Origin: Gammaproteobacteria bacterium
Lineage (GTDB): Bacteria > Pseudomonadota > Gammaproteobacteria > Enterobacterales > Alteromonadaceae
DNA: 64,000 nucleotides
Assembly (NCBI GenBank): GCA_018825965.1
Contig: JAHKAA010000051.1
Coordinates: forward strand, 28,032 to 92,031
Direction: 5' to 3'
The notes beneath the pieces were generated by a model. That model had not been told where the DNA came from. It ran no database searches and saw nothing but the letters and a program-made list of their open reading frames with translations. The position numbers were made by a program, and so were the translations under genes. Shown here piece after piece: positions 1-64,000 of this stretch. Position 1 is the stretch's first letter; each line of letters opens with the position of its first letter.

Positions 1-1
1 G

Positions 2-613
2 CGGGAGTCTGTGCGGGGTATGGAATACAACGGCGGTAGCCCTGATACCGGCAACTTACCAAATCATACAGTGATCATTCCTTTTACCCGCGGTTTATCC
101 GGCCCTATCGACTTTACCCCAGGTATTTTTAACTTTGATTATCAAAAACACCGCCCTGACAACAGAGTACCCAGCACTTTAGCCAATCAACTGGCTTTGT
201 ATGTCACCTTATACAGCCCGCTGCAAATGGCCGCCGATTTACCGGAAAACTATCAGGGCCACCCTGCTTTTGCTTTTATCGATGCTGTACCCACCGACTG
301 GCGACAAAGCATAGCGCTGCAAGGCAAGATTGGGCAGTATCTGGTGATAGCAAGGCAGGATAAACATTCAGACAACTGGTATTTAGGCGCCACCAGCAAC
401 GAAGAAGCCCGGGTGTTGGAGCAACCTCTGAGCTTCCTGAAAGCCGGAACCCGTTATCAGGTGATTGCCTATACAGATGCCGCCGACGCGAACTGGGAAA
501 CCAATCCGGAGGCCTATGAAATCAAGCGCAGTGAAGTAACAGCCAAAGATAAAATCAGCCTGATTTTACAAGCTGGTGGTGGCGCTGCTATTGAGTTTAT
601 TCCGCTGAAGTAA
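2..613 (+). CDS. Glycoside hydrolase family 97 (alpha-glucosidase, SusB-like), C-terminal part; 5' end lies outside the window
   Basis: Frame is open from base 2 (RESVRGMEYN). Motifs FTRGLSGPIDFTPG, QLALYV..YSPLQMAADLPENY and ARQ..DNWYLGA are typical of the GH97 C-terminus. Confidence 0.9.
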   Translation, partial: RESVRGMEYNGGSPDTGNLPNHTVIIPFTRGLSGPIDFTPGIFNFDYQKHRPDNRVPSTLANQLALYVTLYSPLQMAADLPENYQGHPAFAFIDAVPTDWRQSIALQGKIGQYLVIARQDKHSDNWYLGATSNEEARVLEQPLSFLKAGTRYQVIAYTDAADANWETNPEAYEIKRSEVTAKDKISLILQAGGGAAIEFIPLK

Positions 614-624
614 GCTGACAGACA

Positions 625-654
625 CAACAAGGGTGGCCAGAGCCACCCTTGTTG
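625..654. terminator. Bidirectional intrinsic terminator hairpin between convergent GH97 and MFS genes
   Basis: 13-bp inverted repeat CAACAAGGGTGGC-caga-GCCACCCTTGTTG. Confidence 0.7.
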
Positions 655-673
655 TTCAATAGATAGTGTTAGT

Positions 674-1945
674 TTAGTCATGCCCAAGCGCTAAACGTCT
701 TGCTGCTGGTTGCACAAAATGATTCCACCACAGCCCCAGCATTAACAGCAACGCAAAACCTGTCGCCAAGTAAAAACCATAACGCACATCACCCATCGCA
801 TCGCCCAACAGGCCCATCAGTAAAGGTCCTAAAGCGGCGGCCAGAGCGGTAAAAGCCAGAATTAAACCTGCAGCAGCGCCATGCTGCTGACGCGGAAAAC
901 AGCTGATGCCTTTAGAATTTAACGTGGGGTACATCATGGACATAAAAAGCCCTGACAGCGGCATCAGCCATAAAGCGGCGGCTACGCCAAAATACATACT
1001 CAAAGCAAAACAGATAAAAATAGCACTGCCAAACCAGGCCAATAAAGCCGTCCAGTTAAAACGCAGTAGCAACCATTCGGCAAGGAAACGCCCTGCGGTA
1101 CGCAGAATAAAAAACACTGTAATAGCATGGGCGGCCAGCACAGTGAAGTTGCCATCATAACTTTGCAATAAGGTGGGCAACCAAACAAAAATAGCGACTT
1201 CAGTGGCGACATAACAAGCGATAGCCAGCGAAAACCCCAGCGCATGTTTATCTTTCACCAAGGCCAGGCTTTGCCAAATTGAACTTTGTTGTTGTGGCTG
1301 ATAAGCCGGATAATCCAATCGTAATGCCATCACCAATAACAGGGCACAAATCAGCCCGGCCAACAGATAAAGCTGAGTCCAGTCCAGTGACGCCGCAATC
1401 AATAAACCGACCAGAGCAGGGCCAAAGATGGCACCTAAGCCAAAAAAACCTTCCACCCTGTTCATCAGTCTGGTGTGACTGTTGGCATCAGGGCTGACAT
1501 CGCCCACTAAAGCCAAAGCCCCGGTTTTAAACAAACCTATACTTAAACCACTGACGCCCAACAGCAGCAGGTAATACAAAAAACTTTCGCCAAAAATAAA
1601 GGCCACACAAGCAATAGCATACAAAGCCAAACCGGCAAGAATGACTTTTTTCCGGCCAAAACGGTCGGCATACCGGCCTAAAAACAAGCCGGATAAACCA
1701 ATAAATAACATAGGCACATAATGAAAAGCTGCGGCTTCGGTCAGGCTCAACTGAAACTGCGCGACGACCTGCGGAATAATGACGCCCACAGCATCTGTGG
1801 TCATAGCAAAAACAAAAAACATCAGGCAGGTCATCCATTTCACCTGAGTAAAAGCACTGGGCGGCAGCGCTGTTGTAGGTGAAGGTGGCGAACTGGCTTC
1901 TAAAGTCTGAACTTGTTGCATTGGTAGTACCCTGTCATAACGCAT
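674..1945 (-). CDS. MFS sugar transporter (FucP/GluP-like)
   Basis: About 12 hydrophobic segments, MFS motif A (GRYADRFGRKK), and adjacency to a GH97 gene. True start may be MQQ at 1921. Confidence 0.85.
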   Translation of the reverse strand: MRYDRVLPMQQVQTLEASSPPSPTTALPPSAFTQVKWMTCLMFFVFAMTTDAVGVIIPQVVAQFQLSLTEAAAFHYVPMLFIGLSGLFLGRYADRFGRKKVILAGLALYAIACVAFIFGESFLYYLLLLGVSGLSIGLFKTGALALVGDVSPDANSHTRLMNRVEGFFGLGAIFGPALVGLLIAASLDWTQLYLLAGLICALLLVMALRLDYPAYQPQQQSSIWQSLALVKDKHALGFSLAIACYVATEVAIFVWLPTLLQSYDGNFTVLAAHAITVFFILRTAGRFLAEWLLLRFNWTALLAWFGSAIFICFALSMYFGVAAALWLMPLSGLFMSMMYPTLNSKGISCFPRQQHGAAAGLILAFTALAAALGPLLMGLLGDAMGDVRYGFYLATGFALLLMLGLWWNHFVQPAARRLALGHD

Positions 1946-2314
1946 GCGATTTTATCGATGCTGATTTTTATCAGGAAGTACAACCCCAATCAGCTTAAGG
2001 CTGAGTGTAGTCGGCTTCCATGGTATCCGGCATGCGTTACCCTCCCCAGGGCACAATGACAACGTCATCCGGCATGTCAGATTATTTCTGTTTATTTGAG
2101 CTTTAAAACTACAACTTAATCGTTTAAGTGGCAATAAAAAAATTCAACTATGGGGTAAATTTATTTCAGCCAGGGCTGGGGCATGTGTACGCTAAGCAGG
2201 TATCACCAAAGGATCCTGTAAGTAATACACATGCCTCTCAGCTCTGTTTATCTTCCTAAAGATTTGATGGCGGCCTGGAGTACAATCTGTTATCAACATT
2301 GGAGGCTCTCTAAA

Positions 2315-2358
2315 TGGGTCTGATCTGACAAAAAGCCTGAATGCAGATCAGTACCCCA
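2315..2358. repeat. REP-like palindromic element, GGGTC(A/T)GATC family
   Basis: TGGGTCTGATCTG...CAGATCAGTACCCCA inverted repeat; the same core occurs at 4173-4187 and 51002-51044. Confidence 0.5.
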
Positions 2359-2383
2359 ATTTACTTTAAGCGAGTGATGACAG

Positions 2384-3274
2384 ATGAAAAACAAGCCGAC
2401 GATCAGCAGCGTAGATTATGCCGTAGCCCCGGGCACCAAACTTGATTTGCACCAGCAGGCTACAGTGGCAGAACCACTCTACAGCTCTTCAAAAGACTAT
2501 AAGAAACAACTGAGCGCCAGCACCAAAAAACTGAAGAAAGCTCAGGAGCTGTTTTATGCCGACAACAGTTATTCTTTGCTGATCATTTTTCAGGCGATGG
2601 ATGCAGCAGGTAAAGACGGCGCTATTCGCCATGTGATGTCGGGCATTAACCCACAAGGCTGTCGGGTACAGAGTTTCAAACACCCAAGTAGCACTGAACT
2701 GGATCACGATTTTCTCTGGCGTAGCCACTGCGCCCTGCCTGAGCGCGGTCAAATTGGTATTTTCAACCGTTCTTATTACGAAGAAGTGCTGATTGTAAAA
2801 GTGCAACCCCAGCTATTAGAGGCGCAAAAACTGCCTTACAAAAACCTGAACTCCGGGCCTTTCTGGCGTGATCGCTACCGTTCTATTGTTGCATCTGAAG
2901 CCCATCTGGTACGCAACGGCACTCGTGTCATCAAGTTCTTTTTGCATCTGTCTAAAGAAGAACAATGCCGCCGTTTTCTCGACCGCATCGACAACCCCAA
3001 CAAAAACTGGAAATTCTCCGAAGCCGACACAGCACAGCGCCAACACTGGGACAGTTATATGAGTGCCTATGCCGAGTGTTTAAGCAACACCAGCACCAAA
3101 GTTGCACCCTGGTATCTGATACCGGCCGATGATAAAAAAAATGCCCGCTTAATCATTTCCAGCATTATTAACGAAACTTTGGCAGGACTGAATTTAGCTT
3201 ACCCACAAACCACTGATGCACGCCGGGCAGAGTTAGAGGAGATCCGCACTAAGTTATTGCAGGGTGAGCTTTAG
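2384..3274 (+). CDS. ppk2: Polyphosphate kinase 2 family (polyP:nucleotide phosphotransferase)
   Basis: Walker A QAMDAAGKDG, IFNRSYYEEVL, KFFLHLSKEEQ, KNWKFS and APWYLIPADDK motifs. Confidence 0.93.
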   Translation: MKNKPTISSVDYAVAPGTKLDLHQQATVAEPLYSSSKDYKKQLSASTKKLKKAQELFYADNSYSLLIIFQAMDAAGKDGAIRHVMSGINPQGCRVQSFKHPSSTELDHDFLWRSHCALPERGQIGIFNRSYYEEVLIVKVQPQLLEAQKLPYKNLNSGPFWRDRYRSIVASEAHLVRNGTRVIKFFLHLSKEEQCRRFLDRIDNPNKNWKFSEADTAQRQHWDSYMSAYAECLSNTSTKVAPWYLIPADDKKNARLIISSIINETLAGLNLAYPQTTDARRAELEEIRTKLLQGEL

Positions 3275-3485
3275 TTTAAGTGGCAGGGAGTTAGAGTCGG
3301 CTCCCCTATTGGTTAGTGCGATATACAGTATTAACTTTTGTGCAAGAGGCAATTATGACCTGGTCCTGGCTTTTGTCGCTTAAATCAGACTTTAATAACT
3401 CAAACCGTGGGGTAAAGGGCTAGACCTGACACCGAGTATTCGCTAAGAACATTCCTTTTAATTGTATTTTAAATCAAAACAGCTG

Positions 3486-3509
3486 TGCGGAGGGCTGTCG
3501 CCCTCCGCA
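3486..3509 (-). terminator. Hairpin downstream of the 3549-3911 gene
   Basis: TGCGGAGGGC-tgtc-GCCCTCCGCA, a 10-bp perfect stem 40 bp after the stop codon. Confidence 0.6.
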
Positions 3510-3548
3510 TGTCCACATCGAGAATTAAAATTAGTCATGAATTGACCA

Positions 3549-3911
3549 TTATGGCACAGGGGTGAAAGTTAATGTCATTGAGCCTGTGTTGTCTGATGAA
3601 GTAACTTGATCAACTATAAAAGCATATATTGGCTGGCCAGCAGTGACGTTCATAGTGGTGCCTTCTGCAGTATTGGCAGTGTAAAACCATCTAAAATAAT
3701 CACCTGAAGCCAAGGGCGCGGTGTTAAATAGTAAAACTTGATTTAACGGCCATGTTGATCCGCTATAATTCACGTCTGACACTAAACTGACGGATACTTG
3801 TCCGGTTTCAGGAAAGGTCACGGAAGGAGCTGCTGACCCGGGTAATGTTATGTTTTGAAGATTAATTGTTTGTGTGCCTAGTATGGTTATTGTTTGTGTC
3901 TTATTTGCCAT
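3549..3911 (-). CDS. Small beta-rich hypothetical protein (120 aa), LecA/PA-IL-like lectin candidate
   Basis: ATG at 3911 preceded by AAGGAA. T/S/V-rich with no signal peptide. C-terminal IYAFIVDQVTSSDNTGSMTLTF resembles the LecA Ca2+/sugar loop. Confidence 0.6.
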   Translation of the reverse strand: MANKTQTITILGTQTINLQNITLPGSAAPSVTFPETGQVSVSLVSDVNYSGSTWPLNQVLLFNTAPLASGDYFRWFYTANTAEGTTMNVTAGQPIYAFIVDQVTSSDNTGSMTLTFTPVP

Positions 3912-4079
3912 ATCGGTCCATTCCTTGAAGTTTGAAGTACGCGACCAACGCAAAAGTATGCGATAGCGCTATTAAAGCTAGCTAGCGTTTTCCTTTTGTC
4001 AACAAAATAGGAAAAATAAAAAAGCAGAATGGCAACAAAACAGTGACAGGTCTTGCATCTTGTCCGCTATATTAAGGAC

Positions 4080-4189
4080 AGATCTGATAGCTATTTTCTC
4101 TCACTTTTTCCGTTTTTATTTTCGTTAAACTCATTGAAACTACGTCAAAAAACTATTTTGGGGCAAGGAGCAAGATCAGACCCCAAAGT
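4080..4189. repeat. ~110-bp repeat, copy A (copy B at 6573-6681)
   Basis: Shared AGATCT..CTATTTTCT, exact 26-mer TTTTATTTTCGTTAAACTCATTGAAA, and TATTTTGGG...CCCCAAAGT hairpin. Confidence 0.8.
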
Positions 4190-4190
4190 T

Positions 4191-4255
4191 CTGATGCACG
4201 CCGGGCTGAGTGAGAAGAAGTCCGTACTAAGTTATTGCAGGGTGAGCTTTAGTTT
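4191..4255 (+). pseudogene. Duplicated 3' end of ppk2 (copy of 3213-3277)
   Basis: 65 bp with 59/65 identity to the ppk2 3' end, including its TAG stop; one internal TTA>TGA change. Confidence 0.9.
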
Positions 4256-4617
4256 TGGTGCCTGGAAGCTGGGGGCGGCTGGTCATATCCGCCCATAAAT
4301 ACAACCGCTGTAGTAATAACTAAAATTTGTTCTGTAGTGATAAGGGCAGCGTCCAGATCGTTATTCAACAATTCAGGCAAGTTATCGCTAAGCAGCTCTA
4401 CATGGTCGGCACCATCAGCTTCATAATGCCTGACGAAATTGATACATGACTCCGATTGTCTGGCTTTTTGCTCCAGACAACTTGCTGCCAGAGTAGACAA
4501 CGTCTCCATGTTATATAGCACCGCATCCCAATCTACTTCCTGTTTTGCTTTGCTGGAGCAAGAGGCAACCAGAGCTGTATAGAGTAACATCAGAAAAAAT
4601 TTTAAGCTTTGGTTCAA
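4249..4617 (-). CDS. Integron cassette gene: predicted lipoprotein, 3' end cut off at the ppk2 duplicate
   Basis: GGAGG then TTG at 4617, lipobox LVASC, preceded by the attC-like 4630-4720 element. The ORF runs into the ppk2 repeat. Confidence 0.6.
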   Translation of the reverse strand: MNQSLKFFLMLLYTALVASCSSKAKQEVDWDAVLYNMETLSTLAASCLEQKARQSESCINFVRHYEADGADHVELLSDNLPELLNNDLDAALITTEQILVITTAVVFMGGYDQPPPASRHQN

Positions 4618-4629
4618 GCTTCCTCCAAA

Positions 4630-4720
4630 ATACAACGATCAACTAAAGGTCGCAAATGCCAAAGGTGCGCCATGTATGCGTTCCAGCGAACGAAGTGAGT
4701 GACTTGACGTTTTGTTAACT
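4630..4720 (-). other. Degenerate attC site (91 bp)
   Basis: Minus strand reads AGTTAAC-AAAAC-GTCAAG...CCTTTAG-TTGATC-GTTGTAT, with internal CACTCACTTCGTTCGCTGG typical of attC stems. Confidence 0.6.
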
Positions 4721-4770
4721 GCCATGCGAACTCCTTTGTTTAATTTTATTCGGGATAAGAGCGGGCCTTG

Positions 4771-5220
4771 TTATAGCTGTTTTTCACGTTGAAGCATATC
4801 ATCTAAAAAGGGGGAAACTTTTTGCATGTACTCATAACCAAATTTAGTATAGTCCGCGTTAATTTCCGGCAAAAGCGCTTGGTACTTTCTGCCTGTTGGG
4901 GTTTTCAAAAAGTCTTCAGGTCTCCCAGCTTTAAAGAAGTTTATAAGCTCAGTAGTTTCATTTTCAGTAAAGCGCTCAGAGTAAATTGGGGCTAAACTTT
5001 CTCTTAATTTACTCCAGGCAAAATATTTATTTTCCCAAGCTTCAACAACAGCCCTATGTTGAGATAATTCAGGAGTCTTAGAGATCATTACCTCTGTCAT
5101 CAGGCCTTGATGTTTTGCAAAATACTCTCTAGCTCCATTTACCTCAAGTAGTTCATTAGTAGCAGGTTCCGCTAATACGCAAAATGAACATAGTGTAAGT
5201 ATCAAATAAAGTAGTTTCAT
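4771..5220 (-). CDS. Integron cassette gene: secreted hypothetical protein (DUF2059-like)
   Basis: Signal peptide and YSERFTENET..LINFFK motif. The stop codon lies inside inverse core GCTATAAC and the cassette begins at GTTATAAC. Confidence 0.65.
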   Translation of the reverse strand: MKLLYLILTLCSFCVLAEPATNELLEVNGAREYFAKHQGLMTEVMISKTPELSQHRAVVEAWENKYFAWSKLRESLAPIYSERFTENETTELINFFKAGRPEDFLKTPTGRKYQALLPEINADYTKFGYEYMQKVSPFLDDMLQREKQL

Positions 5221-5233
5221 AGTTCCTCTAACA

Positions 5234-5370
5234 GTTATAACACCGAATTTAGTCGCAGTTTAAACATTAAATTTTTATGCAATACTCTTGTGCAGCAAAA
5301 CCACAAAAAGGCGACCTACAAATTGTCGAAGTCCGCGAAGCGCAAGATACCCGGACGACTTGTTATGAAT
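5234..5370 (-). other. attC site, long type (~136 bp), partly degenerate
   Basis: Minus strand reads TTCATAAC-AAGTC...CTAAAT-TCGGT-GTTATAAC, immediately after the stop of 5371-5745. Confidence 0.65.
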
Positions 5371-5745
5371 TTATAGTTGCCACACTATTTCATTTCGTAG
5401 CCGTTCAACAACCTTGACCTTTGGGCCTGCTACCGCAGCATAGACAAAGGTACTTGCACCTACCGAAGTGCATTTAATTACAGCACGATTATTGCTGTAG
5501 TTTCCGTATACATAGCTACCATTTTTTACTATTTCAATAAAGCCAAGAGATTCAAGTATTTCTGTACCTTTATCCGCACATGCTTCAGCAGGAATTTTAA
5601 GCATTTTATGGTCAGACCAAATGTGAGGCGCAAATTCCCTCTGAATAGTGCGAACTTCGCCCCCATTCTCCTGGTTGGTGTCTTTGGTTGCATTGGTAGC
5701 GCAGCCACCAAGTAGAATTAAAAAAACAACAGCAGCTAGCTTCAC
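5371..5745 (-). CDS. Integron cassette gene: hypothetical lipoprotein
   Basis: Lipobox LGGC; bounded by attC-like sites on both sides. Confidence 0.7.
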   Translation of the reverse strand: MKLAAVVFLILLGGCATNATKDTNQENGGEVRTIQREFAPHIWSDHKMLKIPAEACADKGTEILESLGFIEIVKNGSYVYGNYSNNRAVIKCTSVGASTFVYAAVAGPKVKVVERLRNEIVWQL

Positions 5746-5761
5746 TATTTTATTTCCCTAT

Positions 5762-5815
5762 GTCAGAACGTCGAGCTAAGCAGAAGTGTGCGGTGCTTCA
5801 GCGACTTGTTAGAAT
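5762..5815 (-). other. attC site, short type (54 bp)
   Basis: Minus strand reads ATTCTAAC-AAGTC-GCTGAAG...CTTAGC-TCGAC-GTTCTGAC. L'' has 7 nt with an extra base and L' has 6 nt, as in canonical attC. Confidence 0.75.
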
Positions 5816-5818
5816 AAT

Positions 5819-6289
5819 TTAAAATCTACCAGACTTTATGTCTAATATTTTCAATTTCCACTTTTCAGCTTTAAGATTATTATCCAGCTCAATAGTCAGA
5901 TAAGAGCTTTGATTCGGTTGCACCAGCCATGAATAATCTTGCCCAGTTTTAACAAAAAGTAGTTTTCCTGCTGCATCAAAAACTGAAACTTCGTAACTAA
6001 TATTGTGCCATTTAGTATCTGATTTATTAGCAATTAAATAATTTAATGCAAGCCTGTTATGTTCACCTGGCGAGATCCCTATCTCTTTCACTTCAAACAG
6101 ATGTTCATTACCTGGATAGTTTTTATTAAACCAAATTCCCATGGAGTAGAACATAACGGGAATAAACACCAAAGGAAATATAAAGCCAAATATCTGCGGA
6201 TTTTTGTACCAGATTTGAAAGGACTGGCAATACGGACATTTACTAGCAGCGTTATCGATTTCTTTAATGCAGGACTTACAGGTTTTCAT
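5819..6289 (-). CDS. Integron cassette gene: hypothetical membrane protein with N-terminal Zn-ribbon (CxxC..CPYC)
   Basis: AAGGAG RBS and one TM helix. The cassette starts at core GTTAGAAT (6314-6321), the exact complement of its inverse core ATTCTAAC (5808-5815). Confidence 0.7.
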   Translation of the reverse strand: MKTCKSCIKEIDNAASKCPYCQSFQIWYKNPQIFGFIFPLVFIPVMFYSMGIWFNKNYPGNEHLFEVKEIGISPGEHNRLALNYLIANKSDTKWHNISYEVSVFDAAGKLLFVKTGQDYSWLVQPNQSSYLTIELDNNLKAEKWKLKILDIKSGRF

Positions 6290-6572
6290 TTAATACTCCT
6301 TGCTTCGGCTGGGATTCTAACAATCCATTCTCAAAGGCAGTCCGCGCAAGTCGAATTTTTTGCCTTCTCTTATAATTTCCACTCAAATAAAATTAACGTC
6401 AATGAAACTCTATTTCAATATATTTTTCTAAAGCCACCAAATTTATGTCCAACAAAATTTATACAGCCAGCACGCTAGTTGTTCTTAAATTAACTCATAT
6501 GCAACAGTTACACATTTAACCTGAGGTTTTAACCGAGCTACCATCAGAATCGGGCCTTGCCATCTGAGGAAT

Positions 6573-6681
6573 AGATCTATTAACTATTTTCTATGGTTTT
6601 ATCTGCTTTTATTTTCGTTAAACTCATTGAAATTAAACTAATAAGTTATTTTGGGACGAGGTGTGAAACCAGCCCCAAAGT
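6573..6681. repeat. ~110-bp repeat, copy B (copy A at 4080-4189)
   Basis: Same 26-mer and TTTTGGG...CCCCAAAG hairpin as copy A. Confidence 0.8.
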
Positions 6682-6684
6682 CCC

Positions 6685-7431
6685 TCACTGTATCTGTGTT
6701 GTTTTTTCAATAACCACTTTCACTTCGTCCCCAGAGACAGCCAACCTCATCATTCCTACTTCGACATAACGATTAAAATCATTGACTGCAAAGTGCTGCA
6801 ACCTGGCCTCAAGGGTTGAAGGGGCAACCCACTTCGCACTATGAACCCCAAAATCTGTCTCATTCCTTTCCAATAACAATGTGAGCTTGTCGTCATTTAA
6901 CCGATAGAGCTTAAGTATAGTGCGGTCAAAGGTGTCTGAATTCCGACTATCCAGATACTCAAATACCAACTGACTATCAGGTGAAAACACCAGATGCCCT
7001 GTGAACTCCGTGGTAATTTTTGTTTTGCGATCGATCAGTAAATAACGCCACCATTCCCAACGCGCTTCAAAGATCACGCAGTACCTTTTAGTGTGATCAC
7101 AACCCCACAATGAGAAATTCTGATAACGCTCAGCATCGTCTGCAATAAAGTCTTGCAGCAACAGTTTGCAGCCATCAAGGTAAGCCAATGTCACTTTGCC
7201 CTGTTTTTTCTGATAGATATCCGCAAAAAGCACCGCTATTTGTTCAGGCCCCTGCTCTTTTGTGCAGTGCTCATAATCCTGAAATTGCTGATAAGTAGGT
7301 TGCACAGGCAAGGAATCACACAATTGCTGCAGCGTCATATGTCTGACTGGTTCGGCTGCCTGAAGCACAGTACTGCTAATCAATAAGCCAAGCAGACCTA
7401 CGTAGGTTATTAGGTGTTGAATTTTCATCAT
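6685..7431 (-). CDS. Secreted hypothetical protein
   Basis: 248-aa ORF with a signal peptide ending LQA-AE; no family recognised. Confidence 0.7.
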   Translation of the reverse strand: MMKIQHLITYVGLLGLLISSTVLQAAEPVRHMTLQQLCDSLPVQPTYQQFQDYEHCTKEQGPEQIAVLFADIYQKKQGKVTLAYLDGCKLLLQDFIADDAERYQNFSLWGCDHTKRYCVIFEARWEWWRYLLIDRKTKITTEFTGHLVFSPDSQLVFEYLDSRNSDTFDRTILKLYRLNDDKLTLLLERNETDFGVHSAKWVAPSTLEARLQHFAVNDFNRYVEVGMMRLAVSGDEVKVVIEKTTQIQ

Positions 7432-7462
7432 TGTTAGTCCTTTAACTTCAGTGAATCTGCCC

Positions 7463-8278
7463 CTAAGGCAACTGAATTTTATAATCCTTCATATGCTTTA
7501 AATAAGCGACCAGATGGTCGATATCCTCTGCGCTAAACTGCTCAAAAGTCGGCATTTTGCTTTTGTATCTGTAGCCGGATGCATTGGGAATAAAGGCTTT
7601 TAAGTGTTCGTCAGTCCAATATTCGGTTACGTTTTTTGGCGCATTCAGCTCAGGGCCTAAGTCGCCACCTTGCAGGTTAATCGAATGACAGCTGATGCAG
7701 TTTTGTTTAAACAGCAAAAAGCCCTGATAAGCAGCTGAGCTTTGGGCCGTGTTGGTTGGATAGAGTTTGGGATAACGTTGCTGAAAACTCACCAGCTCTA
7801 GCTTTACTAACTGATAAGGCCAGGGTCTGGTTTTTTCTACCGCTTTGCCTTGCCTCCAGACTAAATAAAATGGCGCTGGTGATACCATAGCTTTGCCCTG
7901 AGCTACAGGGGCAAAATCAAAATCTTTCTTGCCCGTTTCGGCAAATACCAGCACAGCCTGGTCGTCCAGCAAATATTCAAGCGGCATACTGGGCGCATAG
8001 CCATCAGAAGCCGTCAGCACTACTTCATCTGCAGCCTGGCCTGGCTTGTAACCAGCAGCTTTTAGCAGTTGCAGCAAAGACACGCCTACAAAGCTTTTAT
8101 CGCTGTTGTAGACAGGGTCAAATAACTTGATTTGCTGCACTGGCACTTTTTGTTTAATGTCCAGAAGACTCCAGCGCAGCTTTTGATCAGGCAGCTGAAT
8201 ATCCAGACTTTGGGCATAAAGAGGTGAAGATAAAACACCAAATAGCAAAAATAACACCAATGCCAAAAGTCTGTTCAT
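7463..8278 (-). CDS. Periplasmic c-type cytochrome with N-terminal molybdopterin-oxidoreductase-like domain
   Basis: Signal peptide, single CISCH heme motif with GPELN and distal MP, and N-terminal LTASDGYAPSMP...PFYLVW. Confidence 0.75.
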   Translation of the reverse strand: MNRLLALVLFLLFGVLSSPLYAQSLDIQLPDQKLRWSLLDIKQKVPVQQIKLFDPVYNSDKSFVGVSLLQLLKAAGYKPGQAADEVVLTASDGYAPSMPLEYLLDDQAVLVFAETGKKDFDFAPVAQGKAMVSPAPFYLVWRQGKAVEKTRPWPYQLVKLELVSFQQRYPKLYPTNTAQSSAAYQGFLLFKQNCISCHSINLQGGDLGPELNAPKNVTEYWTDEHLKAFIPNASGYRYKSKMPTFEQFSAEDIDHLVAYLKHMKDYKIQLP

Positions 8279-8332
8279 GGCTGCTCCTGCCTGCTCTGTT
8301 GATAAAAAGATACTGTGCTGAATTGTCCGAAT

Positions 8333-9172
8333 TCAGTCTAGCTCTACCACAGCCAGCAGTGCTTCATGATCAGAAGGATACAAACCGTTGTATCTTCTGT
8401 TATCCACCTGATAACTGGCGACCTGCAGGTTTTTACTTACAAAAATAAAATCTATGGTTTGGCTGGTATTATTGGGCTCACGGCCAAACCCATTAAAAGT
8501 GCCAACATTTTTGGAAAGCTTATCTTTCGCCACCAAAGCACTGTCATGTAAAACTTTACTTAAAGCCTGATAAGGTGCGCTGTCGGGTTCCACATTAAAG
8601 TCCCCTGTCAGCAGCACTTTGCTCTGCTTGGGTAATTTCTCCACTTCGGCCTTTAGCAACAAGGCACTTTGCAGCTGAGCCTGCTTCCCCATATGGTCAA
8701 AGTGAGTATTCAGAAAATAAAAACTCTGGTTCGATTTCAACTCTTTAAACTGAGTTTTGGTAAAAGTGCGGTTCAGCTTTGCGTCCCAACCTTTTGATAC
8801 CTGGTCCGGCGTTTCAGACAACCATAAAGTTTTTGCTGACAACAGCTGCAGCTTGTCTTTGCGATAGAGCACAGCTGTGCTCTCACCTTTGGTTTTGCCG
8901 TCGTCCCGGCCTTCGCCAAACCATTGATATTGCGGCAACATAGCCACTAAATCATGCACCTGAAACAGTTCTGCTTCCTGCAAGCCAATTAAATCCGGTT
9001 GTTGAGTCTGAATTAAATGCGCCAGTAAAAACTTACGTTCAGGCCAATACTGCGGTGTGCCTTCAGCTTCACATAAACCACAACGAATGTTGTAGCTCAT
9101 TAGTTTTAATGATTCGGCTTGTGCCAATGAAGGAAAGACCAGCGAGGATAAAATAAGCAGCAAAAATTTCAT
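8333..9172 (-). CDS. Endonuclease/exonuclease/phosphatase family protein, secreted
   Basis: MSYNIR, DLIGLQE, NTHFDH, LTGDFN, IDFIFV and PSDH motifs. Confidence 0.9.
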   Translation of the reverse strand: MKFLLLILSSLVFPSLAQAESLKLMSYNIRCGLCEAEGTPQYWPERKFLLAHLIQTQQPDLIGLQEAELFQVHDLVAMLPQYQWFGEGRDDGKTKGESTAVLYRKDKLQLLSAKTLWLSETPDQVSKGWDAKLNRTFTKTQFKELKSNQSFYFLNTHFDHMGKQAQLQSALLLKAEVEKLPKQSKVLLTGDFNVEPDSAPYQALSKVLHDSALVAKDKLSKNVGTFNGFGREPNNTSQTIDFIFVSKNLQVASYQVDNRRYNGLYPSDHEALLAVVELD

Positions 9173-9213
9173 GCAGTTAGCCTGTTCAGGTGAAAGGAAG
9201 CTCTAAAACTACT

Positions 9214-10296
9214 TTAACAACTTTGCCGGATTATTAATTCAGAAGGCATTAGAAGGTCAGCTTCCAGCTCACCTGATAACAGCATACGGGCAGCAGTACG
9301 GCCTTTTTCGTCGCTGTGCTGAGCAATAGTGGTCAGGCTGGGGTAAAAACGTTCAGCTTCTTCAATGCCGTCAAAACCAACCACTACTAAGTCCTGCGGT
9401 ATTTTAATGTCCAGCTCACGCGCTACCGCCATGGCAGCCAAAGCAATACGGTCACTCATACACAACAGCACTTGAGGTCGTGGAAATTGAGTTAAAGCTT
9501 CACGGGCTGCTACTAAAGCAAAATTATGGGTATTCAGCGGAATATGCCAGACCGCATCAGCGGGTAAATCGCGGCCTTGTTCTATAGCAGCGGCTAAATA
9601 ACCGTCCAAACGGCGGCGGGAAATGGCCTGTTCTGTGCTGTACAGCTCGTGTGGCTGAATACGGCACACTCTGTCCGATTCAATTAAACGTAAGCCCAGC
9701 ACCGCCACTTTGCCCTGCATTTTAGCAAAGGCATGTTCGGCAATACGATGGGCTGCAGCGTAGTTATCGACGTTCACCGACACCACATTATCCAGATTGC
9801 AGTCGACTGTGATTAACGGCTTGCCACTTTTAACAATGCGGTTCAGTTGCTCAGGATTGCTGGGCGCACCATACAAAATAAAACCATCGGGCACGGCTTC
9901 AGCACTGCTGCTGCTGGTGTTATGCCGGCCGGATAACAACAGCATATCCATGCCATGTTCCTGCAATACTTCAGCCACACCTTTGATAAATTGGTTGGCA
10001 ACAGGGTCGCTGACCGAATACTCCAGGGTGTCTGACAATAAAACTGCCACTATGCCAGAGCGGCCAGTGCGTAAACTGCGGGCTGCGGCATTAGGGCCGT
10101 CGTAGCCCAATTCAGTGCATTGCTGCAAAATACGCTGGCGTAATTCAGGGGAAAGTTGATCAGGTCTGTTATAGGCATTGGAAACAGTAGCGACTGAAAC
10201 CCCCAGATAAGAAGCCACGGTTTTCAGATTTAATTTTTTTGGTTTTTCTATTGCCGACACAGCTATAACACCCTGTTTTAGTTCAGGCTTTATCAT
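9214..10296 (-). CDS. LacI-family transcriptional regulator (maltose-regulator-like)
   Basis: HTH LKTVASYLGVSVATVSNAYNRPDQLS, hinge AARSLRTGRS and IPQDLVVVGFD. Start may be slightly downstream. Confidence 0.9.
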   Translation of the reverse strand: MIKPELKQGVIAVSAIEKPKKLNLKTVASYLGVSVATVSNAYNRPDQLSPELRQRILQQCTELGYDGPNAAARSLRTGRSGIVAVLLSDTLEYSVSDPVANQFIKGVAEVLQEHGMDMLLLSGRHNTSSSSAEAVPDGFILYGAPSNPEQLNRIVKSGKPLITVDCNLDNVVSVNVDNYAAAHRIAEHAFAKMQGKVAVLGLRLIESDRVCRIQPHELYSTEQAISRRRLDGYLAAAIEQGRDLPADAVWHIPLNTHNFALVAAREALTQFPRPQVLLCMSDRIALAAMAVARELDIKIPQDLVVVGFDGIEEAERFYPSLTTIAQHSDEKGRTAARMLLSGELEADLLMPSELIIRQSC

Positions 10297-11594
10297 GCCT
10301 GTTCAGTCACAGAATTGCCAGCGCCAGAGGCAGGCAGCAGAAGACTGACCAATAAGCCCGCGCCCTGATTTTGCAGGCTTAAACTGCCGCCATGCGCTTC
10401 GGCTATATCACGGCACAAAGTTAAACCTATGCCAGAGCCATTTTCCTTACTGGTATAAAAAGGCACCATGGCATGAGTCAGAGCTTCGTTTGTCATGCCC
10501 CCGCCTGCATCCTGAATACGGATCAGCAGTTGATCCGGCAATTCGGTAAAACTCAATTGAATTTGCTCGGGCCTGGAGCCTGATTCGTGGGCGTTTTTCA
10601 ACAGGTTTAATAGCAGCTGTGATAACTGCAATGAGTCTGCTAACCAACTACGCTGTGGTAAATCGCCTTCCAGCTCAAACTCGTATTGATCCTGCAACTG
10701 ATTAATCAGCCTGGCCCAGTGCACTGGTGCTAAAACAGGAGTGGGTAATTTAGCAAACTGAATATAAGACTGTAAAAACTGATTCAGATGCTGCTGGCGT
10801 TCACTAATAGTCTGGAAAATTTGTTGCAGCTGCTTATGTTGCAGTTCGGTTGCCACTAACTGGCCTGAGTAAGCTAATGAGGATAAAGGTGCCAGCGTAT
10901 TATTCAGTTCATGCCCTATCACCCGCAGCAGTTTTTTCCACGCTTTCACTTCTTCCCTATGGATTTCGCGGGTCATAGGTTTTAACAGATACAGCTGATG
11001 TGATTTTTGGTTCAGCGAAAAAAAGCTGACCGACAAATGCCAAATCGATGCGGGTTCGCCCAGATACAACAAACCTTGTTGTCCATTTTCAATAGCCAAA
11101 GCCAGCTCAGGTAACTCTGCTGTTAACTCTGAAAACAACAGACCTTCAAACTTACGGCCCTGATGCAGCAATACCCGGGCCGCCGGATTGCTCATCAAAA
11201 CCCGACCGGTTTGGTCTGTTAACACCATAGCACTGGGGCTGGATTGCAGAACTGTATCCAGCAGCAGTTCGCGCTGATACAAAGTGGCGCGTTCTTGCCG
11301 CAATTGCGCTGACATTTGCTGCAATACTTCGGCTAAAGGTGTGAGTTCACGTAAAAGATGGCGGTTGGCATCGACGTTAAAACTGCCGTCCTGCAAGTTC
11401 TGGGCATGTAAATTCAGTGCTTCAATTTCCTGTAGCAGCGGTTTAAGTGCCCAGTGCAAGACGAAGATGATGAGCAGATCAAACCCAAAAAAAAGCCCAT
11501 ACCAGAGCGGTTCAGCCTTCAGATAAGACAACAACAAAAAAGCCGGCACCAGTAAGGCCAGCACCAGCAGATATAAACGCCGGATCAGCTGCAT
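10293..11594 (-). CDS. Sensor histidine kinase (PAS, NtrY/NtrB-like)
   Basis: Two N-terminal TM helices, H-box GHELNNTL, N-box NLLKNAHES and G-boxes DAGGG / GSGIGL. Confidence 0.9.
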   Translation of the reverse strand: MQLIRRLYLLVLALLVPAFLLLSYLKAEPLWYGLFFGFDLLIIFVLHWALKPLLQEIEALNLHAQNLQDGSFNVDANRHLLRELTPLAEVLQQMSAQLRQERATLYQRELLLDTVLQSSPSAMVLTDQTGRVLMSNPAARVLLHQGRKFEGLLFSELTAELPELALAIENGQQGLLYLGEPASIWHLSVSFFSLNQKSHQLYLLKPMTREIHREEVKAWKKLLRVIGHELNNTLAPLSSLAYSGQLVATELQHKQLQQIFQTISERQQHLNQFLQSYIQFAKLPTPVLAPVHWARLINQLQDQYEFELEGDLPQRSWLADSLQLSQLLLNLLKNAHESGSRPEQIQLSFTELPDQLLIRIQDAGGGMTNEALTHAMVPFYTSKENGSGIGLTLCRDIAEAHGGSLSLQNQGAGLLVSLLLPASGAGNSVTEQA

Positions 11595-11600
11595 AAGCTC

Positions 11601-12935
11601 TTACACAGGTTCAATGCCATAAAACTCCATTCTCCTGTACAGCGCTTGCCGGCTAATACCCAATTGTTTAGCTGCCCTGGCTACCACACCCTGAGCCTGC
11701 TGCAGCGCCTGTTCTATCTGTTGTTTATCCAAATCATCCAGCGTTTTTTTCGCTGTAGTGTGCTCCGCAGGTAAAGCTAAATCTGCCGCATCAATTTCAT
11801 CTGCTAACGTCAGTAATAAAGCACGCTGACATAAATTTTGCAGCTCACGCACATTGCCAGGCCAGCTATAACTTTGCAGCGCCTGCTCTGCAGCTTTACT
11901 TAAGCTTTTTTGGCCTGCTAAAAAATGCCGCGCCAAAGGCACAATATCATCCACTCTGTCTTTGAGGGCTGGTAAATGCAGCTGTACCACATTGATCCTG
12001 TAATACAAATCCTGGCGGAAATGCCCTGCGTTAATGGCATGGCTTAAATCAGCATTAGTCGCACTGATAATACGCACATCCACTTTGCGGGTTTGACTGG
12101 AGCCTAAACGTTCATACTCTCCGGTTTGCAGCACGCGCAACAATTTCATCTGGCCTGATAACGACAAATTGCCGATTTCATCCAGAAATAAAGTACCACC
12201 ATCTGCAGCTTCAAAGCGACCAATACGGGTTTTAGTCGCGCCGCTGTAGGCACCGGCTTCGGCACCAAAAAGTTCGGCTTCCATTAAATCAGCCGGTAAA
12301 GCGCCCATATTTACTTTAATCAAAGGCTGCTGCTTACGCTTTGAATTGGCATGCAATACCTGAGCTATACCTTCTTTGCCAGAACCATTTTCCCCCGTAA
12401 TCAGCACTGCGGCGTTACTTGGAGCCAGTTGTAATGCCATGTGAAGCAGTTGCTCCATAGCCGTACTGGCAAAAACTAAGCCACATAAATCTTTACCGGC
12501 AAACACACCTAACCTTTCCTGCTGCTTGCGCTCAGCTTTTAAGTTTTGTTCGGTCAGTTGTTTGATTTTTAGTGTGTTGGCGACAGTGGTCAGCAAACGC
12601 TGATCGTCCCAGGGTTTGGCTATATAGTCGGTGGCACCGGCTTTCACCAGTTCCACCACCATATCCAGATGAGTCCAGGCCGTGAGTAATACCACAGGGA
12701 TGGCCGGGTGATCAGAGCGCAGTTGATAAAACAGTTCTTTGCCCTGAACACCACTCATTTCGCCCTGAGCAAAGTTCATGTCCTGTAAAATCAGGTCTAT
12801 AGATTGCTGCTGCAAAATACTTTTGGCGACACCAGGCTGCTGCGCCATAAACACCTGATACCCCTGCAACTGAAACAGGGTCATCAGGGCGGAACAGACC
12901 GCCTCGTTATCATCGATGACCAGTATTTTTTTCAT
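11601..12935 (-). CDS. Sigma54-dependent response regulator (NtrC family)
   Basis: Receiver domain, GENGSGKE, ELFG..GAYSGA, LFLDEIG, WPGNVRELQN and C-terminal Fis HTH. Confidence 0.93.
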   Translation of the reverse strand: MKKILVIDDNEAVCSALMTLFQLQGYQVFMAQQPGVAKSILQQQSIDLILQDMNFAQGEMSGVQGKELFYQLRSDHPAIPVVLLTAWTHLDMVVELVKAGATDYIAKPWDDQRLLTTVANTLKIKQLTEQNLKAERKQQERLGVFAGKDLCGLVFASTAMEQLLHMALQLAPSNAAVLITGENGSGKEGIAQVLHANSKRKQQPLIKVNMGALPADLMEAELFGAEAGAYSGATKTRIGRFEAADGGTLFLDEIGNLSLSGQMKLLRVLQTGEYERLGSSQTRKVDVRIISATNADLSHAINAGHFRQDLYYRINVVQLHLPALKDRVDDIVPLARHFLAGQKSLSKAAEQALQSYSWPGNVRELQNLCQRALLLTLADEIDAADLALPAEHTTAKKTLDDLDKQQIEQALQQAQGVVARAAKQLGISRQALYRRMEFYGIEPV

Positions 12936-12938
12936 TCT

Positions 12939-14120
12939 TTATAAGGTCTTAGTTGCTGTGGCCGGAGATATCCGTGTTGCTATTCTGGCAGGATACCATG
13001 TGGCCAGCGTGACACAAAGCAGCAATAAAACCAGTGTCAGCAGCGGCAACCAGACTGGTACTGCAGGTATGCTAATCACCTTAGCCAGACTGATGTTTAA
13101 ACCGTAACAGACAAGAATACCAAAACCTGCCCCTATGGCTGTGGTCAGCCAGCTTTCACTTAATACATCCAATAAAACACGGGCTTTACTGGCCCCCAAA
13201 GCCCGTTTAATACCCACTTCTTTTTGCATTTGCAGCGCATGGAAATGGGCGTGGCTGTAAGCAGAAATCATAGCAACCAGTAGCATCAGACCACTTAACA
13301 CTGCCAATAAAGTGGCTAAACCTATTTCAGAACGGAATACGTCGTCACGGTTTTCATCCATCCGCAGCACAGTACCTATATCCATTTGGGGTTCTGCATT
13401 TCTGATCACATCTGTTAATTGCTTGCGTACAGCTTCAGATTGACCCTGTGCCACTCTGACAATGAGCTGATAACCTTGTTCAGCTCTGTGAAGAGGGCCC
13501 AATACAATCTGACCATAAAATGGATGACTGGCATAACGCTGTGAATAAAAGTCTGACACCACTCCAACCACAGTGCCATTGTTGGTCACTTTACCTACCG
13601 GGTTTTGTTCGGCAAACAACTGCTTCGCCAGTTTTTCAGTCAACACTATATTAAGTGCACCTCTGTCCAGTTCAGTCAACAAACGGCCTGTGATCAGTCT
13701 GACGTCCAGCACCTGAAAAATCTGTTCTGAGCTGTTGTAATAAGGCACTGAATCGACATTGGTTTCATCCTGGCGGTCCACCTCAAAAATATTCCAGTTT
13801 GATCCCCCTTGCCTTAATGGAATTTGATTGGCATACACTGCTGCTTCAACTCCGGAAATTTGCCGTACAGCAGCCAGTTGTCTGTTGATAACTTCAGACA
13901 AAGCTGGCTCCAGTCGCAATGCTTTGCTGGTTGGCTTGACCCAGACTGTCAGAATTTGTTCCAGTGACAAACCTGTTGGTTGATCCACCAGTTCTTTAGC
14001 AGCACTTGCCAACAATAAGGAGTTCACCACTAATCCTAAAGTGACGGCCAATTGCAGTAACAACAAAGCGGTAACCACTTTGCGGCGCAATAAGGATTTA
14101 ATAATTAAAAATACAGACAT
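12939..14120 (-). CDS. ABC transporter permease (MacB/FtsX-like)
   Basis: N-terminal TM, large periplasmic domain, KEVGIKRALGAS and YPARIATRISP. Confidence 0.88.
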   Translation of the reverse strand: MSVFLIIKSLLRRKVVTALLLLQLAVTLGLVVNSLLLASAAKELVDQPTGLSLEQILTVWVKPTSKALRLEPALSEVINRQLAAVRQISGVEAAVYANQIPLRQGGSNWNIFEVDRQDETNVDSVPYYNSSEQIFQVLDVRLITGRLLTELDRGALNIVLTEKLAKQLFAEQNPVGKVTNNGTVVGVVSDFYSQRYASHPFYGQIVLGPLHRAEQGYQLIVRVAQGQSEAVRKQLTDVIRNAEPQMDIGTVLRMDENRDDVFRSEIGLATLLAVLSGLMLLVAMISAYSHAHFHALQMQKEVGIKRALGASKARVLLDVLSESWLTTAIGAGFGILVCYGLNISLAKVISIPAVPVWLPLLTLVLLLLCVTLATWYPARIATRISPATATKTL

Positions 14121-14130
14121 GATGAGCTCC

Positions 14131-15447
14131 TTATTGCTTTAACTGCTGATTCAGCGGGCTGAATGAAGTTTTTAATGCCGGGTACAAAGTGACCAGGTAG
14201 CTGACCAGCACCACAAACAACGCCATTACCCCTAACATCTGCCAATCCCAACTGGCTAAAGCGCGGGTGCCTGGTAATAACGAGTTAATAGTCCACAAGC
14301 CCAGCTGTGCAAATACCAAAGCAGCAGCAAAAGCGAGCACAGAACTTAGCAGCACATCGGCCATAATCTGGCTTTGCAGCTGCCAGCGGCTGGCACCTAA
14401 AGCACGGCGTAAGCTAAATTCATACTGATTGGCCATATAACGGTTCAGCGACAAGTGGCTGGCGTTCACCACACAAACCAGCAGAAATAATGAAGCCACT
14501 AAAGCAAAAGCATCCAGTTGATCATTAGTAGCACGCATCGCTTTTTGTATATCCAGAATATTGTCCAGCTTATTGCCTTCAGGCCGGGGATGACGACCTG
14601 CAGCTTTTTCATCCTGTACCAGATTTTTCAGAAACTGCTGGTACTGCTGCACTTTTTCCGGGCTATCCAATTGCACCCAAAATTGCAGCATATTGGCAAA
14701 ATTAGTTCTGGCCATTTGTGGGTAAGTGGCCATATTGCCGTCCCAATCGACATCTGTGAATGAATTTTGAGTATTAGACTGAATAGCTAAATCGTAAGCG
14801 GTTTCCAACGGAATATAGATATCTTCAGCAGGTTCAGCAGAACGACGACCATTGACATCATATAAACGTGGCAACATGCTCCAGTCATCCAGCACCCCTA
14901 TAACTTTATACAACTTGTCATCAAGCAGCATGTCTTGCCCTACCACGTCGGTACGGCTAAAAAACTTAATGGCGGTATTTTTGCTAATCACCACTTCCAT
15001 TCTGGCTTTATTATCCGGCCAGGTTTCGCCCTGTAAAAAAGGCACATTAAATAACTTAAAAAAGTCGCGTTGGGTCACCCGCAGTTCCACCTGACTGGGT
15101 GTAGCCTGCTGGTTTTCCAAAGTTTTGGCATAAGCGTTGCTGGAAAACATCGCAGCTTCGGCTGAGGTAATACCGCTGCCACTCATTTTTTGTACATCCA
15201 TATAACTTATCACTCTGGGTGGCTCAAAACAGTCGGTGCAATCACCAGGCAAGGAGTTAAGCCTCGCCATAAACAGCGTCTGGCTTTTTTCTGGTATTGG
15301 ATCGCGATTCATCCAGTAATACAAAGTGGCGTTACTGAAAAAGGTACCTAAACCTAAACTTAAAATCAGTAAGGTTAAGGCATAAGGTAAAGGGGCTCTT
15401 TGAATACTGTGCCAGCTTAGCTTCAGATTATGAATTAAGGTTTCCAT
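14131..15447 (-). CDS. ABC transporter permease (MacB/FtsX-like)
   Basis: EFSLRRALGASR motif, three C-terminal TMs and YPALK. Confidence 0.88.
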   Translation of the reverse strand: METLIHNLKLSWHSIQRAPLPYALTLLILSLGLGTFFSNATLYYWMNRDPIPEKSQTLFMARLNSLPGDCTDCFEPPRVISYMDVQKMSGSGITSAEAAMFSSNAYAKTLENQQATPSQVELRVTQRDFFKLFNVPFLQGETWPDNKARMEVVISKNTAIKFFSRTDVVGQDMLLDDKLYKVIGVLDDWSMLPRLYDVNGRRSAEPAEDIYIPLETAYDLAIQSNTQNSFTDVDWDGNMATYPQMARTNFANMLQFWVQLDSPEKVQQYQQFLKNLVQDEKAAGRHPRPEGNKLDNILDIQKAMRATNDQLDAFALVASLFLLVCVVNASHLSLNRYMANQYEFSLRRALGASRWQLQSQIMADVLLSSVLAFAAALVFAQLGLWTINSLLPGTRALASWDWQMLGVMALFVVLVSYLVTLYPALKTSFSPLNQQLKQ

Positions 15448-15448
15448 C

Positions 15449-16144
15449 TTAAGCTCCTGCTGCTAAAGGTTCGTACATACTGGAGTCATTGAGCTGACCG
15501 TCCACAATTTGGATATGTCGATTGGCACGACGGGCCTGATCCGGATCGTGCGTCACCATTAATATGGTGCAGCCTTGCTGGTTAATTTTTTCCAGCAGCT
15601 CCATCACCTGACGAGCCATTAACGAGTCCAGGTTTCCTGTAGGTTCATCCGCCAGCAAAATACGGGGTTCACCAGCAATAGCACGGGCTATAGCCACACG
15701 CTGTTGCTGACCACCAGAAAGCTGACTTGGGTGATAATCACGGCGCGCAGCTAAGCCTACAGTTTCCAGCGCTTGTTCAACGCGGCGTTTACGCTCAGTT
15801 GAACTAAAACCACGATAACGCAGTGGCAGCTCGATGTTATCGAATAAACTGAAATCTTTAATCAGGTTAAACCCCTGAAAAATAAAACCTATTTTTTCGT
15901 TTCTGAGCGCTGACAATTCACGGTCCGACAAGCCTTTGACAGAACGTCCATCCAGCAAATAATCGCCCTGATCAAAACTTTCCAAAGTACCAAGCACGTT
16001 CAATAAAGTGGACTTACCAGAACCTGATGGGCCTGTTAAAGCGGCAAATTCGCCTTCATTCACTTGCAGGTTAATTTGTCTGAGTGCATGAGTTTCAATT
16101 AAATCGGTTCGGAAAATTTTGCTTAAGTTATTAATTTTAATCAT
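15449..16144 (-). CDS. ABC transporter ATP-binding protein (LolD/MacB-like)
   Basis: GPSGSGKST, LSGGQQQRVAIARA, LADEPTGNLD and VTHD motifs. Confidence 0.95.
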   Translation of the reverse strand: MIKINNLSKIFRTDLIETHALRQINLQVNEGEFAALTGPSGSGKSTLLNVLGTLESFDQGDYLLDGRSVKGLSDRELSALRNEKIGFIFQGFNLIKDFSLFDNIELPLRYRGFSSTERKRRVEQALETVGLAARRDYHPSQLSGGQQQRVAIARAIAGEPRILLADEPTGNLDSLMARQVMELLEKINQQGCTILMVTHDPDQARRANRHIQIVDGQLNDSSMYEPLAAGA

Positions 16145-16188
16145 GGTTTTCTCCTGTAGGGCTCAAGCCCTCAATTCCTGTGAAAGCC

Positions 16189-17457
16189 TTAGTTCAGTTG
16201 AACTTTGTCTTGTTGTTTAAATTCATCCAGATTAGAGATAACCCATTGGTCACCTTCTTTGGCACCTTGTAAAATTTCAACGTACTGCACCGACGATGCA
16301 CCTAACACTATTGCGGTTTTAACAGCCAGATCATTGGTGACCTGATAAGCAATACGGCTGGCACCTGAGCCAACAAAGTCGCCTCTTTTGATGCGAAGTA
16401 CGTCGTCTTTTTGCTCAATAATGACGCGGGCAGATAAACGCTGGTTCTGACGTAAGCTGGTGCTGTCGTTCTGAGAAAAACGCACCCGTGCAGTCACTAA
16501 ATTGTCTTTCACTTCGGGGGCTATATGGCTCAGCTCACCTTTGAGTTGCTGATTGCCTAAATTCACTTCAACCAGCATGCCAACAGCTAAATCGCGGATA
16601 TAACTTTCCTGCACCGAAAGCTCTGCTTCATAGCGGCTTAAATCGATCACTGTTAATAAACCTGTGCCAGCCAGTACATGGCTTTGCTGCTCTGCCAGCC
16701 AGTTGCCCACCTGACCTGTAACTGGTGCTTTAATTTGCAGTGCCGCCAGTTTTCGATCCAGTTCAGCCACAACCAGAGCCTGACGGGCTAAAGCGGACTG
16801 ACCAGACTTTTTTTCAAAACTCAGCTTATCTGAAGCCAAAGCCACCTTACGTTTGGCGTGGTCAAATTCCAGCTCGGCCTGCAACAGATTGTCTTTCGCC
16901 ATGTCGTAATCCAATTGGCGAATGACCCCCATTTTGATCGACTGTTCAGCGCGGGCCAGTTCACGTTTGGCAGCCACCAAATTCACCTGAGCCGTGTTTT
17001 GCACTTGTTCCATATCCAGTTGCAATTCACGGGCTAATAAAGCTGAACGCTCGAAGTCGGATTCCATACTGGCGAGTAAAGCACGTTGTTGCTCCAGCTC
17101 GTTATCCAGAGCAGGGCTTGATATGACAGCCAATAAATCGCCCAATTGCACAGCTTCGCCTGGTTGTTTCAGATACTGCACCTGACCTGCTTCCTGACTA
17201 AATAAAGTAGGAGCATTAGCCGCAACCACCCTGCCCTGCACCGACAAATCACGGGTAAAACTGCCGCGTTCTACGATGGCCAGTTGCACCTGATCTTTGG
17301 GCAGCACTAAGGAAGCCTGAGCAGAGCTGGCCGCCAGCAGGCTATAACTGATATAACAAACACCAGCCATAAACAAAGTGGCCAGCACTGGACGGCGCCA
17401 CTGTCTGGTTTTGTCCGGTTGGATTTGAATATCCTGATTTTCTGTACCCTGGATCAT
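16189..17457 (-). CDS. Periplasmic adaptor (HlyD/MacA-like)
   Basis: ATG at 17457 after GGAG, N-terminal TM, coiled coil and IKAPVTG lipoyl motif. Confidence 0.88.
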   Translation of the reverse strand: MIQGTENQDIQIQPDKTRQWRRPVLATLFMAGVCYISYSLLAASSAQASLVLPKDQVQLAIVERGSFTRDLSVQGRVVAANAPTLFSQEAGQVQYLKQPGEAVQLGDLLAVISSPALDNELEQQRALLASMESDFERSALLARELQLDMEQVQNTAQVNLVAAKRELARAEQSIKMGVIRQLDYDMAKDNLLQAELEFDHAKRKVALASDKLSFEKKSGQSALARQALVVAELDRKLAALQIKAPVTGQVGNWLAEQQSHVLAGTGLLTVIDLSRYEAELSVQESYIRDLAVGMLVEVNLGNQQLKGELSHIAPEVKDNLVTARVRFSQNDSTSLRQNQRLSARVIIEQKDDVLRIKRGDFVGSGASRIAYQVTNDLAVKTAIVLGASSVQYVEILQGAKEGDQWVISNLDEFKQQDKVQLN

Positions 17458-17489
17458 CTTTGTTCTCCGCATTCTGATTAACCAGATAT

Positions 17490-17505
17490 AGCAGGGACTG
17501 TGCCA
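17490..17505 (-). promoter_or_regulatory. Sigma54 (-24/-12) promoter of the adaptor-ABC-TCS operon
   Basis: Minus strand reads TGGCAC-AGTCC-CTGCT, matching TGGCAC-N5-TTGC, 33 bp upstream of the start codon. The operon encodes an NtrC-family activator. Confidence 0.75.
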
Positions 17506-17571
17506 AGACAGAAAAACTACATAAACCATTGTTTTAAATAAAAAATATTAAAACACACTGAATACAAAAAA

Positions 17572-17622
17572 CTGTCCGCGGACAGAAAAAGTGTCCGCAA
17601 CAACCAAGCGGACAGCGGACAT
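17572..17622. promoter_or_regulatory. Probable upstream activator sites (TGTCCGC/GCGGACA repeats)
   Basis: Perfect palindrome CTGTCCGCGGACAG at 17572-17585, plus GTGTCCGC...GCGGACA-GCGGACA, about 70-115 bp upstream of the sigma54 promoter. Confidence 0.6.
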
Positions 17623-17642
17623 AAACAAAAGCAGGAGTAAAA

Positions 17643-17939
17643 ATGCATTATTTATTGCAGTATCAAACATCAGCAGATTATCTGGAAAAACGGTTGTTGT
17701 TTCGGGCCGAACATTTGCGACTGGCCTGGTTGGCCGCAGAGCGGGGTGAGTTGGTCTTAGGTGGAGCTGTAGGAGAACCTATCGAGAGCGCCTTGCTGTT
17801 GTTTAAGGTCACAGATCCGGCGCAGGTTCAAGCCTTTGCCGAATCCGATCCTTATGTGATCAACGGTTTAGTCAGCAGCTACCGTATTTTGCCATGGCAT
17901 ACGGTAGTGGGCGAACAAGCCGCAACACCAGTTCGCTAA
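17643..17939 (+). CDS. YciI-like protein
   Basis: AGGAG RBS, R..HL motif, GGA, and A..FAESDPYVINGLV. Confidence 0.85.
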   Translation: MHYLLQYQTSADYLEKRLLFRAEHLRLAWLAAERGELVLGGAVGEPIESALLLFKVTDPAQVQAFAESDPYVINGLVSSYRILPWHTVVGEQAATPVR

Positions 17940-18281
17940 TTATTTTTTCTGCCACTGGCCGTTCAGTTGAATAAACTGACCGGCTTCGGTTTTTTCAATG
18001 GCTTTTTTACCAGCTATGGCTTCAACATCAGACAACTGAATGCCATTTTTTGTCGCCAGTTTCTGATACTCGGCTTTACGGGCCTGGTTGATCAAGTCTG
18101 CTATTTCTTTGGCCTGAGCAGAGGGGCTGACCACACCTAAATAGCCATTAGGTTGCTCGCCGACCAGACCCTGAGTTTTAGCAGGACCTAAAGCGGACAT
18201 AGCTTGCTGTAAGTCCATCGCCAGCAAAGGCAAGCTGATGGCAAACACACTGGATAGCAGTAATTTATGTACAGTTTTCAT
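17940..18281 (-). CDS. ydbL: YdbL family protein (DUF1318)
   Basis: K..GLVGEQPNGYLG, IN..R...Y..LA and G.FIQ..G.W; located downstream of ynbE. Confidence 0.85.
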   Translation of the reverse strand: MKTVHKLLLSSVFAISLPLLAMDLQQAMSALGPAKTQGLVGEQPNGYLGVVSPSAQAKEIADLINQARKAEYQKLATKNGIQLSDVEAIAGKKAIEKTEAGQFIQLNGQWQKK

Positions 18282-18292
18282 TTTGGCTCTCC

Positions 18293-18538
18293 TTAAAATA
18301 AACCACTGGAATCACTGATCAATTCGTCCAGTTCTTTGTCCACTTTAATCAAAATTTCATGCTGAATTTTGACATTCAGATTGATATTAATAGGCTCATT
18401 TGGCATAGCAACTTGCACTGTGGGGGTACAGGCTGCACTGAGCAGCAGTGCCAAACATAGACTTACGGCACCTCCAGGTGCCCTCCCCTGACTGGCAGCC
18501 TGCGGCTGTGAAAATTGTCTATCCTGCTGATATCGCAT
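18293..18538 (-). CDS. ynbE: YnbE family lipoprotein
   Basis: Lipobox SAAC, TPTVQV..P.EPININLNVKIQHEILIKVDKELDEL; real start probably downstream. Confidence 0.85.
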   Translation of the reverse strand: MRYQQDRQFSQPQAASQGRAPGGAVSLCLALLLSAACTPTVQVAMPNEPININLNVKIQHEILIKVDKELDELISDSSGLF

Positions 18539-18540
18539 TC

Positions 18541-20541
18541 TTACTCCTTGCGGGCGTCTTTGGCTTTTTGAGCTGCCAGACGCTGTTGAACCCGTTTTTT
18601 TACTAACTCGCTGACCTGACCACTTAACTGCAAACTGGTGATCATGGCCGGTAAATTTTCTTCTAAATTAATGTTCAAGTTCACAGCCCGGCCTTTTTCA
18701 AAATCCGGGTTATTGCCTTCCAGTTTAAGCGCCAGTAATAACTGGCCCTCTTTGCTATAACTGACTCCGGCCGACAGCACTGAAAAATGAAAATTCTGCA
18801 GCGCCTGCACCACAATTTTCATGCCCTGATTCGACTGTGCCATAGCTATGGCTTTCTCAGACTGATAGGAAATTTTGCCACCAGGCTCTAAAGCAGCCAC
18901 CGAGCCTTGAGCTACTGTCAGTTTGCCTTGTTCTATGCTCAGAGGCAAAGTACCGGATAGAGTTCCCTGGCCTGTCATATCGGCGCCTGGATGCTGTTTC
19001 AATAATTCGGCTAACTGTAATTTATCCAGTTGCAGCAAGACCTTCGCATCTTTACTTAAATCAATTTTCTGCTGCGAAGCCTTCACCTGACCACCAAACA
19101 AAGCCAGTTGCAGTTGCTTCAGATCCAACTGACCTGTTAACCAGTCTGGCGCTTTGGTTTTGTATACAGCCTTAAGCTCTAAAGGCCCAAATACCAGACC
19201 ATGATTAACCTGCTGCAGCTTCAAATCATCAGTCTGAACAGTCCAGGCCGCACCCTGGCTGAACAAGGTTAAATTTGTGCTTAACGTTGTAAATACAGTT
19301 CTGTCGTAAATGCCACTTAAATCGCTCAGCACTAGATCGGTCTGTTGTTGTGTCAAAGCCATGCTGGCCAGATCAAACTCCAGCTGGCCTTTGCCTGACA
19401 GCTTGCCCTTTTGCAAGGTCAAAAGTTCAGGCCAAAATGGGCCCATTTGTAATGGATTACCTGCCAGAAAAAACAGTTCAGGTAAAATCCAGCTCAGACT
19501 GATGTTCTGCTCCGCCAGTTGTACTTTATGCTCCAATGACAAGGACTGACTGTTCGCCAGCCGACCTTCAACCTGTGCTTGCTGCTGTTGATACAAAGCA
19601 GTCCCAGCCCAGTTCCAATCCAGCGTGTTTAGCATCGCATGCTGCAGCTGTTTTACTTCAAGTACAACTTCAGTTTGTAATTGAGTATCTGCCAGCTGTG
19701 CCGGGTCTAGCTGCAGCTGCAAAGACTCAGCATTCAGCAGCAGTTGTTGTATCTTCAGATCAGGATGCTGATAACCGGATCTAAGCTGCAGTGGCTGAGT
19801 CGCTTCAAATTGCAGCTGGTCGTTTTGCCAGACAGCCCGGCCACTTAACTTTAAATCCAGTTCAGAGAACTGATGTTGTTGCCAGTTTAACTGGCTGCTT
19901 GCAAGGCTTAGTTCAAACTCTGGAATTTCTAATTGTTCAGCTCCTGGCTGGACCAAAGCTTTCAGGGTCAGCTTTATATCACCTACCCCTTCAACCGACA
20001 CAGCTTGTTGATTGGCCAGTTGCAGCTGTATCTGTTGGCTTGGTGCGCTGTAGGTTAAAGACCCCGTCAGCAAACAATAGGCGTTTTCAGCACTGTTGCT
20101 CAGCTTGCAGTTTAAACGGGCACAAGGTAACGAAACTTCAATCTGTTCAAAAGCTAACACTTCAGGTAACCAGAGTGGCAAAGTGGGCAGAGTGAAGGGC
20201 TTTTCTGATGCAGACTCAGAACCTGGTGCCAGCTGTAAATCCAGTTGAGCTTTTAAGGAGTGAGCCTTTACCAACTTGAAAGGCCAGGGCCAGCCAGTCC
20301 AGCCCAGTTCCAGTTGTTCAAGCTGCAGCTGCTGCTTGCCATAAAAAGGCAGTTGCACAGAAACTTGGGCAACACGCACCTGCCCCCATGATAAATCAAA
20401 GCCTTGCCACTTGGGGTTCAATTGGTTCCACCAGTACTGCAACTGAATAAAAGCAAACACCATGCCTGCCAGCAGTAATAGCAGCAAATTCCACTTTAAC
20501 CAGGATCTTGATTTTTTTACGCCTGAACCAGCCTTCGCCAC
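18541..20541 (-). CDS. ydbH: YdbH family (AsmA-like) intermembrane protein
   Basis: N-terminal TM and C-terminal G.LSGTLPL...ALQNFHF..L...LEG.NP...R.VNLNINLEENL; ydbH-ynbE-ydbL synteny. Confidence 0.8.
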   Translation of the reverse strand: MAKAGSGVKKSRSWLKWNLLLLLLAGMVFAFIQLQYWWNQLNPKWQGFDLSWGQVRVAQVSVQLPFYGKQQLQLEQLELGWTGWPWPFKLVKAHSLKAQLDLQLAPGSESASEKPFTLPTLPLWLPEVLAFEQIEVSLPCARLNCKLSNSAENAYCLLTGSLTYSAPSQQIQLQLANQQAVSVEGVGDIKLTLKALVQPGAEQLEIPEFELSLASSQLNWQQHQFSELDLKLSGRAVWQNDQLQFEATQPLQLRSGYQHPDLKIQQLLLNAESLQLQLDPAQLADTQLQTEVVLEVKQLQHAMLNTLDWNWAGTALYQQQQAQVEGRLANSQSLSLEHKVQLAEQNISLSWILPELFFLAGNPLQMGPFWPELLTLQKGKLSGKGQLEFDLASMALTQQQTDLVLSDLSGIYDRTVFTTLSTNLTLFSQGAAWTVQTDDLKLQQVNHGLVFGPLELKAVYKTKAPDWLTGQLDLKQLQLALFGGQVKASQQKIDLSKDAKVLLQLDKLQLAELLKQHPGADMTGQGTLSGTLPLSIEQGKLTVAQGSVAALEPGGKISYQSEKAIAMAQSNQGMKIVVQALQNFHFSVLSAGVSYSKEGQLLLALKLEGNNPDFEKGRAVNLNINLEENLPAMITSLQLSGQVSELVKKRVQQRLAAQKAKDARKE

Positions 20542-20744
20542 ATCATCCCCTTTTTGCTTACTTAAACTTTAAGCCTTTTGGCTGAATCGTCAGTGAATTC
20601 AGTCTGCCAGTCTGGCGCTAAAGTCAGACACTAACCAGCATTTTTGAGCCTGTCTCTCCGGCATTGTATCGTTTTGTTACATAGTTGTAGCTTTTTACCT
20701 TGCAGCAAACGTGTTTTAATTGTGCCATTTACAAGGAGGGACCA

Positions 20745-23585
20745 ATGAAAAAATCTAAACTGGCCTTTGCCATAGCTTTTGCTATTACCTTAACTGCCTG
20801 TGGCAGTCAGATCCAAACCAACTTACCTGCTGGCATCAAATTAATAGAACAATCTGAATCCCGGCAAGGCATTCATATTCCGTATAAAAAGTATCAGCTG
20901 GACAATGGCTTAACGTTAATAGTTCATGAAGATCATTCAGATCCGTTGGTGCATGTTGATGTGACTTATCATGTAGGTTCAGCCCGTGAAGAGTTAGGTA
21001 AATCTGGTTTTGCTCACTTTTTTGAACATATGATGTTTCAGGGTTCTGAAAACGTCGGTGATGAGGAACACTTCCGGATCATCACAGAAGCAGGTGGTAG
21101 CTTAAACGGTACTACTAACTCCGACCGCACTAATTATTTTGAAACTGTGCCCGTCAACCAGGTAGAAAAAATGCTCTGGTTAGAGGCTGACCGCATGGGT
21201 TTTTTGCTGGACGCCGTCACAGAGAAAAAATTTGAAGTACAACGCGAAACCGTGAAAAACGAACGGGGCCAGCGTATAGATAATCAGCCTTACGGCCGCT
21301 TAGGCGAACGCGTGGCTCAGGCTCTGTATCCGGATGGTCATCCTTATTCCTGGCCTGTGATAGGTTACATGGACGATTTAAACCGCGCCAACGTCAATGA
21401 CGTGAAAGCCTTTTTCCTGCGTTGGTATGGCCCAAACAACGCGACTTTAACTATAGGTGGTGCTGTTAAAGCAGAAGAAATATTACCTTTAGTACAAAAG
21501 TATTTTGGCTCTATTCCTCGTGGCCCTGAAGTCACAGCCGCGGCCAAAGTTGCGGTAAAACTGCCAGAAACCCGTTATATCTCCATGGAAGACAATGTCC
21601 ATTTACCGCTGCTGTACATCACTTATCCGACCGCTTACGCCAACCATAAAGACGAAGCAGCTTTGGATATTTTGTCGGAAATTTTAGGCGGCGGTAATAA
21701 CTCACTGCTGTATAAAAACCTGGTGAAAAACCAGGTGGCTGTGCAAGCTGCGGTGACTCACCCATGCCGTGAACTGGCTTGTGACTTTTCGTTATATGCC
21801 TTACCAAATCCAGCTTCAGGTAAAAACCTGGCCGATATAGAGCAGATCATCCGCGCCAGCCTGACTGAATTTGAACAAAGAGGCGTCACAGAGGACGACC
21901 TGTTAAAAGTAAAAGCAAAAATTGAAGCCGGCAGTATTTTTGGCTTGCAAAGCGTTGCAGGTAAAGTAAGTCAACTGGCTGCCAGCGAAACCTTTTTAGG
22001 TAAACCCGACACTATTGGCGACGATATAGCCCGTTATAACGCTGTCACCAAAGACGATGTGATGCGGGTGTACAATACGTACATTAAAAATCAGCACTCT
22101 GTGGTGATGAGTGTAGTGCCAAAAGGTCAAAGCCAGCTGATTGCCAAAGCGGATAACTTTAAGCCTGTGCAACATGATTTTGGTGGCCCTTCAACCACTA
22201 AAGCAGAAGATCTTCTGGTGCGTAAAGCCACGGATAATTTTGACCGCAGCAAACAGCCGGTGGCAGGTGTGAATCCAGCTGTTGAATTACCTGCGATCTG
22301 GACCACAGATCTGGGCAACGGTATTCAAGTGCTGGGCAGCCAAAGCACAGAAACCCCAACCACTTCTTTGTTGCTGAAAATTCCTGTGGGCAGTTACTAC
22401 GAAACCGCAGATAAAGCGGGTGTATCCGCTTTACTGGCTGCACTCTTAAATGAAAGCACCCAAAATTACAGCACAGAGCAAATGAGCCTTGAGCTGGAAA
22501 AGCTAGGCAGCAGCATCAGCATCAGCAGTGGTAACAGCTACATTGATGTCTTTGTCTCCAGCCTAAGTAAAAACCTGCCACAAACCTTAGTATTACTGGA
22601 AGAAAAACTACGTAATCCGGGTTTTAAAGCGGAAGACTTCAGCCGCCTGCAACAACAAACCTTACAAGGTATTCAGCACAGCGCCACTAACCCTGGTTAT
22701 ATTGCCGCAACGGCGTACAACAAAATGATGTTCGACGGCAGTATTGCAGCAGTGCCAAACGAGGGAACTCTGGAGTCTGTTAGTAAGCTGACGCTGGATG
22801 ATGTGAAGCACTGGCACCAGACTCACTTTAAACCAGCAGGCGGCCAGTTGATTGTCGTCTCTGATCTGCCTCAGGACACTGTAGCGACAGAGCTGAAAAA
22901 TCAGTTGGCAGACTGGCAAGGTAAAGGCCCGTCAATACAGGTTAATACAGGCAAAATGAAAGCTCAGCCAGGCACTATCTATCTGCTGGATAAACCTGAT
23001 GCGCCTCAGTCTGAGATCCGTATTGGTAAGCGTTCACTACCACAGGACATCACGGGGGAGTTTTATCAGGCCAGCTTAATGAACTTTGTCTTAGGTGGCA
23101 CTTTTAACAGCCGTATTAACCTGAATCTGCGTGAGGACAAGGGCTATACCTATGGTGCCCGCGCCAGCTTTATTGCAGATAAGTTTGCGGGTACTTACAC
23201 CGCATCTGCAGCAGTACGGGCTGATGCAACTGTTGATTCTATCCGTCAGTTTATCAACGAGATTGATGCTTTCAGGCAAAAAGGCATCCAGGATGACGAA
23301 CTGGCCTTTATGCGCCTGGCCATCAACCAATCGGATGCACTGAAATATGAAACCCCTAATGCCAAGTTAGGTTTTATGGCGCAAATTCTGGAGTTTAATT
23401 TAACGCCGGATTTTGTCCGTGAACGTAATCAAATTGTGTCCGGTATCAGTAAAGAACAAGTGAATGCTTTGGCAGCCAAACATCTGGATACCAAAGAAAT
23501 GATCATACTGGTAGTCGGAGATGCAAAACGCTTAACCACTGAACTGCAAACACTGGGTTATCCGGTGCAACAAATCAGTATGTAG
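20745..23585 (+). CDS. M16 family zinc metallopeptidase (pitrilysin/PqqL-like), lipoprotein
   Basis: Inverted zinc motif HFFEH, lipobox LTAC, NLNLREDKGYTYG; AAGGAG RBS before ATG 20745. Confidence 0.92.
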   Translation: MKKSKLAFAIAFAITLTACGSQIQTNLPAGIKLIEQSESRQGIHIPYKKYQLDNGLTLIVHEDHSDPLVHVDVTYHVGSAREELGKSGFAHFFEHMMFQGSENVGDEEHFRIITEAGGSLNGTTNSDRTNYFETVPVNQVEKMLWLEADRMGFLLDAVTEKKFEVQRETVKNERGQRIDNQPYGRLGERVAQALYPDGHPYSWPVIGYMDDLNRANVNDVKAFFLRWYGPNNATLTIGGAVKAEEILPLVQKYFGSIPRGPEVTAAAKVAVKLPETRYISMEDNVHLPLLYITYPTAYANHKDEAALDILSEILGGGNNSLLYKNLVKNQVAVQAAVTHPCRELACDFSLYALPNPASGKNLADIEQIIRASLTEFEQRGVTEDDLLKVKAKIEAGSIFGLQSVAGKVSQLAASETFLGKPDTIGDDIARYNAVTKDDVMRVYNTYIKNQHSVVMSVVPKGQSQLIAKADNFKPVQHDFGGPSTTKAEDLLVRKATDNFDRSKQPVAGVNPAVELPAIWTTDLGNGIQVLGSQSTETPTTSLLLKIPVGSYYETADKAGVSALLAALLNESTQNYSTEQMSLELEKLGSSISISSGNSYIDVFVSSLSKNLPQTLVLLEEKLRNPGFKAEDFSRLQQQTLQGIQHSATNPGYIAATAYNKMMFDGSIAAVPNEGTLESVSKLTLDDVKHWHQTHFKPAGGQLIVVSDLPQDTVATELKNQLADWQGKGPSIQVNTGKMKAQPGTIYLLDKPDAPQSEIRIGKRSLPQDITGEFYQASLMNFVLGGTFNSRINLNLREDKGYTYGARASFIADKFAGTYTASAAVRADATVDSIRQFINEIDAFRQKGIQDDELAFMRLAINQSDALKYETPNAKLGFMAQILEFNLTPDFVRERNQIVSGISKEQVNALAAKHLDTKEMIILVVGDAKRLTTELQTLGYPVQQISM

Positions 23586-23594
23586 AACCGCAAC

Positions 23595-23630
23595 TCCCGA
23601 TAAGGCCGACTTTGACTGGCCTTATCGGGA
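23595..23630. terminator. 13-bp stem hairpin (terminator or REP-like)
   Basis: TCCCGATAAGGCC-N10-GGCCTTATCGGGA just after the stop codon. Confidence 0.6.
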
Positions 23631-24027
23631 ACATAGTTTCAACTCATAACTGCATTTTATTCCCGTTGTTTGGTTACAATTTTCTACCATAATTTGATAG
23701 GTGAAAGCATTTTTGCCCGATACACTATGGCTGCGATTTTTCCGCTGATTAAAGCTTAAAAGCCCTGGAAAAGCAGTTTCTGGCTAGAGAGTCCGGGCTC
23801 CATTGCTTCATTTTTTCTTAAATTTTTATTAATTTATGACTAATCGTCACAAATTGACAAAAAACGTGGCAAACTAGCCTGCCCACTAAAATTGTGAGTA
23901 ATACATCAGATCAATACAAGGATCTGACATTAACCTGTAGATGGTTCTAATCCGAAAGTGCAGCAAAGTCGTAGTCTGAACGCTGAACCTTTTGGGTCCT
24001 TATTAACTTTTTAATCTGGTCACTGTT

Positions 24028-25146
24028 ATGAAAAGATTTAAATCCATTTTATTTGCCGTTCTGGGTCTGCTCTGTGTGTTTATGGTACTTGCAGGGGTCA
24101 AAGGTGGCCAGATTGCAGCCATGATCGAATCAGGCGAAACTTTTGTGCCCCCACCTGAGTACGTCAGCACTTTTAGTGTGGAACAACAAAGCTGGCCTAA
24201 TACCTACAACGCCATAGGCACAGTGCTGGCTGACGAAGGTATTGTGATTGCCGCCGAAGTGCCGGGCCGGGTGAAAAAAATCAGTTTCAGCAATGGTCAG
24301 CAAGTCACAAAAGGTACAGTGCTGATTGAACAGGAAGCCACTAACGAGCAAGCCCAGTTGCGTTCAGCTGAAGCCAGTTTAAAGTTAGCCAAAACAAGTT
24401 ATGACCGTTTGGTGCAGTTACGCCGCACTAATATCGCCACTCAAAGTGAGTTAGACAACGCCAAACAACAACTCGACAGCGCCTCTGCTCAAGTGGATAA
24501 CTTAAAAGCCACTTTGCAGAAAAAAGTGATTCGCGCCCCTTTTGATGGCCGTATTGGTATTCGTCAGGTGGATTTAGGCACTGACTTACAAACGGGCACA
24601 GCCATAGTGTCGTTGCAAGCCACCAACAAAGTGCGGGTAAATTTCCCTGTGCCACAAAACTGGCTGACGCAAATTACTAAAGGTTTACCTGTTGAAGTGT
24701 CTGTAGGCGAAGGTGCAGTGATAGTCAAAGGTGAAATCAGTGCTATAGGTGCTGAAATTAATACCAGCACCCGTAATGTCATAGTGCAGTCAGTGTTAGA
24801 CAACAGCACTGATGTGTTGATCCCAGGCATGGCCGTCTCTGCCACTGTCACCTTAACCGAACCTCATCAGTTATTGGTGGTGCCAAGCACAGCCATTATT
24901 TATGCCCCTTTTGGTGACACTGTATTTGTGGTCGAAAAAGATGATAAAGGCGGCTTAAAAGCTCGTCAGCAATTTATCCGTTTAGGCAAAGCCCGTGGTG
25001 ATTTTGTCGAAGTAGTTGACGGTTTAAAAGCCGGCGATCAGGTGGTGAGTGCAGGTGCATTTAAGCTGTTTAATGGTCAGTCTGTGGTACTGAGTAAAAC
25101 TCAGCCACCAGAGTTTAAAGCTGCGCCAACACCAGCTGACACCTGA
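24028..25146 (+). CDS. RND efflux periplasmic adaptor (MexV/MdtA-like)
   Basis: N-terminal TM, EVPGRV, IRAPFDGRIG, LIPGM and GLKAGDQVV. Confidence 0.9.
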   Translation: MKRFKSILFAVLGLLCVFMVLAGVKGGQIAAMIESGETFVPPPEYVSTFSVEQQSWPNTYNAIGTVLADEGIVIAAEVPGRVKKISFSNGQQVTKGTVLIEQEATNEQAQLRSAEASLKLAKTSYDRLVQLRRTNIATQSELDNAKQQLDSASAQVDNLKATLQKKVIRAPFDGRIGIRQVDLGTDLQTGTAIVSLQATNKVRVNFPVPQNWLTQITKGLPVEVSVGEGAVIVKGEISAIGAEINTSTRNVIVQSVLDNSTDVLIPGMAVSATVTLTEPHQLLVVPSTAIIYAPFGDTVFVVEKDDKGGLKARQQFIRLGKARGDFVEVVDGLKAGDQVVSAGAFKLFNGQSVVLSKTQPPEFKAAPTPADT

Positions 25147-25201
25147 TGTGTGGCCTCACATCCTAAATCATTGATCACCAGCCATTAACAATGAGCAGAT
25201 T

Positions 25202-28200
25202 ATGAACTTTACCGATATTTTTATTAAAAAGCCTGTACTGGCCATAGTGGTCAGCCTGCTGATATTGCTGGCTGGTTTCCAGTCGATGAGCAATATGACG
25301 GTACGACAGTACCCACGTTCAGATATAGCTGTGATAAAAATTACCACAGCTTATATAGGTGCCAATGCTGATTTAGTCCGTGGTTTTATCACCACGCCTA
25401 TAGAGCGCGCTATCGCCTCAGCTGGTGGCATTGACTACATCGAATCACAAAGCACTATGGGTGTTTCTACCGTCATAGCGCACTTGCATCTGAACTATGA
25501 CCCACTCAAAGCCATGACGGAAATCAGCGCTAAAGTGAATCAGGTGCGTGGTGATTTGCCGCCAGAAGCTGAAGTACCAGCTATTGCCATTGAAGCTGCA
25601 GACAGTGAGTTTGCAGCAGCTTATTTAAGTTTCAGTTCGGATATTCTGGAGCAAAACCAGATCACAGAGTTTTTAAGCCGCTCTGTCCAGCCGCGTTTAA
25701 TTGCCATCAGCGGTGTACAAAAAGCCGACATTTTAGGTGGCCGCACTTTTGCGATGCGGGTCTGGTTAAAACCAGAGCGTATGGCGGCTTTAGGCATCAC
25801 AGCTTCGGATGTACGCGCAGCTCTGACCGATAACAATGTGCAGGCCACTATAGGCCAAACCCGTGGTGCTTACACTCAGGTGAATTTACGCGCCAACACA
25901 GATATGAAAGGTGTTGACGAATTTAAACGCATGATTTTACGTCAGAATAACGACGGTATAGTGCGTTTATCTGATGTTGCCGATGTGGTGCTTGGCGCTG
26001 ACGACTACAATGTGGATGTGAATTATTCAGGTGAAACTGCCGTCTTTATGGGTGTTTTTGTTGCGCCTAATGCCAACTCGCTGGATGTGATTAAAGCGGT
26101 CACCAAAGAGATGGAAGCAATCCGGGCTGAGCTGCCTGGTGGTTTAACAGGCGAAGTCTCTTATGACGCCACTAAATACATTGAAGCAGCCATAGACGAT
26201 GTGGTGAAAACACTGGCCGAAACCCTGCTGATTATCGTAGTGGTGATTTTCCTGTTTTTAGGCTTCAGCCGCTCTGTGCTTATTCCTATTATCGCTATTC
26301 CGCTGTCGCTGATTGGTGCCATGTTTATTATGAAAGTCTTTGGCTTTTCCTTAAACCTGCTGACCTTATTGTCGATAGTGCTTTCTGTAGGTCTGGTGGT
26401 GGACGACGCTATCGTTATGGTGGAAAACATTGAACGCCATATTCAGAATGGCCTGAAACCATTTAAAGCAGCTTTAGTGGCGGCCCGTGAACTAGGTGGC
26501 CCTATTATTGCTATGACAGTAACGCTGATTTCGGTTTATGTGCCTATAGGTTTACAAGGTGGTTTAACAGGTACTTTATTCCGCGAATTTGCTATTACCC
26601 TGGCGGGTGCTGTGACTATTTCTGCGGTAGTGGCTATTACGCTGTCGCCCATGATGGCGTCCCGCATGTTAAAACCTCATACCAGCTTAAAAGCACCGCT
26701 GGATGGTATTTTCACCAGATTCCAGAGCTTTTACAGTCGTAAACTCGAAAGCAGTTTAAACAACAGAACAGGGGTTTATGTATTCTGGGTTGGCATTATG
26801 TTGCTCTGTGTGCCTTTATACAGCATGTCACCCAAAGAGCTGGCTCCGGTAGAAGATCAGGGCGTTATTTTTGGTATTGTCGACTCTCCAGCCAACTCTA
26901 CTGTGGATCAGTCCTCTTATTACGGCAAATACGTCAACGAAGCCTTTATGTCTGTGCCTGAAACCGACTTCACCTTCCAGATCACTTTTCCGACTGGTGG
27001 TTTTGGTGGCATGGTCACCAAGCCTTGGGCTGAACGTGAACGCACCGTCTTTGAAATGATGCCTGAAGTGCAACAAAAACTGGCGGAAATTTCAGGGGTA
27101 CGGATATTACCTATTACCCCAGCGGCTTTGCCAGGTGGTGGTAGTTTCCCTGTTGAATTTGTGATTGCCTCTACTGCGGACTCAAAAGAAATTTACGACT
27201 ATGCGCTGAAGCTGGAACAAGTGATGCGTGAAAGTGGAATGTTTCCATTCCAATTGATTGATATGAAAGTGGATCAGCCCGAGTATCAGCTGAATATCGA
27301 CCGCGATAAAGTGGCCGATTTAGGCTTGAATATGCGGGATGTAGTGCAGGATCTGGGCACTTTATTGGGTGGCGGTTACGTCAACCGCTTTAATATGTCG
27401 GGCCAAAGCTACAAAGTGATACCACAAGTGAAACGTCTGGAGCGTTTAACTCCTGATGATTTAACCAACCTCTATATCAAAGGCCCTGAAGGCCAGATGA
27501 TCAGAGTCGATCAAATTGCCAGCCTGAGCCACAGCACAGTGCCACGCAGCATCAACCGTATGCAGCAACTGAACGCAGTGAAAATCAGTGGTGTGACGAT
27601 AAAACCGCTGGATGAAACTTTAACCTTCCTTGAAACTGAAGCGAAGAAGTTACTGCCAAGTGGTTATTCTATTGATTACACAGGTGAATCGCGTCAGCTA
27701 AAACGTGAAGGCAATACCTTCCTGCCGGCCTTTACGCTGGCTGTGACTATGATTTTCCTGGTGCTGGCGGCTCAGTACAACAGCTTCCGTGATCCTATCG
27801 TCATTCTGCTTGGTTCAGTGCCGCTGGCTCTGTTTGGTGCTCTGGTCTTTACCTTCCTGAAGATCCCGGCGCCAATGCCATTTTTCACTGACGCTTTTAC
27901 CAGTACGCTCAATATCTATTCACAGGTGGGTTTAGTCACACTAGTGGGTTTGATAGCGCGGAACGGTATTCTGGTGGTGGAATTTGCCAACAAGCTGCAG
28001 GAGCAAGGCAGAACCAAACTGGAAGCCATTCGTGAAGCTTCTGTACTGCGTTTACGCCCTGTAGTCATGACCAGCTTCGCTACTATTGCCGGCCACACGC
28101 CGCTGATATTTGCTGAAGGTGCAGGCGCTGAGGCGAGGAATTCGATTGGTATAGTGCTGGTACTGGGCATGACCATAGGTACCTTTATGACGCTTTTTGT

Positions 28201-28297
28201 TTTACCTTCGGTTTATATGCTGATTGCCAAAGATCACAGCCATGACAAAGTCATGCTCGAAGATGATGAAGAAGAGCATCAGGTGAAACCAGCCTGA
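25202..28297 (+). CDS. RND efflux permease (MexW/MdtB-like)
   Basis: 1031 aa, FIKKPVLA, GLVVDDAIVMVENIER, ARNGILVVEFA and RLRPVVMT. Confidence 0.95.
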   Translation: MNFTDIFIKKPVLAIVVSLLILLAGFQSMSNMTVRQYPRSDIAVIKITTAYIGANADLVRGFITTPIERAIASAGGIDYIESQSTMGVSTVIAHLHLNYDPLKAMTEISAKVNQVRGDLPPEAEVPAIAIEAADSEFAAAYLSFSSDILEQNQITEFLSRSVQPRLIAISGVQKADILGGRTFAMRVWLKPERMAALGITASDVRAALTDNNVQATIGQTRGAYTQVNLRANTDMKGVDEFKRMILRQNNDGIVRLSDVADVVLGADDYNVDVNYSGETAVFMGVFVAPNANSLDVIKAVTKEMEAIRAELPGGLTGEVSYDATKYIEAAIDDVVKTLAETLLIIVVVIFLFLGFSRSVLIPIIAIPLSLIGAMFIMKVFGFSLNLLTLLSIVLSVGLVVDDAIVMVENIERHIQNGLKPFKAALVAARELGGPIIAMTVTLISVYVPIGLQGGLTGTLFREFAITLAGAVTISAVVAITLSPMMASRMLKPHTSLKAPLDGIFTRFQSFYSRKLESSLNNRTGVYVFWVGIMLLCVPLYSMSPKELAPVEDQGVIFGIVDSPANSTVDQSSYYGKYVNEAFMSVPETDFTFQITFPTGGFGGMVTKPWAERERTVFEMMPEVQQKLAEISGVRILPITPAALPGGGSFPVEFVIASTADSKEIYDYALKLEQVMRESGMFPFQLIDMKVDQPEYQLNIDRDKVADLGLNMRDVVQDLGTLLGGGYVNRFNMSGQSYKVIPQVKRLERLTPDDLTNLYIKGPEGQMIRVDQIASLSHSTVPRSINRMQQLNAVKISGVTIKPLDETLTFLETEAKKLLPSGYSIDYTGESRQLKREGNTFLPAFTLAVTMIFLVLAAQYNSFRDPIVILLGSVPLALFGALVFTFLKIPAPMPFFTDAFTSTLNIYSQVGLVTLVGLIARNGILVVEFANKLQEQGRTKLEAIREASVLRLRPVVMTSFATIAGHTPLIFAEGAGAEARNSIGIVLVLGMTIGTFMTLFVLPSVYMLIAKDHSHDKVMLEDDEEEHQVKPA

Positions 28298-28314
28298 CCA
28301 CTAGGGGTTGAACG

Positions 28315-28342
28315 AAGGGCTGACTCAGGTTAGCCCTTTTTT
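28315..28342 (+). terminator. Rho-independent terminator after the RND permease
   Basis: AAGGGCTGAC-tcag-GTTAGCCCTT followed by TTTT. Confidence 0.75.
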
Positions 28343-28385
28343 ATGGATACCAGCCTGTAACAGATTGATTCAGTGACTTGGCAAA

Positions 28386-28826
28386 CTACACAATAGCTTC
28401 GCTTCTAAACTCCTGCTGCTGATATTTTGATTTAAAGGACTCTGTGACATCCTGTAACTGCCCGTGATACAGCCGCAAAATACGTTGAGCTTTTACTATG
28501 GTTTGTGGTCTGTGAGCAATAATGATACGGGTAATTTTCAGTTGGCTGATCGCCTGATTCACCTGATGTTCAAGCTGCACATCCAAATGACTGGTGGCTT
28601 CATCCATAAACAGAACTTTGGGTTGACGATACAAAGCCCGTGCTAAGAACAGAGGTTGTTTTTGACCGCCAGATAAACTGTTGCCCATATCGCCAATCAG
28701 ACTGTTATAGCCCATAGAAATGGGGCTGAGCGCCAGCTCCAGATGGTTGGTAGCCAGCGGCATATCGGGGTCTTCCAGGCAGACCCGAAGTGCAGTTTCT
28801 TTACTTCGTACCACCTTTAATATCAT
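28386..28826 (-). pseudogene. 3' fragment of a peptidase-containing ABC exporter (CvaB-like)
   Basis: Only MGYNSLIGDMGNSLSGGQKQ..LARALYRQPKVLFMDEATSHLD..IIAHR is present; no Walker A, TM or C39 domain. Confidence 0.85.
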
Positions 28827-28968
28827 TCAACTCAACTTTGCTGAAAAATAAAAATCCAGATGTAATAGCAGTTATTCTATGCCATTCACATATTACAGGA
28901 CCAGGCCAAACTTTCGTGCAAGAAGCCAGGACCATCACCCTGCGTGAAATAAAATCTCACACAATAAA

Positions 28969-29163
28969 TCACTTATGTTTCCGACCTTCACCCCTGAACC
29001 TGCCTAAAATTCTTTTTTCGAAAAAGTAAAAATAAATAACTATCCATAACGTAAGAAAGAAAAACCTCAACCCCCAACTTTCCTGAGGTATCAAATCAAA
29101 ATAGAAAACAAAATAAGATACAAGGAAAGTTAACACAAGGTACAAAAAGCGAAAAATCACCAT
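28969..29163 (-). CDS. Small two-TM membrane protein (immunity-like candidate)
   Basis: 64 aa, two F/L-rich helices and a basic tail; start overlaps the stop of the upstream ORF. Confidence 0.45.
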   Translation of the reverse strand: MVIFRFLYLVLTFLVSYFVFYFDLIPQESWGLRFFFLTLWIVIYFYFFEKRILGRFRGEGRKHK

Positions 29164-29284
29164 ATAGCTTCACACTCATATGAAAGGGTGCACAACGTAC
29201 ATCCAATTAAAATCCAGAAAAAATTAATATGGACCCATGGATTAAATCCTGAGCCAGGCATATCGGGCTCCTGAGGTCTGAGTT

Positions 29285-29596
29285 GTCCTGACTGGATAAC
29301 CTCATAAGCCCTGGTGGGAAGCAGCAAAATAGCTTCCAGTTTTGCACCCAGCGGCATAATGGTTAGCAGAGCGAAACTATTTTGGCTAAACCTGTATCAG
29401 GTTTTAAATAACCCATTACTGTTTCTTTACGATGAAAGGAGCTCTGACTTAAAAAGCTAATGATTACAACGACAAGCAGCAGAAAAACAAGGGGCAGTAC
29501 ACTGCTGCTTATAGGTTGGGCAATAATAACTTCACCATCCAATCTGGCGGCTTGCTGCTTTACTGCAGCTGTACGAAAAAAATCCATTTCAGACAT
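29285..29596 (-). pseudogene. HlyD/CvaA-type secretion adaptor, internally deleted
   Basis: N-terminus FFRTAAVKQQ..RLDGEVIIAQP..RKETVMGYLKPDTG is fused out of frame near 29375 to the C-terminal motif LLTIMPLGAKLEAILLLPTRAY..IQSGQ. Confidence 0.8.
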
Positions 29597-29902
29597 TTGG
29601 CTCTCAAAATCAATTAATTAACAGTTTATTCCTAAACCAGTAACTTTTTTGCGGAGCGGATGATATTGAGAATTACTATCAAAAACAACTGTAATGAACG
29701 GAATTTAATGGGCGGGCATACTAAGCGGCTAAAGACTGATCGATTTCAGTTCAGTACTCATACAGCAGTATAATTGTTCGTCAATGTCTATCTGCTTGCT
29801 TACAGGCTCTGCCGCAGCAGCCTGTTGATAAGTTCTGACATCAAATGAGGTTTCAGGTGATAAAAGAAAAAGCGATCTTGGTTTTGATAACGGTCTTCAG
29901 AT

Positions 29903-31777
29903 TTATGTCGTTTTCCTGAGGTGCAGTGTAAACTCTTCCGGTGATACAGCTTTTGACCACAAATAACCCTGAGCACAGCTGCACCCCGCCTGCATCAGCA
30001 ACACCAGGCTTTGTGTGTCTTCCACTCCTTCAGCCACAGTATCTAAACCTAAACTGCTTGCCAGCTGAATGATGCCGTTGACCAGCGCCAGGTCTTTTTC
30101 ATTGTGACCAATACGGGCCACAAAAGAGCGGTCAATTTTTAAACTGTTCAGACTAAACTGGCTTAAATAGCCCAGATTGGAATAGCCGGTGCCAAAATCA
30201 TCGATAGCAAAACGCACACCTAAGGCAGACAACTGATCAATGTGTTGTTTCACTAAGGCCGTATCATCAATCAGCACAGACTCAGTCAGCTCCAGTTCCA
30301 GCCAATGCGCCTCTAAACCTGTATCAGCCAGCACTTGTGCCACTACTTCAGGTAAATCACCTTGTTTAAACTGCATGGCAGAGATATTCACTGCTATACC
30401 TAAAAGAAAACCTGACTCTTGCCATAGCTTTACCTGAGCACAGGCTTTTTGCAGCACAAAAAGTCCAAGCTCCTGAATTAAACCGGTTTGTTCTGCCAAA
30501 GGAATAAATACATCAGGCGAGACAACACCTAATTCAGCATCAGACCAGCGCAATAAGGCCTCAGCTCCACTGATCTGATTGGTTTTTAAATCATAGGCCG
30601 GCTGGTAAGCCACAGTAAAAAGCTGCTGCTTTACCGCCACACGCAAGCGCATCATCAGGTTGAATTTATCCAGCTCTTGCTGTTCCATGTCAGAGTGATA
30701 CCAGCAAAATCTGTTACGGCCCATTTTTTTTGCCTGATACATAGCTGTATCCGCTTTTTTGCACAGCAGATGAAAGTCAGTACCATCTTGCGGAGCTCTG
30801 GTGACGCCAACAGAAGCAGACAACTGAACTTTATGCTGCTGTACTACAAATTCCTGCTGACAACTGTGTAATAAGTTGTGGATGCGTTGCTCAAGCTCAG
30901 CCGGATTTTGCCACTGGCTTATAATCACCACAAACTCATCACCACCAAAACGACTCAGCACATCCTGCTCTGACAGCTGGCTTTGCAGCACTGCCGCCAG
31001 CTGTTGCAATACTTCATCACCCGCCTGATGACCCAGAGCATCGTTAATAGGTTTAAAATTATCTAAATCAATAAATAACAAAGCCACAGATTGCTGTGCA
31101 TTGGCAGCCATAGCGCGCTGAAAACCCAGTTCACATTGAGTTCTGTTCACCAGACCTGTCAGCGGGTCGTGCTGAGCCAAACGCTGAATTTCCAGCTGGG
31201 ATTTTACAACCCGTTCGTTTTCTTGTTTTAACTGCAGCAACACATCTTTGGTATCCCGGGCTATCAGCCTCATGGTTACACCACCAACCAACAACAGTAA
31301 ATTTAAGGTGATAAAAGTATTTAATGTGGCCACAGCAGGACTAAAAGAAAGCCAGTCATACAAAGATGCCAGAGCTAAAAAGGAACAAAACAGCAGGATA
31401 AAACCAAATAACAGCAAATAAAAACGCCGGCCACTGTACATAGCCGCATAAGCCAGCACCAGCGGATACCCCAGCAGCATCAGATCAAAAATACCCGCAT
31501 TGATACTGATCAGGCTGCAGATCATTAAAGTCAGCAGCCACAACAAGGCCCCAATGGCAAAGCGGATTTTACGCCGTTGCAGCAAAATTAAAATGCAAAA
31601 CAGGCCCATAGCTGTCGCCAGCAAAACAGTGGCTGATTTAGGGCCGGAAGCCGCTGCACCACAGATCACGGCAAGCGCACAAATCCAGACAATTTGTTTC
31701 AGCCGCTTTAACTGTTGAGCAGTTAAAGCGGTAATATCAGAGCCAGTTGAAAAATCAAATAAGGTCCACTGCTTCAT
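29903..31777 (-). CDS. Membrane-bound diguanylate cyclase/phosphodiesterase (GGDEF-EAL)
   Basis: About 5-6 TM helices, intact GGDEF, EALLRW, ELELTES and DDFGTGYS. Confidence 0.93.
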   Translation of the reverse strand: MKQWTLFDFSTGSDITALTAQQLKRLKQIVWICALAVICGAAASGPKSATVLLATAMGLFCILILLQRRKIRFAIGALLWLLTLMICSLISINAGIFDLMLLGYPLVLAYAAMYSGRRFYLLLFGFILLFCSFLALASLYDWLSFSPAVATLNTFITLNLLLLVGGVTMRLIARDTKDVLLQLKQENERVVKSQLEIQRLAQHDPLTGLVNRTQCELGFQRAMAANAQQSVALLFIDLDNFKPINDALGHQAGDEVLQQLAAVLQSQLSEQDVLSRFGGDEFVVIISQWQNPAELEQRIHNLLHSCQQEFVVQQHKVQLSASVGVTRAPQDGTDFHLLCKKADTAMYQAKKMGRNRFCWYHSDMEQQELDKFNLMMRLRVAVKQQLFTVAYQPAYDLKTNQISGAEALLRWSDAELGVVSPDVFIPLAEQTGLIQELGLFVLQKACAQVKLWQESGFLLGIAVNISAMQFKQGDLPEVVAQVLADTGLEAHWLELELTESVLIDDTALVKQHIDQLSALGVRFAIDDFGTGYSNLGYLSQFSLNSLKIDRSFVARIGHNEKDLALVNGIIQLASSLGLDTVAEGVEDTQSLVLLMQAGCSCAQGYLWSKAVSPEEFTLHLRKTT

Positions 31778-31948
31778 ATTCTGCCTTGTCTCTGTATTGC
31801 CAGCAGACTGCTGTCATTTCCCACAAGAAACGATAAAACCTGCAATATCAGGCCGGATGTGCAGAATACCAGACTGCGACCAGATTAATACAGTCAGAGT
31901 TGGGTTAATTTGTTAGGAAAATAGTTTCAGACCTTGGCGGTATGAATA

Positions 31949-31976
31949 AAAACACCGGCACTAAGTCCGGTGTTTT
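31949..31976 (-). terminator. Terminator after the TonB-dependent receptor
   Basis: AAAACACCGG-cactaagt-CCGGTGTTTT. Confidence 0.75.
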
Positions 31977-31999
31977 AGCTTTCAAATACGGCTTATTGA

Positions 32000-34828
32000 T
32001 TACATGCTGTAGCGAACGCCTAAAGCGAAAGTACGGCTGTATAAGGCAGTGCCAAAATTGCCTGTGGTTGCATTATTACCATAATAACTCTGATACAACT
32101 CATTGGTCAGGTTGGTGCCGTCCAGCGTCAGTTCAAACTGTTCTGTCAGTTTGTAGCTTAACTGAAAGTCCATGCTGGCCTCTGATTTGTTGCGCCTTTC
32201 CAGTGGATTAGCAAACAAAGCCGCTTCATAGTTCGCCAGGAAACCCTCACGCCATGAATAGGACAATCTCATGCCTAAATCATTTTTGTCGTACGCCAGC
32301 ACCACACTGTAAGACGAATCAGAGACACCAAACAGATCGGTGTCTCTGTAGCCCGTGATCTCGCCTTCACTATTGGTATCAGGTGTAGTTTGTGACGAAG
32401 ACAGCCGGGTATAACTGGCCTGCACACCAAAACCATCCAAAGCTTCAGGTAAATAATCAGGGAACCAGACCAGACCAATTTCAGCACCTGATAATTCCCC
32501 GGCAGAGGCATTGTATGGCTGAGTTAATACAAACTTGTAAGGTGTTGGATCAGTGGCTGATTTTGGCGCTGTGACTGAACGACGGAAACCTACCACAAAA
32601 CCGTCAATATCACGTCTGAACACAGTGCCATACAAGGAGCTGGCTTCAGCAAAGTACCACTCCAGCGACAGATCGTAGTTTTTTGACTCTGTTGGTTTTA
32701 AATCCGGATTACCTCCCCCTGCAGTGCCATAACCTATACCTGTGACGTCTTCGTTATAGATAATCAACGGGTTTAAATCACCAAAACCCGGATAACGTAA
32801 AGTTTCGGTGTAAGCCACACGGGCCTGTAAGTCGTCGGTCAACTGATAACGGGCAGACAAGCTTGGCAGAATTTTACGGGTTTTGCTTTCACCCGCACTG
32901 GTATTTTGCACAGTGCCAGGAGCACTTTCCTGATAGAAGGTGGAATCTGTGTCTATGCCGGTGTAGCGGGCGCCCACTTCACCATTTAGCGCGCGACCTG
33001 CAACTTCGGTTTCAAATTTACCCTGTAAATACAAAGACAAAGTAGTGGCGTCTATATCAAAAGAACGCTGTAAATCCAGCTTATTCATTCCATACAAAGC
33101 ACGAAACTCGTCGGCATTATTGCGAATGTGATGGCCGTTAGCCGCAGCCCATGAAGTCGGCACATTGGCTTCACCATTCATAAAGCCGCTGTTAATTGAA
33201 GCTAAGCCCTCCAGAGTTGCAACATTAACTGCACCACCACAACAACGGTCCTGACGACTGAAGGAGGTGGTAGCCCCTCTTTTGTCATAACGCACACCTG
33301 TTTCCATTGTGCTAAAGAAGCCATCCAGCCGGTACACCAAATCTGAGGTAAAGGTCAGTGCATCACCTTCGTCTTTATTGGCATTGTCGTACATTCCATC
33401 CGTCAGGTAAGCCGATGGATCCGCCATACTGGATTCATCCACTGCTGCAGTGGCTGGATTATCATCAAAGTGAAAGCCCGGAATACCGGCATTGTCGTTA
33501 AAATCGACATTCAATCTGTAGCTATTACCCGGGCGTACAAAACGCATGGCAAAAAAGTCGCTGTTGTATTCACTGTCCTGAACCACAAGTTCAGATTTTA
33601 ACGTCATGTAATCTGACAATTCCCAACGGCCACCCAAAGCATGCAGGTAACTGTCAGTTTTGCCTGTGGTTAAATCACCGCTGGTAAAGACCCATGGGTC
33701 GTTCACAGAACGCGATTTCACTATGTTTGTGCCAGGATGCAACTGCACATTAGCTGCAGCTGTGGCCTGAGCCGGAGTCATGCCAGCATAACCGCCCCAC
33801 CAGTCGGCAAATGAAAACAACAGACTGTTAAAACCTTCATTACGGAAACCGTTATAAAAAGACTCAAACACGTATTCTGATTTTTCATCAGGTGCAAACT
33901 GCAGCGAAATATTGGCAGCAGGGCGCTCACGCTCGCCTGTGTAATCGCTTTGGAATACCGCATCACGACTTAACATATAAGGCGTTGCCACACCATTAAT
34001 ATCCAAAGTTGCACCTTCGTTTGAGGGTAACCCCAATAATAAACCGGGTTGCCAGATTGGATTTTCAGCCACACCTGGTTTATCCAGAAAAATTCGCTCA
34101 TAAGGGGTAAAAGGTGCAGTAGGGTTTGCCGTCATAAAAGGCAACATAGCGCCAGCAGTCACACTTTGATCACGATAACGCATTCTGGAATAAGAGACGT
34201 TCACCAAAGCACCAAAGTGCCCTGAATCCAGTTGCCAGTTATTGCTGGCTAAAGCACTGAAGGTGGGGTTAATTTCTTCATTTTGTTCGGTATAAATACC
34301 ACGGGCATTGGCAATAAATTTAGCGCCGTCAAAATCAAAAGGTCTGTGGGTTTTTACATCGATAGAACCAGCTATACCACTTTCAATCTGACTGGCAGAA
34401 CGGGTTTTATACACATCAACCTGTTTAAGCAAACTGGCAGGAATATCCTGCAAAGCCACAGCAGTGCCCGATGCGGTAAAAATATTGCGACCATTGACTG
34501 TAGTGGTGATATCACTTAAACCACGGATTGAAACTGCAGCCACTTCGCCTGAAGCACGGTTGGTTACCTGCACACCAGTGACACGTTGCAAGGATTCAAC
34601 TACGTTATTATCAGGAAACTTGCCTATGTCTTCAGCCACTATGGCATCAACTATCTGTTCGTTGTGACGTTTTACGCCCAAAGCCTTATTCAGACTGCCA
34701 CGTATGCCTTTGACTTCAATGATTTCTACTTCTGTTGCTTTGTTATCTTCTTGCGCTGCAGTAACTGGCTGACTCATCAGAACAATAGCCATAGACACCG
34801 CACTGCTTAAGACGGATCGCTTAAACAT
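32000..34828 (-). CDS. TonB-dependent receptor (carbohydrate-uptake type)
   Basis: Signal peptide, EVKGIRGSL..A...KR..EQIVDAIVAEDIGKFPDNNVVESLQRVTGV plug, GNPDLKP, and terminal RTFALGVRYSM. Confidence 0.93.
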   Translation of the reverse strand: MFKRSVLSSAVSMAIVLMSQPVTAAQEDNKATEVEIIEVKGIRGSLNKALGVKRHNEQIVDAIVAEDIGKFPDNNVVESLQRVTGVQVTNRASGEVAAVSIRGLSDITTTVNGRNIFTASGTAVALQDIPASLLKQVDVYKTRSASQIESGIAGSIDVKTHRPFDFDGAKFIANARGIYTEQNEEINPTFSALASNNWQLDSGHFGALVNVSYSRMRYRDQSVTAGAMLPFMTANPTAPFTPYERIFLDKPGVAENPIWQPGLLLGLPSNEGATLDINGVATPYMLSRDAVFQSDYTGERERPAANISLQFAPDEKSEYVFESFYNGFRNEGFNSLLFSFADWWGGYAGMTPAQATAAANVQLHPGTNIVKSRSVNDPWVFTSGDLTTGKTDSYLHALGGRWELSDYMTLKSELVVQDSEYNSDFFAMRFVRPGNSYRLNVDFNDNAGIPGFHFDDNPATAAVDESSMADPSAYLTDGMYDNANKDEGDALTFTSDLVYRLDGFFSTMETGVRYDKRGATTSFSRQDRCCGGAVNVATLEGLASINSGFMNGEANVPTSWAAANGHHIRNNADEFRALYGMNKLDLQRSFDIDATTLSLYLQGKFETEVAGRALNGEVGARYTGIDTDSTFYQESAPGTVQNTSAGESKTRKILPSLSARYQLTDDLQARVAYTETLRYPGFGDLNPLIIYNEDVTGIGYGTAGGGNPDLKPTESKNYDLSLEWYFAEASSLYGTVFRRDIDGFVVGFRRSVTAPKSATDPTPYKFVLTQPYNASAGELSGAEIGLVWFPDYLPEALDGFGVQASYTRLSSSQTTPDTNSEGEITGYRDTDLFGVSDSSYSVVLAYDKNDLGMRLSYSWREGFLANYEAALFANPLERRNKSEASMDFQLSYKLTEQFELTLDGTNLTNELYQSYYGNNATTGNFGTALYSRTFALGVRYSM

Positions 34829-34919
34829 GAGCTTCTTCTCCCCTTGTCGTGGTTTTATTACACCTTCCCGGTCAAAACACAGCAGACCTTCGAGGCATTT
34901 TTTTATCCTACCTCAAATC

Positions 34920-34948
34920 ATGCTATTGTATGATTAATAGACTGTCAA
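34920..34948 (-). promoter_or_regulatory. Sigma70 promoter of the TonB receptor
   Basis: Minus strand reads TTGACA-N17-TAGCAT, about 90 bp upstream of the start codon. Confidence 0.55.
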
Positions 34949-35252
34949 CCAACAAGCAGAGAAATATTCACCACAGCCCATGAATTCCGATAACGGAAAA
35001 ATCTTGTAAAGGATCCCCTCATCCACGCTAGCCTCAGCCCCACACTGCTCAGTTAAGCCATAGGTTATAACTGCCCCTCGTCTGACGTTTGTGGAAAGAC
35101 TGAGAAATAATGAACCAGTGAGAAATTGACAATTACTATATAAAGCAGCTGAAAAGCAGAAAGCAGCGAGGGATCTCACTCTGTGTTTTTGCTGTTAAAG
35201 ACTAAATCTAACCACAGTGTTTGTTTAGGAAAAAATTCAGTAAAAGAGGGAC

Positions 35253-35281
35253 TTGCCTTGTGGATATTTAGGCAATACTAT
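35253..35281 (+). promoter_or_regulatory. Candidate sigma70 promoter with overlapping inverted repeat
   Basis: TTGCCT-N17-TACTAT; TTGCCT...AGGCAA inverted repeat spans the -35 box and spacer. Confidence 0.4.
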
Positions 35282-35338
35282 CGTTAGTCAGTTGTACTCA
35301 TTTCTGTTTCGGCAAATGCAAAGCAATAGGGATATTTC

Positions 35339-35863
35339 ATGCAAGGTGAACTTCAGCGAAAAATACTCAACAGATGCAAAGTCGTGATGTTTTGTTTGTT
35401 TTGCAGCTCAGCCAGTGCTGCGATGCAGCCGGGTTTTACTGAGTTCCGCACTTTCTCAGATCCAAATGGCCAGTTGTATTTAGAGGCCCCCAAAGATTTT
35501 GTGCTTATAGCCGCAGAAGTAAACGTTCCTTTGATTGTCAGTAAAAAATACGGCTACCTGAAAATTAACCAGACGCCAACAGGCTGGGCGCTTGAACCTC
35601 TCACATATGCACAATGGAAAGCATTGCAACTGACAGAAGGTCACCCTTTTGTGGTTTCAATAAACAATACAGAGCAGCCTGATAAAGTGTCCTTAAATGT
35701 GGTGAATCAACCTTTTTCTGTAGTTGTTATTAGCGGTTTAAATTCTGTGTTCTCCTTCTCTGCCTTTAATTCAGACGGTACAGCTTATAATCCTGCCGAT
35801 CTAACCCGTCAGACCAGTTATAACTACGACAATAAAGGGCGTTTACTCAGTACAACAAAATAG
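35339..35863 (+). CDS. Secreted protein: paralog of the RHS N-terminal domain with a single C-terminal YD repeat
   Basis: Signal peptide (..SSASA-AMQ), 20/67 ungapped identities to RHS residues 35-101, ends TSYNYDNKGRLLSTTK. Confidence 0.75.
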   Translation: MQGELQRKILNRCKVVMFCLFCSSASAAMQPGFTEFRTFSDPNGQLYLEAPKDFVLIAAEVNVPLIVSKKYGYLKINQTPTGWALEPLTYAQWKALQLTEGHPFVVSINNTEQPDKVSLNVVNQPFSVVVISGLNSVFSFSAFNSDGTAYNPADLTRQTSYNYDNKGRLLSTTK

Positions 35864-35938
35864 TCTAAGTAATTTTCACCACAGTTTTTTGTTGTTCAAT
35901 AAAATTTGATACCACAAATAATAAGACGGAGCCAGCAT

Positions 35939-36488
35939 ATGCAAACATCATTCCCGCAAAGCGCTTTGCTTATCGGGATTGCGTGATAAAGCTTCCGTTA
36001 CTTTAGTTCGGGCCATCTGCTCTGCTATTGAACTTTATGGCATACCACGGCTGATACGCACTGACAACGAAGCTGTGTTTACCTCAAGAACTTTTCGTTG
36101 GGCTTTGAAATTCTTAGGAATCAAGCATCAATGCACTGATTTAGGTTGTCCGTGGCACAAAATTGCTTTTCCAATTTTGAACATCGAAGCGCAGCGACGA
36201 TGGCCCGGAGGGTGAGCAATGGCACATTGCGAATAAAATGGTCGTATCGAGAGACTGTTTGGCACCTTCAAACAACAGATCAGAAAAATCATCGTTGAAG
36301 ATGGAATGGCACTTAGCCAACGCTTAGCTGAGTTTCAATTCTGGTATAACGCCATCCGTCCACACCAAAACCTGAAGGGCCAGACACCAGATGAAATCTG
36401 GCATGGCAAAGCAATACCTCGCAGCAAAAACTGGACTTATGTTGAATTCTGGAATGGTGTGCTGCAGGGGTTTTATGCCAGAGAGTAG
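35939..36488 (+). pseudogene. Defective copy of the DDE integrase/transposase at 39209-40090
   Basis: 5' deletion joins ATG to EHHSRKAL; IRTDNEAVF and NGRIERLF retained; interrupted by a 78-bp insertion. Confidence 0.9.
36159..36236 (+). mobile_element. 78-bp multi-hairpin insertion element (MITE-like), copy 1
   Basis: Splits TGG CAC|AAT GGT in the integrase. Shares AA..TTGAAC..GGCCCG.AGGG.GAG..CGA.TA with 39020-39093. Confidence 0.75.
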
Positions 36489-36608
36489 ATTCGACAACGA
36501 GGTGCAAAAAAACAAAAAACACTGTCCGCGCAGGATAGAGGCAGCGGCTACCCGAATAGCCGCGGTTTGCTCAAAAAGAAGACACATTTTTAAAGAGCGC
36601 TAAAAATA

Positions 36609-36717
36609 CTGATCACAATCAGGCATTTTTAGTGAAAAACCAAAGCCGGATTGTTCAACTTTTAAACAAAATGGCGTTGCCAAAACCTTCAATAATCCTA
36701 CCGGACACTCGGACAGG
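36609..36717. repeat. 109-bp repeat R1 (distal part of the 193-bp unit 36523-36715)
   Basis: 6 mismatches in 109 bp versus R3. Confidence 0.95.
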
Positions 36718-36745
36718 CCTCCAAAATTGAAAACAAAGGAACAAG

Positions 36746-37078
36746 TCAATCATTTCTCACCGAAATATAATAGATAGTATCTGACACTGATTGATCAAGG
36801 CAGGCTCCGGCTGTTCTGAATGACACTGTTTTTCCTGCCACAAACGCCATCATCAATACACTCAAATATTCCTTTGCCATAGGGCGGGCCATGCTAAATG
36901 ACAGGTAATCTCCATTGGAGCCATGACAGGCGGGTTTATTTTGTACTCCCCCAACGGGATAGATATAAACCAAATTCCCACCTTCGAACATTAAAATACT
37001 ATCTATTTTAGCGATAGTATCTGCTGCTACCCATGCAGAAAAAAATGATAATACCAATGCGCCTAATATGATTTTCAT
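36746..37078 (-). CDS. Small secreted protein with an AB5 B-subunit-like (OB-fold) motif
   Basis: GGGAG RBS, signal peptide, two Cys, helix-strand KEYLSVLMMAFVAGKTVSFRTAGAC. Confidence 0.7.
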   Translation of the reverse strand: MKIILGALVLSFFSAWVAADTIAKIDSILMFEGGNLVYIYPVGGVQNKPACHGSNGDYLSFSMARPMAKEYLSVLMMAFVAGKTVSFRTAGACLDQSVSDTIYYISVRND

Positions 37079-37192
37079 AACTCTTAACTCCCTTTCTAAA
37101 TTACTGTTTTTACACACTTTGATCCAGCTAATGTCTTACACACCATGACTTAAATTGCTAGCGCCAAAATCACTGTTCAACATATTTGGCAT

Positions 37193-37301
37193 CTGATCAC
37201 AAACAAGCATTTTTAGTGAAAAAACCAAACCAGATTGTTCAACTTTTAAACAAAATGGCGTTACCAAAACCCTCAATAACCCTGCCGGACACTCGGACAG
37301 G
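37193..37301. repeat. 109-bp repeat R2 (solo, no adjacent integrase)
   Basis: Nearly identical to R1 and R3; starts exactly at CTGATCAC. Confidence 0.95.
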
Positions 37302-37821
37302 ACACCCCACTGGTGCATTCCTTAGGTATCAAAGCCATATTGGATGAAAGAACAACTATTTCTTCATACTTATCATCATGCACCGCAGTGAGGGTTAACC
37401 CACCAATTGAAATTGCATAGAGCCTGCCTTTTTTAAACTTGTGGTACTTTTCAATACCGTGGTAAATCCAGAATTTTTTCTCGAATGGCTTAAAATGAAG
37501 TTCACCGGGTTTCACGGAAAACTGATGGCTATTCAAATGGCTCGACATTTCATCAACAACTTTTCCGGGAGTTGATGCTGCTTCAATAAATTTTTCCATA
37601 TCCCATATCGTGAAGCTTGAAGGGTTTATGTGTTCATCACTAATTGCCCCACTTTTATCAATACGTAGTTTGTATGGTGTTTTATTCTCTAATACCAACA
37701 ATGTTTGTGTGGTGCCAGACACACATTTCACATGCACAAATGCATCAATCATTGCTTGTAAATTACTTGCAAGAGCATTTGCGCTAAAAAAAAGAAACAA
37801 AAGCAAACCGATAAATCTCAT
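37273..37821 (-). CDS. Secreted protein, putative immunity partner of the orphan toxin tip
   Basis: Signal peptide; ATGA overlap with the stop of 37818-38753; last ~10 codons run into repeat R2. Confidence 0.65.
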   Translation of the reverse strand: MRFIGLLLFLFFSANALASNLQAMIDAFVHVKCVSGTTQTLLVLENKTPYKLRIDKSGAISDEHINPSSFTIWDMEKFIEAASTPGKVVDEMSSHLNSHQFSVKPGELHFKPFEKKFWIYHGIEKYHKFKKGRLYAISIGGLTLTAVHDDKYEEIVVLSSNMALIPKECTSGVSCPSVRQGY

Positions 37822-38753
37822 TGAAATCTCCCCATGACTGCATATTCAAAAGCGTTTGCGTTTACGCGCAGCTTATCAAGACTCACACTATCGGGCGGAA
37901 AGGCGCTAACTGCGCTGTTAGACATACCTACAATAGTATGGACTGATTGCGTAGCATCTGGATGTGTTAAACCTACTGAATGCCCAATTTCATGAATAAC
38001 TGTATCCAGTCGGTCGGTATGATAACGCGAAAAGTCTATGCCCAACCTAGCACTACCATCCGTAAAATACGCTCCAGACACTCCAGTGACGCTGACTAAG
38101 AGATCAGGGTTTGCTATGTAATGATCAATACTTGTCATCGCCGCTGATGACGTATCTATCAAAAACTGCCTCGTTCCTTCGAACTGGCCATCATCAAGAA
38201 ACCCATAAAGTCGGCGTATTTCGTTATAGCTTCCGGTTTTGTCTGACAAGTCCGCTTTGAAAGCCGCAAGCTTATCCTTTCCATGACTCAATAATTTCAA
38301 AAACTCTTTCCTTTGCCCCGGCGTAAGTGGACCAGCCACCGCATCGCCATCTCCCTTGTTTTGTGCACTGCCCCAATCCGCCATAAGCGCCGCAGCAAAT
38401 GCCCCACTAAAAGCACCATTGGCAAATTTGCTGCCAGTTACTTTTGATATGGTGCCTCCAACTACTGCTGCAACTAAGACTTTTCCAATGGGGTTACTAA
38501 TTCCATGAGAAGCACCTCCCAAGGCAGCACCTAAACCAGCAGCCACGAATCCATGTCCAAATTTACCTCCTTGCATCGTTGAAGCCAAACCACCAATAGC
38601 TGCACTGGCAAGCACTCTTCCAACGCTGCCGCCTCCAGGCATTGCTGCTGTTGTGATACCTGAAACCAATGCTGAACGTAAGCTTCCTGTCACTGCATAG
38701 GTAGATAAGGTGTTATAAGCCACCAAACATACCTGACAATAGAAAGCCAACAC
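37818..38753 (-). pseudogene. Orphan RHS C-terminal tip: Gly/Ala-rich linker plus HExxH zinc-metalloprotease domain
   Basis: GGKFGHGF..FANGAFSGAF linker, TVIHEIGHSVGLTH and NANAFEY; the upstream RHS core is deleted. Confidence 0.75.
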
Positions 38754-38770
38754 GGCAGTAACAACAGCAT

Positions 38771-39170
38771 GCTGCCTTGCTGGTCTTTATGCAGGTAGTA
38801 AGTTTCGTTGGCGCCGTTACTGCGTTTGGTGATGACTGCGTCACCTACATAGTATTTATGTTCCACGACACCTGTAGGTAGCGTGATTTGTTCATACCCA
38901 TCCAGCATCAGCGTTGAGGTGATGTTATTGCCTCTTTTGTCGATGCGCTTAATCAGCTCTCTGTTCGGCCCATACTCAAAGTCCGTAAAATCCGTGTTCT
39001 GCTGAATTCTTGAGGGTTTCTACTCGTCACATCCATGTGACTCGCCCTGCGGGCCGCCGCTTCGCAGCGTTCAACACTTGCTCCTGCAGTGTTGTCAAAC
39101 GCAGTGTAGGTAAAGCTGCGTTTCCCATCATGGGTCACATTGCCATTGGCATCATAACTAAAGTTGTGAT
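38771..39170 (-). pseudogene. RHS core remnant (paralog of 42166-42480)
   Basis: Near-identical DNA to the intact RHS (FSYDANGNVT...YYLHKDQQGS); interrupted by a 74-bp insertion. Confidence 0.9.
39020..39093 (-). mobile_element. 74-bp multi-hairpin insertion element (MITE-like), copy 2
   Basis: Splits TTT GAC|AAA CCC (AFDKP; AFEKP in the intact RHS); same hairpin architecture as copy 1. Confidence 0.8.
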
Positions 39171-39208
39171 AGATCCTTCTCAATCAAATACACCTTGAGA
39201 AGCTATAT

Positions 39209-48640: not shown

Positions 48641-50266
48641 CTACTGCAATGATTTATCCCTGATTGCTTTAAATTCTTTACCAGGTAACCAGTTGGGCCA
48701 GCTTTGGCTGTTCGCCACTTCTAAGCCAACCTGATAAAACAGAAATAAATCCTGCTGCGAACCGCGTAAATCCCATTTGGGGTCGAACTCGTCATTGACC
48801 TTATGGTAGTAATCTGTGACGTAGTTTTTACGTTGCTGTAAGCCCCAGTCTTTACCATGAGCTACGCTGTCGATGCCACCACGGGCGTACAGCATAGGCA
48901 CACCTTTTTTCGCCAGATTAAAGTGGTCTGAGCGGTAGTAAAAACCATCCTGCGGTGTAGGTTCAGGCGCTATATAGCGGTTTTGCGCTTTGGCGTATTT
49001 GTCCAGTATAGGCTCAAGCTCTGAGCTGCCGTAACCAAACACCATCACATCCCGCATAGGGCCATAGACATTCATAATGTCCATATTGATACCGGCCACT
49101 GTTTTATTCACCGGAAACAACGGATGTTCTGCGTACCAGGCTGAACCCAATAAGCCCCGCTCTTCCACAGTAACCGCAAGAAAAGCGATAGAACGTTCTG
49201 GTGCCGGGCCTTGCTTAAACTTTTCAGCCAGCGCTAATAAAGCAGCTACACCGCCCGCATTGTCTTGTGCGCCGTTAAAAACCTTGTCGTCGCTGCGGCT
49301 GAAATCCAGACCAAAATGGTCCCAGTGCGCCATATAAATAACAGCTTCATCCGGCTTTTTACTGCCAGGAATAAAACCTATGACATTATTGGAATCAATT
49401 TCGCGCAGGTTGTTTTTGATACTGATACTGGCTTTGGCATGCAGTGGTATAGCTTTAAAGTCAGGCTTTAAGGCTTTGGTTTTCATCTCTTTTAAGCTGC
49501 TGCCATTGGCGGCAAATAAGCGCTCAGCGGCGTCCAGCGATAACCAGCCTTCCACTTCGGCTTTGTGCATGTTTTTATTGGCATTAGCCAGTTCAAAACG
49601 GATAGGACTGGTGCCTGCCACAACGTTCCAGCCGTAACTGGCTGCTTCAGTTTCGTGCACTATCAGCACCATAGCAGCGCCCTGACGGGCCGCTTCTTCG
49701 TATTTGTAAGTCCAGCGGCCATAATAGGTCATGGCGTTGCCGGTAAAGAGCTTGGCATCCTGAGTGGCAAAACCCGGGTCATTCACCAGCACAACCACTG
49801 TTTTGCCTTTTACATCTAAATTTTTGTAATCGTTCCAGTTGTATTCAGGCGCCACTATGCCGTAACCGACAAACACCATCTCGCTGTTTTCAACTTTAAT
49901 CTCCGGCAACATACGGGTCGACCAGGCCATCATATCGGTTTTGTAACCCAGAGTAGCTGCGGTTTTGTCCCCTGTTAAAGTCATGCCGGATACCGCCACA
50001 GGGTCAATTTGCACCACAGGCACAGCCTGGCGGTAACTGCCGTTTTTATAAGGGGTTAAACCTAAACGTTTAAACTCAGTTTCAAGGTAAGCCACAGTGC
50101 GCTTTTCACCTTCAGTAGCAGGAGCGCGACCTTGTAGTTCATCCGATGCTATTTTTTCAAAATAGCCGGAAAATTTAGGGTTAAACTCGGTTTGTACCAA
50201 AGCTTCATCAGCAGCACAGACTGCAAATACAGAGGTCAGAGCAAGAATGCTCCATATCTTCTTCAT
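48641..50266 (-). CDS. M28 family metallopeptidase with PA domain
   Basis: AHWDH, NGAQDNAGG, VTVEERGLLGS, NMD, RSDH and YHKVND; ATG at 50266 after AAGGA. Confidence 0.93.
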   Translation of the reverse strand: MKKIWSILALTSVFAVCAADEALVQTEFNPKFSGYFEKIASDELQGRAPATEGEKRTVAYLETEFKRLGLTPYKNGSYRQAVPVVQIDPVAVSGMTLTGDKTAATLGYKTDMMAWSTRMLPEIKVENSEMVFVGYGIVAPEYNWNDYKNLDVKGKTVVVLVNDPGFATQDAKLFTGNAMTYYGRWTYKYEEAARQGAAMVLIVHETEAASYGWNVVAGTSPIRFELANANKNMHKAEVEGWLSLDAAERLFAANGSSLKEMKTKALKPDFKAIPLHAKASISIKNNLREIDSNNVIGFIPGSKKPDEAVIYMAHWDHFGLDFSRSDDKVFNGAQDNAGGVAALLALAEKFKQGPAPERSIAFLAVTVEERGLLGSAWYAEHPLFPVNKTVAGINMDIMNVYGPMRDVMVFGYGSSELEPILDKYAKAQNRYIAPEPTPQDGFYYRSDHFNLAKKGVPMLYARGGIDSVAHGKDWGLQQRKNYVTDYYHKVNDEFDPKWDLRGSQQDLFLFYQVGLEVANSQSWPNWLPGKEFKAIRDKSLQ

Positions 50267-50380
50267 GTTGTATTCCTTAAAAAAGGCACGGTACATTGGC
50301 CTCTAAATGTAAGGCAAAACCGAAAGTCTGCCTTGTCGTCAGTTAATAAATGACCTGCTGAACAATCTGCGTACCGTAGC

Positions 50381-50929
50381 TTATTCGCAACCAAATGCAG
50401 TTAACTCCAGTTGTTTTACATGCTCCATGTAACGATCGGAATGCTCTATCATCAGTAAATTCTCATGCTGGTAAAAACTAAATTCTCCCAGCCAGTCCAG
50501 TTTGGCGATGGGTTGCAGCCTGTAGAAACCATACTCATTGCGGCAAAGGTAAGAAAAATAGTGATAAGACTTGCCTATAGCGCCAGTATCAACGGTATAA
50601 ACATAAATATTGCCGTTTTCACGGTCGGACTGTTCACTGACACCAGACGCCAGATAAACCATACATACCAGAGCAAGAATAACACTATGTAGAGTGCCTG
50701 CTATCATTACTGGTATTTTCAGGTAGTTAAACTTGGCCGGAACTTCAGCTCTTGAAAGCAACACCAAAGCTGCCAGCGTCAGCAGTAATTTAACAGGAAC
50801 AAGATAAGCACTAACCAGATACATTAGCCGTGGGCTGTGCCATTGCAACCCCAACGCATTTCCCATAAACAGGCTTTCAAGTAGTGGCAAAATCACGAGC
50901 AGGCAAGGAATTAAAAGCAATTTTTTCAT
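50381..50929 (-). CDS. Hypothetical membrane protein
   Basis: 182 aa with three N-terminal hydrophobic helices. Confidence 0.6.
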   Translation of the reverse strand: MKKLLLIPCLLVILPLLESLFMGNALGLQWHSPRLMYLVSAYLVPVKLLLTLAALVLLSRAEVPAKFNYLKIPVMIAGTLHSVILALVCMVYLASGVSEQSDRENGNIYVYTVDTGAIGKSYHYFSYLCRNEYGFYRLQPIAKLDWLGEFSFYQHENLLMIEHSDRYMEHVKQLELTAFGCE

Positions 50930-51001
50930 TAAATATCAATCGAATGCAATGTCTGCCCTTACTTTAATCCGAAAGGTCATCAATCACCAGAGCCAAAAAC
51001 A

Positions 51002-51044
51002 GGATCAGATCACAGTGTTAAGGGTTAACTATGTGATCTGACCC
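51002..51044. repeat. REP-like palindrome, GGGTCAGATC family
   Basis: GGATCAGATCACA-N17-TGTGATCTGACCC. Confidence 0.55.
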
Positions 51045-51053
51045 ATTTTCAGT

Positions 51054-52757
51054 TTATTTGGCAGCTAAAGATGCGTCGCGAATTGCACGGAACTCACGGC
51101 CTTCGAACCAGTTTGGCCACTGCTGAGAATTCGCCAGCTCGTTACCTACCTGATAGAACACATTCATATCCTGCTGCACACCACGTAAATCCCAGCTGTC
51201 GTCAAATTCGTCAGCGGCTTTGTGGTAACAACAAACGTTGTATTCTTTTTTCTTAGCGGCGCCCCACTCTTTACCATGCTCAAAACTGTCGATGCCACCT
51301 TTAGCGTACAGCATAGGCACCCCTACTTTGGCCAGATTGAAGTGGTCTGAGCGGTAGAAAGAACCGTGTTCAGGACTTGGCTCAGGTGCCACATAACGGC
51401 CCTGCTGTTCAGTGTATTTGGTCAGAATGCTTTCCAGCTCTGAGTTGTTATAGCCAACCACCACCATATCTTTCATCGGACCATAGACGTTCATCACGTC
51501 CATATTGATGCCTGCTACGGTTTTGTTCAGTGGGAACACAGGGTTTTGTGCATACCAGGCAGAACCTAATAAACCGCGCTCTTCAGCCGTAACAGCCAGG
51601 AAAGCCACTGAACGTTTTGGTTTAGGCGCTTTCGCAAAATGTTCAGCTAAGGCCATGATGGCGGCTGTACCACTGGCATTGTCCTGTGCACCATTAAACA
51701 CTTTGTCTTTTGGATTGGAGAAATCCACCCCTAAGTGATCCCAGTGCGCCATATAGAGCACCACTTCGTCCGGTTTTTCTGAGCCTTCGATATAACCCAT
51801 CACATTGTTGGACGTCAGTTCACTGATATTATTTTTCACTGAAACCGAAGCTTTTACTCCCATTGGCACAGCTGCAAAGTCTTTACTCAGCGCTTTTTGA
51901 CGCATAGTGTCAATATCAGTACCCATAGAAGCAAAGAGTTGCTGAGCTGATTCAGTGGTCAGCCAGCCTTCTACTTTGGATCTGTCCATATTTTTATTGG
52001 CATTGATCAGATCAAATTTAGTAGGTGAACCCCCTGCTACCACCTGCCAGCCGTAAGAAGCAGGTTCAGTTTCATGGATAACCAATGCCATAGCCGCCCC
52101 CTGACGGGCCGCTTCTTCAAACTTATAAGTCCAGCGACCGTAATAGGTCATGGCATTGCCACTAAACAGATTTGGATCTTTGGTAGCAAAACCCGGATCG
52201 TTGACAAACATCACTACGGTTTTACCTTTAACATCCAGGCCTTCGTAGTCGTTCCAGTCGTATTCGGGAGCTACTATGCCGTAACCGACAAAAACCAGTT
52301 CACTGTCTTTGACTTCAACCTGTTCCGTCACTTGCGTGGTCCAGGCCATCATTTGTTCTTTGTATTTCAGCTCTGTGTTCAGCTTGTCGCCCGACAGTTG
52401 CATGCCAGAGACTTCTTTAGGATCAATACGCACTAAAGACACGCTCTGCAGGTAGCTGTCGCCATTAATGCCTTTTAAACCAATACGTTTAAATTGTTCA
52501 GAGATATAGTTAATGGTTTTTTCTTCGCCCGGCGTGGCAGGCATACGGCCCTGAAATTCATCAGAAGCCAGAGTTTTTAAGTAATCTTTATAGGCTGAAT
52601 TAAATTCAGTCCCCATCAAAGCACTGGCAGCTTTGGCGGATTCAACTGCTGCTGTGGCCGCACTTTGCTCTTGTTCAGCTGGTTTAGAACAAGCTGTTAA
52701 AGTTAAAGCGGCCATCATGGTCAGCGTTGTAGCTGAAAACCAAAATTGTGGTCTCAT
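51054..52757 (-). CDS. M28 family metallopeptidase with PA domain, lipoprotein; paralog of 48641-50266
   Basis: Lipobox LTAC, AHWDH, NGAQDNASG, TAEERGLLGS and RSDHFN. Confidence 0.93.
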   Translation of the reverse strand: MRPQFWFSATTLTMMAALTLTACSKPAEQEQSAATAAVESAKAASALMGTEFNSAYKDYLKTLASDEFQGRMPATPGEEKTINYISEQFKRIGLKGINGDSYLQSVSLVRIDPKEVSGMQLSGDKLNTELKYKEQMMAWTTQVTEQVEVKDSELVFVGYGIVAPEYDWNDYEGLDVKGKTVVMFVNDPGFATKDPNLFSGNAMTYYGRWTYKFEEAARQGAAMALVIHETEPASYGWQVVAGGSPTKFDLINANKNMDRSKVEGWLTTESAQQLFASMGTDIDTMRQKALSKDFAAVPMGVKASVSVKNNISELTSNNVMGYIEGSEKPDEVVLYMAHWDHLGVDFSNPKDKVFNGAQDNASGTAAIMALAEHFAKAPKPKRSVAFLAVTAEERGLLGSAWYAQNPVFPLNKTVAGINMDVMNVYGPMKDMVVVGYNNSELESILTKYTEQQGRYVAPEPSPEHGSFYRSDHFNLAKVGVPMLYAKGGIDSFEHGKEWGAAKKKEYNVCCYHKAADEFDDSWDLRGVQQDMNVFYQVGNELANSQQWPNWFEGREFRAIRDASLAAK

Positions 52758-52885
52758 AACACTCCCGGATTATAATTTTTAAGTTTTTGAGTACATAGTA
52801 TTTGATACTAACCAAGACAGCTGCAACGCACCAGATCAGTGGTCGCAGCTTTTGCCCCGTTAAAGGAGAAATGGCACTATTTAGC

Positions 52886-53485
52886 TTATTTAGCCGCGCC
52901 CCAGTTTGCTTTTGGTAAAGCGACTGCTTTAGTTAAATCAAAATCGACACGAAATTCACGGCCTTCGCGGGTTAACCTGTAGCTAAAACTTTCGTTAGGG
53001 TATAAATACATATGCCAGGTATTGCCAACAGACTGTGGCGTTTTAGTTTTGATAAACAGGTTTTTCGAATAATCGTCAGCAGGGAAACTCTGAGCTTCAG
53101 TCCAGCCAGGAGTCGAAGTGTGGCCGCCGTACATAGTAGAGAGGTCATCGCTGCCATCTTCATGTTTATGCTGATGCTGTAACTGAAGGCCATCAGCTGT
53201 TTTAGTGATAATCCAGGTGCGTGAACGGTTTTCACCCACGACAAAAGGCACCTGAATTTGTGTGTCGCTGCAATCGCGCACATGCATCACCATGTCGCCG
53301 CTAAAAGCCGCACCTGGCTGATTATCCAATGTGGTTTTACCGGCAAAAGCTTTACCACAAAGCGATTTTAATTGATCAAAAAACTGCAACTGTGCCGGGC
53401 TCGGTACCGCCACTACAGATAAAGAAGTAAGGCAAGTTGCTAAAGTGAAGGTGTTGATAAGTAATGTTTTTTTAGTTATGTACAT
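52886..53485 (-). CDS. Secreted hypothetical protein
   Basis: ATG at 53485 after AGGAG; motif FF..L..LCGKAF.G...MHVRDCSD..I.VPF.VGENRSRTW..L.H.H.HEDGS.D..TMYGG. Confidence 0.8.
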   Translation of the reverse strand: MYITKKTLLINTFTLATCLTSLSVVAVPSPAQLQFFDQLKSLCGKAFAGKTTLDNQPGAAFSGDMVMHVRDCSDTQIQVPFVVGENRSRTWIITKTADGLQLQHQHKHEDGSDDLSTMYGGHTSTPGWTEAQSFPADDYSKNLFIKTKTPQSVGNTWHMYLYPNESFSYRLTREGREFRVDFDLTKAVALPKANWGAAK

Positions 53486-53564
53486 CAGTGGACTCCTTTT
53501 TAGTCTCCGCACTATACCTTTATTAGCGGCAAAAACGCAAAGCGCCACAACAGCAGGAAATGTG

Positions 53565-53831
53565 ATGCAAAACTTAATAGATGCAAAGTTGCTGATGAAA
53601 GCATTCAGCAAAGTCGAACAGCAAGGCAAGCCAGTGGACACTCCTTTTGGTAAAGGTTTTGAACTGGATGGAATGACCATCGCCAGCGGCTTTGATGGCT
53701 ACGATTTATATTTTATGGCTGATCAGGTGACTGTGACTTTAGGTTTTCATCAGAAATATCATATAGATGCAAAAGACGAAGAACATATAGAGCAGTTTAT
53801 CCAGCGTTTAAAGCGCATAGAGGCCAAATAA
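53565..53831 (+). CDS. DUF3081-like hypothetical protein
   Basis: CAGGAAA RBS; LDG.T...FDGY.LY...VT..LGFHQKYH.D...EEH..QF pattern. Confidence 0.6.
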   Translation: MQNLIDAKLLMKAFSKVEQQGKPVDTPFGKGFELDGMTIASGFDGYDLYFMADQVTVTLGFHQKYHIDAKDEEHIEQFIQRLKRIEAK

Positions 53832-53843
53832 GTCTGACCACAA

Positions 53844-53859
53844 CTGCAAACGTATGCAG
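53844..53859. promoter_or_regulatory. LacI-type operator upstream of the GH13 gene
   Basis: CTGCAAACGTATGCAG, a 16-bp near-palindrome with central CG, about 60 bp before the start. Confidence 0.6.
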
Positions 53860-53921
53860 CCTGAGTTCAGAGCCAATGGCCTGTGTTAGCATAAGGAAAA
53901 ACGACATGGATACAGACGAAG

Positions 53922-55853
53922 ATGCAATTTTCTATTTATTCCAGAAGCAGCCGCAAAAAAGCCTGGTTGCTCAGCGCCTTTGCTTTGGCTTTATTAGCGT
54001 CATGCGGTAAAGCGCCAGTGCAGAACCAGACGCCAGCTACAGAAGCCAAAAAAGCAGCAGAAAAACCAGCCCCGGCACAAGCCGAAACTCAGACAGGCAA
54101 GGTGGTGGTGTATCAGATGTTCACCCGCTTGTTTGGCAATAGCAACAGCACCAATCAGCCCTGGGGCAGTATTGAACAAAACGGTGTTGGCAAATTTAAC
54201 GATATCAATGAGGCTGCGCTCAAAGGCATTAAAGAGCTGGGCGCAAGCTATGTCTGGTACACAGGTATTTTGCACCATGCAGTGATCCGCGATTACAGTG
54301 CTTATGGCATTAGCCACGACGACCCTGATGTGGTGAAAGGCCGCGCAGGTTCTCCTTATGCGGTCAAAGATTATTACAGCGTCAACCCGGATTTAGCTGT
54401 AGACCCGGCCAAACGACTGGAAGAATTTCAGGCACTCGTGAACCGCACTCATGCACAGGGGTTAAAAGTCATTATTGATATAGTGCCAAACCATGTGGCA
54501 CGTCACTATCAATCACTGCATAAACCCGAAGGTATTGAAGATTTTGGTGCCAACGACGACACCAGTGTGGAATACAAACGCGACAACAACTTTTATTACG
54601 TAGTGGGCCAGCCTTTTCAGGTGCCTGAACCACAAAATGGTTATCAACCTTTGGGCGGCGAAGCCCATCCACTGTCTGACGGTAAATTTGAAGAGAACCC
54701 GGCGAAATGGACAGGCAATGGCTCTCGTTTAGCTCAGCCGGATTTTAACGACTGGTATGAAACTGTAAAAGTAAACTACGGCGTCAAACCAGACGGCAGT
54801 TACGACTTTGATAGTCTGCCTGCCGACTATGCCACTAAATCAGTACAGGAACATGCCGCCTTCTGGCAAGGAAAAAACGTACCCAACTCCTGGCTGAAAT
54901 TCCGTGATATCACCTTCTACTGGCTGGATAAAGGCGTAGACGGTTTCCGTTTTGATATGGCCGAAATGGTTCCGGTGGAATTCTGGAGCTTTTTAAACTC
55001 CAGCATTAAAAGCAAAAACCCAAATGCCTTTTTATTGGCTGAAGTCTATAACCCGGCCTTGTACCGTGACTACATTCGTTTAGGCAAAATGGATTATCTG
55101 TACGACAAAGTGGAAATGTACGATAGCTTAAAGCTGGTGATGCAAGGCAAAGGCAGCACAGATGCTATAGCCCGGGTGCAACAAGGTATGGCGGATATTG
55201 AACATCATATGCTGCACTTTTTAGAAAACCACGACGAGCAGCGTATTGCCGCCCCTGAATTCGCCGGTGACGCGAATAAAGCCAAACCAGCCATGGTGGT
55301 GTCAGCCTTGATCAGCAGCTCTCCCACTATGTTGTATTTTGGTCAGGAGGTCGGTGAAGCAGGCGCTTTAGATTCAGGTTTTGGCGACCCAAGCCGCACT
55401 AGTATTTTTGATTACGCTGGTGTACCAGCCCATCAAAATTGGTTAAATGGCGGCAAATACGACGGTGGAAAACTGACGGACGAGCAAAAGCAACTGCGTG
55501 AGTTTTATAAAAAGCTAATGACCTTATCAGCCACAGAAGCCGTATTTAAAGGTGCTTACCAGGAGCTGCATACAGTCAACAAAACCACAAAAGGTTACAC
55601 GGATAAAACCTATGCTTTCGCCCGCTTTAACGATACAACTAAAGTGATAGTGGCCAGCAACTTTGCAGCTACAGCCACTAGTTTTGCGCTTAAACTACCA
55701 GCAGAGTTACTGCAACAATGGCAGCTGAGCGGCGGCGATATTGAATTAAAAGATATGTTGTCTGAACGTAAAGCTTCGTTAAAAGTGGCAGGTGATCAAG
55801 CTTCAGTGCAAATCGATTTAGCTCCACTGGAGTCTGTGGTGTTGAAGTTTTGA
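53922..55853 (+). CDS. GH13 alpha-amylase family glycosidase, lipoprotein
   Basis: Lipobox LASC, IIDIVPNH, VDGFRFDMAEM, LLAEVY, FLENHDE and YFGQEVG. Confidence 0.92.
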   Translation: MQFSIYSRSSRKKAWLLSAFALALLASCGKAPVQNQTPATEAKKAAEKPAPAQAETQTGKVVVYQMFTRLFGNSNSTNQPWGSIEQNGVGKFNDINEAALKGIKELGASYVWYTGILHHAVIRDYSAYGISHDDPDVVKGRAGSPYAVKDYYSVNPDLAVDPAKRLEEFQALVNRTHAQGLKVIIDIVPNHVARHYQSLHKPEGIEDFGANDDTSVEYKRDNNFYYVVGQPFQVPEPQNGYQPLGGEAHPLSDGKFEENPAKWTGNGSRLAQPDFNDWYETVKVNYGVKPDGSYDFDSLPADYATKSVQEHAAFWQGKNVPNSWLKFRDITFYWLDKGVDGFRFDMAEMVPVEFWSFLNSSIKSKNPNAFLLAEVYNPALYRDYIRLGKMDYLYDKVEMYDSLKLVMQGKGSTDAIARVQQGMADIEHHMLHFLENHDEQRIAAPEFAGDANKAKPAMVVSALISSSPTMLYFGQEVGEAGALDSGFGDPSRTSIFDYAGVPAHQNWLNGGKYDGGKLTDEQKQLREFYKKLMTLSATEAVFKGAYQELHTVNKTTKGYTDKTYAFARFNDTTKVIVASNFAATATSFALKLPAELLQQWQLSGGDIELKDMLSERKASLKVAGDQASVQIDLAPLESVVLKF

Positions 55854-55879
55854 TGGTTTGAGCTCGAGAGTTATATTTA

Positions 55880-55910
55880 AGTTAAAAGGCGCCACTGGCG
55901 CCTTTTAACT
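55880..55910. terminator. Bidirectional terminator
   Basis: AGTTAAAAGGCGCCA-c-TGGCGCCTTTTAACT. Confidence 0.8.
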
Positions 55911-55980
55911 TTTGGGGCTGATTTACACAATCTGTCCGGGATACGACCAAAGCCTCAAAAAGCTATCTCTGTGCTGATGT

Positions 55981-56217
55981 CTACTTACAAAACAGTGTTT
56001 TAAAAAGCTCTTCTGACTTTTTTAACCCTTGATCCGTAAAAACCACTGACTTTGTTTTGCTTTTCGGGTCGAGGATAAAACCTTTTTCATAAAGCCGGTT
56101 TGTCAGATCCCAATCCAGTTGTTTCCATGCCCGGCGCTGTTCATGCAGGGTCAGATAAAGCAAAGCCAGGGCAGCGTCGTCTATTTTATCTTCATCAATA
56201 TCCATGGTTTTCTCCAC
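55981..56217 (-). CDS. DUF6429-like small protein
   Basis: IDDAALALLYL...RAWKQLDWD..NRLYEKGFI.DP..K.KSVVFTD.G. Confidence 0.75.
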   Translation of the reverse strand: MEKTMDIDEDKIDDAALALLYLTLHEQRRAWKQLDWDLTNRLYEKGFILDPKSKTKSVVFTDQGLKKSEELFKTLFCK

Positions 56218-56286
56218 TTTGGTGTGCTGAAAAGGAGTTTAGCCGCACTTCGACCTGCTTGCATAAACCAGCTGGCCTACCACCAC

Positions 56287-56388
56287 TGTCTGATATATCA
56301 GACAAAAACACAGAGAAGCGGCCAAAATTGCTTGATATAGTAGACAAAAAAACACAAATCTTGTATTTTGTGACTAATATAGTAGACG
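56287..56388. promoter_or_regulatory. Three 18-bp operators at a 42-bp period upstream of hipA
   Basis: Perfect palindrome TGTCTGATATATCAGACA at 56287-56304, plus 14/18 and 13/18 copies at 56329-56346 and 56371-56388. Confidence 0.75.
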
Positions 56389-56410
56389 AAAGGCAATTCA
56401 GGTCGATTTT

Positions 56411-57730
56411 ATGCAGCTCACATTGCAGCTTTTTAATGATGGCTTCTGGCAGGATGCGTACCAGCTTAGATTAGATAAGACCGAACTTGGCCGACGTGGC
56501 ACAGTATTATTTCAGCCACTTCCTGCTTATGCTCGTCATTACTTCGATGATGTGGGATCCTTTAGTTTTTCTGCTCAGTATCCAGTAAACCCAATGGATA
56601 TCCAAGGCTTCAAGCACTGGCCTGCAGTCTTTGATGACATTATGCCTATGGGCTATGGCCGTACTTTATGGCTGGATTTACTTGGTTTACAACGTGAAAC
56701 CACAGAAATGCAGGATCTTGAATTATTGCGCCTTGGCACTATAGCGCCTGTTGGTAATATGCGCATTAAAGAAGCTATTGCCGACGTTGCATCACAGCAC
56801 AACAACACACTGGATAGTATGCGTTTTCCACAAAATGCTGTGATAGAGCGGGATCAGGATTTTTTGAACTATGCCCGTCAACGTGGTGCAGTGTCTGGCG
56901 GAGCGACAGGAGCCGGTGGAGCGGCACCAAAATTACTGATCAGACTAAATAAAAATGCTGAAGTTTGGGTCGACACTTTTCAAAATGACGATTCTGAGGA
57001 TTTACATTATCTGGTGAAATTCCCACGCGGCAATAAAGAAATAGACCGTAATATACTTCGCACTGAATACCACTACTACTGTGAATTGGCTGAACTTGGT
57101 TTTGATACTATGCAGGTGGAACATTTAAAACTGCTGGAAGGTGAACGTAATCCGTCGTTATGGTTACCTCGTTTTGACCGGGAGTTCAGCCAAAATAAAG
57201 TTCAGCGTTTTGGGCTTGAATCGGTATTTTCGTTATTAAATAAAGCTCCAGGTAGTTATCTGAACCACGAAGATGTGCTTGATACACTGAGCAAAGTGAT
57301 TAATACCATCAGCAAAGAGCAACTGACCGCAGAATATTTAAAGCGGGATCTGCTGAACCTGATGTTTGGCAACACTGACAATCATGGCCGCAATAGTGCT
57401 GTGTTGAAAAAAGGCCATCAGGTTAGCCTGGCACCTGTCTACGACTTTGCTCCTATGAAAGCAGATCCTGAAACTATTGTTCGCACTACGCACTGGAGCA
57501 ATGCCTTTGAACGGGGTGGTGATGTTTTATGGCTGAAACTTTGTGACTCATTGGCCGATTTTGGCCACCCTGACTACCTGAAATCTGAGCTTTGTGATTT
57601 AGCAGGCAAGCTATCCGGCCTGACCAACAGATTGAGAAAGCGTGGTGTGCCAGAGCAAATTTTAACTATTCCAGCCATGGGTTTTGATTATAAAGAGCAG
57701 CGATTACAGCGTTGGGGACTATTACCATGA
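56411..57730 (+). CDS. HipA-family kinase toxin
   Basis: Gly-rich GATGAGGAAPK, YLVKFP, RFDR, catalytic NTDNHGRN and LAPVYDF. Confidence 0.88.
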   Translation: MQLTLQLFNDGFWQDAYQLRLDKTELGRRGTVLFQPLPAYARHYFDDVGSFSFSAQYPVNPMDIQGFKHWPAVFDDIMPMGYGRTLWLDLLGLQRETTEMQDLELLRLGTIAPVGNMRIKEAIADVASQHNNTLDSMRFPQNAVIERDQDFLNYARQRGAVSGGATGAGGAAPKLLIRLNKNAEVWVDTFQNDDSEDLHYLVKFPRGNKEIDRNILRTEYHYYCELAELGFDTMQVEHLKLLEGERNPSLWLPRFDREFSQNKVQRFGLESVFSLLNKAPGSYLNHEDVLDTLSKVINTISKEQLTAEYLKRDLLNLMFGNTDNHGRNSAVLKKGHQVSLAPVYDFAPMKADPETIVRTTHWSNAFERGGDVLWLKLCDSLADFGHPDYLKSELCDLAGKLSGLTNRLRKRGVPEQILTIPAMGFDYKEQRLQRWGLLP

Positions 57731-58041
57731 CAAATACCGGGTCTAAAGCTCAGCCTTATAAAGACAGATTTGAGCTTAAAAACCAGTTGATCAAAGACAT
57801 GCTCGCCGGACACATCAGTTTAGGCCAGGTGGGGAAAGCCATTCGTACTCAAGGCTTACAGATGTCACAAACTGAAGTATGCAGCTTGCTGGGATTAAGC
57901 CGCCAGGTGGTCAGTGATATTGAAAATGATACAGGCAATCCACGACTGGATAGCCTGAGGTGTTACTTTAAGTTAATGGGGCTGGAGATAGCGTTGCTGC
58001 CGCGCCAGCGCACAGAGCTGGATGAACTGCTGCGCAGTTGA
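57727..58041 (+). CDS. XRE/HTH regulator, probable antitoxin or repressor
   Basis: ATGA overlap with the hipA stop; MSQTEVCSLLGLSRQVVSDIENDTGNPRLDSL. Confidence 0.85.
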   Translation: MTNTGSKAQPYKDRFELKNQLIKDMLAGHISLGQVGKAIRTQGLQMSQTEVCSLLGLSRQVVSDIENDTGNPRLDSLRCYFKLMGLEIALLPRQRTELDELLRS

Positions 58042-58104
58042 ATACTGCACAACAGTCATTGTATGCAATTCAGAAAAGGAGGCCTTTATTCACACTGCGG
58101 CCAA

Positions 58105-64000: not shown

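Follow-up and report, generated by a model that had tools for sequence, protein, structure and literature searches.

A probable CALIN, small and partly decayed, on the chromosome of a groundwater Rheinheimera

Sedentary chromosomal integrons, such as the Vibrio VCR and Xanthomonas types, carry homogeneous attC sites, and IS1111-attC insertion sequences and MITE-flanked integrons are further known integron-associated systems. CALINs are defined as at least two attC sites on the same strand, clustered within 4 kb, with no integron integrase nearby; attC sites within one integron are homogeneous (PMC4889954). Insertion at secondary attG sites has been described in connection with the formation of SALINs and CALINs (bioRxiv 10.1101/2022.09.11.507474). 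How CALINs arise, and whether they are active, is debated: dead remnants are one possibility, and reservoirs that an integrase serves in trans are another.

CALINs are well known and fairly common, and the array described here is one more of them. It occupies the interval from a cytochrome c gene to PPK2 on the chromosome of a groundwater Rheinheimera (assembly GCA_018828435.1), within a 64-kb window (the whole stretch of DNA that was analyzed). Like described CALINs, it is small, its cassette genes match no named resistance family in Pfam and NCBIfam scans, and no intI pseudogene lies nearby, as in 95% of CALINs (PMC4889954). Unlike them, it starts at a conserved non-attC region whose GTT is followed by different cassettes in four species, one of its attC sites is a 52-nt internal-deletion derivative, and its last gene has no attC. 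With attG insertion (bioRxiv 10.1101/2022.09.11.507474) it shares a chromosomal location, the absence of an integrase and of a recognizable attI, a junction at GTT in otherwise ordinary double-stranded sequence, and an expression that would rely on outside promoters; it differs in that the Rheinheimera site was used in at least four lineages. Because of this repeated use, the GTT site appears, from sequence alone, to behave more like attI than like a random attG. With sedentary chromosomal integrons the array shares its location, long attC sites (~130 nt) of one family, and cassettes made of ORFan genes, many of them for exported proteins; in contrast to these integrons, it has no integrase and only three sites, and its attC family spans many genera of Gamma- and Betaproteobacteria rather than being species-specific.

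Identity of the array

The first-pass annotation, made from the letters alone, had called this stretch an integrase-less cassette array and had tied that call to attC covariance matches and to homologues of the cassette genes lying next to attC sites elsewhere. The matches fall exactly at the places it had flagged, on the gene strand only (two models, R2 and R3), and such homologues exist: g4 in the unrelated metagenome contig L116, with an attC of the same family also in L118. Because attC sites occur at three places, clustered on the minus strand, and tblastn detected no integrase or remnant of one in the window, we call the array, with high confidence, a small, partly decayed CALIN with three attC sites and no integrase nearby (Table 1). 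GC content is 0.34 to 0.42 in the array versus 0.46 to 0.50 in the flanks. The upstream side consists of a conserved region of ~180 nt, followed by a MITE-like element, gene g248, and the cytochrome c gene.

The absence of a tyrosine recombinase, also noted in the first pass, was borne out by tblastn searches with IntI1 and five other IntIs from the attC family of the array: at E ≤ 1, neither the window nor any of ten Rheinheimera loci syntenic with it gave an intI, and the window yielded a 22-residue chance match and nothing else. A complete integron has an intI with a divergent attI and Pc beside the first cassette; intI is absent at this array. Contigs with intI-like sequences from the same samples had 0.46 to 0.81 of the depth of the array contig (four samples), ratios that do not tie an intI to the array genome.

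Table 1. Features of the cassette array and its surroundings (window positions)
Feature	Position	Strand	Description
D1a	4047..4190	-	MITE-like, ~140 nt, terminal inverted repeats; PPK2 side of array
PPK2 relic	4191..4255	+	PPK2 3' end, 65 nt; overlaps g1 stop; marks old g1/PPK2 junction
g1	4249..4635	-	terminal gene after attC-3; no attC downstream
attC-3	4630..4720	-	91 nt; degraded copy of the family attC, with R'' GTTAAC and R' GTTGTAT
Cassette 3	4760..5240	-	starts GTTATAAC, carries g2, ends in truncated attC stub
g2	4771..5220	-	open reading frame
attC-2	5235..5368	-	134 nt; full-length member of ~130-nt attC family
Cassette 2	5241..5768	-	carries g3 and attC-2
g3	5371..5745	-	open reading frame
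attC-1	5763..5814	-	52 nt; family attC with central ~82 positions deleted
Cassette 1	5769..6321	-	starts GTTAGAAT, carries g4, ends in attC-1
g4	5819..6289	-	open reading frame
Conserved region	6322..6497	-	~180 nt, non-coding; ends at cassette insertion point G6321/TT
D1b	6545..6679	-	MITE-like, more decayed D1 copy; cytochrome c side of array

attC sites and gene cassettes

The window was searched, with default filters, with two covariance models: R2, derived from 23 attC sites of class 1 integrons, and R3, derived from 29 such sites in other genera and thus foreign to the Rheinheimera window. R3 matched attC-2 at 83 bits (E = 4e-21 in a 241-kb search; local E = 8.5e-23), attC-1 at 29 bits (E = 3e-5; local E = 6.7e-7), and attC-3 at 19.6 bits (E = 0.018; local E = 3.8e-4), and R2 matched attC-1 at 20.7 bits (E = 0.026 in 208 kb; 6e-4 locally). 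Beyond these three sites, neither model had a match in the 64-kb window at E ≤ 10. As a control, R2 scored at most 10.6 bits over 45 kb of Rheinheimera and metagenome loci picked blind to attC content, and up to 12.6 bits outside the arrays of array-bearing loci. Single-stranded DNA folds of the intergenic spacers were no more stable than those of shuffled sequences (z = -1.1 to +0.7), so that fold energy does not discriminate here, and Rfam gave no match in the window at the gathering threshold.

The box structure of an attC site (R''/R' and L''/L', with an extra unpaired base in L'') can be laid out in full for attC-1, which comprises, in order, R'' TTCTAAC, a first spacer (AAGTC), L'' GCT-G-AAGC carrying one extra base, a loop of 13 nt, L' GCTTAGC, a second spacer (TCGAC), and R' GTTCTGA; it departs from the consensus (RYYYAAC/GTTRRRY) at base 1 of R'' and bases 4 and 7 of R'. 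In the R3 alignment, 82 model positions are skipped in this site, and contig X6 joins sequences matching 5292-5329 to sequences matching 5783-5812, so the parts are contiguous in a full-length copy. attC-2 runs from R'' TCATAAC to R' GTTATAA, likewise with some departures from the consensus, and keeps 5 of 6 L-box pairs, two of them as G-T. Under R2 it reaches 8.9 bits over its R boxes and spacers alone and is otherwise invisible to the class 1 model; its core (5275-5327) and attC sites of L116 share 83% identity. Only the R boxes are clear in attC-3, whose score is weak; the site is overlapped by an open reading frame of 28 amino acids (4725-4639) with an AAGGAG ribosome-binding site, and its core (4671-4707) recurs in marine metagenomes at high depth and with varied flanks. 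The first pass had counted four attC-like palindromes, of which these three stand; the fourth, at 4770, is the stub CTATAACAAGGC only.

All three are members of a single attC family of ~130 nt, the short ones as derivatives by deletion or decay. This family is widespread in Cellvibrio, Undibacterium, and Rheinheimera, where it often adjoins intI. When aligned, its members fold into the canonical attC structure, and base changes in the L box compensate each other (pair 14-128, UA:11/CG:11; pair 19-124, GC:19/AU:8; pair 57-114, GC:14/UA:12). IntI homologues, 35 to 76% identical to IntI1 where they lie beside these sites, occur in 19 of 120 family loci, and one of these loci is a complete integron, in Rheinheimera lutimaris, a sister species. 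Class 1-derived models R1 and R2 found attC-1 alone and did not detect the long sites of the family that L116 and L118 contain, which is why a family-specific model was needed. The first-pass suggestion of mixed donors, drawn from three length classes of attC, is not supported, because all sites match one family model and the short ones derive from it. With its R and L boxes only, the natural 52-nt site could serve to probe what share of its central stem an attC requires.

By the circular-cassette rule, the start of a cassette complements the core of its own attC. Letter by letter, we reproduced the agreement reported in the first pass: 8/8 for cassette 1 (GTTAGAAT, 6321-6314, versus ATTCTAAC, 5815-5808), 6/8 for cassette 2, and 7/8 for cassette 3. 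Over the variable positions, 12 of 15 agree (P = 1e-5 assuming p = 0.25 per position, or P = 0.018 assuming p = 0.5). As discrete cassettes, units that run from TTRRRY to the G of their attC, cassette 1 qualifies by its full complement and by homology elsewhere with a shared end, cassette 2 by homology elsewhere, and cassette 3 by the 7/8 agreement. Cassette 1 is 79% identical to metagenome contigs L116 and L117 from 6321 to 5805, with homology setting in exactly at GTTAGAAT; downstream of the L116 copy, its own attC sets in with R'', and in L118 a family attC adjoins a g4 homologue. A g3 homologue in L107 (84%) matches the window over 5765-5364, from R' to R'' only. The stub that ends cassette 3 (4776-4765) comprises R'' and spacer, with the TAA stop of g2 inside R''; it matches the family consensus and is too short for statistics. 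Breaks at 4759/4760 in contigs from other metagenomes speak for a junction at this point.

The encoded proteins are small. g4 (156 amino acids) has a zinc-ribbon-like N terminus, one membrane helix, and a C-terminal domain, and only 7 homologues among 5.8 billion proteins. g3 (124 amino acids) is a putative lipoprotein (lipobox LLGG/C) from a family of 73 members, and g2 (149 amino acids) has a signal peptide and a Pfam DUF2059 domain (E = 3e-9), with a Shewanella mangrovi relative in an ordinary chromosomal context. g1 is 128 amino acids as the longest open reading frame, with a likely start nearer MLLYTALVASC, and is a putative lipoprotein. NCBIfam and PADLOC gave no function for any of six small proteins, and in the Pfam, NCBIfam, and PADLOC scans the cassette genes matched no named resistance or defense family. 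In view of the lipoboxes, signal peptide, and membrane helix, it is plausible that the array products are envelope proteins. All four co-oriented genes of the first pass are minus-strand open reading frames, and three of them lie in attC-bounded cassettes; g1 ends at the PPK2 relic and is a terminal or resident gene rather than a complete cassette. In Rheinheimera sp. A13L its homologue (L087, 12748-13127; 94% nucleotide identity) abuts PPK2 directly and has a degenerate attC upstream (20.6 bits under R3), and a 37-nt g1 relic is present in L081.

The conserved insertion region and flanking elements

The conserved region upstream of cassette 1 is 77 to 78% identical in R. soli (L088), R. faecalis (L085), and a metagenome-assembled genome (L082). 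In a four-way alignment, homology stops at GTT, after which four unrelated sequences follow; each of the four lineages has different cassettes after GTT, and intI is absent at the locus in all. In three further Rheinheimera species, the interval between cytochrome c and PPK2 has attC matches of 20 to 22 bits and contains other genes. Neither attC model matches the region, and it has no similarity to the intI-proximal regions of 120 family loci and resembles no known attI. Homology up to GTT, divergence after it, and the lack of intI together suggest an insertion site served in trans. We regard the region as a candidate for an orphan site, attI-like or of the attG type, that possibly holds a promoter and a short leader open reading frame. 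A scan for promoters and terminators found no enrichment above shuffled sequences, and no RNA runs holding the array sequence were found. The locus makes a neat natural comparison: at a single chromosomal GTT, four related species carry four different first cassettes and have no integrase in place, and a sister species, R. lutimaris, has a complete integron with the same attC family. Differences between species at this locus could also stem from homologous replacement of the whole locus.

Two D1 copies, 73% identical and in direct orientation, are present in the window. Across five copies from three genomes, terminal inverted repeats of 14 to 26 nt occur in four; in D1b they are no longer detectable, and no target-site duplication was recognized at D1 copies. 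The PPK2 relic has a mean column identity of 88% to the 3' end of the resident PPK2 (3205-3290); against the ends of PPK2 in four Rheinheimera loci, its identity is 83 to 90%. These surroundings recall two known systems. As with IS1111-attC elements, the g4 cassette of L116 lies directly downstream of a family attC (113 bits) and between two IS110-family transposase genes; as with MITE-flanked integrons, a D1 copy sits inside an attC in L086, and the D1 pair brackets the Rheinheimera array. Unlike either, D1 is non-coding, has no demonstrated relation to IS1111, and leaves no target duplication that could be found.

Origin of the array

An origin at an insertion site served in trans, set against a fossil integron, stands at about even chances. 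Under the former, circular cassettes would have been inserted singly at the GTT that closes the 180-nt region, an integrase encoded elsewhere recombining the folded attC bottom strand with the double-stranded target. Promoterless, the cassettes (g4, g3, and g2) would depend on upstream transcription, which could start in the 180-nt region or read through from g248 and the cytochrome genes, which have the same orientation. The array would now be decaying, with one attC lacking its center, one cut to a stub, and one degraded, and the two MITE-like copies and the PPK2 relic would testify to later rearrangement. It is likely that at most the first two cassettes can still be excised. We tentatively suggest, as a possibility short of an even chance, that the 180-nt region is an orphan attI-like platform still used by a Rheinheimera integrase encoded elsewhere, and the array a living satellite whose first cassette turned over independently in at least four lineages. 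If so, the locus would be a natural case of a chromosomal hot spot that has repeatedly captured cassettes with an integrase supplied in trans, and the platform could be an intermediate between an attG site and attI. It is rather unlikely that the array is instead the fossil of a sedentary chromosomal integron, in which an intI upstream of a 180-nt attI was deleted before the species diverged and the differing arrays arrived later by homologous recombination of whole loci rather than by site-specific insertion. Integrase loss is one published route to CALINs (PMC4889954), flanks conserved at 85 to 92% could support homologous replacement, the foreign PPK2 relic shows that a neighboring segment was imported from another lineage, and the attC sites are in decay; however, tblastn found no intI remnant in any of the ten Rheinheimera loci, and in four lineages homology breaks exactly at GTT, a signature of site-specific rather than homologous recombination. 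The lack of a nearby intI pseudogene in 95% of CALINs (PMC4889954) also counts against a fossil.

That the palindromes are merely terminators or REP-like repeats in an ordinary small genomic islet is very improbable. The fold energies, no better than those of shuffles, would fit such an islet, as would the g2 and g3 homologues that are ordinary chromosomal genes (in Shewanella mangrovi, and as Oleispira and Pseudomonas proteins), but the sites score 83, 29, and 20 bits against a model from integrase-adjoining attC sites of other genera and 20.7 bits against the class 1 model, an exact cassette boundary is held in common with L116, and the R''/R' complement rule is obeyed. A further reading, which we consider improbable, is that two D1 elements moved 4047-6679 (insertion region, cassettes, g1, and PPK2 relic) into the site as a composite unit, for which MITE-flanked class 1 integrons are the known comparison. 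The direct D1 copies bracket exactly the array and the foreign PPK2 fragment, and D1 copies occur in or beside attC in L086, while other metagenomes have them adjoining the g1 unit. The divergence of D1b from D1a and its lost inverted repeats argue against such a unit and indicate that the pair is old, and a target-site duplication was not identified. At the same locus, R. soli has the 180-nt region with a single D1, so the platform does not need two D1 copies.

One attC family in the cassette array

The array lies on the minus strand between a cytochrome c gene and PPK2, and it agrees with the published definition of a CALIN (a cassette array without an integrase), as the first-pass annotation had read it; it is very probably an element of this known kind. 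The four ORFs claimed for it were confirmed, as were the octamers and the complement rule at the cassette ends. Complementarity is exact between GTTAGAAT (6321-6314) and ATTCTAAC (5815-5808), 6/8 for the second cassette, and 7/8 for the third (12 of 15 variable positions; P ~1e-5 at p = 0.25 per position, 0.018 at p = 0.5).

Coordinates of features in the window and in comparison loci
Feature	Window	Strand	Other loci	Description
g4	5819-6289	minus		ORF, cassette 1
g3	5371-5745	minus		ORF, cassette 2
g2	4771-5220	minus		ORF, cassette 3
g1	4249-4635	minus		ORF
attC-1	5763-5814	minus		attC site
attC-2	5235-5368	minus		attC site (long spacer)
attC-3	4630-4720	minus		attC site
Leader-like ORF	6290-6386	minus	L088 (R. 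soli) 10920-10990; L085 (R. faecalis) 11920-12282	short ORF in the conserved 180-nt region
D1	4047-4190 (D1a), 6545-6679 (D1b)		L086 13118-13265, 14552-14696; L088 12338-12471	MITE-like, ~140 nt, terminal inverted repeats

Covariance models R1 and R2 were built from real attC sites of eleven class 1 integrons (R1 from six, R2 from 23 recovered sites), with an IntI1 query that matched annotated plasmid-borne intI1 genes at 100% identity. In 208 kb (the window and Rheinheimera loci), the top two R2 matches were L086 11821-11897 (22.3 bits) and attC-1 on the gene strand (20.7 bits, E = 0.026; E = 6e-4 in a local search). With filters off, R. soli and Rheinheimera sp. A13L each gave one further match (20 to 21 bits) within the cytochrome c-PPK2 interval. 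The maximum was 10.6 bits in 45 kb of control loci, whose attC content was not known when they were chosen, and matches outside the arrays of array-holding loci reached 12.6 bits. The anatomy of attC-1 is canonical: R'' (TTCTAAC), a 5-nt spacer, L'' (GCT-G-AAGC, with one extra base relative to L'), L' (GCTTAGC), a 5-nt spacer, and R' (GTTCTGA), the center being a 13-nt loop only.

By chance, the center of the long spacer (5275-5327) proved to share 83% identity with the stretch immediately preceding g4 in L116, a metagenome contig. A pattern from this center, searched against reference genomes, returned more than 120 loci, including Cellvibrio, Undibacterium, Alishewanella, Shewanella sp. HN-41, and Rheinheimera lutimaris, often with several copies spaced 400 to 1,600 nt apart. 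IntI homologs (35 to 76% identical to IntI1) were encoded in 19 of 120 family loci; R. lutimaris carries a complete integron, in which small ORFs lie on the strand opposite to intI (L168 4312-5283). Twenty-nine diverse copies gave a ~131-nt alignment (80% mean identity) that has the typical attC fold and shows compensatory changes in both the L box and the long stem. Model R3 was built from these 29 copies, none of them from the window or the cytochrome c locus. In 241 kb, R3 matched attC-2 (83 bits, E = 4e-21), attC-1 (29 bits, E = 3e-5, 82 model positions skipped), and attC-3 (19.6 bits, E = 0.018), all on the gene strand and within two bases of the coordinates first claimed (local E = 8.5e-23, 6.7e-7, and 3.8e-4, respectively); R3 had no further match across the window.

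Three attC length classes had been read as a sign of mixed donors. Because the single family model R3 matches all three sites, they instead represent a single family preserved to three different degrees. Site attC-1 is a full-length site minus its center, as confirmed by a contig from another metagenome in which 5292-5329 is joined to 5783-5812. A natural 52-nt attC is of mild interest, as is an attC family common to several genera and integrase types: a ~130-nt family adjoining integrases so diverse relative to IntI1 has an unusually wide range for an attC type this homogeneous. The family (L120-L239; e.g., L149, L157, L173, L196, and L168) is common to Cellvibrio, Undibacterium, Uliginosibacterium, Alishewanella, Shewanella, and Rheinheimera.

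The upper boundary and the search for an integrase

A 180-nt region at 6322-6497 is kept in R. soli, R. faecalis, and one MAG. In a four-way alignment, GTT is where likeness ends in every genome, and unrelated sequence follows (GTTAGAA, GTTAAAC, GTTATGT, and GTTCTGT). Integrase-mediated insertion leaves breaks exactly at G/TT. Since the breaks here are of exactly this kind, the region behaves as a putative insertion site, either attI-like or a favored attG, a genomic secondary cassette site (in the sense of bioRxiv 10.1101/2022.09.11.507474), and we infer its recognition by an integrase. R3 detected no attC in the region, and no resemblance to the intI-proximal regions of family loci was found. 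The leader-like ORF in this region encodes a conserved peptide (KRRQK..RLA); its start codon is TTG in the window and ATG in relatives, and R. faecalis has it fused to a 120-aa ORF.

Six IntI queries detected no integrase remnant in the window or any syntenic locus, in agreement with the earlier claim that the array has no integrase; a putative insertion site that is reused with no integrase nearby is also of mild interest. The window sequence matches contig JAHJVU010000011.1 of assembly GCA_018828435.1 exactly, and this contig was found in four groundwater metagenomes (X1-X4). The same samples contain intI-like contigs with ~82% identity to R. lutimaris intI (L168 4258-5284), at 0.46 to 0.81 of the window contig's depth, which may belong to another population.

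Cassette genes and their relatives

Predicted lipoprotein signal sequences are present in g3 (LLGG/C) and g1 (LVAS/C); g2 has a DUF2059 domain and a signal peptide, and g4 has an N-terminal CxxC...CxxC followed by a single membrane helix. No function or defense family match was found for the g1 to g4 products. The g1 product scored 19 bits against the EexN entry-exclusion lipoprotein family, below the cutoff of 33, probably reflecting only its lipoprotein N terminus.

Only seven homologs of g4 were found among 5.8 billion proteins. Contig L116 is homologous to window positions 6321 to 5805, a stretch that starts exactly at GTTAGAAT and ends just beyond R'', and g4 sits there between two IS110-family transposase genes (1038-1997 and 2889-3848). 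Immediately upstream of this cassette is a family attC, and the R'' beginning of its own attC is found immediately downstream. The arrangement is reminiscent of the IS1111 group, which targets attC sites. Loci L118 and L114 place the g4 homolog among other small co-oriented genes. A match covering g3 in L107 (84% nucleotide and 81% protein identity) spans only 5765-5364, that is, R' to R''.

The lower end and the surrounding locus

An attC remnant does follow g2, where a truncated site at 4770 had been claimed, but only the stub CTATAACAAGGC is left. Contigs of three other metagenomes break at 4759/4760; there, 4759-4226 (attC-3 and g1) follows a D1 copy instead. A 28-codon minus-strand ORF at 4639-4725 (MAVNKTSSHSLRSLERIHGAPLAFATFS), with an AAGGAG ribosome-binding site, overlaps attC-3. 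The reading of g1 as a complete fourth cassette did not hold: R3 found no attC downstream of it in the window, where 4191-4255 instead repeats the final ~65 nt of a PPK2 gene. This relic aligns to the resident PPK2 end with a mean column identity of 88% and is 83 to 90% identical to the PPK2 ends of other species. In Rheinheimera sp. A13L, a 94% g1 homolog directly abuts PPK2, and R. soli 4138 retains a 37-nt g1 relic at that place. The A13L arrangement and the PPK2 relic beside g1 thus identify g1 as the former terminal gene in an arrangement of the A13L type, brought in along with part of the neighboring gene. Several positions of the relic differ from the resident PPK2 end (3213-3279); these differences imply import of g1 and part of PPK2 from another Rheinheimera lineage.

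Two direct D1 copies bracket the array, and four of the five copies have terminal inverted repeats of 14 to 26 nt. One D1 copy in L086 lies inside an attC; in L227, an attC is interrupted by an end similar to D1.

The PPK2 protein (2384-3274) is 95% identical to its R. soli counterpart, and the flanks (674-3347 and 7460-11375) are 87 to 90% identical to R. soli. Between them, the sequence is replaced relative to R. soli except for islands at 4041-4173 and 6318-6497, and GC is 0.34 to 0.42 over 3250-7500 versus 0.46 to 0.50 outside. When ten Rheinheimera loci were anchored on the cytochrome c gene, each species proved to have different content between that gene and PPK2. A conserved noncoding element of ~200 nt (GGCGTAGCA...CTCGCCTTTCGCTATCCCTGCGAAAGACGG) just downstream of the cytochrome c gene (L082, a MAG, 10850-11000; L086 10850-11000; L087, A13L, 10840-10990) is missing from the window. 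Two genes without attC or a family match vary across Rheinheimera species, one (6685-7431) encoding a secreted-looking 248-aa protein and the other (3549-3953) a 134-aa protein, after which comes a strong hairpin at 3486-3509.
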